64,000 nt of DNA from Pseudanabaena sp. BL-A-41 (GTDB taxonomy: Bacteria > Cyanobacteriota > Cyanobacteriia > Pseudanabaenales > Pseudanabaenaceae), in NCBI GenBank assembly GCA_050632425.1, contig CP192607.1, forward strand, positions 4,634,158 through 4,698,157. Reading direction: 5' to 3'. The notes under the pieces were generated by a model. That model was not told the origin of the DNA and made no database searches. It saw only the letters and a list, made by a program, of their open reading frames with translations. The translations under genes were made by a program, and so were the position numbers. Numbering within the stretch: position 1 is the stretch's first letter; every line of letters starts with the position of its first letter. Positions 1-64,000 of this stretch are shown piece by piece.

Positions 1-2
1 CC

Positions 3-623
3 GAGGTCACACCACAGCATTTATTGATGAATATTGGGGCTTACGAAAAAATCGGTTCCCTCGCACAGATGAACCCACCATTGCGATCGCCTCGTGATCA
101 AGAAATCCTTTGGCAAGCTTTGCTCGATGGCGTGATTGACTTTATTGCTACTGACCATGCGCCTCATACTTTGGCAGAGAAAGGCTTTGCTGCTAGCGAA
201 GATCAGCAAACTCCCCAATCCGAAAAATCTTCTAAGGACACCGTTCTGCTAGAGCCAGCCAATGTACCATCGGGAATGCCGGGGGTAGAAACTTCACTGC
301 CTTTGATGTTGACCCAAGCAGCAAAGGGACGTTGCACAGTCCATCAGGTTAGCCAATGGATGAGTAGAAATGTTGCGAAAGCTTACAAAATTGCGAATAA
401 AGGCGAGATTCGCATCGGTTGGGATGCTGACTTGGTGTTAGTCGATTTGAATAACTATAAACCTGTCCAAAATGAAGATTTGTTGACTAAATGTGGATGG
501 AGTTCCTTTGCGGGATGGGAGCTTACAGGTTGGGCAGTGACTACAATTGTCGGTGGTCAGGTGGTATTTACTAATGGTAAAGTCAATGCCGATGTGCGAG
601 GTCAAGCCTTGCAGTTTGGCTAG
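3..623 (+). CDS. pyrC: Dihydroorotase (amidohydrolase superfamily), C-terminal part; the 5' end lies outside the window
   Basis: The frame is open from nt 3 (EVTPQHLL...). Motifs DFIATDHAPH and SGMPGVETSLPLML are typical of dihydroorotases. Stop at 621-623. Confidence 0.8.
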   Translation, partial: EVTPQHLLMNIGAYEKIGSLAQMNPPLRSPRDQEILWQALLDGVIDFIATDHAPHTLAEKGFAASEDQQTPQSEKSSKDTVLLEPANVPSGMPGVETSLPLMLTQAAKGRCTVHQVSQWMSRNVAKAYKIANKGEIRIGWDADLVLVDLNNYKPVQNEDLLTKCGWSSFAGWELTGWAVTTIVGGQVVFTNGKVNADVRGQALQFG

Positions 624-660
624 ATTAACGACACAATGAACTACATAGACTTAAAAAATT

Positions 661-685
661 AAAAGCCTTGCAATGCAAGGCTTTT
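661..685 (+). terminator. Stem-loop downstream of pyrC
   Basis: aaaagccttgc-aat-gcaaggctttt, an 11-bp stem 38 nt after the stop. Confidence 0.55.
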
Positions 686-723
686 AATTATCTGGGTTTG
701 ACTAGAACGCACACTCAACATTT

Positions 724-1479
724 ATGTTTCTTTATCAAAAGTTGTCGATGAGGGTATCGATGTTACTACCCTTAGCAGCGATCGCGATGCTGCTATTTAC
801 AGCCTGTAGTAACTCCAATACTGGTGGCAAGAGTAATGTGTCTATGCCAGCTACTGATACCACAAAGGTTTCGCCAACTCCAACCAATACCAAAAACAAT
901 CCCAGCGCCAATCCTACCAATACAGCCAATCAAGTTGCTAGCCCCTCTAAATCACCTACACCTAGTCCGACAATTGACTTTAGCAAGCTCCCTGAACTAG
1001 AGATTGGCGAACTTGAACTGTATAAGCATCGTTCGGGCATTTTGGAAATTAGTGTACCCAAGGATTGGCAAGTTGTGGATAACAGCCAACCCAGCGAAAT
1101 TCTTGTTACTTGGAATGAGAAAGCAGGACGGGCTACTATTTCCTCGAATATTTTTGTGCCACCCAGTGAAATTCCTGAAAATCGTCTGAGTGATGTCTTT
1201 GAAATAATTGTTAAAGGAATGTATGGCAATCAGCCTGATTTCGAGATGCGATCGCCAGTGGTGGAATCGGCGGGAAATATTGTGATCGAATGGACATCAA
1301 CTGTAACAATTGGCAATAAAAAACTGAAATTCCAAGCCAATAGTAAAATGCAACGGGTGAATAACAAGTTTGCTATTTTAACTTTTGGCGCGATCGAACC
1401 CAAATTTACAGAAATGAAAGATTCCTTCGCTAAAATATCCAACAGTCAAACGGTGAATGCGAGTTTGGCTATTCCTTAA
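724..1479 (+). CDS. Putative lipoprotein, tandem paralog of the next gene (PsbP/Mog1-like fold suspected, not verified)
   Basis: It has a hydrophobic N-terminus ending in LFTAC (lipobox-like) and a Pro/Thr/Ser/Asn-rich linker. The C-terminal domain aligns with the 1528-2226 product (LELYKHRSG..VPKDW vs LEPYKHPSG..VPKGW; both end in ..AIP). Alternative starts at 748 and 760. Confidence 0.6.
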   Translation: MFLYQKLSMRVSMLLPLAAIAMLLFTACSNSNTGGKSNVSMPATDTTKVSPTPTNTKNNPSANPTNTANQVASPSKSPTPSPTIDFSKLPELEIGELELYKHRSGILEISVPKDWQVVDNSQPSEILVTWNEKAGRATISSNIFVPPSEIPENRLSDVFEIIVKGMYGNQPDFEMRSPVVESAGNIVIEWTSTVTIGNKKLKFQANSKMQRVNNKFAILTFGAIEPKFTEMKDSFAKISNSQTVNASLAIP

Positions 1480-1527
1480 AAGTTCACGACTTAAAATCTC
1501 AAATTAATCTCTAAAGTGAGGAGTGAA

Positions 1528-2226
1528 ATGCGAAAAACTAATTTTATAGTGACATCTCTTGGCGCGATCGCCTTCTTTGGCAGTTTGCTTGGAAGTTGCA
1601 CACCTAATACCCCTGAAACCAAACCTAGTGCATCGGCTAGTCCTAGTGCATCTAGTGCTGCAAAGACTCCAGATGCCAAAAGTGTAGCTACTAATCCTGA
1701 TACTGCACCAAAGTCCGATGCACGTATCATCAAAGTCAAAATCGATGGTTTAGAACCATACAAACATCCCTCTGGACTATTCCAACTTGATGTGCCTAAA
1801 GGTTGGAAGCCTCAAGAAAACAAGAAGCCTAACGAGGTAATTGTTTTATGGTTTGATCCCAGCAAAAATGCTTTGTTATCAGTAGACGTATTTAAAGCTC
1901 CCACAGAAACAACACCTGAGCAGTTGACCTCACTTTTGGAAACCTTCCTCAAATCAACTTTTGGCTCTAGAGCAGGATTTTCATCCGAAAAGCCCATCCA
2001 ACAAAAAGATGGCAGTGTCCAAATTGTGTGGAGCTATGATGAATCCATCAAAAATATCACGGCAAAAGTGCAGGGCAATAGTTTCATCAGCCGCAGTGGT
2101 GACAAGATTTCCCTAATTACTACTGGTGGTGTTGCCGATCAAATTCCTGCTTTAAAAGATTCCTTTGATCGTGTCGTCAATAGCTACAAAGTCGATCCCA
2201 CCGTCGCAATTCCTGCAACTCCCTAA
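1528..2226 (+). CDS. Putative lipoprotein, tandem paralog of 724-1479
   Basis: ATG at 1528 is preceded by GGAG. It has a signal peptide with LLGSC lipobox and an Ala/Ser/Pro-rich linker. The C-terminal domain is homologous to the upstream gene. Confidence 0.65.
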   Translation: MRKTNFIVTSLGAIAFFGSLLGSCTPNTPETKPSASASPSASSAAKTPDAKSVATNPDTAPKSDARIIKVKIDGLEPYKHPSGLFQLDVPKGWKPQENKKPNEVIVLWFDPSKNALLSVDVFKAPTETTPEQLTSLLETFLKSTFGSRAGFSSEKPIQQKDGSVQIVWSYDESIKNITAKVQGNSFISRSGDKISLITTGGVADQIPALKDSFDRVVNSYKVDPTVAIPATP

Positions 2227-2243
2227 TCTGGAGAACGAGTCCC

Positions 2244-2400
2244 ACTTACAGCGCTTTGCGCTCAAAACCGAACCAATAATTTTTAAAAGTGTTGCTCTGC
2301 AACACTTTTAAAAATTATTGGTTCGGTTGATCGGAAATTTTTGATAAAGAACTAGATTTTTGTAGCGTGGTGAAGTTGCGCTACAAAAAATCGGTTCCTT
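2244..2400 (+). repeat. Composite three-hairpin element, family D, copy 1
   Basis: acttacagcgctttgcgctcaaa, a long hairpin, gatcggaaatt, a second hairpin, then aaaatcggttcctt. It is collinear with 3777-3944. Confidence 0.7.
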
Positions 2401-2460
2401 GTTTTACTGTGCATTCCTGAAGTGAGGGCTTGCATTCACTTAAATATTCAAAAACTATCT

Positions 2461-3270
2461 ATGCAACTGGCGATCGCAATTATTGACGCATTTACCAATC
2501 AAGTATTTCGGGGCAACCCTGCGGCAACAGCCTTGGTGAATGAGTTTCCTGAAGATACTCAAATGCAGCAAATTGCCGCAGAAATGAATCTATCGGAAAC
2601 CGCCTTTGTTAAACCTTTATGTAAAAATCATTTTCAGTTACGGTGGTTTACGCCAAAGCAAGAGGTTCCGCTCTGTGGTCATGCCACCCTTGCGATGGCG
2701 CATTATCTCCGTGAAATTGCGGTGATCGCAACCGATACCCCACTTATTTTTTCAACCCTGAGCGGCGATCTCCAAATTAGCTTTGAAGATAGTTTGATCG
2801 TGATGGATTTTCCTGCGGCTTTCTATGAGAATTGCTCAGAGCGATCGCAACAGGTGCTCAAACAGATTTTTGGCGATCGTTCCTATATATGTCTTGGACA
2901 AAGTGCAGATTATCTGGCTGTAGTTTTAGATTCTGAGTCAGCCGTTCAAGATTTTGATCCCCCCTATGATCTCATCGCGCAGTTAGATGGATTCGGATTT
3001 ATTATTACAGCGATCGCCGATGCAGGTTATGACTATGATTTTGTCTCACGCTTTTTTGCCCCCAAAGCGGGAATTCCCGAAGATCCCGTCACTGGTTCAG
3101 CCCATTGTAGCCTGACTCCCTATTGGTCAAAACGTCTCGGTAAGGGGAGTCTCAAAGCCAAACAATTATCCCAGAGGACAGGTAATCTTGAGGTGAGCGA
3201 TCGCGGCGATCGAGTTTTGCTCAAAGGTGAGGCTGTCACTTTTTTACGCGGTCAAATTACATATTCTTAA
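2461..3270 (+). CDS. PhzF-family isomerase-like protein
   Basis: The N-terminus IIDAFTNQVFRGNPAA, plus SETAFV and GHATLA, is typical of the PhzF family. The ORF opens at GTG 2422, but ATG 2461 fits family N-termini better. Confidence 0.75.
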   Translation: MQLAIAIIDAFTNQVFRGNPAATALVNEFPEDTQMQQIAAEMNLSETAFVKPLCKNHFQLRWFTPKQEVPLCGHATLAMAHYLREIAVIATDTPLIFSTLSGDLQISFEDSLIVMDFPAAFYENCSERSQQVLKQIFGDRSYICLGQSADYLAVVLDSESAVQDFDPPYDLIAQLDGFGFIITAIADAGYDYDFVSRFFAPKAGIPEDPVTGSAHCSLTPYWSKRLGKGSLKAKQLSQRTGNLEVSDRGDRVLLKGEAVTFLRGQITYS

Positions 3271-3314
3271 TGTCTCCAAGCTTAAGCCTAGAACAATATT
3301 TTTTTCATATTGTT

Positions 3315-3551
3315 TCAGAAACCCGTATATTCAGAAAAATACCACCATAGAGAAACCCGATCCCCCTCATCGACAACGATGGAGAGCATCCCTTCATCTA
3401 AATCACGACGACAAGCTGCGATCGCTTCCTCTTGGTTGGGATGAATATTAATCGGTAAAAAAGTTTTACCCAAATAATAAATTCCTTTTTCATCACCCCA
3501 AGGTGTTAGCAAATTGATCGGCTGAATTTCAGAGGAAGATAGAATAATCAT
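3315..3551 (-). CDS. Small hypothetical protein (78 aa)
   Basis: Intact ORF in an otherwise non-coding gap. No recognisable motif. Confidence 0.35.
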   Translation of the reverse strand: MIILSSSEIQPINLLTPWGDEKGIYYLGKTFLPINIHPNQEEAIAACRRDLDEGMLSIVVDEGDRVSLWWYFSEYTGF

Positions 3552-3776
3552 AACTTTGGATTAACATAGGGCGATCTGCATAATTCCTATGTTCTAACAA
3601 TTCTCTTCTATCCACAGTGATCCCCAACTAATGCTACTGGTGACTATCGCAGCCCGCATCCGTGACCAAACTAAGCGATGGGAGTGACGCAAATCACCAG
3701 TGCTTGTTGCTCATCAAGAATTTTCGGAAAGTGTGGCGAAGCCGTACTTTCCGAAAATTCTTAAAGCTTTTGGACT

Positions 3777-3944
3777 ACTTACAGCGCTTTGCGCTCAAAT
3801 CCAAACCAAGAAAAATTTTGAAAACGTTGCTTCGCAACGTTTTCAAAATTTTTCTTGTGGTTCGTTTGATCGGAAATTGCTGTAGGGTTCTAAGGAACTG
3901 ATTTTTGTGGCGCGGCAAAGCCGCGCCACAAAAATCGGTTCCTT
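3777..3944 (+). repeat. Composite three-hairpin element, family D, copy 2
   Basis: It has the same conserved linkers as copy 1. The hairpin arms differ but stay self-complementary. The last 2 nt overlap the stop of 3943-5043. Confidence 0.7.
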
Positions 3945-5043
3945 ATGCTGTTTTTATGATTGGTAAAAACACTTTTACATGAGTTAGTTCGTAGGGAATA
4001 CTCTCAATTTCTAAGCGTCCACCATGTAGTTCAATCAGTCTTGTGGCGATCGCTAAACCTAAACCCGTACCCTGTTGAATATATAGTTTCTTCTCAAACT
4101 TCATGTAAGCGCCAAAACTCGCAATCTGTTCAGGCTCGATCCCCTGACCGCGATCGGTAACACATAGACAATATTCTGTTTGATTGCTGCTCCCCGATAC
4201 GCTGACAGTTGTGCCTTCAGGAGAAAACTTAAATCCGTTATCAATGATTTCCTTAGCGATTACATTCAAATAAGAATCTGAGATTTGAATAGTTTCATCC
4301 TTAATCTCAACAACTAAATCCGAGGCGCGATTATAATGTTCTGCGATTTTTCGAGCACAACTGGAGATCTCAATATCGACAAAAGTTGTCTTACTATTGC
4401 GGATCTGGCTCATCCACTCGGTATTGTTTTCGGTTGACTCTAACTCAGCATACAGCAGAAATTTTTTCACCATCTCATGCATATTTCGCCCCGCTTTCCG
4501 AATTCGCTTACCGATATCGGGCACTTCATGAGCTTCCATCGCATGATAATTTTTAACCAAGATATCCGCTAAACCCATCACCTCGATCGCAGGGAACAGC
4601 AACTGATGGGGTAATGACTTAGAGATATTGCCGCGTAAATTATCTAATTCTTGCTTGTAATAACTATTGATAATCTCTTGCTTTTTAAACTGAGCATTAA
4701 TCGCACCAAGTAACTCATCTCTGGTAAATGGCTTAGTCAGGTAGTCATCGGAACCAAGTTCCATGCCTTGACGAAAGTCAGTTTTATCAGACTTAGCACT
4801 GAGAAATATAAAAGGAATTGCCGTGGTTGCAGGATTATTCCGTAATGCGCTAATAACTCCATAGCCATCAATCTCTGGCATCATAATATCGCAAATGATC
4901 AAGCTAGGAATATGCTGCTGAGCCATATCTAGACCTTGGCGACCATTATTTGCCGTGATTACCATATAGCCCTCAGCTTGCAGCATTCTTGATGTATTTT
5001 GCAAAACGTTGGGATTATCTTCGATTAGGAGAATTTTTTTCAT
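3943..5043 (-). CDS. Receiver-first histidine-kinase-like protein (REC + degenerate H-box + HATPase)
   Basis: REC motifs IEDNP...CDIMMPEIDG...TKPF. H-box-like SLPHQLLFP. ATPase motifs DNGFKF, DRGQGI, GTGLGLAIA. Confidence 0.8.
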   Translation of the reverse strand: MKKILLIEDNPNVLQNTSRMLQAEGYMVITANNGRQGLDMAQQHIPSLIICDIMMPEIDGYGVISALRNNPATTAIPFIFLSAKSDKTDFRQGMELGSDDYLTKPFTRDELLGAINAQFKKQEIINSYYKQELDNLRGNISKSLPHQLLFPAIEVMGLADILVKNYHAMEAHEVPDIGKRIRKAGRNMHEMVKKFLLYAELESTENNTEWMSQIRNSKTTFVDIEISSCARKIAEHYNRASDLVVEIKDETIQISDSYLNVIAKEIIDNGFKFSPEGTTVSVSGSSNQTEYCLCVTDRGQGIEPEQIASFGAYMKFEKKLYIQQGTGLGLAIATRLIELHGGRLEIESIPYELTHVKVFLPIIKTA

Positions 5044-5180
5044 GCTAGCCTTGCAGTATCCTTAAAAACATTATACCGATAGAGATCGTTACTCAAAATT
5101 AGACATACAGCATCTTGCATAAATAGTAGATCTAGAGAAATTTTTGACAGGCTTGCTTTGTAGCTATGTCAAAAATTTCT

Positions 5181-6458
5181 CTAGGTTGTTAGATGATTAT
5201 CAATTGGTAAGGTAACTCTAAATTCTGTTCCTATATTTAATTGACTCTTGACAGATATCAAACCATTGTGAATATCTACACAGTTTTTCACAATTGATAA
5301 ACCTAAGCCCGTACCAGGTAATATACCAACATTTTTACCTCGATGAAATGCGCTAAATAAATGGATTAAGTCTTCTTCAGGAATACCGATCCCGTGATCA
5401 CTGATGATGAAGATTGCCTTCTCCTGATCAATAATCATTTGAAAATCAATATCTTTATTTTCAGGGGAATACTTAATTGCATTGGTGATTAGATTGGAGA
5501 GGATTTGACGTAAGAGTTTCTCATCCATCTGCACTGTAAATTGAGGAATATCCTGTTGTAGATGAGGATTATCAATTGATATATCATTCACTGAATGATG
5601 GAATGATGAATGGAGGTTATAGTTTTTACCAAATGTTCTTTGGATTTGGCGTAGTAATTGCTTGCAAAATTTTAAAAGATCAAATTCAGTTATATTTAGC
5701 TTTGCCTTGTTGGCATTAGTCCGACTGAGGAATAATACATCTTCCATTAATTCGGTCATATGCTTCACTTCCGATTGGATTTGATGCAATTGTTCAGTTT
5801 TTTCTTCTTTTGTCCATTCATAGTGTTCTAGTAGCTCGGCGGCACTCTGAATCGTAGTCAGGGGAGTGCGGAACTCATGGGAGACAACTGAGATAAAGTT
5901 GGTTTTCATTTCACTGAGTTCTCGCTCTTGTTTTAGCGATCGCGCCAATACTGAAGCCGATAATTGTAACTGTTCATTTTGTTCTTGCAATTTCTTTTGG
6001 AGAGAACATAATCGCAGATGGGTTTCAATTCTGGCTAGGACTTCGATTAATTGAAATGGCTTACTAATATAGTCCACACCTCCTACAGAAAATGCTTCTA
6101 CCTTTTCCGATGGTTCTTCAATGGAACTAATGAAAATGATTGGGATTCCTTGGGTTGTAGGATTAGCTTTGAGGATTTTACAAACTTCGTAACCATCAAT
6201 ATCAGGCATCCGAATATCAAGCAAAATTATGTCAGGTAAGAGTTGATTTGCTTTTTCTAAGGCTTCTTGACCATTTGTTGCTTGTTCAACCACATAACCT
6301 TGTCTGATGAGCATTAGGGATAACAGCTGAATATTATAAAGGGTGTCATCAACAATGAGTATTGAAGAAGTATTTATTGCTTTTTCCTCTTCCCCCTTTT
6401 GTATTTGTTGTGATTCCTGATTAAAATCTTGATTGAGATCTAGATTATTCATAGCCAA
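5181..6458 (-). CDS. Receiver-first histidine kinase (REC-HisKA-HATPase)
   Basis: REC (VDDTLYN...LDIRMPDIDG...SKPF), coiled coil, H-box SHEFRTPL, N-box NAIKYSP, G-boxes DHGIGI and GTGLGLSIV. Confidence 0.85.
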   Translation of the reverse strand: MAMNNLDLNQDFNQESQQIQKGEEEKAINTSSILIVDDTLYNIQLLSLMLIRQGYVVEQATNGQEALEKANQLLPDIILLDIRMPDIDGYEVCKILKANPTTQGIPIIFISSIEEPSEKVEAFSVGGVDYISKPFQLIEVLARIETHLRLCSLQKKLQEQNEQLQLSASVLARSLKQERELSEMKTNFISVVSHEFRTPLTTIQSAAELLEHYEWTKEEKTEQLHQIQSEVKHMTELMEDVLFLSRTNANKAKLNITEFDLLKFCKQLLRQIQRTFGKNYNLHSSFHHSVNDISIDNPHLQQDIPQFTVQMDEKLLRQILSNLITNAIKYSPENKDIDFQMIIDQEKAIFIISDHGIGIPEEDLIHLFSAFHRGKNVGILPGTGLGLSIVKNCVDIHNGLISVKSQLNIGTEFRVTLPIDNHLTT

Positions 6459-6486
6459 AGTTTTTGGATGTTTCTAAAATAATATA

Positions 6487-6545
6487 GCAATCCTAAATAG
6501 TTTGAGAGAGTATGTCCCGAAGGGACATACTCTCTCAAACTATTT
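6487..6545. repeat. Hairpin repeat family E
   Basis: gcaatcctaaatagtttgagagagtatgtcccgaagggacatactctctcaaactattt. Confidence 0.5.
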
Positions 6546-6566
6546 CATATCAAATTTGGTAAGTCT

Positions 6567-7292
6567 ATGCAGTTTTCGGTAATTCTTCCATGTCTCAATG
6601 AAATTCGGCATGGTTATCTAGAACCTATTCTCAGTAATTTAGTTTCACAAAATGGGGAAAAAGAAATTATTGCCGTTGTCAGTACTAGTGATGATGGAAC
6701 TGATCGAGTCTTAGAGGAATATGCGTCGCGGTTTGCCGAAATCCAAGTCCTGCGATCGCTAGCTCGAAATCGTGCTCAGAGGCTCAATGAGGGAATTGCA
6801 ATCAGTCGGGGTGAGGTTATTTTATTACATCATCCTGCCACACTATTACCAAAGGGCATTGCCTTACAGCTAATTGAGGAGGTGTTAGGTTCAGGTTATC
6901 AATGGGGAGCATTTCAGCATAGTTTCGATGTTTCCCACTGGCTACTGCGCTTTACCTCTTGGTATTCCGATAATGTGCGGGTTAAACAAAAAGGAATTGT
7001 CTATTTTGATCACTGTCCATTTGCCGATCGCCAATTTTTAGCGTCAGTTGGTAATGTCCCCGATCTTGATATTTTTGAAGATACGGTATTGAGCGATCGC
7101 CTTCGTCGATTGTCTCAACCAGTTATAGCCAAAGGCAAAGTGACGACCTCAGCGCGTAGATTTCAGCAAAGAGGCATTTATCAGCACGCTATGCTCAATC
7201 AATTGCTGAAAATCTGTTATCACTTCAACATCGATCCCCAATGGCTCAATCGGTTGTATGAACAAAAATCTAGTATTAACGTCAAGTATTAA
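6567..7292 (+). CDS. Family 2 glycosyltransferase-like protein
   Basis: The N-terminal FSVILPCLNE and the size resemble small GT2 enzymes. Confidence 0.6.
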   Translation: MQFSVILPCLNEIRHGYLEPILSNLVSQNGEKEIIAVVSTSDDGTDRVLEEYASRFAEIQVLRSLARNRAQRLNEGIAISRGEVILLHHPATLLPKGIALQLIEEVLGSGYQWGAFQHSFDVSHWLLRFTSWYSDNVRVKQKGIVYFDHCPFADRQFLASVGNVPDLDIFEDTVLSDRLRRLSQPVIAKGKVTTSARRFQQRGIYQHAMLNQLLKICYHFNIDPQWLNRLYEQKSSINVKY

Positions 7293-7311
7293 GAGAGTTT
7301 AGAGGCTAGAC

Positions 7312-7971
7312 ATGATAAGTAAATCTCCAAGCAGCAGCAATCTATTTCGATCATTCCTAATGTTCGGCACTTTAGGGGCTTTGTCCTTAGGGACACCATT
7401 TGCCAATGCCCAAGTAAATACCCCAACTAACAGCCAAACAAATTATGGCGGTTTGAATAGCCAGCAAAAATTATTACTCAAGTCCTTGGGAATTGCGATC
7501 GCCGTACCGAGTTATGTGCCCAAAGGATTTCGGGTAGCGGATGTGCAGACCACACCATGTCCTGCCAATGCTCAGCGCAATGCGAAAGGGGTATGTCGAT
7601 TTGGTCCTAGCTATACGATTGTCTATCGCAATTTTCAAAACAACTGCTTTGAGGTAAATGCGATCGGTGGTGGCATTGGAGGACCTGATGGGAAATATTA
7701 CCGCAAGGTCAATAGCCAAATTTTAGGTGAGGTGGATCTCAATATTGATATTTCCAGAGGAGAACGTAGTCAACCAATTTCGGAGGCAATGGGTAAATCA
7801 CCTCAAACGAATATGTGGACTTTCCCCGCAGGTACATCTCCGTTTTATCAAGTTGCCACTATTGAAGGCAAGAGAATGCGTCATGACAAACCAATTTTCT
7901 GTAGTTCTAGGGCCTATATGACTCCCAATGAATTAACAAAAATTGTCCAATCCCTTGATTGGCTGCCATAA
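7312..7971 (+). CDS. Secreted hypothetical protein
   Basis: Signal peptide ending FANAQ, and several Cys residues. No family recognised. Confidence 0.5.
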   Translation: MISKSPSSSNLFRSFLMFGTLGALSLGTPFANAQVNTPTNSQTNYGGLNSQQKLLLKSLGIAIAVPSYVPKGFRVADVQTTPCPANAQRNAKGVCRFGPSYTIVYRNFQNNCFEVNAIGGGIGGPDGKYYRKVNSQILGEVDLNIDISRGERSQPISEAMGKSPQTNMWTFPAGTSPFYQVATIEGKRMRHDKPIFCSSRAYMTPNELTKIVQSLDWLP

Positions 7972-8020
7972 TACAGTTTGCAATTAATTCCAGAAAAACT
8001 TTAACGAGGAGTTCTTAAGG

Positions 8021-9307
8021 GTGACAGGCTCTAACCATAATTACATTCATGCCTATGACCGATTACAGCGATCGCCAAACTATCAGAAATCGGCAAATCT
8101 AAAATCGGGGAAAGGGCGATCCAATTCATGGCAATCATGGTTATATCGTGGTGGGGATGTTTTATTTGCAACTTGGGTGGGTTTAATTTGTGCCGTGCCA
8201 CCCTGCTATATGCAGACAGAATTTCAAGCGCCAGTTGAAGCGGCGGAATTAAAACTCGCTCAAGTGATCGCACCAATTTCACCGCGTGCGGTTAATCCGC
8301 TCAGCCTTGATCTGACCGATGATCTCTTAGAGAGCGATCGCCCTAATCTGTTGCAAGCGATCGACAATAGTCTTCAATACATTCGCACCCCTTCCGCCGA
8401 GCGTCGTTACCCCGTAGCAGGAATTAGTCGCGATCGCATGGAGCGGAGTCTTGTGAGATTTCGCCGCCTTGTACAAGTTTCCCGCACTGCTAAAGATCTC
8501 CAACAGGCTGTCAATCGTGAGTTTGATCTCTATCGGTCGGTTGGGCGTGATGGTACTGGGGCAGTACAGTTTACGGGTTACTACGAAGCGGTATATAAGG
8601 CAAGTCGTACCCGTACCGAGGAGTTTAAATATCCCCTCTATCGTTTACCGTCAGACTTTGATCAATGGCGATCGCCCCATCCGACTCGTGCCATGTTGGA
8701 GGGGAGTAAGCAGTTAGCAGGTCTAGAAATTGCATGGCTCAGCGATCGCTTTCAAGCCTTTTTGGTTCATGTCCAAGGCTCGGCAAGGTTTGAGTTACCC
8801 GATGGCAAATTATTGACCGTTGGCTATGCAGGCAAAACCGATCAGCCCTATCGTTCAGTGGGTGCAGAGCTAGTTAGGGATGGCAAAATGCGTCTCGAAG
8901 ATGTGACTCTACAAACCCTCATCGAATATTTCAAAAAAAATCCCCAAGACTTAAATACTTACCTTAACCGTAATCCCAGTTTTGTCTTTTTCCGCGAAAC
9001 TAACGGCAAACCTGCAACGGGTAGCCTTGGTTTACCTGTGACGGCTGAGCGCTCGATCGCTACAGATAAAAAAATATTCCCCTCTGCTGGTATTGGTCTT
9101 ATTCGTACCGAGATCCCCTTTGAAAATCCAAAAACTGGCAAGCTGGAATTACATCAAGTTCAGAGATTTGTGCTTGATCAAGATACGGGTGGAGCAATTC
9201 GTGGTGCGGGGCGCGTTGATATTTTTATGGGAACAGGCGATCGCGCTAAACAAAGGGCTGGGCTAATTAAGGGTGACGGTGAATTGTACTATCTTGTACT
9301 AAAGTAA
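8021..9307 (+). CDS. mltA: Lytic murein transglycosylase A-like protein (MltA + 3D domain)
   Basis: FTGYYE, LVHVQGSARF and the C-terminal DTGGAIRG..RVDIFMGTG are MltA/3D-domain signatures. The start (GTG 8021) is uncertain. Confidence 0.75.
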   Translation: MTGSNHNYIHAYDRLQRSPNYQKSANLKSGKGRSNSWQSWLYRGGDVLFATWVGLICAVPPCYMQTEFQAPVEAAELKLAQVIAPISPRAVNPLSLDLTDDLLESDRPNLLQAIDNSLQYIRTPSAERRYPVAGISRDRMERSLVRFRRLVQVSRTAKDLQQAVNREFDLYRSVGRDGTGAVQFTGYYEAVYKASRTRTEEFKYPLYRLPSDFDQWRSPHPTRAMLEGSKQLAGLEIAWLSDRFQAFLVHVQGSARFELPDGKLLTVGYAGKTDQPYRSVGAELVRDGKMRLEDVTLQTLIEYFKKNPQDLNTYLNRNPSFVFFRETNGKPATGSLGLPVTAERSIATDKKIFPSAGIGLIRTEIPFENPKTGKLELHQVQRFVLDQDTGGAIRGAGRVDIFMGTGDRAKQRAGLIKGDGELYYLVLK

Positions 9308-9355
9308 AAATTTTGCACCACAAATCTGGTGCAATCCCCTAAGCGATTTTTAGAT

Positions 9356-9616
9356 ATGCCAATTAATAATCCTTTTACGATCAGAATGCAAATTACGCGG
9401 ATGTTTGAGCAGGGGCAATCCCTCTTTGCTGAACTCAAAGTCCAAGACTGGCTCAAGGAACGCAATCATAATCCTAAGGATTACATAATTCGCTTTCATC
9501 AAAAAATGGCTCCCGTTGGTTCCGCTTCTTCGATGAATGTAGAGATAGAACTCCTTCGCAAAGATGGTCAACCCGTCGATGAATGGTTATTACAGGAGCT
9601 TCAGCGTCAAAGTTAA
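9356..9616 (+). CDS. Small hypothetical protein
   Basis: The ORF opens at GTG 9329 and the first ATG is 9356. It is followed by a strong hairpin. No motif recognised. Confidence 0.4.
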   Translation: MPINNPFTIRMQITRMFEQGQSLFAELKVQDWLKERNHNPKDYIIRFHQKMAPVGSASSMNVEIELLRKDGQPVDEWLLQELQRQS

Positions 9617-9620
9617 ACGT

Positions 9621-9660
9621 AAAAATTGGGGCTATCCGCTAGCGGATAGCCCCAATTTTT
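9621..9660 (+). terminator. Stem-loop with T-run after 9356-9616
   Basis: aaaaattggggctatccgc-ta-gcggatagccccaattttt. Confidence 0.65.
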
Positions 9661-9666
9661 GATACA

Positions 9667-9694
9667 AAAAAGGCGGCGCATCGCGCCGCCTTTT
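9667..9694 (-). terminator. GC-rich stem-loop with T-run after atpG
   Basis: aaaaaggcggcgc-atc-gcgccgcctttt, 6 nt beyond the atpG stop. Confidence 0.7.
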
Positions 9695-9699
9695 CAAAT

Positions 9700-10647
9700 T
9701 TAAGTCAAAGCGGCTGCGCCACCGACCACTTCAAGAATTTCTTGAGTAATTGCAGCTTGACGAGCTTTGTTGTACTGCAAGGTAAGATTTTTGATGAGGT
9801 CAACTGCGTTTTCGCTAGCGTTGTTCATAGCAGTCATCCGAGCTGCGAGTTCGCTAGCTACGGATTCTTGTAATGCACGTAGGATTTGGTTGCTGAGGTA
9901 GAGAGGCAACAATGCATCAAGGATTTGCTCAGGATTTTGTTCAAAGATCAATTCCTTAGGCAATTCCTTGACGGTAATTTCGCGCTTTTCACGCTCGACT
10001 TGGAATTTGCCGCCACGGGTGATCAGACGGAAAATCTCATCGTCTTGGGGTTCTAAACCTTGTGGCTCAAGGGGTAGTAGGGTTTGGACTACTGGACGAG
10101 AGCTAATCAAGGAGACAAAGCGGGTGTAGATCAACTCAACGCGATCGATTACACCAGCCAAAAATGCTGAGGTAATTTCATCTTCGATCGCATTGGCTTC
10201 AGCAGCGTTAGGAATTTGGTTTAAGTTGGTGAACTTTGCGGCGATAGGTTGATCGCGACGGGCAAAGTATTGAGCAGCCTTACGACCGACCAAAATAAAG
10301 GTGTAATTAATACCTTGTTCTTTTAATTCCTTAGCGCGAGCTTCGGCACGACGAATAATCGTTGAGTTATAGCCACCACAAAGACCGCGATCGCCTGAAA
10401 TTACCAGTAGACCAACGGTTTTTACAGGACGCTTATCGAGTAGGGGCAGACTGACATCCTCGAAAGCGATGCGCTGCTGGAGGCGGTATAGGACTTGAGC
10501 TAAGCGATCGGCAAAAGGACGTGTTGCTAAAACTTGCTGCTGAGCGCGTCTGACCTTTGCGGCGGCGACAAGACGCATTGCTTCAGTGATCTTGCGAGTA
10601 TTCTTAACAGTGCCGATGCGATCGCGGATGGATTTGAGGTTAGCCAT
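9700..10647 (-). CDS. atpG: F0F1 ATP synthase gamma subunit
   Basis: N-terminal [24 protein letters not shown] and C-terminal ITQEI.EVVGGA are canonical gamma-subunit ends. Confidence 0.95.
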
Positions 10648-10785
10648 GAAACTAAATTGCTACTTGCTATGGGAATACTATGGAAAATTGGGGATATTAC
10701 AAAAGACACTAAAGTATCTTGATTATCTTAATAAAAAATTGCACCTTCAAACTGCAAACTGTTGTATATCCTTGAAATTGATTCC

Positions 10786-10825
10786 TGTGACATTTAGATG
10801 CACGTTAATGAATCTAAATGTCACA
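10786..10825. promoter_or_regulatory. Perfect 14-bp inverted repeat 30 nt upstream of thiG (operator or 5'-UTR hairpin)
   Basis: tgtgacatttagat-N12-atctaaatgtcaca in the atpG/thiG divergent region. Confidence 0.3.
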
Positions 10826-10855
10826 AATCCATAAATAATCTCTTAATCCTTTGAT

Positions 10856-11707
10856 ATGGTCGCTTCTTCACCTTCTTTCACAATAAATAACCAAATTTCT
10901 AATCCTGCTGAGCCATCAGATGATTTACTCGAAATTGCGGGGCGTAAATTCCGATCACGTCTAATGACTGGCTCAGGAAAATATACCAATTTTGAGATCA
11001 TGCGTCAGGCACTAGAGGCGAGTGGCTGCGAGATCGTCACCGTAGCAGTACGGCGCGTGCAAACTAATGCGGCGGGGCATGAAGGGCTTGCGGAAGCGAT
11101 CGACTGGAGCAAATATTGGCTATTACCTAATACCGCAGGCTGTCAAACTGCCGAAGAAGCTGTACGGGTCGCCAGACTAGGGCGCGAGATGGCAAAGATC
11201 TTGGGGCAAGAAGATAATAATTTTGTCAAGCTCGAAGTTATCCCCGATCTTAAATACTTGCTGCCAGATCCCCTTGGCACTTGTAAAGCTGCTGAGCAAT
11301 TGGTGAAAGAAGGCTTTGCGGTATTACCCTATATCAACGCTGACCCCAGATTGGCGAAAACCCTTGAAGAAATCGGTTGTGTCACCGTGATGCCCCTTGG
11401 TTCGCCCATTGGTTCAGGTCAGGGAATTAATAATGCCGCCAATATTCGGATCATTGTCGAAGAGGCGAAAGTGCCTGTAGTTGTCGATGCAGGAATCGGT
11501 GTGCCCAGTGAAGCGGCGGCGGCAATGGAGCTAGGTGCAGATGCCTTGTTGATTAATACCGCGATCGCCTGTGCGAATAATCCTGTGGCAATGGGTCGGG
11601 CGATGGGGATGGCTTGCGAAGCGGGTCGCGCTGCCTATCTATCTGGCAGAATTCCTGTCAAAGCCTATGCTAGTGCTAGTTCTCCCTTAACGGGACTAAT
11701 CAATTAA
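10856..11707 (+). CDS. thiG: Thiazole synthase
   Basis: [38 protein letters not shown] and VDAGIG are ThiG signatures. Confidence 0.9.
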
Positions 11708-11714
11708 GCAATTT

Positions 11715-11747
11715 TTTTGATGGTGTGGCGAAGCCACACCATCAAAA
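11715..11747. terminator. Bidirectional stem-loop between convergent thiG and the GGDEF-EAL gene
   Basis: ttttgatggtgtggc-gaa-gccacaccatcaaaa. Confidence 0.7.
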
Positions 11748-14402
11748 TTAGGTAAAGACCGCACAATGCATCGTTTTTTCTAGTAAGTCGGAAGCGGCGG
11801 CGGCACTTAGCGATCGCGCAAAATAATAACCCTGTGCAAAATCACAATCCCATGCTTGCAGTTGATTTATTTGCTCCCGTAGCTCTATGCCCTCAGCAAT
11901 TACCTTAATATTCATGGCATGGGCAAGAGCAATAATCGCTTTGACAATCTCAACATTGCGATCGCCTGAATGGATTTGACTGATAAAAGAGCGATCAATC
12001 TTAATGATATTGACAGGAAACCTCTGGAGATAGCTCAGGGATGAAAAACCTGTACCGAAATCATCAAGACTCAAGTGAATATTACGCGCCCGTAGTTGCT
12101 GAAAAACTCGCACCGCAATTTCCGTATTCTCAATGAGAATTGTTTCCGTAATTTCTAGATTTAAACTGCTTTGAGGAATTCCCGTCTCGCGGAGAATATC
12201 GTCAATTGTGGCAATGATCTGCGGATCTTTTAATTGCTTGCCAGAGAGATTGACATTAATAGTTAGAGACTTGAGGGATGGATATTGCTCTAACCACAAC
12301 TTAATTTGACGGCAGGCTGTTTGTAAGACCCATTTCCCCAAACTCACAATTAAGCCAGTTTCCTCAGCAATGGGAATGAATTCCCCTGCGGTGATGAAGC
12401 CTCTTGTGGGATGTTGCCAACGGACTAAGGCTTCAAAACCGCATAGATGCATAGTTTTTAAACAGACAATCGGTTCGTAATAAACCAGAAATTCCTCCCG
12501 TGCGATCGCCTGCCGTAGTTCATTTTCGAGTTGGAGACGACTGAGCACTAAGTCATACATCGCATGATCAAAGATTTCATAACAGGCGCGACCTTGATCC
12601 TTGGCTCGATACATCGCGATATCCGCATCTCGAAGGAGGTCACTCGCATTGTCATAATCATGGGAACCAAAGACGATACCAATACTAGCGCTCGTCAGAA
12701 TTTGATTGCTATCAATCTCAATTTCATTTTGTAGCCTTGCATGAATCCGCTCCGCCACTTCGATCGCATCCTGAGAACTGTCAATATCATCTACAAGAAT
12801 CGTAAATTCATCGCCACCTAGCCTCGCCACCGTATCAAAGGAACGCACAGATCTTTCGAGGATTTCGGCAATCTTAATTAAGAGGCGATCGCCTACTAAA
12901 TGCCCCAGACTGTCATTGATGACTTTAAATCGGTCTAAATCAATAAATAGAATGGCAAAACGATGCTCTACCATCCGCTTAGATTTTTTGAGCACCATTT
13001 CGAGGCGATCGGTAAACAATGTGCGATTGGGTAAGCCCGTCAAACTATCGTGAAAAGCCTGATAAACGAGTTTATCTTCACTATATTTGCGATCGGTAAT
13101 GTCTTGCCCAATACCGACGATACTTTGGATTGCGCCTAATTCATTACGCACTGGTACGGCTCTTTCAAATAACCAGCGAATTTCTCCACTAGGCTGCACC
13201 ATCCGATATTCCAGACTCCATCCTGTATTGAGATGCTGTTGATGCGTAGCGAGTACTTTCGCCCGATCTTCCTCATAAATTACCTTGATAAATGCTTGAG
13301 AATTCTCATAGATCTCTTCACAGGGGAACCCTGAAATTTTTTCATAGGCAGGATTGATATAGATAAACTGCGTGAAATCGGCATTAACCATCCAGAAGAT
13401 CTCGTGGATATTTTCTGCCATTTGACGAAATCTCTCTTCGCTTTCCCTTAAGGCTGTTTCTGCTTGCTTGCGCTCAGTAATATCTTCAGCAAAACAGAGC
13501 AGGTATTGAGGATATAAATTGCGATCGTAGAGGGGGATTTTGACAGTATGGAGAATCCGCCGTCCTAGGCTATAACTATCAATCGGCTCTTCGGGGATAT
13601 CTTCAGGAGAACCACTCACAAAAGCTTCAATGTCTTTTTGGGTAAAAAAATCCGCTTGCTCCTTTGGGAAATGCTCATAGACGGTTTTACCGATCGCATC
13701 TTGGACTGTTACACCAAACATATTTTCACTGGTGCGATTCCAGAGCAACATTTTGCCAAAGTTTTGGGGTCTACCATCCTTGACAAATACAGCCACAGGC
13801 AAATGATCGATAATATTTTGCAAAAAATTGCGCGTAGTTTCCAATTCACTCGCTATTGAGGCATAGCGTTGTTCACTTTCTTGTAAGGCGATCGCGGTTC
13901 TTTTGAAATCAGTCACCTCTACAAATGTAATGACTATGCGTGTGATCTCCCCTGCTTGATCAAACTCAGGATAGGCATTAATTAAAGCCCAAACTATGTC
14001 ATTGGTTGCGGAACGATACAAACCCATCTCATAGTTTTTCAAGATTTGCTTTTCACGCAGGATCTTATTCACAGGAAAATCATCCAGATGCATGATCCGA
14101 CCATCCCCGTGATAAAAACGCCAGTTCGGATCAGTCGCATCCTTACCTGACATTTCGCTTTGAATGAGACCCAAGATATCTGCCGCCGCAGGATTGGCAA
14201 ATAGAATCTTCGTGTCAGCGTCATGGACAATGATGCCCGTTTGGATATTGTCAACTAGTTTTTGAGCAAGATTTGCAATTAAAAACTCAGCCTTATACTT
14301 CCTTAGCCGTTCAGCAGAAATTTGCGCTAATTGCTCCCTTAAAGAGAGATTTTTCGCTTCTAGCTCCGTAATTTTTAATTGCAAGATATCTACTTCACTC
14401 AT
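11748..14402 (-). CDS. PAS/PAC-GGDEF-EAL signalling protein (c-di-GMP turnover)
   Basis: N-terminal coiled coil and several PAS-like blocks. GGDEF motif (RLGGDEFTIL) and EAL domain (FEALVRW, DDFGTG, KIDRSF). Confidence 0.9.
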   Translation of the reverse strand: MSEVDILQLKITELEAKNLSLREQLAQISAERLRKYKAEFLIANLAQKLVDNIQTGIIVHDADTKILFANPAAADILGLIQSEMSGKDATDPNWRFYHGDGRIMHLDDFPVNKILREKQILKNYEMGLYRSATNDIVWALINAYPEFDQAGEITRIVITFVEVTDFKRTAIALQESEQRYASIASELETTRNFLQNIIDHLPVAVFVKDGRPQNFGKMLLWNRTSENMFGVTVQDAIGKTVYEHFPKEQADFFTQKDIEAFVSGSPEDIPEEPIDSYSLGRRILHTVKIPLYDRNLYPQYLLCFAEDITERKQAETALRESEERFRQMAENIHEIFWMVNADFTQFIYINPAYEKISGFPCEEIYENSQAFIKVIYEEDRAKVLATHQQHLNTGWSLEYRMVQPSGEIRWLFERAVPVRNELGAIQSIVGIGQDITDRKYSEDKLVYQAFHDSLTGLPNRTLFTDRLEMVLKKSKRMVEHRFAILFIDLDRFKVINDSLGHLVGDRLLIKIAEILERSVRSFDTVARLGGDEFTILVDDIDSSQDAIEVAERIHARLQNEIEIDSNQILTSASIGIVFGSHDYDNASDLLRDADIAMYRAKDQGRACYEIFDHAMYDLVLSRLQLENELRQAIAREEFLVYYEPIVCLKTMHLCGFEALVRWQHPTRGFITAGEFIPIAEETGLIVSLGKWVLQTACRQIKLWLEQYPSLKSLTINVNLSGKQLKDPQIIATIDDILRETGIPQSSLNLEITETILIENTEIAVRVFQQLRARNIHLSLDDFGTGFSSLSYLQRFPVNIIKIDRSFISQIHSGDRNVEIVKAIIALAHAMNIKVIAEGIELREQINQLQAWDCDFAQGYYFARSLSAAAASDLLEKTMHCAVFT

Positions 14403-14445
14403 GATCTAACTTGCCATTGAGGATCATTCTATGTGCCATAGGCTT

Positions 14446-14533
14446 GATATAGCATTTACCTAGGGTTTGTTTCCCTGCCTTTGGCAGGGAAACAAACCTC
14501 TGTACCTCGCTTGCTTGAAAAGCGCTATATATC
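14446..14533. mobile_element. Repeat family C (TIR gatatagc.., internal hairpin gtttgtttccctgcc/ggcagggaaacaaac)
   Basis: Shares ...ctctgtacctcgcttgcttgaaaagcgctatat with 46388-46487. Confidence 0.7.
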
Positions 14534-14656
14534 TATGTGTTTTAGGTTTAAAACCCCCTTAATAATTTATAATTTTAGCCCACGATCTCCAATCATCAAA
14601 ACTGGATTTCCTTAAAGCTTAAATTTCGGTAGTCCTAAAAAGGAAAGGATTTATAT

Positions 14657-14695
14657 GGTAAGGATGGGCGGCGCTTCGCGCCGCCCATCCTTACC
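14657..14695 (-). terminator. Stem-loop after the glycosyltransferase gene
   Basis: ggtaaggatgggcggcgc-ttc-gcgccgcccatccttacc. Confidence 0.6.
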
Positions 14696-14704
14696 TATTT
14701 AGCA

Positions 14705-15709
14705 CTACCTAAATTTCTTTTTGAGCTTAGCTAATATTCTTTGTGATCGCAGCTTTGTGATGTACCAATAGCTTAGTTCAGGAATATTCCCCCGATATTG
14801 CTGTTTGTGATCAAAAAATTCATTGAGATCTTCCAAAATTATGGTTAAGCGTTGAATAATATTCTCAGAACGATATTCTGCTAATACTGATGCTGCTAAA
14901 GATAACTTTGGTTGATTGTGAATAGTTTTGAGTATTCTTTGGACATCAAATTCTTGAGAATAGCCAGCAATTTTATAGCAATTAAAAGCAGGATCTAAAT
15001 AATCGGATAACCCATGATTGACACTGGAAAAAACTTGGCATCCACAGGCTAGAGCTTCCATAGGTTGCAGTCCAAATCCTTCGGTTACGCCCTGTATCTC
15101 CCAATATTCGGCAGAATCATACAAATAGACCTTAGCACGATTAAATAATCCCTCTAAATTTTCTACATAAGAATTAATTACTTCCACATGACATTGTTTT
15201 TGCAAAGCTGGAATTAATTGATTCATTAAGTAATTAGAAGATTTTCGAGCTTGGACTAAGACATCAATATCGCGATCGCCATGCCAGTTTTGAAATTGAT
15301 CAGAAATCTCATTGGGTAAATAGTAAATGAGGGCGTGGGGCGATCGCTGTCCCCAATAACCGAGAGTATTGCGACTGACCGTAATAATTGGCACACTCGC
15401 AGGGAGATTAAAGCCATAGCCTGCACTGTGAGCATGATAAATTACATTGAGATGCTTTAACTTAGGGGCAAGCTTAACCACATCAAATCCCCAACTCATC
15501 ACGAAAATTACATCATCTAAGGCTCGAAATGTATCATCATTACTGAGTAAATCATTTAGCCATAAATGCTCTGGTTCCCGTTGCCGATAGGTAACTACTT
15601 CCGCCGCACAAATTTGCTGAGCTAGCTTTAAGGTTTTCAATTCTGCCCACAATCCCCCACAGGCAAATTTATTTGTGGTTCCTGGCAATAAAAAGTACAG
15701 TTTTCTCAT
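14705..15709 (-). CDS. Glycosyltransferase (GT-B, family 1/4-like)
   Basis: The C-terminal motif EGFGLQPMEALACGCQVFS is typical of GT1/GT4 enzymes. Confidence 0.65.
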   Translation of the reverse strand: MRKLYFLLPGTTNKFACGGLWAELKTLKLAQQICAAEVVTYRQREPEHLWLNDLLSNDDTFRALDDVIFVMSWGFDVVKLAPKLKHLNVIYHAHSAGYGFNLPASVPIITVSRNTLGYWGQRSPHALIYYLPNEISDQFQNWHGDRDIDVLVQARKSSNYLMNQLIPALQKQCHVEVINSYVENLEGLFNRAKVYLYDSAEYWEIQGVTEGFGLQPMEALACGCQVFSSVNHGLSDYLDPAFNCYKIAGYSQEFDVQRILKTIHNQPKLSLAASVLAEYRSENIIQRLTIILEDLNEFFDHKQQYRGNIPELSYWYITKLRSQRILAKLKKKFR

Positions 15710-15753
15710 AGGGAGAGCGCATAAAGGCTAATTAAATTAGCAGGATAAAGTCT

Positions 15754-16332
15754 TTGTTAAAGCAGTTTAGGACAAAAGGGCAAATCATAAGAAACTCTCA
15801 TGGAGGTTTTCTCCTGCTCTGGACTATAGCAACTGCGATCGGTTATGCAGGCGGAGGATTACTTAGTGGAGCCGTTGTCAGAATAGTAGGGGGTGGATGG
15901 GGACTATTTCTCAGCTTTGCGGTAATTAGCGCAGTACTTGGCTTAACTCAGTGGCTCGCGATCAGAACCAAAATCATGGGCACTGGTTGGCTCTGGACAA
16001 CATGGGTAGGTGGTACTTTAGGAGGTGCATTTAGTTCTTGGGCGAGTTTTCAGATCGCATTTACCTATGGTAGTGCAGTAGATCTGTTGGTAATCTATGG
16101 ATGTTTGCGGGGACTAACAACGGGAATCGCGCAATGGATAATTTTGCGAAGACATAGTAAGTTTGCCGATTGGTGGATAGTTGCTTCCGCCGTGAGTTGG
16201 TATATCGGTGTCTTAGTTGGCAGTTTGCTGATGGATAAATTGGGATATTTCTTGATATTGCTTGTCGGTACAATTTACGGCGTTCTTTCAGGAGGCGCTT
16301 TAATGTTGATACTTTGGAGGCGGCGACAATAA
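15754..16332 (+). CDS. Integral membrane protein, unknown function
   Basis: About six Gly/Trp-rich hydrophobic segments. The ORF opens with TTG, so the start is uncertain. Confidence 0.5.
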   Translation: MLKQFRTKGQIIRNSHGGFLLLWTIATAIGYAGGGLLSGAVVRIVGGGWGLFLSFAVISAVLGLTQWLAIRTKIMGTGWLWTTWVGGTLGGAFSSWASFQIAFTYGSAVDLLVIYGCLRGLTTGIAQWIILRRHSKFADWWIVASAVSWYIGVLVGSLLMDKLGYFLILLVGTIYGVLSGGALMLILWRRRQ

Positions 16333-16425
16333 CGCTAAACTAGATTCTATAGCGGTTTTCGTTTCACCTACGACGAAGTGAAAACCGCTATCAGTTCATC
16401 GATTTAAGTTCACCAGTTACAAGGC

Positions 16426-18348
16426 ATGGCACTTTTTACATTGCGATCGCTCCGAAAAGATTTTGGCATTAAGGAAATCCTTAAAGATGCTAGCTTTAGC
16501 CTTGATGAAGGTGACAAAGTCGGATTGATCGGCACAAATGGTTCTGGCAAATCCACATTACTGAAAATGATTGCGGGACTAGAGCATAGTGATGGTGGTG
16601 AGCTATGGGTAAATTCCAGCGCCAAGATCATCTATTTACCACAGCAGCCAGACTTGAATGAAGAACTGACGGTTTTAGAACAAGTGTTTGCCGATAGTGG
16701 CGAACAAATGGCATTAGTCAAGGAATATGAAGAAATTTCCGATAAGTTATCCCACGGACATGGGGATCAAGATCGGTTATTAGCGCAGTTATCGAGCGTG
16801 TCAGAACGCATGGATCAAACTGGTGCTTGGGATCTGGAAACCAATGCCAAAATCGTTTTAACGAAGTTGGGTATCGATGATTTAGAAGCAAAAATTGGTA
16901 GCCTTTCGGGTGGATATCGCAAACGTATTGCGATCGCATCTGCACTACTTTCTGCTCCCGATGTTTTATTAATGGACGAGCCAACTAACCATCTTGATGC
17001 TCTTTCTGTGGAATGGCTACAGAGCTATCTCAATCGTTATCGTGGTGCGTTACTGCTGATTACCCACGATCGCTATTTTCTCGATAAAGTCACCAATCGC
17101 ATTATCGAAATTGATCGTGGCGATCTATATTCCTATTCAGGCAATTATTCCTACTATTTAGAGAAAAAAGCGGAAGCAGAGGAGTCGGCTCTCAGTACAC
17201 AGCGCAAACATGCGGGACTCCTGCGTCGAGAACTAGAATGGCTGAAAAAAGGGCCAAAGGCGCGGAGTACCAAACAGAAGGCTCGCATTGATCGCGCCCA
17301 TGCCTTGCAAGCGACAGAATTTAAACAAGTCAATGCCAAGGTTGATATCACAACATCTGGACGACGCATTGGCAAAAAGGTGGTGGAACTCGATCGCATT
17401 AGTAAGTCCTATGGCGATCGCACTCTCATCAAAGATTTCTCCTATAACTTCACACCCGAAGACCGCATCGGCATCATCGGCAGCAATGGCGCTGGTAAAT
17501 CCACATTGATGAATATGATCACAGGGCGATTACAGCCCGATGCAGGAACGGTAGAAATCGGCACAACAATTCATTTTGGCTATTTCGATCAACATTCCGA
17601 TGATTTATTAGAGCATGGTAATCAGCGTGTGATCGACTACCTAAAGGATGTATCGGAACTGGTCAAAACCTCTGATGGAAGCATTATTACCGCTTCGCAA
17701 ATGCTAGAGCGATTTCTCTTCCCTCCCAATCAGCAATATGCACCGATTAACAAACTCTCTGGTGGCGAAAAGCGGCGCTTATTTCTACTCAAAGTTTTAA
17801 TGGAAGCGCCCAATGTCTTAATCCTTGATGAACCGACTAACGATCTTGATGTCCAAACCCTTGCTGTTTTAGAGGAATATCTCGAAGACTTTAACGGTTG
17901 TGTGATCGTGGTTTCCCACGATCGCTATTTTCTCGATCGCACTGTTGATATGGTTTTCTCCTTTGAGGCTCACGGCGAAGTGCGTTTATACCCCGGCAAC
18001 TATTCCGTTTACTTAGATTATAAAAAAGATGAAGAAGAGAAACAGGTTAGTTCTCCGAAAGATCAAAAGTCCATTCCTGTAAAGGTTACACCCACGGAAA
18101 TCGCTACGCCAAAACCTGATCCTCGCAAAGTCTCGAAACTGTCTTACAAAGAGAAGCGAGAGTATGAAGATCTAGAATTGAAAATCCCCCAAATGGAAGT
18201 GGAAAAACTGCAAGTTGAAAAGAAACTTTATCACAATCCTCCTAGCGGACATACAGAAGTTCAGAAACTCGCTAGCCGTTTAGCCGAACTCACCGAGGCG
18301 ATCGATCAATCCACCGAGCGTTGGCTAGAACTTGCCGAACGTATTTAG
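16426..18348 (+). CDS. ABC-F family ATPase (two ABC domains, no TMD)
   Basis: Walker A GTNGSGKST and GSNGAGKST, signatures LSGGYRKR and LSGGEKRR, and a charged C-terminal coiled coil. Confidence 0.9.
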   Translation: MALFTLRSLRKDFGIKEILKDASFSLDEGDKVGLIGTNGSGKSTLLKMIAGLEHSDGGELWVNSSAKIIYLPQQPDLNEELTVLEQVFADSGEQMALVKEYEEISDKLSHGHGDQDRLLAQLSSVSERMDQTGAWDLETNAKIVLTKLGIDDLEAKIGSLSGGYRKRIAIASALLSAPDVLLMDEPTNHLDALSVEWLQSYLNRYRGALLLITHDRYFLDKVTNRIIEIDRGDLYSYSGNYSYYLEKKAEAEESALSTQRKHAGLLRRELEWLKKGPKARSTKQKARIDRAHALQATEFKQVNAKVDITTSGRRIGKKVVELDRISKSYGDRTLIKDFSYNFTPEDRIGIIGSNGAGKSTLMNMITGRLQPDAGTVEIGTTIHFGYFDQHSDDLLEHGNQRVIDYLKDVSELVKTSDGSIITASQMLERFLFPPNQQYAPINKLSGGEKRRLFLLKVLMEAPNVLILDEPTNDLDVQTLAVLEEYLEDFNGCVIVVSHDRYFLDRTVDMVFSFEAHGEVRLYPGNYSVYLDYKKDEEEKQVSSPKDQKSIPVKVTPTEIATPKPDPRKVSKLSYKEKREYEDLELKIPQMEVEKLQVEKKLYHNPPSGHTEVQKLASRLAELTEAIDQSTERWLELAERI

Positions 18349-18361
18349 TCATCAATTTGCC

Positions 18362-20800
18362 ATGATCCATAACCCCATGACAGCTAAATTAAACCGAAAT
18401 CTAGCGAGAATAGGACTAGAATTCAATAATCCTCGGTGGTGGCTCGAAATTATCGTCATTATTGTGGTCTATTTTGCAATATCTTGGGGCGTGGTTAATG
18501 GCATACCCAAAAATCCTGTTACCCCTTCTCCTCTCTGGCCTGGAGCAGGAATTATTGTCGGGCTATTACTGGTCTGGGGGCGATCGCGATGGTTTGGTGT
18601 TTTTCTGGCGACGTTTATTTATAACCTGCATAGGCGAGGATTTACAATCATCCTGCCTCCTTTAGGTGCAAGTATTGGTTCAACGATTGGAGCCTTGATT
18701 ACGGTCTCGCTGATTTTAAAATTTACCCGCACGAAATATCCCATCCGCCAAGTTCGTCATGTTGTCATTTTTTCCCTATGTGCTATATTTACTGGCGTTA
18801 TATTTCAGGCAAGTATCGGTATTCTTTCCTATGTTTCTTACATGAATAAAGCGTGGAGTGATTTACCGAGCGTTTTTTTTAATTGGTGGGTTGGTGATGC
18901 CATTAGTATTTTACTTTTTGCGCCACTAGTTTTTACTTGGCTGCGATCGCCCAACAATTCCAAGCTCAAATCTTGGCTAAGTTGGGAAGTATTCGCAGTT
19001 TTATCTAGCTTGGCTATTATTGCCTATCTCGCCTTTTACGAGAGCCAGCCAATTGAATATTTACTTTTGCCTCCCTTACTCTGGTCAGCCTTTCGCTTTG
19101 GCTCTAAATTCACTACCACGATAGTGATGATTGTCTCCATGACAGCCACGATTGCCACGGCAAATTCTATTGGGGTTTTTTATAAGCCGCAAGTCAATGG
19201 CAACTCAGTTTTATTACTGCAAATATTTATGGGTGTGATGGCAATTACCACAATGTCCGTGCTTGCGATTGTGGCGGAAAACGATCAAGCCAATCTACGT
19301 TTACAGAGAACCAACATTGACCTAGAACAGAGAGTAATCGAGCGAACTCAAGAACTTCAACTAAGTGAAGCAAAATCAAGACAACTTGCGGCTAAAGCCG
19401 AAGCGGCAAATCAAGCTAAAAGCGCTTTTATTGCTAACATGAGCCATGAATTGCGATCGCCCCTAAATGCAGTAATTGGTTTTTCACAGTTAATGCTAAG
19501 AACTAAGGATTTGCCCACAGAACACTATGAAAATGCCAGTATTATTTATCGCAGTGGCGATTATTTATTGACATTAATTAATAATATTTTAGACCTGTCA
19601 AAAATTGAGGCAGGCAAATCAACCCTTAACCCTCAAAATTTCGATTTATATCTCTTATTAGATGATATCGAAGATATGCTCCAGCTACGCGCATCTAATG
19701 CTGGTTTAAACTTTGTATTTGAGCGAGATCATGATGTTCCACGTTATATTTATACAGATGCCATTAAGTTGCGTCAGGTATTAATTAATTTAATCGGAAA
19801 TGCTATCAAATTCACTAAGGTAGGCGGAGTTTTTATTCACATAACTAATGTTAAATTAGCGAATAGTGATTGTATACTAAGATTTAGTGTCCGTGATACA
19901 GGTGTTGGGATCGCGACAACAGAATTATCCGAATTATTTGTTTCTTTTGCTCAGGCTCAAGCGGGGCGAGAAAAACAGGAAGGCACAGGTTTAGGTTTGG
20001 CGATCAGTCGTAAATTTGTGCAGCTCATGGGTGGAGATATTAACGTAACTAGTACAGTGGGAAAAGGCACTACTTTCCAATTTGAAATTCAGGCGAAACT
20101 AGGTCAAGAATTGACCAATGAGCAGGTCGGCAAAAGGCGCGCATTGGCTCTTGCCCCTAACCAAACTACTTACAAAATTTTAGTAGTGGATGATAAACCT
20201 GTTAATTGTCAATTGCTCACTAAGTTACTACGTCCAATGGGTTTTGAGGTCAAAGAAGCGAGCAACGGACAAGAAGCGATCGCTATTTGGGATACGTGGG
20301 AACCACACCTGATCTGGATGGATATGCGAATGCCTGTAATGGATGGCTATGAGGCAACTAAGTATATTAAATCTACAACCAAAGGTAATGCGACAGCCGT
20401 CATTGCCCTTACTGCTAGTGTTTTAGAGGAGGAAAAAGCAGTGGTGCTATCAACGGGATGTGATGATTTTCTGCGGAAACCATTTAATGAACAAATAATT
20501 TTTGATACACTTGCTAAACATCTTGGGGTGGAATATATATACGAAACCAACCCCAATTATGAGAATGAACTGGATATTTCCGCAGAAATAACCCTAACAT
20601 CTGATAATTTTAAAATAATGCCCAATAAATGGCTAAACCAATTATACGAAGCATCTCTTGAAGCTGATAAAGATCTAGTATTGAAACTAATTGGAGAAAT
20701 TTCAGAAACAGAAACCATTTTAGTGCGATCGCTAACCAAACTTGTTCGTAATTTCCAATTTGAGAAATTAATCGATTTAGTTGAACCTCTACTATCTTAA
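18362..20800 (+). CDS. Hybrid sensor histidine kinase (polytopic MASE1-like N-terminus, HisKA, HATPase, REC, His-less helical C-terminal tail)
   Basis: About 8 TM segments. H-box SHELRSPLNAV. DTGVGI and GTGLGLAIS. REC (VDDKPVN...MDMRMPVMDG...RKPF). The ORF opens at 18332, overlapping the ABC-F gene, so ATG 18362 was chosen. Confidence 0.85.
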   Translation: MIHNPMTAKLNRNLARIGLEFNNPRWWLEIIVIIVVYFAISWGVVNGIPKNPVTPSPLWPGAGIIVGLLLVWGRSRWFGVFLATFIYNLHRRGFTIILPPLGASIGSTIGALITVSLILKFTRTKYPIRQVRHVVIFSLCAIFTGVIFQASIGILSYVSYMNKAWSDLPSVFFNWWVGDAISILLFAPLVFTWLRSPNNSKLKSWLSWEVFAVLSSLAIIAYLAFYESQPIEYLLLPPLLWSAFRFGSKFTTTIVMIVSMTATIATANSIGVFYKPQVNGNSVLLLQIFMGVMAITTMSVLAIVAENDQANLRLQRTNIDLEQRVIERTQELQLSEAKSRQLAAKAEAANQAKSAFIANMSHELRSPLNAVIGFSQLMLRTKDLPTEHYENASIIYRSGDYLLTLINNILDLSKIEAGKSTLNPQNFDLYLLLDDIEDMLQLRASNAGLNFVFERDHDVPRYIYTDAIKLRQVLINLIGNAIKFTKVGGVFIHITNVKLANSDCILRFSVRDTGVGIATTELSELFVSFAQAQAGREKQEGTGLGLAISRKFVQLMGGDINVTSTVGKGTTFQFEIQAKLGQELTNEQVGKRRALALAPNQTTYKILVVDDKPVNCQLLTKLLRPMGFEVKEASNGQEAIAIWDTWEPHLIWMDMRMPVMDGYEATKYIKSTTKGNATAVIALTASVLEEEKAVVLSTGCDDFLRKPFNEQIIFDTLAKHLGVEYIYETNPNYENELDISAEITLTSDNFKIMPNKWLNQLYEASLEADKDLVLKLIGEISETETILVRSLTKLVRNFQFEKLIDLVEPLLS

Positions 20801-20812
20801 ACCTACTAATTC

Positions 20813-21634
20813 ATGAGCTACAATCCTTCGCTTGAAATCACAGGTAATATTCTCTTGGTAGATGATCTACCCGAAAATTTGCAACTCCTCAGTGATTTAT
20901 TAACAACCCTAGGCTACAGTGTGCGAAGTGTAACTAGTGGACGTATGGCTCTTAAAACGGCGAAGGTAAAACGCCCTGATTTAATTCTTTTAGATATTAA
21001 GATGCCAGATATGGATGGCTATCAAGTATGTCAAGCCTTTAAAGCTGACGAAGATTTACGTGACATCCCTGTGATTTTTATCAGTGCCCTCGATGATGTT
21101 TTTGACAAAGTGAAGGCTTTTTGGTCAGGGGGAGTTGATTATATTGCTAAGCCTTTTCAGAGCGAAGAAGTTGTCGTTCGTCTCGAAAATCAATTAACAA
21201 TTCAAAGGCAAAAACAAGCCTTACAGGATGAGATTTCGCGGCGTAAAGAAACCGAAGAAATGTTGTATCAGTCGCGGGCTTTACTTACGAGTGTTCTCAA
21301 TAGTGTGCTCGATGGGATCGCTGCCGTGCAAGCAGTTCGCGATCCGACCACGGGCGACATTGTGGATTTTCGATGTCTTGTTGTTAATCCTGTAATCGCC
21401 AAACTATTCGATCGCAGTCGCGAAGATTTAATCGGTAAATTAGTGCTCAGAAAATTTCTTGAGCGAGTTAAACCAGAGCTATTTCAGCAATTAGCTGATG
21501 TAGTAGAAACAGGGCATACCTTAGATGAGACGATTAATTATCCCATAAACTCTAACTACTTTTATCAGGTCATTGCTGTTAAGTTAGGGGATGGATTCAC
21601 TGTCACGCTGAGAGATAACAGTAATAAATGCTAA
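20813..21634 (+). CDS. Response regulator with C-terminal PAS-like domain
   Basis: REC (VDDLPENLQLL...LDIKMPDMDG...AKPF), followed by a PAS-like block (LTSVLNSVLDGIAAV). Confidence 0.8.
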   Translation: MSYNPSLEITGNILLVDDLPENLQLLSDLLTTLGYSVRSVTSGRMALKTAKVKRPDLILLDIKMPDMDGYQVCQAFKADEDLRDIPVIFISALDDVFDKVKAFWSGGVDYIAKPFQSEEVVVRLENQLTIQRQKQALQDEISRRKETEEMLYQSRALLTSVLNSVLDGIAAVQAVRDPTTGDIVDFRCLVVNPVIAKLFDRSREDLIGKLVLRKFLERVKPELFQQLADVVETGHTLDETINYPINSNYFYQVIAVKLGDGFTVTLRDNSNKC

Positions 21635-21643
21635 GTAGAAACT

Positions 21644-23647
21644 CTAGCGAGGTTTACCCACGGAATAGTTAATGGCATAACTCCAACTGAGCAACCGCAG
21701 CCATAGACGAGGATTAGTAGGTTCTAGCCATGCTTGACAACTGCGGATTAGCGGAGGCATCCATCCGCCCAAGATCGCATTAGCAAAGGAATTACGGGTA
21801 AAGGCTCCATAGCTAGATAGCCATTTCAGTAAGTCCTGTATCCCAGCCATTTCCAAAATCCAAAGCACTAATTTCGGATTTTTAAAGGCAGCAATAAGGG
21901 CAAGGCGGTTAAACATTAACCAATTGAGACGATCTTTGATAAAGCGATCGCTAACGGGTTGCGGCTCATCGGCAAGAAGTCCAAAGAAAGTATTTAGCAT
22001 CGAGTTCACTCGTTCGGGGGGCAAGTGCATTCCCGTAGGAACCATCATTCCCTTAGAAAATAGCCATGTGACCGCAATATTACTTTGATAGGCATTAATC
22101 TGGCTCAGATCATCGGCTCTGAGCAAATCATGTTTGAGAGCCGTATCAAGCAAAGTCGCCAAACGGGGCAAATTGCGAACGAGGGAACCAAAGCCTGTAA
22201 ATACCAGAGGAGATTGCAGAGAAGCAGCATCACCGATCGCTAAAATCCGATCAAAAGCACATTTTTTAGAATCCTCATTGAGGCTGTAATGTCCCGTGAT
22301 ATAGCCAAAGGTCGCCTTCTTCCAAGTCAGCTTCTCCATATCACAACGGCGATATTCAGGCAAAATCGTGAAGAAGTCCTCATACATTTCCAGTAATGAC
22401 CCCGGATTTTCAGGATGGACTTGGTGATAATGGAACAGATAAATCGTTAATTCATCTTTTTCTGCGGGAAAGAGTTCCCAAATTAATTGCCGTCCTCGCG
22501 AAATATCGCCATGACTGAAGAGAACATCTCCATACTGAGAATCCCAAACGTGCTTATCAAAACCTTCTAACACAGCGCCCACAGTTGGACAGACGCTATC
22601 AAAGGCTTGACCTGCATTAATTTGTTGCGCGATCGCTGAAGCCGATCCCATCGCATCAATCACCAAGCGCGAATTGAGAATTACCTCGACATCGGTTTCT
22701 AGATTCTTAGCGAAAATAGTTGCGCCATTATCGTTAATTACTACTTTCTGGAATTCGGTGCGATCGCAAATCACTGCACCATATTGATGTAATTTCTTAC
22801 TACAGATTTCCAATAAACGATTAGTATCGATCGCAATATTCAGCACCGTAGGCGTATGTAGCACCTTCGCCTTGAGATGGGGAGGATTATTGCTATCAAA
22901 AAACTTATTAAAGCCATCCACATATTCCGCCGTAATCATCGCTTCAAATTCTTCTTTGGTGAAGAGTCCAAAGTCGATCAGATTCTGAAATTCGGCGCGG
23001 GAAATATTCCATTCCCGATTCATCCGCCCAAAGGGAATGCGTTCCACCAAGCAAACGCGATAGCCTAACTTTGCCATCATCGCCGCATGGATTGCCCCCA
23101 ACGCTCCACCCAGATAAACGATGTCATAGATCACTTCTGGTTTCGCAGAATTAGCTTGTGAATCCTCAAAAATTACTTGCTTGGGAGTTTCAGGATTTTT
23201 CACACTTTCCCGCCAACGCTTTTCCCACCAGTAGACGCGATTGAGATCATATTCGCCATTGGGAATGCGTTGAAAGAATTTCACCGTAAGCGGATACTCT
23301 TTAGCTAAGGCTTCAAAAATGGATTGATTCGGAGCGATCGCAGGTGGTTGTTTAAATTCGTATGGAAAGGCAAGTCGCACCGCTTTAGTAAAATGCTCAA
23401 GAAATTCCTTTTCACCATCCATGACCTCATCCGACCAGCGAAATATTTTGAGGTAAGTCGTGCGCTGCAATGTCCAGATAAATACTGATAATTGCGCGAT
23501 CGCACCTGAACGATTTTGGCGATCGAGGATAAAGCCATGCTTAGCAACGGATTTTTTCCCAAAGGGAGGTTGGTACTCAGACTGGAGCCATGTTTTCACG
23601 GCTGCAACCTGAGGTGTAGGGATCTCGATGTAAAGTAACTGCTGCAT
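21644..23647 (-). CDS. FAD-dependent oxidoreductase; possibly a CruA-type lycopene cyclase (tentative)
   Basis: Rossmann-type dinucleotide fold DIVYLGGALGAIHAAMMAKLGYRVCLVE, preceded by an N-terminal extension of roughly 170 aa, and a GD motif (ILAIGDAAS). The size (667 aa) and layout match my recollection of cyanobacterial CruA. Not verified. Confidence 0.55.
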   Translation of the reverse strand: MQQLLYIEIPTPQVAAVKTWLQSEYQPPFGKKSVAKHGFILDRQNRSGAIAQLSVFIWTLQRTTYLKIFRWSDEVMDGEKEFLEHFTKAVRLAFPYEFKQPPAIAPNQSIFEALAKEYPLTVKFFQRIPNGEYDLNRVYWWEKRWRESVKNPETPKQVIFEDSQANSAKPEVIYDIVYLGGALGAIHAAMMAKLGYRVCLVERIPFGRMNREWNISRAEFQNLIDFGLFTKEEFEAMITAEYVDGFNKFFDSNNPPHLKAKVLHTPTVLNIAIDTNRLLEICSKKLHQYGAVICDRTEFQKVVINDNGATIFAKNLETDVEVILNSRLVIDAMGSASAIAQQINAGQAFDSVCPTVGAVLEGFDKHVWDSQYGDVLFSHGDISRGRQLIWELFPAEKDELTIYLFHYHQVHPENPGSLLEMYEDFFTILPEYRRCDMEKLTWKKATFGYITGHYSLNEDSKKCAFDRILAIGDAASLQSPLVFTGFGSLVRNLPRLATLLDTALKHDLLRADDLSQINAYQSNIAVTWLFSKGMMVPTGMHLPPERVNSMLNTFFGLLADEPQPVSDRFIKDRLNWLMFNRLALIAAFKNPKLVLWILEMAGIQDLLKWLSSYGAFTRNSFANAILGGWMPPLIRSCQAWLEPTNPRLWLRLLSWSYAINYSVGKPR

Positions 23648-23699
23648 GGCTAAATCAATATCTTCAGTGTTCTCATTTTGGCATATATCGTGATTTGGA

Positions 23700-24380
23700 T
23701 CAGACTCGTAGGCTTTCTAGCTGCGTAATCCATTGATGAAAATGTGGACATTTTTCTCTGATTTTTGCTAATCCAATCTTTTGAACTACTTGAGGCGCTA
23801 GGCTAGTTTTTAGTTTTTTGTATTTTGGAATGACTTTTTCAAGTCTTTTAGAAGGAGCAGTAGTTATATCTTGGTTAATTAATTCTGGGGAGGAATACCT
23901 TCTACATTCTACTAATAGACGATCAATGCCTTTCTTATATTGATCATTGTCAGGAAAGTCTTTATACAACTCTTCCAGATCAGTAAATATTAAAGCTTCA
24001 AATTCATGTAATTGAATGTATGGAATAAAACGACTATCATCAATATCACTTGCAAAAGAATCTTCTAAAGATTTAACCTTAAGATAAGGATCTAATAATT
24101 TGCTTGCCTGATCAAAGTTTGGAAAGCAATTTGGCAATTTGTACAGATCGAACATCGTAGTAAGTATTACTGGTTGACTATTTTTCTCTTTCCATAAACG
24201 ATTAATCTCATTTTTTATCTTTGCATAATTCGCTGAACCACCGCCTATGTTTTGAGATTTATCAGTTGTTACTAAACGATGTTTAGGATAAATCCCTTTG
24301 GAATTTAAATGTGGTTTTAAAATCTCTTTTACAAACTTTTCCTCTGTTGTACCTTCCACAAGAATATTTAGAATCAACAT
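23700..24380 (-). CDS. DUF4276-like protein (Toprim-like small partner of the upstream ATPase)
   Basis: The N-terminal ILVEGTTEEKF, plus FIPYIQLHEFEALIF and TAPSKRLE, match the DUF4276 consensus as I remember it. It starts 3 nt after the ATPase stop. AT-rich. Confidence 0.65.
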   Translation of the reverse strand: MLILNILVEGTTEEKFVKEILKPHLNSKGIYPKHRLVTTDKSQNIGGGSANYAKIKNEINRLWKEKNSQPVILTTMFDLYKLPNCFPNFDQASKLLDPYLKVKSLEDSFASDIDDSRFIPYIQLHEFEALIFTDLEELYKDFPDNDQYKKGIDRLLVECRRYSSPELINQDITTAPSKRLEKVIPKYKKLKTSLAPQVVQKIGLAKIREKCPHFHQWITQLESLRV

Positions 24381-24383
24381 TAG

Positions 24384-25577
24384 TTATGGTCTCCCACCAA
24401 TTACATTCTTATTCCATAACTCAGACAATGAATATTCTTCTAGCCAATCTTCTAAATCTGCTTGAATCAATCTTTTAAAGGAAGACGCACGATTGTTTCT
24501 TTCAACAACAATGATTTCTTCGGGGTCAAAACAATCAACTAATGATGGTGATTGAGTTGCTAAAATTACTTGGCAACGATTAGAAACACCATTAATTAGA
24601 CTGCCGATGATATCAATAGCATAGGGATGTAATCCTAGTTCTGGCTCATCTAAAATCAAAACATCGGGCAAGCTATCAGGAGGTTGTAGTAAAAGCGTTA
24701 CTAAAGCCATTGCTCTTAATGTTCCATCCGATGCTTGATGTGGGCTAAATATCAAATCAGTTCCTATTTCCCGCCATTGCAACAAAATCGTATTATTAAT
24801 AGGCTCTAATACGAAGTCTGCAAAGAATGGGGCGATTTGTCTAATAGTTTCTATTATCCTTTGATAATAACGAGGTTGATAATCTCTGATTTTTAGTAGA
24901 AATGCTGCTAAGTTACCTGCATCTTCTTGTAAATGGTGGTGGTCATAAATATTACATCTCTGCTTAAAGCGTGCAGTTTGTGAAGTGTTGTGAAATTGAT
25001 AACTAACAAAACCTTGCATTAATAAGAATATGTTTCTAGCTACATGATTCCCTGAAGTTGCTAATTCAATTGCTTTAGACTCTCTATGACCAGAAAGTCT
25101 CAATCTTTCTCTAACTAAGTCTGAATTGATCATTCTAAGATTTAGAGAACTATCATTTAGCAATTGTGTATTGTTATATTCTTGTGTAGCTTTTAAATTT
25201 TTCAAATCCACATTTTCCGAGAAAGCACTTGACAAATCATCAAATTTTTCTTGAGAGAATATAAATGTATCTGATGCAGCATAATCTAAGTCAAACGAAT
25301 AACTATATTGACCTGAAGTAGACTCAAAATGTAGATTGGTTTGTATTGTTTTTGTCAATGCCGCTCCGTCAAACAGGAAAGAATTTGCTCCTCCTGATTG
25401 CCCGACGAAAAGCTGTAGTTGTCCGGGCGATCGCATCATCCAACTTAATAGCTTAAAAAAAGAAATAAAATTAGATTTACCTGAACCATTCGCGCCGATT
25501 AAAACGTTGATGGGAGATAAATCTAATTCTAGTTCTTTAATTGATTTAAAGCCTTTAATGCTGATGTGTTTAAGCAT
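24384..25577 (-). CDS. ABC-type (AAA_21/AAA_15-like) ATPase, soluble
   Basis: IKGFKSI...INVLIGANGSGKSN (Walker A), ASDGTLR (signature-like), VLILDEPELGLHP (Walker B) and ILATQSP. No TM or substrate-binding domain. Confidence 0.8.
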   Translation of the reverse strand: MLKHISIKGFKSIKELELDLSPINVLIGANGSGKSNFISFFKLLSWMMRSPGQLQLFVGQSGGANSFLFDGAALTKTIQTNLHFESTSGQYSYSFDLDYAASDTFIFSQEKFDDLSSAFSENVDLKNLKATQEYNNTQLLNDSSLNLRMINSDLVRERLRLSGHRESKAIELATSGNHVARNIFLLMQGFVSYQFHNTSQTARFKQRCNIYDHHHLQEDAGNLAAFLLKIRDYQPRYYQRIIETIRQIAPFFADFVLEPINNTILLQWREIGTDLIFSPHQASDGTLRAMALVTLLLQPPDSLPDVLILDEPELGLHPYAIDIIGSLINGVSNRCQVILATQSPSLVDCFDPEEIIVVERNNRASSFKRLIQADLEDWLEEYSLSELWNKNVIGGRP

Positions 25578-25598
25578 AGCGATCGCACAATTTCACAC

Positions 25599-26918
25599 TT
25601 AGGGTTTGACAATCAAAATACCGTAAGCATCAGGATTGAGATATTTGCGAACGGCGGATTGGATATCCTCTTTGGTGATGGATTTGATTAAATCGGGATA
25701 ATTTAAGGCAGGCTCTAGCGAACCGACAATGCGATCGTAATAGCCGTAGATACCTGCACGTTCCTTGGGAGACTCATTGCCGAAGATAAAGCGATTACTG
25801 ACTTGAGTGCGAATCTTCGCTAGTTCCTCATCGGTGACAGGAACTTCATGCAGTTGGCGAATATGCTCACGAATCGCTTCTTCGACGATCGCTACATCCT
25901 CCACATTTAATTTGGCAAATACTTGGAAATTACCCTGCCAACGCATCGCCGAATTACTGACGGAAATGCGATCGACGATGCGCCGATTTTCGCGCAAGTC
26001 CTGCACCATCCGCGAAGTACGTCCACTACCGAGAATATTTGCCAGAATACTTAGAGGATAGGTTTCTGATAGCTCGGTCAAGCCAGAAACGCGCCATGTC
26101 ATGCTCAATCGGGCTTGCTTAAGGCTGGTATCGGTTACTTCACGCCGTACAATTTCTGTAAAGGGCTTTTCGGGAGTGAAAGTCTTAGGCTGAGGTTTAT
26201 CAGTGATCGCATCTCCTTCAAAGTAATTAGCGATCACACCGATCATCTCGCTGACGGGTAAATTGCCAACCACAGCGATCGTCATGTTTTGCGGCGCATA
26301 CCATTGACGATGAAACGAGCGCATCTGCTCAGAGGTGACATTCTCAATCACCTCGACGGGGCCCAACACCGCGCGGCGATAGGGCAACTGCTCGTATACC
26401 AATTCGGAAATGTGGCGATAAATGCGGCGATCGGGATTGTCTTCACTGCGGCGAATTTCCTCTAGTACCACATGACGTTCACGCTGAAACTCTTCGTCAG
26501 GAATGCTAGCCTTTAGCACGATATCTAGTTGTAAAGGCGCAAGTTTTGCGAAATCTTTAGGCGCAACATTGATATAAAAATGCGTGTAATCCTGACTGGT
26601 TGCCGCATTGGTATTACCACCGTGTGACTCGATCGCCTGTTCAAATTCTCCCAAAGCAAGGCGATCGCTACCCTTGAAAACCATATGTTCAAGGAAATGT
26701 GCCATCCCGTTAATGTCATCGCTCTCCACGGCAGAGCCAACATCAACCCAAATACTCAGGTTGACTGCATCCACAGGAATCTGTTCGGCAATAATCTTAA
26801 TTCCATTGGGCAGAACATATTGAGTAGGCGCAGATAGTTGCGCTCTAGTAGCTAGATCATTGAGTGCATGATCGGTCACAGCTACATCTAACCGACGCGG
26901 AACGACGATCGCTGGCAT
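25599..26918 (-). CDS. M16-family (pitrilysin/insulinase-like) zinc peptidase
   Basis: Inverted zinc motif HFLEHMVFKG and a downstream E-rich region. The size is typical. Confidence 0.85.
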   Translation of the reverse strand: MPAIVVPRRLDVAVTDHALNDLATRAQLSAPTQYVLPNGIKIIAEQIPVDAVNLSIWVDVGSAVESDDINGMAHFLEHMVFKGSDRLALGEFEQAIESHGGNTNAATSQDYTHFYINVAPKDFAKLAPLQLDIVLKASIPDEEFQRERHVVLEEIRRSEDNPDRRIYRHISELVYEQLPYRRAVLGPVEVIENVTSEQMRSFHRQWYAPQNMTIAVVGNLPVSEMIGVIANYFEGDAITDKPQPKTFTPEKPFTEIVRREVTDTSLKQARLSMTWRVSGLTELSETYPLSILANILGSGRTSRMVQDLRENRRIVDRISVSNSAMRWQGNFQVFAKLNVEDVAIVEEAIREHIRQLHEVPVTDEELAKIRTQVSNRFIFGNESPKERAGIYGYYDRIVGSLEPALNYPDLIKSITKEDIQSAVRKYLNPDAYGILIVKP

Positions 26919-27158
26919 GGCAAAATTAGGGTTTTACTAAATTTTTTAAATAAAAAGCAGAATTGAGCGAAATTAAGTTTTTTATATCAGGTTTTTAGTA
27001 TCAGGATGGGCGACACTAAGTGCCGTCCATCCTGATACTAATTTAAAGTTATACCAATTTAGGGAGGTGTTGTTACAACCTCCTCAAATCAAGTTCTTGT
27101 TAGCTGAATTAAAAAAAATACACATCGACAGAATTTGCGAGGCAAAATCGTTCGATAT

Positions 27159-28187
27159 TTACAATCTTTCTAGTTCCTGCAATTTGTAATAAGCTTCTCG
27201 CAGGGGCAAGCTTGTATTATCTCCTAGCATAGCAGCAAAATCATAGGACTCTTGGTAAGCAGCGCGTGCTTTTGGCATATTTCCAAAAGATAGGTACAAA
27301 TCACCTAGATATCGCTGCACGATCGCGGCAGTTTCTTGATCGCCCATGACCAAAGCCAAGCTGGATCGGTTTTGCAATAGATCTTCAATGCGATAGAAGT
27401 TAGGCACTTCGAGATAAGCAGCAATAATGCGATCGCTAGCTACTGACATCAGTTTGTAATTGCGATGTTGACGCGCAATCGTTAGTGCCATGCCATAGTC
27501 GGTGATGGCAGCTTTGTAGTTGTCCAAAGCCATCAAACTATCGCCACTATTGATGTATGTATAGCCTTCTCCGATCGCTTCACGGACGGGATGCACTTTA
27601 ATCGATGCGTAATATTGTTTGAGAGCCGCTAAATGATCGCCATAACGTTCTGCAATTAAACCTTTGTTATTCAAGGCGATCGCTGTATTCCGCCCTTGCT
27701 CATTTTGGGTAGATAGATCAAGGGTTGCCTTGTTGAGTTTTGAGGCAGATTCTAGCTTGCCTTGAGCAATCTCAAAACTTACTAAGTTATTCGAGCTTTC
27801 GAGCTTTGCTCCATTATCTCGCAAAGTATTGGCATAGCCGATTCGCTGACGACTTGTATCTTGAGCCGCATTGCTTGCCCCCAGTAATTCGTAGGCATCA
27901 CTCACTCGCGCCAGAGTATAGGAAATGGCAGCTTGATCATTAACGCGCCGATAATAACCGATCGCATAGAGCCAAGTTTTAATTGCTTCACGGGGTCTGC
28001 CATCCTTGAGTTGCGTATAGCCAACATCTAGCAAGCGATCGGCTTCATCTCGTACCGCCCGATTTTCGGGATTGATCGTTACTTGTTGTGACTGCATTGG
28101 CATTGGCACGACGATCGCCCCGACAAAGGCTGCCAAAATCGTCGCCCCAATGTTAGCAACCGACATTTTCTGACGCTTTCTATACAT
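27159..28187 (-). CDS. Secreted TPR-repeat protein
   Basis: N-terminal hydrophobic signal, then repeated A..Y......A...Y TPR-like periodicity. Confidence 0.6.
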   Translation of the reverse strand: MYRKRQKMSVANIGATILAAFVGAIVVPMPMQSQQVTINPENRAVRDEADRLLDVGYTQLKDGRPREAIKTWLYAIGYYRRVNDQAAISYTLARVSDAYELLGASNAAQDTSRQRIGYANTLRDNGAKLESSNNLVSFEIAQGKLESASKLNKATLDLSTQNEQGRNTAIALNNKGLIAERYGDHLAALKQYYASIKVHPVREAIGEGYTYINSGDSLMALDNYKAAITDYGMALTIARQHRNYKLMSVASDRIIAAYLEVPNFYRIEDLLQNRSSLALVMGDQETAAIVQRYLGDLYLSFGNMPKARAAYQESYDFAAMLGDNTSLPLREAYYKLQELERL

Positions 28188-28360
28188 ATCCCTACATCCT
28201 CACCAATAAGGTGGACATATTGTAGCGACATAAAAGCAGTTTTTTCTAGAAGTTTTCTGACTTTTTATGACATAACTCACATGGGTGAGTAGCGCGAAGT
28301 GCTACTCATCCATGTAATAAGGCTTTGGTATAATTTAGCCTAAGCATTTTGAGGAAATCT

Positions 28361-28999
28361 ATGATTACACTCACACAGCCAAGCTCTGATTCAGAAATAT
28401 ACCAAGAGAAGAATCTAGAGCTAAATTTCGACCAATTTTTGGCGCAATGTCCTGAAGATAGTCGCTATGAATTAGTGGATGGCAAAATGCTAAAAATACC
28501 AGTAACAAGACTTCATTACGATGTTGCTGGCTTAGTCATGCACTCAATGAGGGACGAGATCGAGCGACTAAATTTAAACTACGTGATTAATGACGTAGCA
28601 GCAGTTTTAACCACAAATAAGAAAGGTAAAGAACAGGGCAGACATCCAGATGTCAGCGTAATTAATCGCGATGTATGGCGTAGCGATCGCCTTGATCATC
28701 GGGGTATCCGCGAACCAATTCAGCTTGCGGTTGAGGTGGTGTCAACTAATTGGGAAGATGACTATATTGACAAGCTTGATGAATACGAGCGTTTAGGCAT
28801 CCCTGAATATTGGATTGTGGATTATTTAGCGATCGGTTCGCGTAACTATTTGGGAGAACCAAAACTTCCTTCTGTGCTGATATTTACCTTAGATACAGAA
28901 GGGAAATATCAAATGACCAGATTTCAAAATAGCGATCGCCTAATTTCGGCAACATTTCCAGAATTAAATCTCACCGTCGAGCAAATTATGGCGGCTTAA
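28361..28999 (+). CDS. Uma2-family (DUF820) putative endonuclease
   Basis: YELVDGK, PDVSV, ...AVEVVS...D...K...Y...GI.EYWIVD is the Uma2 PD-(D/E)XK-like pattern. ATG 28361 is preceded by GAGGA. Confidence 0.8.
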   Translation: MITLTQPSSDSEIYQEKNLELNFDQFLAQCPEDSRYELVDGKMLKIPVTRLHYDVAGLVMHSMRDEIERLNLNYVINDVAAVLTTNKKGKEQGRHPDVSVINRDVWRSDRLDHRGIREPIQLAVEVVSTNWEDDYIDKLDEYERLGIPEYWIVDYLAIGSRNYLGEPKLPSVLIFTLDTEGKYQMTRFQNSDRLISATFPELNLTVEQIMAA

Positions 29000-29002
29000 A
29001 TC

Positions 29003-29037
29003 TAATGAGTGGCGGCGCTTTGCGCCGCTACTCATTA
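29003..29037. terminator. Bidirectional stem-loop between the convergent Uma2 and methyltransferase genes
   Basis: taatgagtggcggcgc-ttt-gcgccgctactcatta. It overlaps the stop at 29035. Confidence 0.6.
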
Positions 29038-30234
29038 AGTTACGCTCAAAACTAAGCCCTTAAGATAAGCACCTTCAGGATGAAAAATACTTGTGGGATG
29101 ATCGGCGGGATGATTGAGATGATCCAAAATACGAATAGTCCGACCTGACTCGATCGCCGCTGCCGTGACTGCACCTGTGAAATTCTCCACATTCACTACC
29201 TGCGAGCAGGAAAAAGTAAATAGCAATCCACCACTTTTTAGTTTTGACATCGCCTGTAAATTCAAGCGCTTGTATGCCTGCATCGCTGAATGCCTTGCGG
29301 ATAGACTCTTGGCAAAAGCAGGCGGATCAAGCACGATCACCTCATAATCAGAGTCGCATTGCTTTAGAAAATCAAAGACATCCCCTGTAAAGGATTGATG
29401 AATCGCTTGGCGATCGCGATCAAAATTTGCGGCAATATTCCGATCTGTCCATTCCATCGCCTTGGCAGAACTATCGATCGAATGTACTTCCTTTGCGCCC
29501 GCCGCCACTGCATAAACCGAGAAACCGCCTGAATAGCAGAAAGTATTTAAAACCTTTTTACCAGTGGCATACTTACCAAACATCCGCCGATTTTCTCTTT
29601 GATCTAAGAAAAAGCCTGTTTTCTGACCTTTTTCCCAATCGACAATAAAGCGATGTCCATATTCCAAAACTTCAGCACTATCAGCAGATTTTTCGCCAAT
29701 CAATAAACCATCCTGAGACTGGGTTTGCGATTTACGCGAAAGCGTCGCCGAGCTTTTGTCATAAACTGCCTGCAAGCGATCGCCATATATATCCTTCAAG
29801 ATTTCTGCAATATCTTGACGATAGCGATAGGTTCCTAACGAGTGGCACTGCAAAACCGCCGTATCACTATAAACATCAATAATTAATCCTGCTAAGCCAT
29901 CCCCTTCCGAATTGATTAACCGATAGCAATTAGTTTCTGGATTATCAATTAAACCTAATTGCTTTCTCAAACTAAATGCTTGCTTCAGGCGATCGCGCAA
30001 TAAACTTTGCATCGACTCCACAGGCTGAAACGATAGCACCTTAATCGCAATGCTACCCATGCCCCACAAGCCGATCGCTAAAAATCTGCCATCCTCGCTA
30101 TAGGCTTCGACCAAATCACCATCATGGACTTCACCTTGGAGTTTAGCGATCGCACCTGAAAATATCCAAGGATGAAAACGCTGAACCGCATCGACTTTTT
30201 TACGATGAATAATCGCACGGGGCAACGATGTCAT
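29035..30234 (-). CDS. Class I SAM-dependent rRNA methyltransferase (RlmI/PUA-domain type)
   Basis: N-terminal PUA-like HPWIFSGAI, QKTGFFLDQREN, SAM motif VLNTFCYSGGFS and DPPAF. Confidence 0.8.
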   Translation of the reverse strand: MTSLPRAIIHRKKVDAVQRFHPWIFSGAIAKLQGEVHDGDLVEAYSEDGRFLAIGLWGMGSIAIKVLSFQPVESMQSLLRDRLKQAFSLRKQLGLIDNPETNCYRLINSEGDGLAGLIIDVYSDTAVLQCHSLGTYRYRQDIAEILKDIYGDRLQAVYDKSSATLSRKSQTQSQDGLLIGEKSADSAEVLEYGHRFIVDWEKGQKTGFFLDQRENRRMFGKYATGKKVLNTFCYSGGFSVYAVAAGAKEVHSIDSSAKAMEWTDRNIAANFDRDRQAIHQSFTGDVFDFLKQCDSDYEVIVLDPPAFAKSLSARHSAMQAYKRLNLQAMSKLKSGGLLFTFSCSQVVNVENFTGAVTAAAIESGRTIRILDHLNHPADHPTSIFHPEGAYLKGLVLSVT

Positions 30235-30446
30235 GGCTAATTACTTTAATTTACACAGGTTTTTAACCATAGCACACTCCCATAGCCGTGGCGCGCGCGC
30301 AAAAGACAAATATTGTTAGGCGGCGCGAAGCGCCGCCTAACAATATTTGTCTTTATGTCCTCAAGAATGGTAACAGCTATAAAAGCATTGCTAAGCGCTG
30401 CTTTTAATTATGCTATTCTCAAGAAGCTATCGTTATTGATAATGCT

Positions 30447-30908
30447 ATGACTTCTGTGGAGACCACCTATTCACCTGAAGCCCTCAAGGCTGAACTCAAC
30501 TCAAAAGGTTGTCGGATGACACCCCAGCGCGAGGTGATCCTCAATACATTCCAAACCCTACCCGAAGGGGAACATCTTAGCGCCGAAGATCTCTATGAGC
30601 GCTTAAAAACTCAAGGTGAAAATATTAGCCTTTCCACAATCTATCGCACGGTCAAAATGATGGCACGCATGGGGATTTTGCGTGAATTGGAGCTTACTGA
30701 AGACCATAAGCACTACGAAATTAATCAGCCTAAACCGCATCACCATCACCATTTAGTTTGTGTCAAAACTAACCGTGTGATCGAGTTTAAAAATGACCAA
30801 ATCCTCACCATTAGCAAAAAAGTTGCCGACAAATATGGTTTCTCAGTTTTAGATTGTCAATTGACAATTATTGGTGTCAGCCCAGAGGGGCAACGCTCAA
30901 TTTTTTAA
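30447..30908 (+). CDS. Fur-family metalloregulator
   Basis: TPQREVIL, the winged helix STIYRT..M and an HHHHHL.C block. The paralog type (Fur/Zur/PerR) cannot be resolved. Confidence 0.8.
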   Translation: MTSVETTYSPEALKAELNSKGCRMTPQREVILNTFQTLPEGEHLSAEDLYERLKTQGENISLSTIYRTVKMMARMGILRELELTEDHKHYEINQPKPHHHHHLVCVKTNRVIEFKNDQILTISKKVADKYGFSVLDCQLTIIGVSPEGQRSIF

Positions 30909-30923
30909 ATATTTAAATAATTT

Positions 30924-31385
30924 CTAACTAGCTGCTGCTTGATTTTGTTTAGCAAAGTCTTCTTGGGCATAAACGCGAAATCTCTCTAAGTCGTCTTGTA
31001 GAGTAGATTCTACTAACTGCCCTAAAAATAAATTATCCATAAGCTGCCCGATCGCAGGTATGGCATAGGAAATACTTAGCTTAACAATTGTTACATTATT
31101 GGGGCGACCGTAAAAGCGCACTGCACCACGGTTAGGCAATCCACCAATCGATTCCCACTGCATAATTTGATTGGGAATTTGTTTAAGAATCCGAGATTTC
31201 CAAGTAAAGGTGAAACCATTTGTGCCAAGTTTCCAAGCCGATATTTCAGGATCATCTGTTATGACTACGGAGTCGATCCACTTCATCCAACGGGGCATTG
31301 CGCTTAAGTCTGACCATAACGACCACGCATATTCCACGGGAATAGTTACTTCAGTTTGGACGGTATGTTCTAGCCAGTCACTCAT
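30924..31385 (-). CDS. SRPBCC (cyclase/dehydrase-like) family protein
   Basis: The size and the W..W.D....P.WM pattern are typical of polyketide-cyclase/START-like proteins. Confidence 0.6.
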   Translation of the reverse strand: MSDWLEHTVQTEVTIPVEYAWSLWSDLSAMPRWMKWIDSVVITDDPEISAWKLGTNGFTFTWKSRILKQIPNQIMQWESIGGLPNRGAVRFYGRPNNVTIVKLSISYAIPAIGQLMDNLFLGQLVESTLQDDLERFRVYAQEDFAKQNQAAAS

Positions 31386-31636
31386 TGGATAATAGTTAAT
31401 TGTTAATAATTGTTATCTATACCAATCATATCGCAAACCCGTTTGCAGAGGAGCGCCCTCGAAGTATGTACTCCCCAAATAATTTATAAGAGTGTGCCTC
31501 GATGGGGCACACTCTTATAAATTATTTGGGATTGAATGTACCGCTTAGGGAATAGTCATAAGACTAGACTAAGTGACATCAATCGTAATAAAATGTTAAG
31601 ACGATATAGCTAGTTTGACCACTGGAAGAGTTTACT

Positions 31637-32662
31637 GTGGGTTTATTACGCCATTTTACAAAAGACATCGGCATTGACCTCGGTACTGCCAACACACTTA
31701 TATATGTGTCTGGGGAAGGTATCGTGTTGCAAGAGCCATCAGTTGTTGCGATCGATCAACGAGACAAGACTGCCTATGCAGTTGGAGATGAAGCAAACAA
31801 AATGATCGGGCGCACACCAGGTGACATCATTGCCGTGCGTCCTCTCAAAGACGGTGTAATTGCCGATTTTGACTCTGCGGAGCTAATGTTACGAGCCTTC
31901 ATCCAAAAGGTCAAAAAAGGTGTTTTCAATCCGCGCATTGCGATCGGTATTCCTAGCGGGGTTACAGGGGTGGAATGGCGCGCAGTCATGGATGCGGCCC
32001 GTCGCGCTGGAGCTAGTGAAGTCTACCCCATTGATGAACCCATTGCCGCAGCGATCGGAGCAGGTCTACCTGTAACTGAAGCTACAGGTAACATGATCAT
32101 TGATATCGGTGGTGGTACTACTGAAGTTGCCGTAATGAGTTTGCAAGGGATCGTCTTGAGCGAATCTGTGCGCGTTGCAGGGGATGAACTCAGCGAAGCG
32201 ATCATGAAGTACATGAAAACTGTGCATAACCTCGTTGTCGGGGAACGTACTTCCGAAGAAATCAAAATCAAAATTGGCTCTGCTTATCCCATTAAAGAAG
32301 AAACTTCGATGGAAGTAAGAGGTTTACACCTATTGTCAGGTTTACCTCGTACCGTCACCGTCAAGTCTTCGGAAATCCGTGAAAGCATGAGTGAGCCACT
32401 CTCAGTCATTATCGAAGCGGTTAAGCGTACGCTCGAACGCACACCTCCTGAACTTGCTGCCGATATTATCGATCGCGGCATCATGTTAGCTGGTGGTGGA
32501 GCATTGCTCAATGGCATTGACACTCTCATCAGCCACGAAACTGGAATTGTGACGCATATTGCCCCAGCTCCGCTTAACTGTGTAGTCATTGGCGCTGGTC
32601 GTGTACTCGAAGATTATAAGAATCTTGGTCGTGTATTAACCAGCCGTTTGAAAAGTTTATAG
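31637..32662 (+). CDS. mreB: Rod-shape protein MreB
   Basis: DIGIDLGTANT, PLKDGVIAD, DIGGGTTEVAV and LAGGGALL. GTG start. Confidence 0.95.
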   Translation: MGLLRHFTKDIGIDLGTANTLIYVSGEGIVLQEPSVVAIDQRDKTAYAVGDEANKMIGRTPGDIIAVRPLKDGVIADFDSAELMLRAFIQKVKKGVFNPRIAIGIPSGVTGVEWRAVMDAARRAGASEVYPIDEPIAAAIGAGLPVTEATGNMIIDIGGGTTEVAVMSLQGIVLSESVRVAGDELSEAIMKYMKTVHNLVVGERTSEEIKIKIGSAYPIKEETSMEVRGLHLLSGLPRTVTVKSSEIRESMSEPLSVIIEAVKRTLERTPPELAADIIDRGIMLAGGGALLNGIDTLISHETGIVTHIAPAPLNCVVIGAGRVLEDYKNLGRVLTSRLKSL

Positions 32663-32673
32663 GTAACTTTTTC

Positions 32674-33420
32674 ATGGATTCAATTCGGAGTTGGTGGGAG
32701 CGCTATAGCTTTCAGACTGCCATTGTTACTGTTGGCATTGGTTTAGCTTGGGTGATTCGCCAAACGCAAGGAGTGGCGATTATGGAAACCTATCAGTTTC
32801 TCAGCAAGCCTTTCCAGTCATCTGTATCTAAGCAAGAGCTATTGCAAGATGCCCAAGTACGAGAGTTGAAATATCGATTGACTGAACTAGAGTCACAAAA
32901 TCAACGGATGAAAGAACTGCTCAAAGTCAAGGCTAGTTCTACAGATGTTGGTGTTTGGGCGACGGTAATTGGTCGTGGAGCTGATTCTTGGTGGAATCAA
33001 ATCTTGATTGATAAAGGCAGTAATGATGGCATTAAAGCAGGGGCAGTTGTGGTTGCCCCTGGGGGATTAGTGGGACGAGTGACCCATGTTGCGCCTAATA
33101 GTAGTCAAATCTTGCTGGTCAGCGATCCTAATAGCCAAGTTGGTGTAATCGTTAGCCGTAGTCGTTTTAGTGGAATGCTGAAGGGACAAAGCCAAAACAC
33201 AGCGATCTTAGAGTTTTTTGAGCGAGATCCTGATGTTAAGGTGGGCGATATTGTCCAAACTTCACAGTTTAGTACGCTATTTCCTGAGAATGTGCCCGTA
33301 GGTCGCATTAAATCTATTAACCTGGATAAACAACCCTCACCTGAAGCGATCGTTGAGTTTTCGAGTCCTCTTGGCTTACTAGAATATGTAAAAGTCTATC
33401 CTTTTCAAGACAAGCGCTAA
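32674..33420 (+). CDS. mreC: Rod-shape protein MreC
   Basis: It lies immediately after mreB, with a TM segment, a coiled coil and GG.VG.V beta-barrel motifs. Confidence 0.85.
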   Translation: MDSIRSWWERYSFQTAIVTVGIGLAWVIRQTQGVAIMETYQFLSKPFQSSVSKQELLQDAQVRELKYRLTELESQNQRMKELLKVKASSTDVGVWATVIGRGADSWWNQILIDKGSNDGIKAGAVVVAPGGLVGRVTHVAPNSSQILLVSDPNSQVGVIVSRSRFSGMLKGQSQNTAILEFFERDPDVKVGDIVQTSQFSTLFPENVPVGRIKSINLDKQPSPEAIVEFSSPLGLLEYVKVYPFQDKR

Positions 33421-33966
33421 ATGCTCGATCGCAATACGTCTTTATCTAAAAAGCTTTTGAACTGGGGAATAACCCTTGGTTCATTGTTATTGTGTATCTT
33501 AGCGATGTATACCAGATTTCCCGGAATGACTTTGATGGGAATTGCGCCTAACTGGTTACTCATCTGGTTAGTAGCTTGGAGTGTGAATCGTCCTGTTTTT
33601 CTAGCGGTGATGGTTGGGATTGCCCTAGGTATGGTACAAGATGGCATGACCTTTGCGGATGTACGCGTTGCACCGACCCATGTTCTAGGTTTAGCGATCG
33701 CTGGCGGGATTACATCGCTCTTGCAAAAGCAACGCTATGTGCAGGAAGATTTCATTTCGATCGCCTTAATTGTGTTTGGGATGGCGGTAATTGTGGAGAC
33801 GATGCACGCAGTCCAGCTAACTATGATGGGCGCAAAAATGGCTAATGTATGGATTTTGCAGCAAAGAATTGCCCTAAGTTCCGCAATTTTAAGCAGCTTA
33901 TGGTCGCCAGTGATTTATTTCCCGCTTAGCCGTTGGTGGCGATCTATGGACAGGCAAGAAGATTAA
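33421..33966 (+). CDS. mreD: Rod-shape protein MreD
   Basis: It starts at the base after the mreC stop. It is a polytopic 181-aa protein in the mreBCD context. Confidence 0.8.
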   Translation: MLDRNTSLSKKLLNWGITLGSLLLCILAMYTRFPGMTLMGIAPNWLLIWLVAWSVNRPVFLAVMVGIALGMVQDGMTFADVRVAPTHVLGLAIAGGITSLLQKQRYVQEDFISIALIVFGMAVIVETMHAVQLTMMGAKMANVWILQQRIALSSAILSSLWSPVIYFPLSRWWRSMDRQED

Positions 33967-34135
33967 AAACAGTGCCTTGCACAGTTTTTAGAATAATGCG
34001 TTGGTGGCGATTATCACAAAGACAAGAAGATTAAAAATAAAGCACAGTTTTTAGAATAAATAATGCGTTGGTGACCATCATCACAAAGACAAGAAGATTA
34101 AAAGCTTTGCTTTGCACAGCTTTTAGAATAAACAG
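33931..34135 (+). repeat. Tandem triplication (68, 67 and 70 bp) of the mreD 3' end plus hairpin
   Basis: The units start at 33931, 33999 and 34066. Each reads cgttggtg(g/a)c...caagaagattaa, then a hairpin, then agaataa. Confidence 0.85.
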
Positions 34136-35593
34136 ATGGAATATCTATTTTTTGGTTTAGCGATCGCTTTAGTCATTGGCTTTGAGTTTGTGAATGGGTT
34201 TCATGACACGGCTAATGCTGTGGCTACTGTTATTTATACAAATACGCTAAAGCCAACCTATGCAGTTGTTCTATCGGGAATTTGTAATTTGCTGGGAGTA
34301 CTCACTTCAAGCGGGACAGTTGCCTTTGCGATTATTGCCCTGTTGCCTGTAGATCTAGTGGTGAATAGTTCGACATCGCAAAGCTTAGTAATGGCGATCG
34401 CTTTACTCCTATCGGCAATTATATGGAATTTAGGAACTTGGTATTTAGGATTGCCTGTATCCAGTACCCATACCTTGATTGGCTCAATTACTGGAATTGG
34501 GATTGCTAATTCTGTAATAAATTCTTTCTCTTCGACAAATAGGTATTGGTGGGATGGTATTAATTGGCTGAAGATGCAGGAAATCTTGATTTCGCTGGTG
34601 ATTTCGCCATTGCTGGGATTTTGTGGCGCAGCAATTCTATTTCTAATTGCTAAATATTTAATCCGCCAAGAGGAACTTTATACTGCACCAGAAGAGAATG
34701 TTCCTTCTCTATGTATTCGTGCCATATTAGTTTTGACCTGTTCGGGAGTGAGTTTTGCCCACGGCTCTAATGATGGACAAAAAGGCATGGGACTAATGAT
34801 GCTAATTTTGGTAGCGATTTTACCTAGCTTTTTTTCTTTAAATTTGCATACAAGTCCTCAAGCGATCGCCCAATTAGTCGCCTCATCAAATTCCGCAATT
34901 CCCATCTTATCTTCGCAATTTATTGTCAATACTAATCCAGAGCCCTCTTTTACAAATAGTCGCGATGAGCTTAGTCAATTTCTCAAACCACAGGGTCAGG
35001 TAAATGAAAATATTTGGCGATCGCTGGTTGCTGAGAGTCAAATCATTGCTGAGAAGTTATCAATTAATAACAATTTGTTGGACATTGCCGAAAGCGATCG
35101 TCGCCAAGTTAGAGATGATATTTATCTTGTCGCCAGTGCTATTAGCAAACTAGAAAAACAACAACTATTGGCTAATTTTGAGCATCCAGAAATAATCACT
35201 AACTATCGTAATCAATTGGATCATCTCACCAAATTTATTCCCTATTGGATCAAAATCACAATTGCTCTGGCTCTCGGTTTAGGAACAATGATTGGCTGGA
35301 AGCGAGTAGTCGTTACCGTGGGCGAGAAAATTGGCAAAGAGCATCTGAATTATGCCCAAGGAGCATCCGCAGAGCTAATCACGATGACGACAATTAGTGC
35401 AGCCGATTATTTCGGATTGCCTGTGAGTACTACGCATATACTTTCCTCAGGTATTGCTGGCTCGATGGTTGCCAACCGTTCTGGTGTGCAAATGGATACT
35501 TTAAAAAATCTCTTATTAGCTTGGTTATTGACTTTACCAAGTTGTATTTTGTTGGGATTCAGCACATATTCTCTTGGATTATTACTTATATAG
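34136..35593 (+). CDS. PiT-family inorganic phosphate transporter
   Basis: N-terminal GFHDTANAVAT and GSNDGQKGMG are PiT/PHO4 signatures, repeated at the C-terminus (VSTTHILSSGIAG). Confidence 0.85.
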   Translation: MEYLFFGLAIALVIGFEFVNGFHDTANAVATVIYTNTLKPTYAVVLSGICNLLGVLTSSGTVAFAIIALLPVDLVVNSSTSQSLVMAIALLLSAIIWNLGTWYLGLPVSSTHTLIGSITGIGIANSVINSFSSTNRYWWDGINWLKMQEILISLVISPLLGFCGAAILFLIAKYLIRQEELYTAPEENVPSLCIRAILVLTCSGVSFAHGSNDGQKGMGLMMLILVAILPSFFSLNLHTSPQAIAQLVASSNSAIPILSSQFIVNTNPEPSFTNSRDELSQFLKPQGQVNENIWRSLVAESQIIAEKLSINNNLLDIAESDRRQVRDDIYLVASAISKLEKQQLLANFEHPEIITNYRNQLDHLTKFIPYWIKITIALALGLGTMIGWKRVVVTVGEKIGKEHLNYAQGASAELITMTTISAADYFGLPVSTTHILSSGIAGSMVANRSGVQMDTLKNLLLAWLLTLPSCILLGFSTYSLGLLLI

Positions 35594-35815
35594 TTGCCAG
35601 AATCCGAAGCGAAATTACTATTTATATCAGTAGCGATCGCAAGCAAGTTCTCTATCACAGGTAAATTTTTGTTCAATTATTTTTGATCTATCATTTTATC
35701 ATCTTTATAGGTTTCTAATCTGTCTGGATAGCTTATGTAATTACATTGTGTGATTTATATATTTTATGTTAATCTGATTTTCTTGAATACTAATAGACCC
35801 TGATTAAACAAAATT

Positions 35816-36943
35816 GTGACTTTATCTGTAGATCAAATAACGGATCTCCTCAATGGCTTAAAAAGCTTACCGCCTTTACGAAAGCAAGAACAGACATTTA
35901 TGGAGATTGCGGGATATCCACACTTCGAGAATGTTTGTAGCAATATACTTCAGTTTTATCTTCAACCATCTAACGAACATGGATTTGGTTCACTTTTGTT
36001 AGATTCGCTGTTTACGCTCATCAATGAAAAGGTAGTAATTAATGGTCAAAATATTGATGTGCGACGTGAAGAATCTACCTCTGATGGTAAACGTATTGAT
36101 CTAATAATCGAATCAGACGATTTTCTTTTGGGGATAGAAAACAAGATTTTTGCTGATGCTTATAATCGGTTCGATAAGTATGCAGAACATCTTAATAAGT
36201 ACTTGCGGAAAGATCGCCAAGTTTATAAGGTATTATTATCGGTTTTCCCTATAGATACATCAAAGGTTAAATTATATGGATTTAAGCCTATTACTTATCA
36301 ATTACTATTTGAGAAAGTGATCGCGAATATTGGCTCTTATTTTCTGACTGGTCGTGAGCCACACACAATATTTTTGCGTGACTTTATCCAAACTATACAA
36401 AATTTACAAGAGGCAACTTCTATGGATGAACAACGATTACTATACTTTGCTGATAACCATCAAAGTATTTCAACACTATTTGCTGAAGTGATTGAGATGC
36501 AAAAGGATATGAAAAAGAAAGTAAAGGAATTAAATGAAGTTGTTCTTTCCGATCCAGACTTTTCCGATATAGATAAACTCCCTTATAAGATCATCAAATC
36601 TGGATCTTGGTTTCCTTCACCTTCAACTCGTTTGGTAGCTGGATATTGGTACAGATTTCACATAAGTGATTCCTTGTCAATACAATTAGATGTAAGGCTA
36701 ACTCCCAAAGGTTGGTATTTACAATTCTCTAATCATCCGGAAAGGGAAAACCACAAAGAAGTCGAAGATTGGGTTAATGCTCGCAATATAAAGTTTGAAC
36801 TCAGCAAAAGTAATGCACTTATATATAAGGGTGAAAAAAATAGTTTGCCATATAATACGACTCCTGAAGAGTCAGGGAAATGGGCGCTTGATATGTTGGA
36901 AAGGCTTGATATGTTGAAAAGACTGACAGACTCTTTAGACTGA
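35816..36943 (+). CDS. PD-(D/E)XK nuclease-superfamily protein (PDDEXK_4-like), orphan
   Basis: The core GKRIDLIIESDDFLLGIENKIFA (D...E.K) is preceded by FMEIAGYPHFENVCSNILQFYL, as in that family. AT-rich and without HIP1. GTG start, uncertain. Confidence 0.6.
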   Translation: MTLSVDQITDLLNGLKSLPPLRKQEQTFMEIAGYPHFENVCSNILQFYLQPSNEHGFGSLLLDSLFTLINEKVVINGQNIDVRREESTSDGKRIDLIIESDDFLLGIENKIFADAYNRFDKYAEHLNKYLRKDRQVYKVLLSVFPIDTSKVKLYGFKPITYQLLFEKVIANIGSYFLTGREPHTIFLRDFIQTIQNLQEATSMDEQRLLYFADNHQSISTLFAEVIEMQKDMKKKVKELNEVVLSDPDFSDIDKLPYKIIKSGSWFPSPSTRLVAGYWYRFHISDSLSIQLDVRLTPKGWYLQFSNHPERENHKEVEDWVNARNIKFELSKSNALIYKGEKNSLPYNTTPEESGKWALDMLERLDMLKRLTDSLD

Positions 36944-37144
36944 TTAATTAACATCTTCATTTCATTGCATTTTTAGATCGGCAATGCTTTGCCCCTAACC
37001 TTAAGTCAATACTGGCAAATATTACTGTGCTACTTACGCTCGAAACTGCTAAATTTAATTAATAATTAACATAAGGATGTAGTCAAAACTACACTTTTCT
37101 GCTGTTTTTTAGATCTTTGTAAAGCTAAGCCCCCCGTAAATCAT

Positions 37145-37834
37145 ATGCCTAAGAAGTCCACAGTTATTTCTCCCTCGATCCTTTCTGCTGACTTTAGCCG
37201 TTTGGGTGACGACATTCGTGCAGTTGATGCGGCGGGTGCGGATTGGATTCACGTTGATGTGATGGATGGTCGTTTCGTTCCAAATATCACCATTGGTCCA
37301 TTGGTTGTGTCAGCAATCCGTCCTGTAACCACCAAAATTTTAGATGTGCATTTGATGATTGCTGAGCCAGAGAGATATGTACCTGATTTTGCTAAAGCTG
37401 GTGCAGATATCATCACCGTTCATGCTGAGCATACCGCTTGCCCTCATTTACATCGCAATCTTTGCCAAATCAAAGAACTTGGTAAACTAGCTGGTGTATC
37501 CCTCAATCCTTCCACACCTTTGAGCTTCATTGAGTATGTTCTCGACTTGTGTGATTTGGTGTTGATCATGAGCGTTAACCCCGGATTTGGTGGTCAGAGC
37601 TTTATTCCTAACGTCATTCCTAAGATTGCGAAGTTGCGTCAAATGTGTGACGATCGCGGACTTGATCCTTGGATCGAAGTTGATGGTGGGCTGAAGGCAA
37701 ATAACACTTGGCAGGTTCTAGAAGCTGGTGCTAATGCGATCGTTGCGGGTTCGGCGGTATTTAATGCCCCTGACTATGCAAAAGCGATCGATGGTATTCG
37801 CAACAGCAAGCGCCCTGAGTTGGTAACAGCATAA
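37145..37834 (+). CDS. rpe: Ribulose-phosphate 3-epimerase
   Basis: [30 protein letters not shown] and VDGG are canonical Rpe motifs. Confidence 0.95.
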
Positions 37835-37843
37835 ATTCAAACC

Positions 37844-37892
37844 ATAAAAGCCATTAAAAGTGTTGCTTCGCAACACTTTTAATGGCTTTTAT
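37844..37892 (+). terminator. Long stem-loop after rpe (related to the family D central hairpin)
   Basis: ataaaagccattaaaagtgttgc-ttc-gcaacacttttaatggcttttat. Confidence 0.6.
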
Positions 37893-37927
37893 AAAAAAGA
37901 AGCGGTGCATTGCACCGCTTCTTTTTT
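37893..37927 (-). terminator. Stem-loop with flanking A/T runs after sixA
   Basis: aaaaaagaagcggtgca-t-tgcaccgcttctttttt. Confidence 0.7.
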
Positions 37928-38429
37928 ATATGAGTAACTTGGGTGGAATCGATAAAAAGAGAATTCCGTTAGCAGTCCAAGGTTGAGCTTCTGGTAGCAC
38001 TAAACCAATAATGCCAGCCTTTTTTAATACCAAGGCTCCTTTAGATTCCCCCCAGAGCAAAGTTTCTGCCCATGTGGTCAGGTCAGGTTCATGACCAATT
38101 ATCCCTAGAGATGCCCTCGCAGGGTGGGGATGTTGACTGAGCCATTCTGTAGCCCACTGGAGCCATGCTTCAAAACTTCCTTCGGGGGCAAGTTCAGAGG
38201 ATTGCTGCACAGGACTATCAAAGATATTCGTAAATATCTCGGCGGTTTGCTGAGCGCGAACTAGGGGGCTAGTTTGCAACAAATCAAAGCGCAAGCCTAA
38301 ATCATAGAGACGCTTCGCAACTTGCTTGGTTTTCTTTCGCCCCTCATCGGTGAGAGGACGCAAAGTATCATCCTCATAATTCTCGCGATCTTCAGCAATG
38401 CCATGTCGAATTAAATAGAGACTAGGCAT
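37926..38429 (-). CDS. sixA: Phosphohistidine phosphatase SixA-like (histidine phosphatase family)
   Basis: LYLIRHGIA...RPLT..G...SPL.RA.QTA and the short length (167 aa). It overlaps the purQ stop by 8 nt. Confidence 0.7.
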   Translation of the reverse strand: MPSLYLIRHGIAEDRENYEDDTLRPLTDEGRKKTKQVAKRLYDLGLRFDLLQTSPLVRAQQTAEIFTNIFDSPVQQSSELAPEGSFEAWLQWATEWLSQHPHPARASLGIIGHEPDLTTWAETLLWGESKGALVLKKAGIIGLVLPEAQPWTANGILFLSIPPKLLI

Positions 38430-39120
38430 TGACTAACAACCCTTCAAGCAATCCTTCAAATAAAGCCTTACCATCAGTACCGCCCAAAATTCCTTCAGCA
38501 GCACGTTCAGGATGAGGCATCATCCCCAGAATGTTACCTTGCTTGTTGCAAATACCTGCAATGTTAGATACTGAGCCGTTAGGATTAGCATCATCGGTGA
38601 TATTGCCGATCGCATTACTATAACGGAATACCACTTGATGATTGTCTTCGAGTTCCTTGAGCGTATCAGCATCCGCAAAATAGCATCCTTCACCATGAGC
38701 GATCGGTAAAGAGATTACCTGTTGCTTTTGATATTTCTTGGTGAAAGCTAAATCATTGCGCTCAACTCGTAAAGGGGCGCGATCGCAAATAAAGTGTAAA
38801 TCGCGATTTCTGACTAATGCGCCTTGCAATAAGCATGATTCAGTCAAGATCTGGAATCCATTACAAATCCCAAGTACATATTTACCTTTGGCGGCATGTT
38901 CTTGCAAAGATTTCATTACAGGCGCAAACCTCGCGATCGCTCCACAGCGTAAGTAATCACCATAGCTAAATCCCCCTGGTACAACAATCACATCACAATC
39001 GCTAATATCGGTGTCACTATGCCAGATTAATCTCGTGGGCTGTTGCAGAATTCCGCTAGTAACCGTGGCAACATCGCGATCGCAGTTGGAACCGGGGAAT
39101 ACGAGAATACCAAATTTCAT
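38422..39120 (-). CDS. purQ: Phosphoribosylformylglycinamidine synthase subunit PurQ
   Basis: FPGSNCD, GGFSYGDYLR, the nucleophile elbow GICNGFQ and MMPHPER. Confidence 0.95.
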   Translation of the reverse strand: MKFGILVFPGSNCDRDVATVTSGILQQPTRLIWHSDTDISDCDVIVVPGGFSYGDYLRCGAIARFAPVMKSLQEHAAKGKYVLGICNGFQILTESCLLQGALVRNRDLHFICDRAPLRVERNDLAFTKKYQKQQVISLPIAHGEGCYFADADTLKELEDNHQVVFRYSNAIGNITDDANPNGSVSNIAGICNKQGNILGMMPHPERAAEGILGGTDGKALFEGLLEGLLVNA

Positions 39121-39144
39121 ATTGTCAATTCCTATTTTTAATTC

Positions 39145-39396
39145 CTAGGCGATCGGGGTTAATTCAACGCGGTAATTTTCGATGACAGGATTTGCCAACA
39201 GCTTGTCCGCAGCTTCATCTAGCTTTTGGGATGCTTCGGTTTCGTTGGCGGCATCTAGGACTATTTCCACATACTTACCGATGCGAACTGAGTCAACGTG
39301 ATAATCCATTTGTTTGAGAGCAGACTGTACAGCAGTGCCTGCGGGATCGAGAACCGATGGACGTAAGGTAACAAATATACGGGCTTGATACTTCAT
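39145..39396 (-). CDS. purS: Phosphoribosylformylglycinamidine synthase subunit PurS
   Basis: An 83-aa protein (V.LRPSVLDP.G......L) immediately upstream of purQ. Confidence 0.9.
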   Translation of the reverse strand: MKYQARIFVTLRPSVLDPAGTAVQSALKQMDYHVDSVRIGKYVEIVLDAANETEASQKLDEAADKLLANPVIENYRVELTPIA

Positions 39397-39617
39397 GCTG
39401 AATAGTGAATGGGGGAGCAGACCACCATAGATTTTATCGCGGGACTATGAGATCGATCATATAGCAAGACGATCCCAAAGAAGTAATGAAGTACCTTGCT
39501 CTGCAAGGTACTTCATTACTTCTTTGGAGTTCTATATTCTTATCAAATGGGAAATACTGTCTAGCAAACCGCAATAAGTCGAAGCCCTATTTTTATAAAT
39601 GATTTAGGATTGCCATA

Positions 39618-39709
39618 AGTATCTGGGCATAATATAAAACCAAAACCTGTGGCGCACGCGCAGCGTGCGCCACAGGTTTTGGTTTTATATTTAATTGTGC
39701 CCACCTACT
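39618..39709. mobile_element. MITE family A, full-length palindromic copy flanked by TA/TA
   Basis: agtatctgggca...cctgtggcgcacgcgcagcgtgcgccacagg...tgcccacctact. TA at 39616-17 and 39710-11. Confidence 0.75.
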
Positions 39710-39774
39710 TATAACCTTCTATTAATATTGATAGTCTATGATCAGCCTTTCATCCAAATTTTTAAACATAAATA

Positions 39775-42213
39775 ATGCGATCGCTTGCTACTCTCATCAA
39801 AAATCATCTGCTTGATTTAGGAATTAAAGTAAATGTCACGGTTAGGCAAAAGCGTCAAGAAATACATATTTTGCTAGAGTCTACCTACTTTGGCGATCGC
39901 ACCACTTTATTAGCCGAAATTTCTAAATGTTTTGACGATCTTGATGATTATTTAGAAGTAGCTAAAGTTTATGCATTTTTATTCGGTCAGCCATTGCCGA
40001 TATGGTCAGAAAAATTTAAGTTAAACCATCATAAATTTGAAAATATTGCTTGTGAAGAGAAAGAAAAAGGGAAAGAAACTGTAGTTCAAAAGGAAGCTTT
40101 AGATTCTAATAGAAACTTAGATGCAGTGGAAGCACTGACTGGGACGATTTTATGCGATCGCTTTATTGTCTGTGGTTTGGGTAGCTTAGGACAATATTCA
40201 GTGTTTAACCTCAAGAAATTTGCCTATGGTGAATATGAAGTCAAAATCTGTGCGATCGAAAAACTGCAACCAGAAATAATGGAACTTGATCATTTCTCAG
40301 AACTACTTGATGAACCATTAATTTTAGGGGATTGCCGTCGTTCCGAAATCTTAATCAAGGCTGGTATCCATAATTGCCGTGCAATCTTACTAGTTACTAG
40401 TAATGAGAATGTCAATATTGAAGCAGCGATCGCTGCTCGTCGCCTCAATCCCAATGTGCATATCGTAGTACGCTCATCCCGCCAAAATCTCAATCAACTC
40501 TTAAAAGAGCAATTAGGAAATTTTGTTGCTCTCGATCCCGTTGATTTGCCTGCCGCCTCCTTTGCTGTAGCGGGTTTAGGCAAGGGGACATTAGGCTTAT
40601 TTCAAATCGGCGATCGTAAATTGCGTGTAGTGGAATCCATCGTTAATCCCGATGACTATCGTCTTGTGAGAACTCCTGCCTATCTATTGCATAAAAAACA
40701 ATCGCGGCTTTTGAGTATTGCAGAACTTAATCCCGAGCGCTTATTTTTTCAATGGCAACCAGACCAGCTTGTGCAAGTTGGCGATAAGGTGACAATTATT
40801 GAATATGTTGAGCATAACTTTGCCTCTAATTTTCTTGACAATGTAAATCCTAATTCTGAGTTAGAACGTAATCACTTTTCTACCATCCAACGAATTTATC
40901 AATTAGTTCAAAGATTGCTCTATCCTTCTTTTTTGATATCCATCTACAAATCCAAATGGAAGCAGATTTTTACTTGGATTCAAGCAAAGCGATCGCGAAG
41001 TTTAGTGCTATGGGGAATCATCACCGCCATCATTCTATTAGGGCTGAGTTCTACAATCTTGTATTTCAACGTACCTAATATCTCTTTGCAAAAAGCGATC
41101 TCCACCAGCGTGATCTTACTTTTAGGCGGCTATGGTGATGTGTTTGGTGGATTGGGCGGAGAAGACCAAGTTCCCCTATGGTTAATGCTTTTTTGTATCG
41201 CCATTACGCTCATCAGTTTACTATTCGTTTTGGGAGTAATTGGACTAATTGCCGATAGTATTCTCAGTTCTAAATTTGAATTTTTTAAGCGATCGCTACC
41301 CTTACCAACTCACGATCATATTGTCCTGATCGGGTTTGGCAGACTCGGACAGCGTATTGCTGACCTGCTATTTAAACTGCAAATTCCCCTTGTCATCGTC
41401 AGCGAACATGCTTATGATTGCGACCTTGCCGACAAAGTCCCTTGGTTCACTGGCAATATCATTGAAGAATTATCCAAAACCAACCTCGCGCAAGCTAAGA
41501 GTATTCTCACAGTTACTGACGATCAAATGCTAAACCTCGAAGTAGCTCTATTAGCTCGTGATGTTGCCAAAAAGGTGAGCCGCGAGATCAATTTAGCTAT
41601 TCGTACTTACGATCGCTACTTTAGCGAAAACTTAGCCGAGCTATTGCCAAAATCCCAATCCTTTTGTGCCTATGCGCTCTCAGCAGAAGCATTTGCAGGA
41701 GCAGCCTTTGGCGAAAACATGTTAAGTTTATTTCGGCTGAATCAACGCACAGTTTTAGTTGCTGAATATCTAATTGCAGAAAATGATACTTTAGTGGGCA
41801 AAAATTTGTCGCAAATTGCCTATGGCTATACCGTTGTTCCCATTTACTTAAAAACTAGCGAGCCAAAAGTTAATGGAATTAGTGAGTTCTTTATGCCATC
41901 AGATGATGATGTGATGCAGATAGGCGATCGCTTAACGGTATTAGCTTCTATTTCAGGACTACGCCGCATTGAATTAGGTAATCTCCATACTCCGAAGCTT
42001 TGGCAGTTACGAGCTAAACCACCTCTTAATGCCAGCGTGTTGCTTGATGCGGGGAATCAACTCAAAAATATTTCAGGGTGCGATCTTGATCTTGCCCGTC
42101 GCTTTATGCAAAAACTACCTGCGGCGATCGAGCTTCCCATGTATGACACTCAAGCCTATCGCTTAGGACAAGCCCTCATGCGACTTCTGCCAATTAAAAT
42201 CTATCCTTTATAG
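39775..42213 (+). CDS. Potassium channel with RCK/TrkA-N domains on both sides of the pore
   Basis: GxGxxG Rossmann motifs VCGLGSLGQ (N-terminal) and LIGFGRLGQ (after the pore). TM1, then a pore with GYGD (LLLGGYGDVFGG), then TM2. Confidence 0.75.
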   Translation: MRSLATLIKNHLLDLGIKVNVTVRQKRQEIHILLESTYFGDRTTLLAEISKCFDDLDDYLEVAKVYAFLFGQPLPIWSEKFKLNHHKFENIACEEKEKGKETVVQKEALDSNRNLDAVEALTGTILCDRFIVCGLGSLGQYSVFNLKKFAYGEYEVKICAIEKLQPEIMELDHFSELLDEPLILGDCRRSEILIKAGIHNCRAILLVTSNENVNIEAAIAARRLNPNVHIVVRSSRQNLNQLLKEQLGNFVALDPVDLPAASFAVAGLGKGTLGLFQIGDRKLRVVESIVNPDDYRLVRTPAYLLHKKQSRLLSIAELNPERLFFQWQPDQLVQVGDKVTIIEYVEHNFASNFLDNVNPNSELERNHFSTIQRIYQLVQRLLYPSFLISIYKSKWKQIFTWIQAKRSRSLVLWGIITAIILLGLSSTILYFNVPNISLQKAISTSVILLLGGYGDVFGGLGGEDQVPLWLMLFCIAITLISLLFVLGVIGLIADSILSSKFEFFKRSLPLPTHDHIVLIGFGRLGQRIADLLFKLQIPLVIVSEHAYDCDLADKVPWFTGNIIEELSKTNLAQAKSILTVTDDQMLNLEVALLARDVAKKVSREINLAIRTYDRYFSENLAELLPKSQSFCAYALSAEAFAGAAFGENMLSLFRLNQRTVLVAEYLIAENDTLVGKNLSQIAYGYTVVPIYLKTSEPKVNGISEFFMPSDDDVMQIGDRLTVLASISGLRRIELGNLHTPKLWQLRAKPPLNASVLLDAGNQLKNISGCDLDLARRFMQKLPAAIELPMYDTQAYRLGQALMRLLPIKIYPL

Positions 42214-42266
42214 CGATCGAGGTACAGAGCGCTGTGTCCCTGCCTTAGGCAGGGACATAGCGCTTC
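42210..42266. repeat. Family C fragment (opposite orientation)
   Basis: atagcgatcgaggtacagagcgctgtgtccctgccttaggcagggacatagcgcttc. gaggtacagag is the reverse complement of ctctgtacctc. It overlaps the stop of the K+ channel gene. Confidence 0.5.
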
Positions 42267-42277
42267 ACTTATTCAAC

Positions 42278-42419
42278 GTCATTTCGGGTTAAGCGGGAAA
42301 ATTTTAAGAGACCAAAAGTAAAAGCCTTGCTAAGCAAGGCTTTTACTTTTGGTCTTTGAGAGAGGGGTTGCGTAGCAACCCCTCTCTCAAAGCGCGTTTC
42401 CAATTATCCCGAACTCACG
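42278..42419 (+). mobile_element. MITE family B (142 bp, two internal hairpins)
   Basis: gtcatttcgggttaagcggg...aaaagtaaaagccttgctaagcaaggcttttactttt...tttgagagaggggttgcgtagcaacccctctctcaaa...ccaattatcccgaactcacg. Confidence 0.75.
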
Positions 42420-42422
42420 TTA

Positions 42423-42500
42423 AGTAGGTGAGCGCAATTAAATATAAAACCCCAAAACCTGTGGCGCACGCGCAGCGTGCGCCACAGGTTTTGGCTCTGG
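42423..42500. mobile_element. MITE family A, copy lacking the canonical right arm
   Basis: agtaggtgagcgcaattaaatataaaaccccaaaacctgtggcgcacgcgcagcgtgcgccacaggttttggctctgg. TA at 42421-22. It abuts the family B element. Confidence 0.7.
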
Positions 42501-42515
42501 TTTTTCTTAGCAATT

Positions 42516-43073
42516 TCAAAAGAATCTACGAGGAGATAACTCAATCATATTCTGTCCGATTTTGATATCGAGATTACCGAAGAAATCATGACCTAACAAT
42601 CCCATATTCGCTTTCGTGGCGATCGGTACAGGCATCATTTGGACTTTGAGAGAACCCAATGAAATTGATTTTACTTTACCGATCGGAAAGCTCACTTTAC
42701 TTCCGTCAGCAATATCAAACTCCTCTGAAGTGTCGGGTACAACATTCAGCGTTTGCGCCATTTCGGCAGTAATTAAAGTTCTACTTGCTCCAGTATCCAA
42801 CATCATTTCATAGATACGATTACCATTAAAAGTTACTTCAACAATGGGAATACCACGCATACGTCTCTTGATGGGAATTCTGACTGTTTCATTTTGGTTC
42901 CCATTACATAAACCACTGAGATCAATACGCCGCCCTTTAGAATTAACCATGAAGCAATCTGAAGTTTGAGCATTTGCGTGATTAACAAGGTTAGATTGGT
43001 TGACAAATAACTCACTAATCCCAATCAAAGAACTAACTATTAAAGTAATCGTTGCTAAATTGATTTTGGACAT
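42516..43073 (-). CDS. Secreted retropepsin-like aspartic protease
   Basis: Signal peptide and the catalytic MLDTGAS motif. Confidence 0.7.
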   Translation of the reverse strand: MSKINLATITLIVSSLIGISELFVNQSNLVNHANAQTSDCFMVNSKGRRIDLSGLCNGNQNETVRIPIKRRMRGIPIVEVTFNGNRIYEMMLDTGASRTLITAEMAQTLNVVPDTSEEFDIADGSKVSFPIGKVKSISLGSLKVQMMPVPIATKANMGLLGHDFFGNLDIKIGQNMIELSPRRFF

Positions 43074-43159
43074 AATCTAAAGGGGGGTGATCGCTTACTG
43101 AATATTTTATCAGGTGCAAATAAATGATGGGTGATACAAAGTAAAGTACCACCCATCAT

Positions 43160-44290
43160 TTATTTAGGATCATTTTGGGAAGCCCATCCGAGGAGATTGG
43201 ATAACCAGCCACGTTGTTGCGGTGGTGGGAGTGCTTTTTTCTGGGTAGTGGAAGGCTTGGGTTTGGAATCGTTTTTTTGATCAGGATTCGGGTTAGTGAG
43301 ATCCTTAATATGTTTTAGCGCCAATGGTTCTTGAGGGTTGATCTGAAGCGATCGCTGCAAACTAATTTTCGCCATCTGCGGCTGATTGATATTTTTGTAA
43401 ACCACGCCGAGCATTGCCAGACATTTACTATTGTCTTGATCGATTTGCGAAATCTCGCGTAGTTCCTTAAGAGCAGTTTTCCAATCGTTTTGACTCATAT
43501 ATACTTCACAAGCTTTCAACCGAGCGGCGATCGCACCATTATCACGTACATCACTGCTGCTCTGAAATACAGTTGCATCATCGTCATTTTTGTTATTGCT
43601 TGGTTGATAAGTTGAATATGTAGCTCTTACGTTTGCATAGTTGGGATTTGCATGGTTAGAATTTCCGTAAGTAGGCTTAGCCGTTGGGGTGGGATAGGTT
43701 GCAGGTGTGGGATAGGCAGGTGGGAAATAGGCATTTTTAGGCTGCACCTTCGGTTCAAGGACTGGCGGCATATTCGGTGCGCCATATACATACCCCTCTT
43801 TGTAGAGAATGTAGACTAGATTTAGTTCACTGATTTGGGCTGTATATTTCAGGATCGTGCTGAGGGACTCATATTGTTTTTTTGCGATCGCGGAAACAGA
43901 GCGCTCGTATAAACCATCATTGGGAGCGAAGAGTAACTCACAGGCAATTGCCGAATAAATCGGAACATTGCGTGATTTTTGCATGAGTCGTTTCGCCAGT
44001 AATTTAAAGATCCCTTGATAGGCTTGGCGTTCTTGCTCTTGCATTAAGGTGTCATAGGCAGGATTGACCAATTTCGCAAGATACTGAGTAGCAACTAACT
44101 TTTCTTGTGGGGAAAAGCCATAAACATCAGGATGCAGTATGCGGACAATACTCAGATAAACATGACGAATATAAATGGGACTAGTGATAATAGGTAAGCC
44201 CAAAGCCGCGTAATAGTCATGGTTAAACTGACTAATGCCTCGATCAATGCGGATAAACTGGAGTTTTTGCTCCTTGGGCAGTTGATTCAT
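43160..44290 (-). CDS. J-domain protein with C-terminal TPR-like repeats
   Basis: DYYAALGL...ILHPD (HPD motif), a Pro/Tyr/Thr-rich linker and TPR-like repeats. Confidence 0.7.
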   Translation of the reverse strand: MNQLPKEQKLQFIRIDRGISQFNHDYYAALGLPIITSPIYIRHVYLSIVRILHPDVYGFSPQEKLVATQYLAKLVNPAYDTLMQEQERQAYQGIFKLLAKRLMQKSRNVPIYSAIACELLFAPNDGLYERSVSAIAKKQYESLSTILKYTAQISELNLVYILYKEGYVYGAPNMPPVLEPKVQPKNAYFPPAYPTPATYPTPTAKPTYGNSNHANPNYANVRATYSTYQPSNNKNDDDATVFQSSSDVRDNGAIAARLKACEVYMSQNDWKTALKELREISQIDQDNSKCLAMLGVVYKNINQPQMAKISLQRSLQINPQEPLALKHIKDLTNPNPDQKNDSKPKPSTTQKKALPPPQQRGWLSNLLGWASQNDPK

Positions 44291-44407
44291 AGTTACTCGC
44301 CTTGAGCATAGCTAAATTGTCATTTTGCTCAGATAATCTATTACATACTTTAACGCTAAACCCAAAAAATAAAGACAGCGCAATGCACCGCCTCTATTTT
44401 TTTATGT

Positions 44408-45283
44408 TTAAGAATGTAACGGGAGTACTGCAAGCGGTAATAGCGAAAATCCTAGCCAAAAGAGCGATCGCCAAGAAAATTTGGGCAGTGGCTCAGGCTC
44501 AGCCAATAAAAAGTTAATCCGTTCTTCTAGGCGATCGCTTGTATTGGTTGAACCAAAAGCGGCGGCAAAAGTCTCGGACGGGAGCATATTATAGCTGACC
44601 ATTTCTAATAGTGATTCAGCAAGTAATAAGCCATCTAAATATTGAGCTGCCCAGCGATCGGCGCGTAGTTCACGTAATAGGAGCAACTCTTCCCAAAGCT
44701 CTTGGGTGTTGGGCAACCAAGGCATGATTTGACGGAGACAGCCTAGCCAGAAAAACCAGAATGTATCGTGGTAATGGGCATGGGCGCGTTCATGCAACAA
44801 AACCGCTTCGAGATGTTCGGCATCAAGGGTATCGAGCAAACCTTGGCTTACAAAAAGCTTGGATTTCCAAAAGCCTATTTGCGCGGCAAACAACATTGGG
44901 ATATTCAGCAACTGCATGGAATCTGAGCCATTTGCAACTTCGCTATTGATGACCAACTTTTGCAATTTTTGTAAGGATTGCCAGCCCATCAAAGCAAGTT
45001 GACCACTGCGGAAGATGCTATAAATCAAAAACACTAGGGCGATCATATAGCTGACATAGCCAGCTTGCAAACCGATCATTTGACCTTCGGCTCCCATACA
45101 TAGCACGGCGATCGCGGTCGTCACGACTAGCATCGGTGGCAGTACAAAGCAAAATAAGGCTCTATGCCAACGCATTTGCCAAGTTACTGATGAATTATGG
45201 CTACTCTGCCAACCGTAACGCAAACCCCACGCTAAGCCCAGAGAACCCAAAAGCATCACAGAATGCATCGAGAAAAATGGCAT
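44408..45283 (-). CDS. M56-family (BlaR1-like) membrane metalloprotease without sensor domain
   Basis: Polytopic N-terminus, HEXXH (LLHERAHAHYHD), and a start 2 nt after the BlaI-like gene stop. Confidence 0.75.
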   Translation of the reverse strand: MPFFSMHSVMLLGSLGLAWGLRYGWQSSHNSSVTWQMRWHRALFCFVLPPMLVVTTAIAVLCMGAEGQMIGLQAGYVSYMIALVFLIYSIFRSGQLALMGWQSLQKLQKLVINSEVANGSDSMQLLNIPMLFAAQIGFWKSKLFVSQGLLDTLDAEHLEAVLLHERAHAHYHDTFWFFWLGCLRQIMPWLPNTQELWEELLLLRELRADRWAAQYLDGLLLAESLLEMVSYNMLPSETFAAAFGSTNTSDRLEERINFLLAEPEPLPKFSWRSLFWLGFSLLPLAVLPLHS

Positions 45284-45285
45284 GG

Positions 45286-45714
45286 CTAACCTTCCTGTGA
45301 CTGTTCTCTAGATTGGCGAATAGTTTTGAGGCGTGTGGCGATCGCTTCGAGCTTGTCCATACTGGCGCGATCAAGGTCATTGGCAAAGGCTGCCACAATG
45401 TCTGCATCACCCACTTCTAAGAAACGATTGAGTTGATGATAAGCAGTTAAGGCTTGCGCTTCCTCGCGGGAAATCAAGGTGCGCCAATAGAAAGTACGTC
45501 CCTCTTTATCGCAGGCGATCCAACCCTTTTGTTCGAGGCGGCGCAATACGGTCATCACTGAGCCATAGGCTAACTCGCGATCGGGATCGGCAAGAATGCG
45601 ATCGTGAATATCCGTCGCACTAATACTTGTGCTATCCCAAATAATATTGAGGAGTTCCGACTCTAAGGGACCAAGCGATAACTGTTTCGGTCGATATTTT
45701 GGTAATGGAGTCAT
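45286..45714 (-). CDS. BlaI/MecI/CopY-family transcriptional repressor
   Basis: LGPLE.E.L..IW winged-helix N-terminus, in an operon with the M56 protease. Confidence 0.8.
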   Translation of the reverse strand: MTPLPKYRPKQLSLGPLESELLNIIWDSTSISATDIHDRILADPDRELAYGSVMTVLRRLEQKGWIACDKEGRTFYWRTLISREEAQALTAYHQLNRFLEVGDADIVAAFANDLDRASMDKLEAIATRLKTIRQSREQSQEG

Positions 45715-45762
45715 AGCTGCTCAAATTACATTTGCTTATTACTATAGCGCCTTGAACTCTTT

Positions 45763-45797
45763 AAACAAAAGGCTTCTCTGAGAGAAGCCTTTTGTTT
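45763..45797 (-). terminator. Stem-loop directly after the PII-like gene
   Basis: aaacaaaaggcttctc-tga-gagaagccttttgttt. Confidence 0.65.
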
Positions 45798-46112
45798 TTA
45801 AAGGGAGGCAACACATTGAATCGATTTAATTTCCATAGCATCGGAAATATAACAAGCACCACCAAATTTATTGATGATCGGTCTTAGTTGTTCGACCAGA
45901 GGCTTAGTCTTATCAGCTAAGAAAAAGGCAATTACATAGTCGTTTTCCAACATACTCATATCCAAATCGCCCGAATTAGTGCCACTGACACCCTTACCGA
46001 TCACATTGCGGATAACTGTATAGTTCAAAACCCCAACGGTTTCTAAGACCTTGATGATTTTATGGGATTCGACAGAATCAGATACAATTTCGATCCGTTT
46101 CACCGCGTGCAT
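45798..46112 (-). CDS. PII-like (SbtB-like) small regulatory protein
   Basis: A 104-aa protein with the beta-alpha-beta pattern KRIEIV....H.I...L...GV..YTV, and T-loop-like GKGVSGTNSGD. It lies downstream of the Sbt_1-type permease. Confidence 0.65.
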   Translation of the reverse strand: MHAVKRIEIVSDSVESHKIIKVLETVGVLNYTVIRNVIGKGVSGTNSGDLDMSMLENDYVIAFFLADKTKPLVEQLRPIINKFGGACYISDAMEIKSIQCVASL

Positions 46113-46387
46113 AGTTTTATCTCGACTAAAAATAATGAATTCTAGAATGACTAACGCTTGACGCTATCGATTCTAAATATGGAGATCTACTCAAATTATG
46201 GGTGCTTTTATTCGTAAGGTGGGAGATTTTGCATTTTATTTAACGTAAGTTCGGACTAGTTAACATTTGGTAAAAAAAAACAGCCTTGCATGGCAAGACT
46301 GTTTACATTGCTTTGTACTAATAGAAACCCTAATGATTTCTCCAAAGACTTGTTTTGCAAGCTTTTTAGGAAATCACCTTACTGGCA

Positions 46388-46487
46388 GATATAGCATTTC
46401 CCAGTCTAGTGAAGTAAGGGTTTGTTTCCTTGCCTTTAGAGGAGGAAACACATCTCTGTACCTCGCTTGCTTGAAAAGCGCTATATC
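46388..46487. mobile_element. Repeat family C copy in the sbtA-like/PII-like spacer
   Basis: gatatagcatttcc...gggtttgtttccttgcc...ctctgtacctcgcttgcttgaaaagcgctatatc. Confidence 0.7.
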
Positions 46488-46515
46488 AATAGGTATTTAG
46501 AAGATTATTTTGAGT

Positions 46516-47502
46516 CTAGACCCAAAATAAATTGATTACATATAAATATAAAGGAATTCCGACAATAATGTTGAATGGGAATGTGACGGCTAGGGCAGTC
46601 GAGACATAGAGGCTAGGATTTGCTTCTGGCACAGTCAGACGCATCGCGGCAGGTACAGCGATATAAGATGCGCTAGCACATAGCACTGCAAACAAAAGGG
46701 CATCTCCCTGCGACATCGAAATTAATTTAGCGATCGCAATCCCTATACCCGAATTTAAGATTGGCATCAAAATCGCAAAGGCAATTAGAAATACACCTGT
46801 TTTTTGTAAATCTTTAATACGTTTTGCGGCGACTAATCCCATATCCATTAAAAAGAAAGTCAACACACCATAAAACATATCTTGGGTGAAGGGTGACAGG
46901 ACATGCCAACCTCTCTCACCTGTGAGGCAACCAATAATTAAGCTACCAACTAACAAGAATACGGAGCTGTTCAGAAAAGCTTCTCGGAGAACTTCACCCC
47001 ACGCCAATTCTCGTTCTTCGCCTTTTTCAGCTTTCTCGGCGGCGGTAAATAAACTGACGAGGATCAATCCGACAATAATTGCTGGAGACTCCATTAGGGC
47101 AAGAGCTGCAACCATATAGCCATCAAAGGGAATATTTAACTGTCCCAAAAATGAGCTAGCGGTGATGAAGGTAACAGCGCTAATCGAGCCATAGGTTGCC
47201 GCGATCGCAGCAGCATTATAGGCATCAAGCTTGATCCTGAGAAGGAAAAACGAATAAACGGGGACAATGCACGCCATGAGGATTGCCGCAACCATTGTCA
47301 GTACTACTTCTTGGCTAATCCCACTTTTAACAAGCTCGACCCCACCCTTAAAGCCGATCGCTAGAAGTAAATATAGTGAGAATAATTTCGGAATTGGCGG
47401 CGGAATTTCTAAATCCGACTTAATCAATACCGCCATCATGCCCAAGAAAAAGAACAAAATCGGCGGATTGAGAACATTAGAAACAATTAGGTCTAAATCC
47501 AT
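46516..47502 (-). CDS. Sodium-dependent bicarbonate transporter family (SbtA-like/Sbt_1) permease
   Basis: A 10-TM-like inverted-repeat protein beginning NPPILFFFLGM, with a charged central loop. It is paired with the PII-like gene. Confidence 0.65.
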   Translation of the reverse strand: MDLDLIVSNVLNPPILFFFLGMMAVLIKSDLEIPPPIPKLFSLYLLLAIGFKGGVELVKSGISQEVVLTMVAAILMACIVPVYSFFLLRIKLDAYNAAAIAATYGSISAVTFITASSFLGQLNIPFDGYMVAALALMESPAIIVGLILVSLFTAAEKAEKGEERELAWGEVLREAFLNSSVFLLVGSLIIGCLTGERGWHVLSPFTQDMFYGVLTFFLMDMGLVAAKRIKDLQKTGVFLIAFAILMPILNSGIGIAIAKLISMSQGDALLFAVLCASASYIAVPAAMRLTVPEANPSLYVSTALAVTFPFNIIVGIPLYLYVINLFWV

Positions 47503-47654
47503 GTGGACAGATCCATGTATAAGTAAAAGATTTTTTTAGAAACAAATTGTGCAGAAGTAATTTTTTAAATAATTAATACCTGATGTCAGTCTACAGAATT
47601 GTATGGCGATCGCAATCGGAAATGGGTTATGAGCAACACAACCACACAAACCAT

Positions 47655-47696
47655 TCCAAAAACTATGGCGCACACGCTGCGTGCGCTATAGTTTTT
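47655..47696. repeat. Family A core-hairpin fragment
   Basis: ccaaaaactatggcgcacacgctgcgtgcgctatagtttttt resembles the centre of the copy at 56400. Confidence 0.5.
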
Positions 47697-47746
47697 TACT
47701 TTTTTGATAGCATTAAGCAAAGTATTATCTTTGGGAGATTATCAAG

Positions 47747-48433
47747 ATGACAGCGATCGCTACTCCCCCTCTCAAAAATCAAGAGCCAATATCCCAGACA
47801 CTCGTTACCGATCAATGGATTAGTGCAACATGGGACGAGTTTGTGCAGATTCTCGAAAATCCCCTATATGCCGACTCACGATGCTATTACGACAAAAATC
47901 AATTTAGGCAAATGAGGATCGAAACTATGCCTGTTGGCTCAGAACACGCTTTAGATAACGGAATTATCTACTCCGTCCTCTTTTTGTACTGCACATTAAA
48001 AAATATCTTTTTCCAAGGTTTGATTAATGCCAGTTTTATTAAAACTGGTTTGAAAGGTTGTCAACCTGATTTGTCTTGCTACATAGGCGAGAAAGCGAAC
48101 CTAACACCACGTAGTAAATCTATCGTAAATTTAGATGAAGTTGCTGCACCAAATTTGGTAATTGAAATATCTAGCTCTACTCTTAGTGATGACCTTGGCG
48201 AAAAGAGATTACTTTATGAGAAATTGGGGACTAGCGAATATTGGGTCATTGATGTCCAAGAAGTAAAAATTATTGCCTTTGAAATGATCGATGGAGGCAG
48301 TCGTCAGATTGCAGAATCGAAGTTGTTAGGTGGTTTAGCGATCGCCGATCTCGAATTTGTCCTAAGACTCAGCCGCGAAAAATCTCAATCTGAAGTTGGG
48401 GCATGGCTTTTACAAAAATATAGCGATCGCTAG
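47747..48433 (+). CDS. Uma2-family (DUF820) putative endonuclease
   Basis: PDLSCY, ...VIEISSS...D...K...Y...G..EYWVIDV pattern. Confidence 0.75.
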   Translation: MTAIATPPLKNQEPISQTLVTDQWISATWDEFVQILENPLYADSRCYYDKNQFRQMRIETMPVGSEHALDNGIIYSVLFLYCTLKNIFFQGLINASFIKTGLKGCQPDLSCYIGEKANLTPRSKSIVNLDEVAAPNLVIEISSSTLSDDLGEKRLLYEKLGTSEYWVIDVQEVKIIAFEMIDGGSRQIAESKLLGGLAIADLEFVLRLSREKSQSEVGAWLLQKYSDR

Positions 48434-48511
48434 TTTATATATCTACTGCGCGAAGCGCAGTAGATATACTATTTGGGCATGACTTTTATAGAAATATAGC
48501 GATCGCTAGTT
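48397..48511 (+). repeat. 39-bp imperfect direct repeat of the Uma2 gene 3' end flanking a 37-bp hairpin
   Basis: tggggcatggcttttacaaaaatatagcgatcgctagtt (48397-48435) versus ttgggcatgacttttatagaaatatagcgatcgctagtt (48473-48511). Confidence 0.8.
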
Positions 48512-48526
48512 AGCGCCTTTCAAGCT

Positions 48527-48591
48527 GATATATAGCGGTTGGGATTGTTTCCCTGCTAAAGACAGGGAAACAATCCCAACCGCTATATATC
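48527..48591. repeat. 65-bp perfect palindrome related to family C
   Basis: gatatatagcggttgggattgtttccctgctaaagacagggaaacaatcccaaccgctatatatc. Confidence 0.6.
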
Positions 48592-48742
48592 TAAAAATTC
48601 ACATAAGGATTTTAAATCAGGCGTTATACTATGGTTAGATATAGGCTGCATACTATTTTCTGATTAGTTGCTAGGCTGTCTTTTGCGTGAATTCCATAGT
48701 GAATTCTACAAACACTTAAAGTTAGAAATTACAGTTGGAAAA

Positions 48743-49363
48743 ATGAGCGAACCAACTCCCTACGAAAAACTAGGAGTCCATGACGAAGCCTCCTTTGAAG
48801 AAGTGCGTGATGCACGCGATCGCCTATTGCGCGAATATGAGGGGGATGAGTCTCAACAAGAAGTAATCGAGGTTGCCTACGATGCCATCCTTATGGATCG
48901 TTTACGCGCCCGTAAAGAAGGCAAGATAGCTGTTCCTGATCGTATTCGCTATCCTGAACGCCTATCGACAGCGATTCCTGCGGCTTTACAAAATAATCCC
49001 CAACGTCGCGCTCCCTCTTGGTTATCAAGATTATTAGACAGTCCTAGTCAAAAAGACATTTACATTTCTCTGGGGATTTTTACTGGACTTGGGGCAATCA
49101 GCTTTTTTGTACCAACCGCCACCACCACTTGGCTATCGTTTGGCTTGATTGTTAGTGTCTATTTACTCACACGCAAAGAAAATCGCTTTGGACGCGCTCT
49201 GTTGATTTCCTTATCGGGGATCACTGTGGGGGTAGTGCTTGCGGCTTTGACTAACCAAGTTTTGGTATTGTCCCGTTTGGTAAGCGATGGATTTTTCCCT
49301 AGCCCCATCCAAATGGCAATTATTTTGTTAGTCATGTGGCTCCATGCTTGTTTCTTGCGTTAA
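48743..49363 (+). CDS. J-like-domain membrane protein (CPP1/CDF1-like)
   Basis: PYEKLGV...SFEEVRDARDRLL without an HPD motif, then three hydrophobic segments. The ORF opens at 48668, and ATG 48743 fits the family N-terminus. Confidence 0.6.
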   Translation: MSEPTPYEKLGVHDEASFEEVRDARDRLLREYEGDESQQEVIEVAYDAILMDRLRARKEGKIAVPDRIRYPERLSTAIPAALQNNPQRRAPSWLSRLLDSPSQKDIYISLGIFTGLGAISFFVPTATTTWLSFGLIVSVYLLTRKENRFGRALLISLSGITVGVVLAALTNQVLVLSRLVSDGFFPSPIQMAIILLVMWLHACFLR

Positions 49364-49369
49364 TCAAAC

Positions 49370-51082
49370 ATGACCTCCTCCCCTGTGAAATTTGGGATCG
49401 CACAGCTTAATCCGATCATTGGTGATTTGGTGGGTAATTGCGATCGCCTGTTGTCTGCTGTCCAAAAATTAGCGGCGCAAGGTGTGCAGCTAGTCCTGAC
49501 TCCTGAACTCTCAGTTTGTGGCTATCCGCCTCGTGACCTATTGATGCATCATCAGTTTGTACGCGATATGGACTCAGCGATCGCCGATTTAGCTCAGAAA
49601 CTTCCCCATGATGTGGCGGTGCTAGTGGGGACAGTTTCCATAAATCCTCAGGCAAGTCAGGTGGGGGGCAAGCCTCTGTTTAATAGTGCCGCTTTGCTAC
49701 AATGCGGGAAAGTACAGCAAATTTTCCATAAGCGATTGTTGCCGACCTATGACGTATTTGATGAAGATCGTTATTTTGAGGTGGGCGAGGGGAGTCAAGT
49801 TTTTACATTAAAGCTGCCAGATCGAGCGTCCTTGCGAGTGGGCGTGACTATTTGCGAGGATATTTGGAATGATGAGAAGTTTTGGGGGAAACGGAACTAT
49901 GCTGATGATCCCGTCGCGGAACTGGCGCAAAAAGAAGTAGATTTGCTGGTTAATTTATCTGCTTCTCCCTATGCGGTCGGTAAGCAGAAGTTACGAGAAG
50001 CTATGCTCAGTCATAGTGCGATCGTGCATAACTTACCCTTGCTCTATGCCAATCAAGTCGGTGCAAATGACGATCTGATTTTTGATGGGCGCAGTATGGC
50101 GTTTAATCGCGATGGGGAAATTGTGGCGCGGGGCAAGGGTTTTGATGAAGATTTGCTGGTAATTGATTTTGAGCAAGTTGCTCCAAGTCCGACTTTATCT
50201 AGCTATGAAAGTGACGATGCAGAAATCTTTGCGGCTTTGGTTCTCGGTGTGCGGGACTATGTGCAGAAATGTCGCTTTCGGAAGGTCGTCATTGGCTTAA
50301 GCGGTGGAATTGACTCGGCGCTAGTTGCAGCGATCGCTACAGAAGCGATCGGTAAAGAGAATGTCTTGGGTGTGCTAATGCCTTCTCCCTATAGTTCCGA
50401 TCATTCGATTAGCGATGCGATCGCCCTTGCCCAAAATTTAGGAATTACGACAGAAACAATTCCCATTCAGCCAATGATGTCGGCTTTTGATCATAGTTTG
50501 GCGAATCTATTTGCGGGACGTGCTAGTGATGTCGCCGAGGAGAATTTGCAATCGCGGATTCGGGGGAGCTTGCTCATGGCGATCTCCAATAAATTTGGAC
50601 ATTTGCTAATTTCTACGGGAAATAAATCCGAGGTGTCCGTGGGCTACTGCACTCTCTATGGGGATATGAATGGTGGTCTGGCGGCGATCGCTGATGTCCC
50701 GAAAACGCGAGTATTTTCGATTTGCGAATGGCTCAATCGCACTAACTCGCCGCTAGCAATTAAGCAAGATGTTGCTGAAGTTATTCCTGTAAATATCATC
50801 ACGAAGCCCCCTAGTGCCGAGCTAAAGCCCGATCAAGTCGATCAGGATTCACTGCCACCCTACGATATTCTCGATGATATTTTGCATAAGTTAATCAATC
50901 AGCATTTATCGGCAGCCGAGATTGTTGCCTCAGGACATGAGCAAGCAACGGTTGATCGCGTAGTCCGTCTGGTCAAAATTGCCGAATTCAAACGCCGCCA
51001 AGCTGCCCCTGGTTTAAAAATTACCGATCGCGCCTTTGGCTCTGGATGGAGAATGCCGATCGCCAGTAAAGTTACCCCTTAA
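49370..51082 (+). CDS. nadE: Glutamine-dependent NAD+ synthetase
   Basis: N-terminal CN-hydrolase domain (PELSVCGYPP, ICED.W) and C-terminal synthetase domain (GLSGGIDS, GNKSE...GY.TLYGD). Confidence 0.95.
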   Translation: MTSSPVKFGIAQLNPIIGDLVGNCDRLLSAVQKLAAQGVQLVLTPELSVCGYPPRDLLMHHQFVRDMDSAIADLAQKLPHDVAVLVGTVSINPQASQVGGKPLFNSAALLQCGKVQQIFHKRLLPTYDVFDEDRYFEVGEGSQVFTLKLPDRASLRVGVTICEDIWNDEKFWGKRNYADDPVAELAQKEVDLLVNLSASPYAVGKQKLREAMLSHSAIVHNLPLLYANQVGANDDLIFDGRSMAFNRDGEIVARGKGFDEDLLVIDFEQVAPSPTLSSYESDDAEIFAALVLGVRDYVQKCRFRKVVIGLSGGIDSALVAAIATEAIGKENVLGVLMPSPYSSDHSISDAIALAQNLGITTETIPIQPMMSAFDHSLANLFAGRASDVAEENLQSRIRGSLLMAISNKFGHLLISTGNKSEVSVGYCTLYGDMNGGLAAIADVPKTRVFSICEWLNRTNSPLAIKQDVAEVIPVNIITKPPSAELKPDQVDQDSLPPYDILDDILHKLINQHLSAAEIVASGHEQATVDRVVRLVKIAEFKRRQAAPGLKITDRAFGSGWRMPIASKVTP

Positions 51083-51106
51083 AAAATTCTGCGCCGCAGA
51101 ATTTTT
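51081..51106. terminator. Bidirectional stem-loop between convergent nadE and hisF
   Basis: aaaaaattctgcg-cc-gcagaattttt fills the whole 24-bp gap. Confidence 0.65.
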
Positions 51107-51877
51107 CTAAATCCCTCGCACTGGCACTTGATGAGCGCTGAGATATTCTTTAATTTCAGAAATGGTCAATTCGCCATAGTGCAGTAATGAGGCTAGCAAT
51201 GCTGCTTCGGCTCTACCCTCAGTTACCGCTTGGAGAATATGCTCGCAATTACCTGCCCCACCTGAAGCAATTACAGGTACTTCCACCAAATCGGCAACTT
51301 GGCGCGTAAGTTCAAGATCGTAACCAGCCTTGGTTCCATCAGCATCCATACTGGTCAGCAAAATTTCACCTGCACCGCGCTTAACAACTTCCTGCGCCCA
51401 CCAGAGCGCATCAAGGCTCGTATTCTCGCGTCCACCGCGTACATAGACATCCCAGCCTAAATTTTGCGGATCGTTTCTGCGACGGGCATCGATCGCCACG
51501 ACGATGCACTGATTACCAAAGCGATCGCTACTGCGATTAATTAAGTCAGGATCGTGAACGGCGGCGGAATTCATGCTGACCTTATCGGCTCCAGCCCGTA
51601 GTAGTTCGCGAATATTGTCAAGATTGCGAACACCACCACCAACGGTGAGGGGAATAAAAACCTGTTCAGCAGTGCGATAGACCACATCTAAAATCGTGCC
51701 GCGATCTTCATGGGTGGCGGTAATATCGAGGAATACCAGTTCATCGGCTCCTGCTTGGTTATAAGCCTGTGCTAGTTCTACGGGATCGCCAGCATCCTTG
51801 AGATCGACAAAGTTCACACCTTTGACGACTCGACCTGCTTTTACATCAAGACAAGGCAAAATCCGTTTCGCCAGCAT
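51107..51877 (-). CDS. hisF: Imidazole glycerol phosphate synthase cyclase subunit
   Basis: [28 protein letters not shown] and ASGGAG. Confidence 0.95.
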
Positions 51878-51961
51878 AAGCCCTTCAACTATTCCAAAAT
51901 CACGGTAAGAGTGAATATTTTACCTTAAAAGGAAAGGGTGGCGCGAAGTACCGTCCTTTCC

Positions 51962-53638
51962 TTATTTGAGAATTACGATCTCATCGCGATCGCTTGCTTG
52001 CCGAAACTCTTCACCAAAATCACAATTTGCTAATTCCCCTAGTTGAATATTCTGCTCAAAATTGGGAATAGCGGGATTGATTTCGAGCGATCGCAAACAT
52101 AGAGACAGACGGGTGATTTCGATGGATTCCTCGACCACATCACAGCCAAAGAGATTATGCTGCAAAATATGCGCGATTACTTCCGTGGGATTCCGATGCA
52201 CAAGGGCTTCAGGATGGGGAGAGAATTTGGTTAATAGATGATGGATACGCTCATGTTCGGAAATTAAAAACTCTAGCGCCGTAGTCAGAAATACGCCTGC
52301 ACCGCATTTGGGATGCACAATTTTGATATTGAGTAAACGCTCTTGATACGCCTTGCAATATGCCAAGGTGTCTTGAGCAAACTGGCGATCGCCATCGTCA
52401 TCTTTATTTCCTAGAGACAAATGTTGCTGTAAAGTGCGAATAACGGACTCACTGTGGAGAATCGCTTTGCAAGGCAACTTGGGAGTACGTCTTTTGCTGA
52501 GATTGCCCAGATCTTTGCGATATTGCGACAATTCTTTAATGGAATCGTCAAAAAGTGCGGTCAGAATATGGCGCGTAATATCTTCACCAAAGTCAAATCG
52601 CGCAATCTCTTTAATCTGCCGACATAGCTCATCCCCCACAAACAACGCACCATCCAAAATGCGATCGCTCTCAAATAAACCCGATGGATGAGCCTCAATC
52701 GGACTGTGATAATTAGGATTTCCCTTTTGCACCCAACGAAAAATCGCCTTGTAATTTTCCCAAATATGTTGCTCTACATAGGGATTGATAAATTCATAAG
52801 CATCTTTAATCAGATGTGCGGGCAGCAAACCACGATCTTCGCAACAAGCCACAAATAAGATGCGGTTCAATAATTTCTGGGCTTGATAAATCGCGATCGC
52901 AATGACATCTTCGATATTAATTTGCGGATGCGTGTCCAAATTGCCCGTATTACGAGCTTGAGCAAGCAGTAGTAATCGATAGCGAAAATCTTTAATTAAC
53001 TGACTGCGAATTTTGTAATAGTGACTGTGAAAATTTTTGAGGACTTCGGCTTCAAGTTGGTGTGACTCCTCTAATAGCTGGGTGGTACGCGATCGCTCCT
53101 CACTGTTAGCTATGCCCCGCAAAAGTGTCCGCCGCGATAGCAAAAAATAAAAAGCCTTAAGTTGTTCTAAATCCGCTAGCGATTCCCACGCAAACCTTTG
53201 GCAAAATAGTCCTGAAACATCGCGATGATAAAGGCAGATCTCACGATAGTCCAGCACGATCATCCATTCCGTCGTCTCATGCTGCGGCTCAGGCTTGACG
53301 ATCGCCCCTTCTTCGGCAGCATTGACAATGATTTCGGCAATGACATTAACTGAAGTTTCTGTAAAAAAACCTACGGCAGGCTTGGGATGTAGCTCTAGCT
53401 CCCAAGCCCCCCCTGCCGTCTCGAAGGGGGATTTATATCCCAAAATATCAACAAAAATATCGTGTAAAAACTGCGCTTCGGCAATTAGATTCGACGGTTC
53501 ACCATCATTGGCAAAGCATAACCACCGTTGAATAATTTGAAAGCGATCGCCCAAGTCTCTCGGAAAGCCAAAGGAACTAACCCGCCTCGCGAGCGGCTTA
53601 GGATGAAACAGAGAATAATAGGGCGATCGCTGATTCAT
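51962..53638 (-). CDS. DNA-methyltransferase-like protein (Eco57I/YeeA-type N-terminal region), degenerate motif I, truncated before the catalytic NPPY motif
   Basis: E.QFLHDIFVDILGY, GLFESD, a motif I-like HPKCGAGVFL, NLFGCDVVEESIEITRLSL and NIQLGEL follow the order seen in type IIG/BREX-type MTases. The ORF stops about 20 aa later, and only 84 bp remain before hisF. Confidence 0.55.
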   Translation of the reverse strand: MNQRSPYYSLFHPKPLARRVSSFGFPRDLGDRFQIIQRWLCFANDGEPSNLIAEAQFLHDIFVDILGYKSPFETAGGAWELELHPKPAVGFFTETSVNVIAEIIVNAAEEGAIVKPEPQHETTEWMIVLDYREICLYHRDVSGLFCQRFAWESLADLEQLKAFYFLLSRRTLLRGIANSEERSRTTQLLEESHQLEAEVLKNFHSHYYKIRSQLIKDFRYRLLLLAQARNTGNLDTHPQINIEDVIAIAIYQAQKLLNRILFVACCEDRGLLPAHLIKDAYEFINPYVEQHIWENYKAIFRWVQKGNPNYHSPIEAHPSGLFESDRILDGALFVGDELCRQIKEIARFDFGEDITRHILTALFDDSIKELSQYRKDLGNLSKRRTPKLPCKAILHSESVIRTLQQHLSLGNKDDDGDRQFAQDTLAYCKAYQERLLNIKIVHPKCGAGVFLTTALEFLISEHERIHHLLTKFSPHPEALVHRNPTEVIAHILQHNLFGCDVVEESIEITRLSLCLRSLEINPAIPNFEQNIQLGELANCDFGEEFRQASDRDEIVILK

Positions 53639-53973
53639 TCATCTTTGACGGCATTTTGAGTTAGTTTCTTTTCTGCCTCTACCTCAGCAAGCAACCTTTC
53701 GCGATCTTCAGGTGACATTTCTTCAAGTTGCTTTGCCAAAACTGCCTTTTTGTAATCATCAAGTTGTTGATTGTAAGTCATTGTTTGAGTTACTGCTCGA
53801 AAGACATAGGTAGAAATCCAAGCTAACAATACACCTACAAGGACAACCTGACTCCAAACGCCTGCATTGGTTGTATCGAAGCCATAGGCGCGAAACGCCC
53901 AAAAGGCAACTCCACCAAATCCGAAAAAAGCAACCATAATTGCTATGGCATCAATGCGGCGCATAATCTTCAA
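53635..53973 (-). CDS. Small membrane protein with charged C-terminal helix (DUF3007-like by memory)
   Basis: Two hydrophobic segments followed by a KQLEEMSPEDRERLLAEVEAEKK tail. Its stop overlaps the start of the next gene (ATGA). Confidence 0.55.
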   Translation of the reverse strand: MKIMRRIDAIAIMVAFFGFGGVAFWAFRAYGFDTTNAGVWSQVVLVGVLLAWISTYVFRAVTQTMTYNQQLDDYKKAVLAKQLEEMSPEDRERLLAEVEAEKKLTQNAVKDE

Positions 53974-54024
53974 TCTCTCAAATATTTGTTTAAATCAGCG
54001 CTTAGCGCTGATTTAAAGGCATTT

Positions 54025-54255
54025 TTAAATAGTGCGTGCTTCGGGGCGGAAGTTAAAGAAGGGTGATAGTAATAACAAACCGGGGAAGAAGAAAAAGGCT
54101 AAGAAACAAATGAATACTCTTTCAAGAGAACCAGTTTTGTACCAACGCGCCTTGAAATAAAACAAAATGAGCAAAGGCAGTACAAGTAAATATGTACCTG
54201 CGATCGCGGCATACACAATTGCGGCAAGTATTGGGGCAGAGAGAAGAAACGACAT
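54025..54255 (-). CDS. ndhL: NAD(P)H-quinone oxidoreductase (NDH-1) subunit L
   Basis: A 76-aa two-TM protein with YLLVLPLLILFYFKARWY...LERVF..FLAFFFFPGLLLLSPF, as in cyanobacterial NdhL. Confidence 0.8.
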   Translation of the reverse strand: MSFLLSAPILAAIVYAAIAGTYLLVLPLLILFYFKARWYKTGSLERVFICFLAFFFFPGLLLLSPFFNFRPEARTI

Positions 54256-54378
54256 ATTTCTATACAGGTATGTGTAGATGTATCTGTTAATAGATTGTAA
54301 CAGTATAGTAATCGCGCAATCAAAAAATAGAGATAGCGCTTTGCGCTATCTCTATTTTTTGATTGCACAGGATCTATC

Positions 54379-54459
54379 GCAATCCTAAATGGTTTGTGTA
54401 AGCGCACCTTTGGGTGCGCTTACACAAACCCAAAAATCTACAAATGGATTTAGGACTGC
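54379..54459. repeat. Hairpin repeat family E, second copy
   Basis: gcaatcctaaatggtttgtgtaagcgcacctttgggtgcgcttacacaaacc...aaatggatttaggactgc. It shares the gcaatcctaaat.gtttg leader with 6487. Confidence 0.5.
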
Positions 54460-54551
54460 TCAGCTACTACAAAATTTGTGTTTGATTTTAATTTGTTAGG
54501 GTGCTAACATAAGAAACGCTGAAAATTTTACCCGAATACATCCCTAAGACT

Positions 54552-54866
54552 GTGGCACCTCAACAACAAAAGATTCGGATTCGTCTCAAAGCTTTCGATC
54601 ATCGCCTGCTAGATTCTTCCTGCGAAAAAATCGTCGAAACTGCTAATCGTACAAACGCGGCTGCCGTTGGCCCTATTCCTCTGCCAACCCGTCGTCGTAT
54701 CTACTGCGTTCTCAGATCGCCCCACGTAGATAAGGACTCTCGCGAACATTTTGAAACTCGTACCCATAGTCGGATTATCGACATTTACCAACCCTCAGCA
54801 AAAACCATCGATGCTCTCATGAAGCTCGATCTTGCTGCTGGTGTCGATATCGAAGTAAAACTCTAA
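54552..54866 (+). CDS. rpsJ: 30S ribosomal protein S10
   Basis: [17 protein letters not shown]...GPIPLPT...[26 protein letters not shown] start. Confidence 0.95.
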
Positions 54867-54886
54867 AGTTCAACCTTCAAGAAAAG

Positions 54887-54936
54887 CCCAGAATTATGGA
54901 AGTATTCAAGTATTGCTTTCATAACTCTGGGTTTTT
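54887..54936 (+). terminator. Stem-loop plus T-run after rpsJ
   Basis: cccagaattatg...cataactctggg followed by tttttc. Confidence 0.6.
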
Positions 54937-55000
54937 CTGATCAAAACGATAAAATAAGGGAGGCGTATTACACCTCCCTTATTTTATTGCTTGCTAATTA

Positions 55001-55075
55001 AGTCACTGGGCGCAATTAAATATAAAACCTCAAAACCTGTAATGCATTCTGCACTGAGGGTTTTGGCTCTGATTA
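55001..55075. mobile_element. MITE family A, diverged copy (core hairpin replaced)
   Basis: agtcactgggcgcaattaaatataaaacctcaaaacctg...gggttttggctctgatt. The left arm is near-identical to the copies at 42423 and 56400. Confidence 0.6.
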
Positions 55076-55257
55076 AAGAACCTGTTTTTGATGTCGTTGC
55101 TTCGCCGTGACATCTCCCTGTCATTTGTAGAACTTATATTTCGTCACAAATATGTTTTTATTTGTAATGGAAAAAGAGCCGTTTTCCTATACTTAAGCAG
55201 GAAGTTTCTGGTTTTCTGGTTATTAGTAAATATTAGTGAAATATATACGGAATAAAA

Positions 55258-56280
55258 ATGCTGAAAAAGCTCAAGCTTAATCACCTTCTTGCCTTTGCCC
55301 TTGCGGCGATCGCTGCCATCATGTCCATGACAATTGGGCAAAGTTGGGAGCCTGTGGTAGCTCAGAATCAGTCACAAAATCAAGTTCAAAAGCAAGCCCA
55401 AAAACCTACGGAAGTTCCCCTTCAAACTATTAGCTTGCAAAATGCAGGTTTACAGTTGCAAGAAGTTGCTCAAGGTGTATATGCACTGATTGCTAGTACT
55501 GATTTTCCACCTGCGAGTCCTGCGGTCGCGATCGCTAATGGCGGGATTGTCATCGGTAGCGAGAGTGTGTTGGTGATTGACCCATTTCAAACCTCAGATT
55601 TAGCTGAGCTATTGATTGCGACAGTAAAATCCCTGACAGATAAGCCGATCAAGTATGTTTTGAATACCCATTATCACTTTGACCATACAGGCGGTAACGT
55701 TGCCTTTGTAAAGCAAAATATTCCTGTGATCGGACGTGGTGTAATTCGTGAATATATCCAGAGCGGAAAAAATAATACTAATGGCATTACTCCACCAACG
55801 GTGATTGTCAATAGCCAAACTGATATTTGGTTAGGCGATCGCCAAGTCCGCATTGAACGTGTCGATGGACATTCGGCGGGTACTGATCTGGTTGCCTATG
55901 TTCCCGATGCCAAAGTCCTATTTACAGGCGATATGGTTTTCAATAAGCGGATTCCCTACACTGGCGATAGCGATATTCGTCAATGGCAAGGCAGCTTGTA
56001 CCGCTTGATTGCCACTTTCCCTGAGGCAAAGGTTGTCCCCGGACATGGTGATGTCACTGATGTCACTGGTTTACAAGCTCAGCAGGCTTATTTCAGTTGG
56101 TTAGAGCGTACAGCTTTGGAATGGAAGGCTCAGATTTTAACCAAGGAGCAAGTACTAGAAAAATTTGCCAGAGTCCCTGATGCTTACAAAGACTACAAAT
56201 TTAAAGGGATCTATCCTCTAAATTTAGAGTCCGCCTATGAGCAATTTACTCGTAGCAAGACTATTCCCTTGATTCCTTAA
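55258..56280 (+). CDS. Secreted metallo-beta-lactamase-fold hydrolase (complete metal-ligand set)
   Basis: Signal peptide, Gln-rich linker, HYHFDHTGG (55669-55686), DGHSAGT, TGDMVF and PGHGD. Confidence 0.8.
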   Translation: MLKKLKLNHLLAFALAAIAAIMSMTIGQSWEPVVAQNQSQNQVQKQAQKPTEVPLQTISLQNAGLQLQEVAQGVYALIASTDFPPASPAVAIANGGIVIGSESVLVIDPFQTSDLAELLIATVKSLTDKPIKYVLNTHYHFDHTGGNVAFVKQNIPVIGRGVIREYIQSGKNNTNGITPPTVIVNSQTDIWLGDRQVRIERVDGHSAGTDLVAYVPDAKVLFTGDMVFNKRIPYTGDSDIRQWQGSLYRLIATFPEAKVVPGHGDVTDVTGLQAQQAYFSWLERTALEWKAQILTKEQVLEKFARVPDAYKDYKFKGIYPLNLESAYEQFTRSKTIPLIP

Positions 56281-56283
56281 ACT

Positions 56284-56316
56284 AATAAAGAGCGTCCCTA
56301 AGGGATGCTCTTTATT
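56284..56316 (+). terminator. Stem-loop after the first MBL gene
   Basis: aataaagagcgtccct-a-agggatgctctttatt followed by gtttt. Confidence 0.6.
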
Positions 56317-56357
56317 GTTTTGCTAGCAGCTTCACAATCTAGTTCTAAGGAAGCATT

Positions 56358-57509
56358 ATGCTAAAAAATTTCAAAAAAACAAGCTATATAGCTTTACTAA
56401 GTAACTGGACGCAATTAAATATAAAACCCCAAAAACTGTGGCGCACGCTGCGCGTGCGCCACAGTTTTTGGTTCTGGGTTTTAATTATGCCCAGCTACTT
56501 AACAGCGATCGCTGTCATCATGATGTCGATCGGTTATGGTTTGTTTCCTGATACATCTCAAGCTCAGCCGCAAAAACAAGTACCTAAACCAGCACCTACG
56601 CAAACATCTAAACCAACACCTAAAAATAAACCCTTGCCAGTAGTTAAAAAAATTAGCTTACAAGATGCTGGATTAAAATTGCAAAAGGTGGGGCAAGGAG
56701 TTTATGCTTTAGTCGCGAGTGGGGACATTCCACCTGTATTGCCGACGGTGGCAATTTGTAACGGGGGCATTGTCATTGGTAGTGATAGTGTTTTGGTAAT
56801 TGATCCTTTTCATTCACCTCAGTTGGCTGAATTGATGATCACAACAGTGAAATCACTTACAGATAAACCCATTAAATATGTTGTAAATACGCATTATCAT
56901 TTTGCAAGAACAGGGGGCAATGCTACTTTTATCAAGTTAGGGATTCCTGTGCTTGGACGTGGAGCAATCCGTGAATATATTCGCATGGGTAAAGATGGGA
57001 CAACAGGCTTCACGCCTCCTAATGTAGTCCTCAATAATCAAGTCACCCTCGATCTTTGGTTAGGCGATCGCCAAGTCAAAATTGAACCTGTAGAGGGTCA
57101 TGCCTCTGGTACTGATTTGGTTGTTTATGTACCTGATGCTAAGGTTTTATTTGCTGGGGATATGGTTTTTCATCAGCGAATTCCCTACACTGGGGACAGC
57201 GATCTGCGTAAGTGGCAAGCTAGCTTAGCTCGCTTAATTACGAATTTCCCCAATGCTAAAGTTGTGCCCGGAGAAGGAGAAGTTACGGATGTGACTGCGG
57301 TAAAAGATCAGCAAACTTACTTTAGTTGGTTAGAAAATTTAGCATTTCAATGGAAAGCGCAAAATTTGACTAAGGAGCAAGTTCTAGAGAAATTTGCTAA
57401 AGTGCCCGATGCTTACAAAGACTACAAATTTCAAAGTTTATATAGCCTAACCTTGATCTCAGCCTATGACCAATTTACGCGGAGCCAAAATATTCCATTG
57501 ATTCCCTAA
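56358..57509 (+). CDS. MBL-fold paralog lacking the Zn2-site ligands, with a MITE inserted in frame in the signal-peptide region
   Basis: Collinear with 55258-56280, but HYHFARTGG (56892-56909) and PGEGE (Glu codon 57273-57275) replace HYHFDHTGG and PGHGD. Codons 15-48 are encoded by the repeat at 56400-56499. Alternative start at ATG 56487. Confidence 0.7.
   Translation: MLKNFKKTSYIALLSNWTQLNIKPQKLWRTLRVRHSFWFWVLIMPSYLTAIAVIMMSIGYGLFPDTSQAQPQKQVPKPAPTQTSKPTPKNKPLPVVKKISLQDAGLKLQKVGQGVYALVASGDIPPVLPTVAICNGGIVIGSDSVLVIDPFHSPQLAELMITTVKSLTDKPIKYVVNTHYHFARTGGNATFIKLGIPVLGRGAIREYIRMGKDGTTGFTPPNVVLNNQVTLDLWLGDRQVKIEPVEGHASGTDLVVYVPDAKVLFAGDMVFHQRIPYTGDSDLRKWQASLARLITNFPNAKVVPGEGEVTDVTAVKDQQTYFSWLENLAFQWKAQNLTKEQVLEKFAKVPDAYKDYKFQSLYSLTLISAYDQFTRSQNIPLIP
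56400..56499. mobile_element. MITE family A, full-length copy inside the CDS 56358-57509
   Basis: agtaactggacgcaattaaatataaaacccc...gtggcgcacgctgcgcgtgcgccac...ttaattatgcccagctact. TA at 56398-99 and 56500-01. Confidence 0.8.
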
Positions 57510-57525
57510 ATCTGAAGCAAATCGG

Positions 57526-58449
57526 GTGTCACGCTTCTTAACTTATATTCCTTTATTACCTGTTGTTATGGTTATGCGTCCTTTTAAATTTCCTTTACTG
57601 ATTGGTTTGAGCTTACTGTCGGCGATCGCGGCGGTGATATTTGGTGTATCCAAGGCAGATGCTTTACAGGTAATGCTGAAACCAAATCCACCTGTACTGG
57701 GTGATACGGTATCGGTATGGATTGCCACCGATCAAAAAACAGGCGTGCCACCAACGGTATCAGTTGATCGCAAGCAGTTTCCTGCTTTTCAAATGTCAGC
57801 CAATCGCTGGCGTGCCTTTATTCCTACGACTCCCCTCGATCAAGTGGGACTCAAGCAGGTGGTAGTCACAGGCGACGGTTTGAAGCAAACTTTGCCGATG
57901 CAATTAGGCGATCGCGACTTTCCCACTCAGAGTATTTGGCTGAGTGGTTCTGGTAGTGATTTAGAGCCAACGGATTACGAATGGGACAAGGTATCGGCAT
58001 TTAAGAAATTAGTAACACCCCAAAAGTTCTGGAATGGGGCATTTTTAAAACCTAATGAAGGCGAAATTACTACAGGCTTTGGGGTGCGCCGCTATTACAA
58101 TGGAGAGTTTGCCAATGACTATTACCATCGCGGTATTGACTATGCGGGTGGCTATGGCTCACCCGTGATTGCACCTGCGGCTGGCTATGTGCGCTTAGTC
58201 GGAACAGTTTCGCAGGGCTTTCGTTTGCATGGCAATACGGTTGGAGTCGATCACGGGCAAGGCGTAGAGAGTATATTTCTCCATCTCAGTGAAATTTATG
58301 TAAAAGAGGGAGATTTTGTAAAGGCGGGACAAGCGATAGGTGCAGTCGGGGCAACGGGTGCGGCAACGGGTCCCCATCTGCATTGGGGACTTTATGTGAA
58401 TGGCGAAGCGATCAATCCTGTGGCTTGGCGCTATGAGGGCGTTGAATAA
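57526..58449 (+). CDS. M23-family (LytM-type) metallopeptidase
   Basis: HRGIDYAG (HxxxD) and GPHLHWGLYVNG (HxH). N-terminal TM segment. GTG 57526 or ATG 57568 as start. Confidence 0.85.
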   Translation: MSRFLTYIPLLPVVMVMRPFKFPLLIGLSLLSAIAAVIFGVSKADALQVMLKPNPPVLGDTVSVWIATDQKTGVPPTVSVDRKQFPAFQMSANRWRAFIPTTPLDQVGLKQVVVTGDGLKQTLPMQLGDRDFPTQSIWLSGSGSDLEPTDYEWDKVSAFKKLVTPQKFWNGAFLKPNEGEITTGFGVRRYYNGEFANDYYHRGIDYAGGYGSPVIAPAAGYVRLVGTVSQGFRLHGNTVGVDHGQGVESIFLHLSEIYVKEGDFVKAGQAIGAVGATGAATGPHLHWGLYVNGEAINPVAWRYEGVE

Positions 58450-58591
58450 CGCGAGTTCGGGATAATTTGAAACGGGCTGTGAGAGAGGGTTTGCTACGCA
58501 AACCCTCTCTCACAGCCCAAAAGTAAAAGCCTTGCGTAGCAAGGCTTTTACTTTTAGGCTTTTAAAATTTGCCAGCTTAACTCGAACTGAT
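58450..58591 (-). mobile_element. MITE family B, second copy in opposite orientation, flanked by a 9-bp direct repeat
   Basis: Its reverse complement aligns end to end with 42278-42419 (same 142-bp length). GTTGAATAA occurs at 58441-49 and 58592-600. Confidence 0.8.
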
Positions 58592-58628
58592 GTTGAATAA
58601 AAAAACACGAAGTGATTTTTTATTCGGA

Positions 58629-59456
58629 CTAGGCAAGTCCAAACCAGCCAAGATAGGTTGTCAGAATCGATTTGCCAAAAAACAGGGAAATTGCGCCGCC
58701 GATCGCTAGAAAAGGTCCAAAGGGAATTGGTTGCTGTTTGCCCAATTTACTGATGATTACAGCGATCGCTCCCACGCAAGTGCCGATCACTGAGGCAAGT
58801 AAAATTGTGAGCAAAACCTGTTGCCATCCCAACCACATACCAATCATGGCTGCAAGTTTGGGATCGCCGCCACCCATCGCTTCCTTTTGCAGGAAAATTC
58901 TGCCCGCAATTCGCATGATGTCGAGTAGCCAAATGCCAAGCACAGCACCGCCAATTCCCAATAGTAAATGTGCGGCAAAACTAGTGCGATCGCTACTATT
59001 GGCAAACGCTAAACTGCCTTGATAGACCAACCCTAGTACAAGCCCTGACTGAGTTAAGGAGTTCGGTAAAGTCATCGTATCGAAGTCGATCATTGACAAT
59101 GCCAATAACCAACTGAGAAACAAGGCATAGAATCCTAAAATTAGAGGTGGTTGTGAAGTTCCAAAATAAGCTGCCACACACCAGAACAAGAATGCTGTGA
59201 ATGCCTCGATCGCAGGATAGCGCCAAGATACTGGTGTATGGCAATAACGACATTTACCTCTGATTAAAAACCAACCAATAATCGGAATATTATCGCGTGG
59301 TGCAAGTTGGCGCAGACAGTGGGGACAACGTGAGGGTGGATGCAGAATTGATAGTCCCGCAGGCACACGATAAATCACCACGTTCAAGAAGCTACCAATA
59401 CAAGCTCCGATCGCGATCGCTAAAATTTGTAAAAAAAGGGATTCGATGAATAACAA
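58629..59456 (-). CDS. pilD: Prepilin (type IV) leader peptidase/N-methyltransferase, A24 family
   Basis: GSFLNVVIYR, CPHC...C..C zinc-finger-like pairs, IDFD and GGGDPKL aspartate motifs. TTG start. Confidence 0.85.
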   Translation of the reverse strand: MLFIESLFLQILAIAIGACIGSFLNVVIYRVPAGLSILHPPSRCPHCLRQLAPRDNIPIIGWFLIRGKCRYCHTPVSWRYPAIEAFTAFLFWCVAAYFGTSQPPLILGFYALFLSWLLALSMIDFDTMTLPNSLTQSGLVLGLVYQGSLAFANSSDRTSFAAHLLLGIGGAVLGIWLLDIMRIAGRIFLQKEAMGGGDPKLAAMIGMWLGWQQVLLTILLASVIGTCVGAIAVIISKLGKQQPIPFGPFLAIGGAISLFFGKSILTTYLGWFGLA

Positions 59457-59525
59457 AGAAATTTTAAAAATCTAGTATTTGGCAATCAAATTACCTAGCG
59501 AAGCTAGGTAATTTGATGTCTGAAT

Positions 59526-59942
59526 CTAGTATGGCAAACAAATTGTGCGTGTTATATAACAATTTGTACCACCGTAGTCACGGCAAACTCTACGAGCAGT
59601 TCTTTCCGCTTGACTTTCATCGGTTGACCAACCACTACCTGCTGCCCCATTACTACTTTCCGATAGTGACATACAAGCATTTCTAGCCCATATCAATACT
59701 TCGCAGTCTCCCGCACCAGAAATGCCTTCACATTCACTTATTGCTCTGTTTTCGGCAGCACTCCGTGAACGGTAATTCCAAGAGTAACCTTTATCTTGAG
59801 TTGAGGGAGAGCGGGCAATCGCGCCATAGCTTTGTGCTGCGGCTTCTAGTCCCCCTATCGCCATTGTGGGAACAACGGCAGCGATTAATAAAGAATTCCA
59901 GAAGTTTTTATGCATAATCTTTGTGCTCCTGAGGTCTTCCAT
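59526..59942 (-). CDS. Secreted Cys-containing protein (DUF4189-like)
   Basis: Signal peptide, YGAIA...GYSWNY.S...A...A...C......C......NAC pattern. Probable start at ATG 59915. Confidence 0.55.
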   Translation of the reverse strand: MEDLRSTKIMHKNFWNSLLIAAVVPTMAIGGLEAAAQSYGAIARSPSTQDKGYSWNYRSRSAAENRAISECEGISGAGDCEVLIWARNACMSLSESSNGAAGSGWSTDESQAERTARRVCRDYGGTNCYITRTICLPY

Positions 59943-60045
59943 AAGACCTTATACTATCTATACTAATATGCCAATCCCAACAAGACTGATTAGGTTGCGA
60001 AGTCTTAACTTAAATAATGCTTAAGCATCCCGAAGGAGTTACAAA

Positions 60046-60843
60046 TTGCTCACAAGTACTAGAAATCCATTAGTTAAACAATTGAAATCACTGGGAGAGA
60101 GTGCGAAAAATCGCAAAGAACAGGGACTTTTTTTGGTGGAAGGAACTCATGCATTGACTGAGGCGATCGCTACGGCTTATCCCCTCTCGATAGTCTGCTG
60201 TACTGAGAAATGGATGGCAGCTAATCCTGATTTATATCAGCAAATTGAAGCATCTGTAGATGAAATCGAACGTATAGAAATTGTTTCAGAAGAAGTACTA
60301 CAAGCGATCGCTACTACTAAAAATCCCGATGGAGTAATTGCCGCCGCCTTTTTACCATCCCGTGAAGTTGCGCCAATCCATAGCTTAGGTCTAGCATTGG
60401 AAACAATTCAAGATCCCGGTAATATCGGGGCAATGATCCGCTCTGCTGTGGCTGTGGGAATTGATGGCATGTTAGTGAGTAGCGATAGTGTCGATTTAAC
60501 GAATCCTAAAATTATTCGGGCTACCGCAGGACAATGGTTTCGCTGTCCCATGCAAACTTCTGCTCATATTGCCGATGATATTCGTAACTTGCAAGCTAAA
60601 GGTGTTAAGGCGATCGCGACTCTGGCAAATGCAAAGCAAACCTATTGGGACTATGACTTTACGCAGCCAACTCTGATTTTGTTGGGAAATGAAGGCAATG
60701 GCTTATCTCAGGAATTAATTGAACTTGCCGATGAAGCGGTAGCTATTCCCCAAAGCGATCGGGTCGAATCCTTAAATGTTGCTATTTGTGCATCATTACT
60801 ACTTTACGAGGCAAAACGGCAAAGAGAAATGGGCAGAAAGTAG
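60046..60843 (+). CDS. TrmH/SpoU-family RNA 2'-O-methyltransferase
   Basis: NP.VK....L, DPGN.GA.IRSA and LLGNEG.GLS...ESLNV are SpoU motifs. TTG start preceded by GGAG. Confidence 0.85.
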   Translation: MLTSTRNPLVKQLKSLGESAKNRKEQGLFLVEGTHALTEAIATAYPLSIVCCTEKWMAANPDLYQQIEASVDEIERIEIVSEEVLQAIATTKNPDGVIAAAFLPSREVAPIHSLGLALETIQDPGNIGAMIRSAVAVGIDGMLVSSDSVDLTNPKIIRATAGQWFRCPMQTSAHIADDIRNLQAKGVKAIATLANAKQTYWDYDFTQPTLILLGNEGNGLSQELIELADEAVAIPQSDRVESLNVAICASLLLYEAKRQREMGRK

Positions 60844-60978
60844 GGAAGTGTGGCAACAGCTTTGGCTGTGGCGATTATACCAATTCACGAAAGTGTGACA
60901 ATACTTTTGTGAATTAAAAATTAAAACCAGTAAGGGGTTTTAAAACTAAAAATGGCTACGCTATTTTTAGTTTTGGTA

Positions 60979-63900
60979 TTAGCTCATAGGCTCATGGGTT
61001 TCCAAATAGTCCTTAATCCAGTTATTCCCTAATTGCAGAAGATTACCTAAATTAAAATCCCATAAAATAATCCGTCCATTAACACTTCCCGAAACGAGAT
61101 TGTCACCATCAGGGCTGAAGCAAACAGACTTTACAGTTGCTTGATGTCCTTGCAAAGTTAGAAGTTCTTTACCATCAATACTCCATATTTTTACTAAGCG
61201 ATCGCTACCACCCGATGCTAAATTGTTGCCATCGGGACTGAAGCAAACACTTCTAACTTCCGCATTATGTTCATTGAGAGTACGTAATAATTTACCTTCA
61301 ATATTCCAGAGTTTAATGCTGCCATCTTTGCTGCTGCTAGCCACAGTATTGTTGTCGGGGCTAAAGCACACGCTATAAACCTCTCCTGTATGTCCAACAA
61401 AGGTATTGAGCAAAGTTCCATCCCAATGCCATATTTTTACAGTTTTATCTTGACTAGCGGTAGCAATCATATTCCCATCAGGACTAAAACAAACCTGATA
61501 AACAGCATTGGCATGACCAACTAAGGTATGTATCCAGTCCCCTTCCTTATTCCATAGTTTGACTGTACTATCTCCACTCGCAGTGGCAAATAATTCCCCA
61601 TCACTACGATAGGCAACACTATAAATTGTTGCTCCATGCTCGTTGTAAATGGTTTTGAGTAAATTCCCTCTAGAATTCCAAATTTTAATTGCGCGATCGC
61701 TACTAACTGATACGAGCAAACGATTGTCGGGACTAAAGCAAATACTATTAATGCTCTCTTTATGGCCTTCTAAGGAAGTTAGCATCTTGGTAGAAATCGC
61801 CATCCAGACTTTCACTTTCAAATCACTACTAGCCGATGCGATAAAGCGACTATCGGAACTATAGACAACGCAATTAACTTCATCTGAATGTCCAACTAAC
61901 TGTGGCAAGAAATTGCCTTGAGACCACCAAAACTTGATCGTCGTATCTTGGCTCCCTGTAAGCATCTTCTGACCAGTACTATTAAATGTAATGCTATGGA
62001 TCGCTCCCTTATGTCCATAGAAAGTTTTGAGTAAATTACCTTTAATATCCCACATTCTAATGGTGCGATCGCTACTGATCGAGGCAAGGGATTGACCATG
62101 AGGATGAAAACGGACTCCCAAAACCTTATCAGAATGTCCTTCGAGAATGGCAAGGAGGCTTCCTTCCATATTCCAAATTTTGATGTCACGACCACGGGCT
62201 GCTGAGGCAATCAGTCTGCCTGATGGTGAGATATCAACATCCTCGATAAAGCTATCATGGGCTTTAATAGTTCTGATCAGAGTACCATCAATATTCCAGA
62301 TAATTAATGTGCGATCGGCGCTCCCTGTAACTATTCGTTCTCCATCAGGACTAAAACAAAGACAGGTAATCCATTTGTGATGTCCACTGCCAAAAGTATT
62401 AAAAGGAACTCCATCATTACGCCATAGCCTAACTTTGGCATCTTCTCCACAGGAGGCAAAGATGGCAGATGTGGGACTGAATCTAACTGCTAAAACGGGA
62501 GCTTGATGATCTTTAATAATTTGAATTGGATTGTCCAAATAGAATTTTTTGGAGTGATCCATTTTCCAGAGGCGGATTGTCCCATCACGGCTCGCTGAGG
62601 CTAGATATTTACCATCATTGCTAAAACTGAGGCTGGTAATCCAATTGGTATGCCCAACAAGGGTTTGCAGTAAGTTACCTTTGTTATCCCAGATTTTAAT
62701 CGTGCGATCGCTACTTCCTGAGGCAATTAAGCGATCATTCACTTGGATCGTAATACAGGTGACAATATCTAAATGGGCATCCAGATGATTATATTCCTGC
62801 ACATTGTAGATAGCTTGATGTAAGGCAGTAATGCCATGCATTCGCAAACCCACTTTTTCAGATATAGAAGTCTCTAAGTCATATAATTGGTTAGCAGCTT
62901 CCATTGCCTCAAGCAAAGCTTCAAATTGTTGATTGAGAATAAATGTCGCTTTTGCTGACGCACTTTTGAGAACGACTTCGGCTTCTGTTAAGCTGGCTTG
63001 CAATCTCTGTTGCATTTCAACTAGTCTGATTTTTGCTTCTTGTTCAGCAACTAGGGTCTGTTCTAACCGACGCTTGGCAGCCGAAAGAATTTGATTGGCT
63101 TCCGCTTGAGCAATGAGCGCGGTTTCTACTTCACGTTTTTCTAGTTCTTGGCTTGCTGAAAAGAATTGATAATCACGATTACTTAAATTCTTATCAGCCG
63201 ACCATGCTAGAGCGTCCTGTAGAGCCTGTCCGCGTAGTAATCGCGACTCATCTTGGTAATTAGAATCGACCCAAGCTTTAAAGGCTTCCCCGTAGGGACG
63301 TAAATTAGCGAGGGCTTGATTTACCCAATTTTGATTAAAGATAGCGGCATAGATGGGATTATAAACCCGCAACTTACCTTCGCGCTTGACTACTAAGCCC
63401 GTAATGCGTAATTCCGTTTGTTCAGGACTATCATCCGCAATAATCCCACCCTCTAGATTCTTTTTTAAAGATGGCTCGGAGGCTAGGATCTGTTGGTATA
63501 AGCCCAGCAGCTTTCCTTGACGATTCTCGCTACTCCAGAGAATGCGATCGCGAATTGTTTTGAAATGTTCTGGCTGATCGTGGATTTCCCAGTTAGAGAT
63601 TAATTGCGATCGCACTAAATTGCTGACCCAAACGAGTTCATGCTGGGCAGGAATTGTCTCCTCTGAATTGATAATCAGTTGACAAATTTTCTGGGTGAGA
63701 AAGGGTTGTCCACCTGTATAAGAGATGATTGCCTTAAGGACAGCAACGGGATTTTGCGACTTAGACACTAAGCCACGCATTAATGGTTTAGCTTCTTTGA
63801 GTTGAAAGCCCTTTAGTTCGATCGCTCGACCAATATTAAAAGGAGTGCGTTGCTTATCCCGAATCAGATCCGCAGGTGTCGCCACTCCAAATAGGGCAAA

Positions 63901-64000
63901 GGTTAAGCGATTATAGGCAATGCGATCGGCGCGACGATTGAATAATTCGCGAATTAAGGCAAAAAAATCATCGACAGGAAAATTCAAACTGAGGATGCTA
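60979..64000 (-). CDS. AAA-like (STAND-type) domain / coiled coil / 14x WD40-repeat protein; the N-terminus lies outside the window
   Basis: The frame stays open to nt 64000. A helical region of about 270 aa typical of cyanobacterial AAA-like/WD40 proteins is followed by a coiled coil, then 14 units of about 42 aa ending in (I/V)K(I/L)W. Confidence 0.85.
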   Translation of the reverse strand, partial: SILSLNFPVDDFFALIRELFNRRADRIAYNRLTFALFGVATPADLIRDKQRTPFNIGRAIELKGFQLKEAKPLMRGLVSKSQNPVAVLKAIISYTGGQPFLTQKICQLIINSEETIPAQHELVWVSNLVRSQLISNWEIHDQPEHFKTIRDRILWSSENRQGKLLGLYQQILASEPSLKKNLEGGIIADDSPEQTELRITGLVVKREGKLRVYNPIYAAIFNQNWVNQALANLRPYGEAFKAWVDSNYQDESRLLRGQALQDALAWSADKNLSNRDYQFFSASQELEKREVETALIAQAEANQILSAAKRRLEQTLVAEQEAKIRLVEMQQRLQASLTEAEVVLKSASAKATFILNQQFEALLEAMEAANQLYDLETSISEKVGLRMHGITALHQAIYNVQEYNHLDAHLDIVTCITIQVNDRLIASGSSDRTIKIWDNKGNLLQTLVGHTNWITSLSFSNDGKYLASASRDGTIRLWKMDHSKKFYLDNPIQIIKDHQAPVLAVRFSPTSAIFASCGEDAKVRLWRNDGVPFNTFGSGHHKWITCLCFSPDGERIVTGSADRTLIIWNIDGTLIRTIKAHDSFIEDVDISPSGRLIASAARGRDIKIWNMEGSLLAILEGHSDKVLGVRFHPHGQSLASISSDRTIRMWDIKGNLLKTFYGHKGAIHSITFNSTGQKMLTGSQDTTIKFWWSQGNFLPQLVGHSDEVNCVVYSSDSRFIASASSDLKVKVWMAISTKMLTSLEGHKESINSICFSPDNRLLVSVSSDRAIKIWNSRGNLLKTIYNEHGATIYSVAYRSDGELFATASGDSTVKLWNKEGDWIHTLVGHANAVYQVCFSPDGNMIATASQDKTVKIWHWDGTLLNTFVGHTGEVYSVCFSPDNNTVASSSKDGSIKLWNIEGKLLRTLNEHNAEVRSVCFSPDGNNLASGGSDRLVKIWSIDGKELLTLQGHQATVKSVCFSPDGDNLVSGSVNGRIILWDFNLGNLLQLGNNWIKDYLETHEPMS
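61063..62805 (-). repeat. Intragenic array of 14 WD40-coding units of about 126 bp
   Basis: Periodic H...(S/A)SxD.(T/S)(I/V)K(I/L)W units in the translated ORF. Confidence 0.8.

Follow-up and report, generated by a model that had tools for sequence, protein, structure and literature searches.

The question raised by this locus is whether an AT-rich pair of genes, located between two core genes of Pseudanabaena sp. BL-A-41, is an uncharacterised kind of anti-phage module, as an earlier note made from the letters alone had proposed, or a member of a system that has already been described. The window that was analysed is a stretch of 64,000 nucleotides, and the features of the locus are listed in Table 1. 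The ORF search agreed with the earlier reading of two minus-strand genes 3 nt apart, which are separated by 21 nt from the stop of the M16 peptidase gene (25599) and by 52 nt from the start of the gene of the 667-aa protein (23647). The low G+C content of the cassette, which had been counted by hand, was also confirmed at 33.8%, whereas the two flanking genes have 44.9% and 47.8%, and the whole 64-kb window has 42.5%. The cassette is the lowest-GC 1951-nt stretch within the window (z = -3.2), and the GC3 of its genes is 0.22-0.24 versus 0.43-0.47 in the flanks. The motifs GANGSGKS, ASDGTLR, VLILDEPELGLHP, ATQSP, ILVEGTTEE, HEFEALIF and APSKR were each found where the earlier note had placed them. 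On the other hand, two HIP1 octamers are present in the interval instead of the one reported, at 25427 and 25579, the second of which falls in the 21-nt junction. The suggested depletion of HIP1 is not significant, with 3.6 sites expected in the cassette interval (P(<=1) = 0.12 by script; P(<=2) ~0.3 by Poisson arithmetic on the same expectation). The label "CruA-like", given previously to the 667-aa protein, was not upheld by any specific model, as the matches were generic ones to FAD-binding and geranylgeranyl-reductase-superfamily models, below the family cut-offs.

Table 1. Coordinates of the cassette, its motifs, its junctions and the flanking genes, numbered along the window
Feature	Position	Strand	Remarks
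M16 peptidase, upstream core gene, left hotspot border	25599..26918	-	Pfam Peptidase_M16, Peptidase_M16_C
Left junction, M16 stop to ATPase start	25578..25598	.	HIP1 GCGATCGC at 25579-25586
HEC-01A-type soluble ABC ATPase ORF	24384..25577	-	397 aa, Rad50/SMC-head-like
Walker A GANGSGKS, residues 28-35	25473..25496	-	
Hypervariable, partly low-complexity ATPase insert, residues ~110-165	25083..25250	-	
ABC signature-like motif ASDGTLR, residues 282-288	24714..24734	-	
Walker B and D-loop VLILDEPELGLHP, residues 306-318	24624..24662	-	D310, E311 invariant
H-loop position, ATQSP	24546..24560	-	Gln342 replaces the usual ABC switch histidine
HEC-01B / DUF4276 protein ORF	23700..24380	-	226 aa, Toprim-fold, putative metal-dependent nuclease effector
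EGTTE, E9 and E13 at the end of strand 1	24342..24356	-	invariant in alignments; Toprim Glu plus i+4 Glu
D78 at the end of strand 3	24147..24149	-	invariant; position of the first Asp of Toprim DxD
H125-E126-F-E128, invariant acidic pair just past strand 4	23997..24008	-	
Right junction, DUF4276 stop to start of the 667-aa gene	23648..23699	.	proximal part common to all occupied alleles of the slot
Segment missing from the empty allele	23675..25597	.	~1.92 kb; boundaries approximate, to ~10 nt
667-aa FAD-dependent oxidoreductase-like protein, downstream core gene, right hotspot border	21644..23647	-	

The computational checks proposed in the earlier note came out favourably throughout, in the HMM matches, the Toprim-like fold, the presence or absence of the cassette at the locus, and its deviant composition. 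The AAA_21 (E = 4.9e-35) and AAA_15 (E = 7e-16) models of Pfam matched the 397-aa protein, while the DUF4276 model (PF14103) matched the 226-aa protein with E = 3.5e-53 and 181.2 bits versus a gathering cut-off of 30.2, covering model positions 1-192 of 192, so the DUF4276 pattern had been correctly recognized in the earlier note. The same proteins matched the PADLOC profiles HEC-01A (PDLC04175; 3.4e-131, 435.6 bits, with eleven HEC-01A profiles matching) and HEC-01B (PDLC04188; 5.2e-75, residues 1-224 of 226). The cassette is an intact two-gene member of the catalogued candidate anti-phage system PADLOC HEC-01, with which it shares nearly full-length matches to both profiles, the order of the ABC ATPase gene followed by the TOPRIM-like one, and the location of the HEC-01B gene next to it on the same strand, after a 3 nt gap. 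The pairing is thus not uncharacterised, as it already has a name, was twice tested in E. coli, and includes a DUF4276 protein published as Toprim. HEC-01, or Hma-embedded candidate 01, was found embedded in Hma systems, and its proteins were assigned as an ABC, not AAA+, ATPase and a TOPRIM protein whose metal site resembles that of OLD (Payne et al., bioRxiv 10.1101/2024.01.29.577857). The cyanobacterial copy differs in standing alone between two housekeeping genes rather than inside an Hma system, although the Hma embedding is the discovery context of HEC-01 and is not required by the PADLOC model. Another difference is that its ATPase contains a variable insert, which adds about 30-50 aa. 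HEC-01 has been tested experimentally twice, with a negative result in one case and a positive but weakly documented result in the other. The HEC-01 representative of Payne et al. did not protect E. coli against any of the BASEL and classic phages used, which counts against a defence role (bioRxiv 10.1101/2024.01.29.577857). In E. coli B, a different representative gave protection against one or more of the phages T4, T5 and T7, in a test that used IPTG over-expression and is described in the text without a fold-reduction for HEC-01 (bioRxiv 10.1101/2024.09.26.614923). HEC-01 is also reported to rank among the commoner candidate defence types of metagenomes (bioRxiv 10.1101/2024.09.26.614923).

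The AF2 model of the ATPase (pLDDT 83.4) gave Rad50, the SMC head, PtuA and OLD 6p74 as the top Foldseek matches (E ~1e-12 to 1e-13), and 6p74 was also its best PDB sequence match. The Walker A motif GANGSGKS, the signature ASDGTLR and the Walker B motif with the catalytic glutamate (LILDE311) are conserved. Among 59 homologs, G28, N30, G31, G33, K34 and S35 of Walker A are invariant and A29 nearly so, and S283, D284, G285, L287 and R288 of the signature are invariant as well, while T286 is invariant in a 9-sequence alignment. The H-loop histidine was not found in the 59 HEC-01A homologs, where A340, T341, Q342 and S343 are all invariant. The AbiLi-type ATPase encoded at the same chromosomal position in a relative (L088) has the sequence TTHD, with the histidine aligned to Gln342. 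The insert of the ATPase is missing in relatives of 364-370 aa, and its sequence varies among alleles, with a gap fraction of 0.37-0.72 and column entropy of up to 2.4 bits. The nucleotide identity across syntenic alleles drops there to 0.2-0.6, and the pLDDT of the model is below 50 over residues 122-160. This region is a candidate specificity or sensor region.

The AF2 model of the DUF4276 protein (pLDDT 89.5, pTM 0.86) had a single significant fold match in the PDB, which was the C-terminal catalytic region of OLD (6njv; E 4.1e-4, probability 1.0, TM 0.37-0.40, which is weak in TM terms). The model has the alpha/beta arrangement of a Toprim fold, with strands 2-8, 30-36, 71-78 and 119-123 between helices, and the glutamate after the first strand, E9, is invariant. 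This is consistent with the published assignment of DUF4276 to the Toprim superfamily, in which it was equated with Mad4 of MADS (PMC12065111). The residues E9-x3-E13, D78, E126-x-E128 and K191 are invariant in DUF4276 alignments, while the active site of Bp OLD consists of E400/E404, D455, T506-x-E508 and K562 (PMC6755086). Hence, at the level of sequence, the acidic and lysine pattern of DUF4276 parallels that of the Bp OLD site. The spacing of E9 and E13 equals that of E400 and E404 in a comparison of linear patterns rather than a superposition (PMC6755086), and H125-E126-F-E128 could be positionally analogous to T506-x-E508. The DxD site reads D-L-Y in this protein, so that the first Asp alone is present, whereas DxD is conserved in the DUF4276 domains of Menshen (PMC12065111). 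The lost ligands may be supplied by E126-x-E128. Both the low TM values and the reduced DxD count against an OLD-type reading of the pair. In the DUF4276 family, every one of the top 150 representatives stands alone, with a length of about 180-266 aa, and each homolog with inspected context has an AAA_21 ATPase gene directly upstream, overlapping it or separated by a gap of at most 6 nt.

The claim that the pair follows the same logic as OLD, PARIS and AbiL was well founded, because in each of them an ABC ATPase is fused to or paired with a Toprim-fold protein, but the cassette does not itself belong to any of these systems, nor to Gabija or MADS proper. With OLD of Class 1 (P2 Old, Ts OLD) and Class 2 (GajA) it shares the ABC ATPase and the Toprim catalytic region, and OLD structures are the best PDB matches of both proteins. 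It differs from them in that the domains are on separate polypeptides, in the change of DxD to D-x-Y, and in the H-loop Gln. Neither Toprim_OLD nor any other OLD-specific model of Pfam matched a cassette protein, and the PADLOC profiles Old (1.5e-20) and GajA (2e-14) matched parts of the ATPase only. The single-polypeptide identity of OLD Classes 1-3 was ruled out by the two separate ORFs, and Gabija by the lack of its UvrD-like helicase GajB, as helicase genes are absent within 5 kb. AbiL, which pairs the AbiLi ATPase with AbiLii/RloB, has the same logic and gene order, and the two ATPases have in common the part that begins with the signature motif and ends at the H-loop (hhalign 81%). However, the AbiLi ATPase is longer (466-470 aa) and retains the H-loop histidine. 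The 226-aa protein had no RloB/AbiLii match, and the DUF4276 profile aligned to true RloB with a probability of 0.3%, which rejected AbiL as the identity of the pair.

The comparison of close relatives showed that the slot between the M16 peptidase and oxidoreductase genes takes five states. It is empty in the closest relative (L086), as seen in both the gene map and the alignment of the two junctions, where a hairpin-bearing segment of ~35 bp replaces the ~1.92 kb cassette segment. HEC-01 occupies it in L081-85, L001 and L089, and HEC-01 together with a PIN toxin-antitoxin pair in L087. AbiLi/AbiLii (ATPase and RloB) fills it in L088, L090 and L092. In L091 the slot is taken by a restriction-modification enzyme of Type IIG. 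The two flanking proteins are each 87-97% identical among the syntenic relatives. The cassette site is a defence hotspot that varies from strain to strain and is flanked by two core genes in a clade of Pseudanabaena. The fact that the slot is empty or filled by other defence systems in relatives supports a role of the cassette in defence, and this local evidence is what is new here, while the alternation of contents does not make the cassette a new kind of system. The earlier suggestion of a horizontally acquired module held in part. The ATPase and DUF4276 pair is a horizontally mobile ABC-ATPase and Toprim-fold module, but recent acquisition is too simple, as the same slot is used in several Pseudanabaena lineages, in which the flank dS is ~0.8-1.5 and the cassette has low GC in all of them. 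On the other hand, a classical defence island was not found around the cassette or most of its homologs, and the immediate neighbours are housekeeping genes, which counts against the defence reading. The neighbouring genes encode a histidine kinase, a response regulator, an oxidoreductase, the M16 peptidase, a TPR protein, Uma2 and a PUA-methyltransferase.

The left junction is kept in the HEC-01 alleles of L081, L082 and L001, and is also common to the Type IIG allele, while the sequence CTATATGCCAAAATGAGAACACTGAAGATATTGATTTAGCC-ATG in the right junction is common to the HEC-01, HEC-01 with toxin-antitoxin, AbiL and Type IIG alleles. Promoter and terminator predictions were both blank in the left junction, which at 21 nt is too short for a promoter. 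The cassette lacks a promoter and a terminator of its own, and read-through from the gene of the M16 peptidase probably accounts for its transcription. This is different from the AbiL alleles of the slot, which bring their own hairpin and promoter-like region. The ORFs of both genes are intact in all HEC-01 alleles. The dN/dS of the cassette is 0.13-0.60 versus 0.03-0.11 for the flanks, and its dN exceeds that of the two flanking genes, M16 peptidase and oxidoreductase, by a factor of ~2-15. Hence, the HEC-01 alleles are under purifying but relaxed selection, and their function is maintained. The alleles are also mosaic, because the ATPases of L082 and L001 are 94% identical, while their DUF4276 partners are just 50% identical. 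The high dN, the hypervariable insert and the mosaicism resemble signatures of an arms race, and homologous recombination, rather than any mobility gene, appears to be the route by which the cassette spreads and diversifies.

We consider it fairly probable that the cassette, as a standalone HEC-01 member, is in effect an OLD-type nuclease split into two proteins, in which a Toprim defence effector is controlled by the ATPase. The ATPase, with its head similar to those of Rad50, SMC, PtuA and OLD, its H-loop Gln and its allele-specific insert, would serve as a nucleotide-dependent sensor or regulator, presumably in physical contact with the DUF4276 protein. The latter would be the effector, a putative Toprim-fold nuclease probably using two metal ions. 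In the uninfected cell, the ATPase would keep the nuclease inactive or away from its substrate. A phage cue would then license it to cut nucleic acid, with DNA being a somewhat likelier target than tRNA. This cue might be a protein of the phage, an end or structure of DNA, or an altered nucleotide pool. The cutting could either stop phage replication directly or lead to abortive infection.

A different course of events, in which an ATPase oligomer sequesters the effector until a phage protein, for example an anti-restriction one, binds the ATPase, causing ATP-dependent release of the effector, cleavage of host tRNA, translation arrest and abortive infection as in PARIS, is unlikely. It draws on the split of the ABC ATPase and Toprim effector into adjacent genes, as in AriA/AriB (OLD Class 4), on the placing of DUF4276 partners in the same AAA_15/21 tree of defence ATPases in the PARIS paper, and on the hypervariable insert, which could be a trigger-recognition surface. 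The H-loop Gln also suggests an ATP switch that hydrolyses slowly, not a motor; the invariance of Gln342 and the general behaviour of ABC proteins mutated in the H-loop are the basis for this interpretation. However, the effector of the cassette is DUF4276 rather than DUF4435, and the 226-aa protein matched only DUF4276 and HEC-01B, with no AriB or DUF4435 match, which ruled out PARIS itself. The AriA profile (PDLC02980) matched ATPase residues 23-348 over model positions 1-304 of 304 with 2.4e-32, ~100 orders of magnitude weaker than the HEC-01A match, and because this span is the same as that of the Pfam AAA_21 match, it reflects generic domain similarity confined to the AAA_21 core. None of the 50 best fold matches of the ATPase is a PARIS structure, while Rad50, SMC, PtuA and OLD are all among them, and the sole significant fold match of DUF4276 is OLD, a DNA nuclease. 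Moreover, the HEC-01 family is not phage- or satellite-borne, unlike PARIS, and was not found among 50,697 phage genomes.

It is less probable still that the pair is a selfish addiction module without net defence, in which the DUF4276 protein is a toxin neutralized by the ATPase, and which would persist because its loss is costly. Toxin-antitoxin genes often adjoin the pair, including PIN (L087), Gp49/HTH_37 (L166), DUF433/DUF5615 and HigB/HicB (L173). In homolog contexts the pair is a solo islet in housekeeping arrays without mobility genes, one heterologous defence test was negative, and the loss of the MADS ATPase rescues a lethal genotype, so a module of this type can be toxic. In contrast, the cassette is cleanly absent in the closest relative, therefore its loss or replacement is tolerated. 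The slot also alternates with genuine defence systems, namely AbiL and Type IIG restriction-modification, one phage-protection test was positive, and the hypervariable insert and raised dN are better explained by antagonistic co-evolution than by simple addiction. The two roles do not exclude each other, and a module could serve in both addiction and defence.

The possibility that the pair is an orphan fragment of a MADS-like or Hma-embedded methylation system, either inert alone or partnered with a methyltransferase encoded at another site of the genome, is quite improbable. In MADS, Mad3 and Mad4 form a homologous pair of ATPase and DUF4276 protein needed for defence, as the deletions of mad3 and mad4 reduce defence, and the loss of mad3 rescues the lethal mad5 deletion. 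The ATPase is homologous to Mad3 (PADLOC mad3 9e-28; NCBIfam MAD3 1e-28), HEC-01 was first found inside Hma systems, and a SAM-dependent methyltransferase gene (29035-30234) is 3.4 kb away. However, MADS is a methylation-associated system of eight genes, and other mad or Hma genes were not found within ~5 kb of the cassette. MADS was rejected because the match to the MAD3 equivalog NF047739 scored 100.7 bits, far below the 420-bit cut-off, and the mandatory MAD6-8 are not among the neighbouring ORFs, which are unrelated housekeeping genes. The methyltransferase is a conserved PUA/RlmI-type protein, whose gene is also found in relatives next to the region of the empty slot. The pair stands alone in all inspected contexts and is under purifying selection. 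A housekeeping pair for DNA repair or recombination, like RecF (ABC ATPase) and RecR (Toprim), is very hard to credit despite the similar domain logic, the SMC_N and RecF/RecN matches to the first ~40-50 residues of the ATPase, and one homolog adjoining ruvA and ruvC, because the cassette is polymorphic in close relatives and replaced by AbiL or restriction-modification, its composition is foreign in all lineages, its dN is far above that of core genes, and RecF scored 31.8 bits versus a 172-bit cut-off.

The locus offers a natural controlled comparison, in which near-isogenic Pseudanabaena carry at the same position either nothing, divergent HEC-01 alleles, AbiL or Type IIG restriction-modification. 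It suits the testing of HEC-01 against native cyanophages. Specificity could also be mapped onto the hypervariable ATPase insert, and alleles of the ATPase and of the effector could be exchanged to see if they replace one another. It also provides bloom-forming freshwater cyanobacteria with a defined core-genome defence hotspot. As a tentative and rather doubtful generalization, HEC-01 pairs could be plug-ins without promoters or mobility genes, which borrow host transcription, have alleles swapped by homologous recombination and ATPase and effector parts recombining independently, and have their cargo boundaries marked by HIP1. If the HIP1-bracketed junctions were truly recombination joints, this would be a cyanobacteria-specific mechanism for shuffling defence cassettes. 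The sites cited for such plug-ins lie between co-directional housekeeping genes, which are the M16 peptidase and oxidoreductase genes here, and the NADH-dehydrogenase gene array within which the HEC-01 pair of L174 is located.

The two minus-strand ORFs of the cassette at 23648-25598, encoding an ABC ATPase and a DUF4276 protein, are positioned relative to each other and to their neighbors exactly as proposed in the earlier note. They are separated by 3 nt, and the cassette lies 21 nt past the stop of the M16 peptidase gene (25599) and 52 nt ahead of the start of a gene encoding a 667-aa FAD-dependent oxidoreductase-like protein (23647). The low G+C content of the cassette was also borne out, with 33.8% in the interval as compared to 44.9% and 47.8% in the flanking genes and 42.5% on average in the window. 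The interval is the lowest-GC 1951-nt stretch of the 64 kb (z = -3.2), and the third-position GC of the cassette is 0.22-0.24 versus 0.43-0.47 in the flanks. All protein motifs quoted in that note were found. The interval contains two copies of the octameric palindrome HIP1, at 25427 and 25579, instead of the single copy reported, with the latter copy located in the 21-nt junction. HIP1 depletion was rejected as a sign of foreign origin, as two sites versus 3.6 expected is not a significant difference. The name "CruA-like" given to the 667-aa downstream gene has no specific profile behind it, as only generic FAD-binding and geranylgeranyl-reductase-superfamily models matched, below their cut-offs.

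The profile searches showed that the pair is an already catalogued candidate system and not a new kind. The ATPase matched Pfam AAA_21 (4.9e-35) and AAA_15 (7e-16), and its partner matched DUF4276 (3.5e-53) over the full model. The PADLOC-DB database names a candidate system, HEC-01, for exactly this combination of proteins (HEC-01A 3.4e-131, HEC-01B 5.2e-75), while the PADLOC-DB matches to AriA, AbiLi, mad3, Old and GajA were weaker by about 100 orders of magnitude or more and spanned the generic ABC core only. The NCBIfam MAD3 model scored 100.7 bits versus its 420-bit cut-off. HEC-01 was defined as an ABC ATPase with a TOPRIM-like protein embedded in Hma systems, where structure prediction assigned the ATPase to the ABC type and not to AAA+, an OLD-like metal site was remarked in HEC-01B, and no protection was observed against a coliphage panel (Payne et al., bioRxiv 10.1101/2024.01.29.577857). 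A later study of cold-seep metagenomes states, with no fold-value in its text, that E. coli B carrying one HEC-01 representative was protected from one or more of T4, T5 and T7 (bioRxiv 10.1101/2024.09.26.614923). An analysis of Menshen placed DUF4276 and RloB in the Toprim superfamily and equated DUF4276 with Mad4 (PMC12065111). In the MADS system, defense falls upon deletion of mad3 and mad4, and the lethal deletion of mad5 is rescued by removing mad2 or mad3. The tree of AAA_15/21 defense ATPases in the PARIS paper also takes in DUF4276 partners. Because of these published studies, the view that no function had been defined by experiment for this pairing is largely out of date.

To survey the slot between the two flanking genes, the M16 protein was searched against public genomes and the 667-aa protein against metagenomes, and the four genes were then mapped onto the matches, with flank identities of 87-97% to Pseudanabaena records. 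The data showed that the slot is a strain-variable defense hotspot with five allelic states, which is the main new result of this work (see table). The flanks of the closest relative, which carries the empty allele, are 96-97% identical to those of the window at the protein level (dS 0.24-0.48). A Uma2-family endonuclease gene (28349-28999, plus strand), located between PUA-methyltransferase and TPR genes two genes from the hotspot, is a second presence/absence polymorphism, as it is present in Pseudanabaena UWO311 (5491-6123 of locus L081) and absent at the MAG loci L082-85, which are syntenic in other respects.

The right junction, (GCGATCGC)CTATATGCCAAAATGAGAACACTGAAGATATTGATTTAGCC-ATG, is common to all occupied alleles of the slot, and the left junction, TAAGTnTGAAATTnTGCGATCGC, is common to the HEC-01 and restriction-modification (RM) alleles, while the empty allele has neither of them. 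Hence, the HIP1 palindromes are located at the cargo boundaries. The HEC-01 alleles and the Type IIG RM allele have the palindrome (GCGATCGC) at the left boundary, which is 25579-25586 in the window, and the HEC-01 plus toxin-antitoxin (TA), AbiL and RM alleles (L087, L088, L090, L091) have it at the right boundary; in plain HEC-01 alleles the right-hand copy has degenerated to CACGAT-ATATGCC. The origin of the empty allele by a simple precise deletion is unlikely, because it has a hairpin instead of the junction common to all occupied alleles. Apart from matches attributable to chance or to HIP1, the surroundings of the cassette gave neither target-site duplications nor terminal (inverted) repeats, and no integrase, transposase or other mobility genes were found near it. 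The 667-aa gene has a longer ORF in some alleles, where it runs upstream of the conserved ATG (MRSPICQNENTEDIDLAMQQ...), across the shared junction and the HIP1 site, and therefore automatic start-codon calls will differ among strains.

The cassette takes the place of the hairpin that follows the M16 gene in the empty allele, and this hairpin is absent from all HEC-01 alleles, while the AbiL alleles bring another long hairpin together with a promoter-like TATAAT region. No promoter-like or terminator-like sites were predicted in either junction of the cassette, and the counts of such sites across the region were at or below shuffle expectation. We infer that the M16 gene would supply read-through transcription to the cassette, and one transcript may span the M16, ATPase, DUF4276 and 667-aa genes.

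The HEC-01 alleles, all of which are intact, were compared, and dN/dS was 0.13-0.35 in the ATPase gene, 0.19-0.60 in the DUF4276 gene and 0.03-0.11 in the flanks. The dN of the cassette exceeded that of the M16 and oxidoreductase flanks by a factor of about 2-15. The dN/dS values of the cassette genes thus indicate that the selection is purifying but relaxed, or partly diversifying. In several pairs, the cassette and its flanks had dS values of the same order (0.58-0.93 and 0.77-1.24, respectively, between the window and loci L081 and L082), and therefore the insertion is old and not recent. A simple recent acquisition was also rejected because the cassette is syntenic among lineages that differ by a flank dS of 0.8-1.5. 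The GC3 of the cassette is 0.16-0.24 in every lineage, so no amelioration has taken place. At the protein level, the ATPases of L082 and GL79 (L001) are 94% identical (dS 0.20, as compared to flank dS of 1.1-1.4), while their DUF4276 partners are just 50% identical, with breakpoints where the ATPase gene ends and about 100 nt short of the end of the DUF4276 gene. This mosaic shows that the sensor and effector genes were swapped independently. The best-conserved segments between alleles are the cassette ends and junctions (0.91-0.99). The five-state hotspot and its mosaic, fast-evolving alleles are what is new here, and they make the slot a natural setting well suited to testing HEC-01.

The structural model of the ATPase (pLDDT 83.4, residues 122-160 disordered) matched the heads of Rad50 and SMC, Ts OLD, and the PtuA proteins of Septu and retron I-A, with E values of about 1e-12 to 1e-13. 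At the sequence level, its best PDB match was OLD (6p74), which covered the first 43 residues. Walker A, Walker B and the signature motif are all conserved. The switch histidine of the H-loop is replaced by Gln342, which is invariant in 59 of the 59 aligned HEC-01A homologs; this is different from the AbiLi-type ATPase of the same slot, where the histidine is kept. By analogy with ABC H-loop mutants, this glutamine could result in slow hydrolysis, with ATP serving as a switch. The ATPase also has a hypervariable central insert at about residues 110-165, where identity is 0.2-0.6, the gap fraction reaches 0.72 and the model is disordered.

The AF2 model of the DUF4276 protein (pLDDT 89.5, pTM 0.86) has an N-terminal alpha/beta core (strands 2-8, 30-36, 71-78 and 119-123) and a helical C-terminal half. 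Its sole significant PDB match was the C-terminal catalytic region (Toprim and helical) of Xanthomonas OLD (6njv), with E of 4.1e-4 and probability of 1.0, and a TM score of just 0.37-0.40. The DUF4276 profile found nothing among PDB sequences (best E = 0.33), and the PDB holds no solved structure of any DUF4276 protein. The viral fold library BFVD gave no match at E <= 0.001, with an RloB-like phage protein surfacing only at E = 0.07. Profile comparison detected no similarity to the RloB protein of the same slot, so that the shared Toprim ancestry of DUF4276 and RloB comes from the literature (PMC12065111). Residue conservation was scored over 42-64 homologs (see table), and the linear pattern of the invariant residues appears to parallel the two-metal site of Bp OLD, consisting of E400/E404, D455-x-D457, T506-x-E508 and K562 (PMC6755086). 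The parallel breaks at the DxD motif, which is D-L-Y in DUF4276.

The best-supported reading, which we consider fairly probable, is that the pair is a standalone HEC-01 defense module working as a split OLD-type enzyme, in which the ABC ATPase would serve as the sensor and regulator of a Toprim-fold metal-dependent nuclease. The functional logic of an ABC ATPase with a Toprim-fold partner, as put forward in the earlier note, is sound. DNA is modestly favored as the target, because the best matches of both proteins are DNA-acting relatives (OLD, Rad50, SMC, PtuA). A PARIS-like mechanism, in which the effector would be released and then cleave tRNA, is unlikely. Still less likely are an addiction-only module, an orphan MADS and a RecF/RecR-like housekeeping pair, because the slot has a clean empty allele and alternates with AbiL and RM systems, the mad genes are missing, and the composition is foreign.

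Features of the HEC-01 cassette, of its slot in related strains and of further homologs
Feature	Locus or protein	Position	Strand	Remarks
ATPase ORF	window	24384..25577	minus	397 aa
H-loop position	window	24546-24560	minus	ATPase residues 340-344
DUF4276 ORF	window	23700..24380	minus	226 aa
End of strand 1	DUF4276 protein	E9, E13		invariant
End of strand 3	DUF4276 protein	D78		invariant
Just past strand 4	DUF4276 protein	E126, E128		invariant; H125 nearly so
Other residues	DUF4276 protein	P176-S177, K191, C211-x-H213		invariant
HEC-01 in slot	L081 (Pseudanabaena UWO311), L082-85 (Pseudanabaena MAGs), L001 (GL79), L089			junction lengths nearly equal
Empty slot	L086 (closest relative)			intergenic region 66 bp
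Terminator-like hairpin AAAAAAGAGAGCtttGCTCTCTTTTTT	L086	5934-6001		after M16 gene; strong
HEC-01 and PIN pair	L087	2036-2724 (PIN pair)		63%-identical HEC-01, then 95-aa and 133-aa PIN pair
AbiL	L088, L090, L092			466-470-aa AAA_21 ATPase and 206-aa RloB; PADLOC AbiLi 8e-93, AbiLii 7e-25
Type IIG RM	L091			1110-aa restriction-modification enzyme, 2e-141
Other neighbor	L002			unrelated convergent gene after M16 gene
Upstream-extended ORF of 667-aa gene	L088	2615-4672
Upstream-extended ORF of 667-aa gene	L090	1192-3249
Upstream-extended ORF of 667-aa gene	L086	5974-8004
Mosaic cassette	L082	8903-10681		compared with L001
Mosaic cassette	L001	9345-11110		compared with L082
Distant pair	L174	8889-10690		co-directional between two Proton_antipo_M (NADH-dehydrogenase antiporter-subunit) genes; gaps 24 bp, 42 bp
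Further pair	L173			beside ruvA and ruvC
Further pair	L171			beside Fic gene
Further pair	L169			among glycosyltransferase genes

Clustering of the DUF4276 family at 50% identity gave about 4,650 clusters, of which 3,317 had E <= 1e-10, and each of the best 150 of the about 4,650 is a standalone protein with a length of 180-266 aa. In every context inspected the gene directly upstream encoded an AAA_21 ATPase with a length of about 365-400 aa, with the two genes overlapping or a few nt apart. As a rule, the pair stands as a lone islet amid housekeeping genes. TA genes are frequent nearby, and no classical defense islands were found around the pair in these contexts. The distant homolog L174 has the same plug-in habit as the window, between co-directional housekeeping genes. 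In Planktothrix (L166, 7750-8881), Gp49 and HTH_37 genes, a small TA-like pair as in L087, lie directly beside HEC-01, with no counterpart in L167. As these genes and the PIN pair of L087 are absent in close relatives, they suggest that the same insertion points gather several small modules. No DUF4276 homologs were found in 50,697 phage genomes, and 13 of 72,556 plasmids carried one.

Elsewhere in the window, a solo PD-(D/E)XK nuclease-family gene (35816-36943, plus strand, 375 aa; Pfam PDDEXK_4 1.8e-15) is located in the second-lowest-GC patch (35151-37101, GC 0.351), between genes for a PHO4-type phosphate transporter and ribulose-phosphate 3-epimerase, and may represent a further small islet of acquired DNA. 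The third low-GC patch (4751-6701, 0.36) contains response-regulator/histidine-kinase genes at 3943-5043 and 5181-6458, both on the minus strand.
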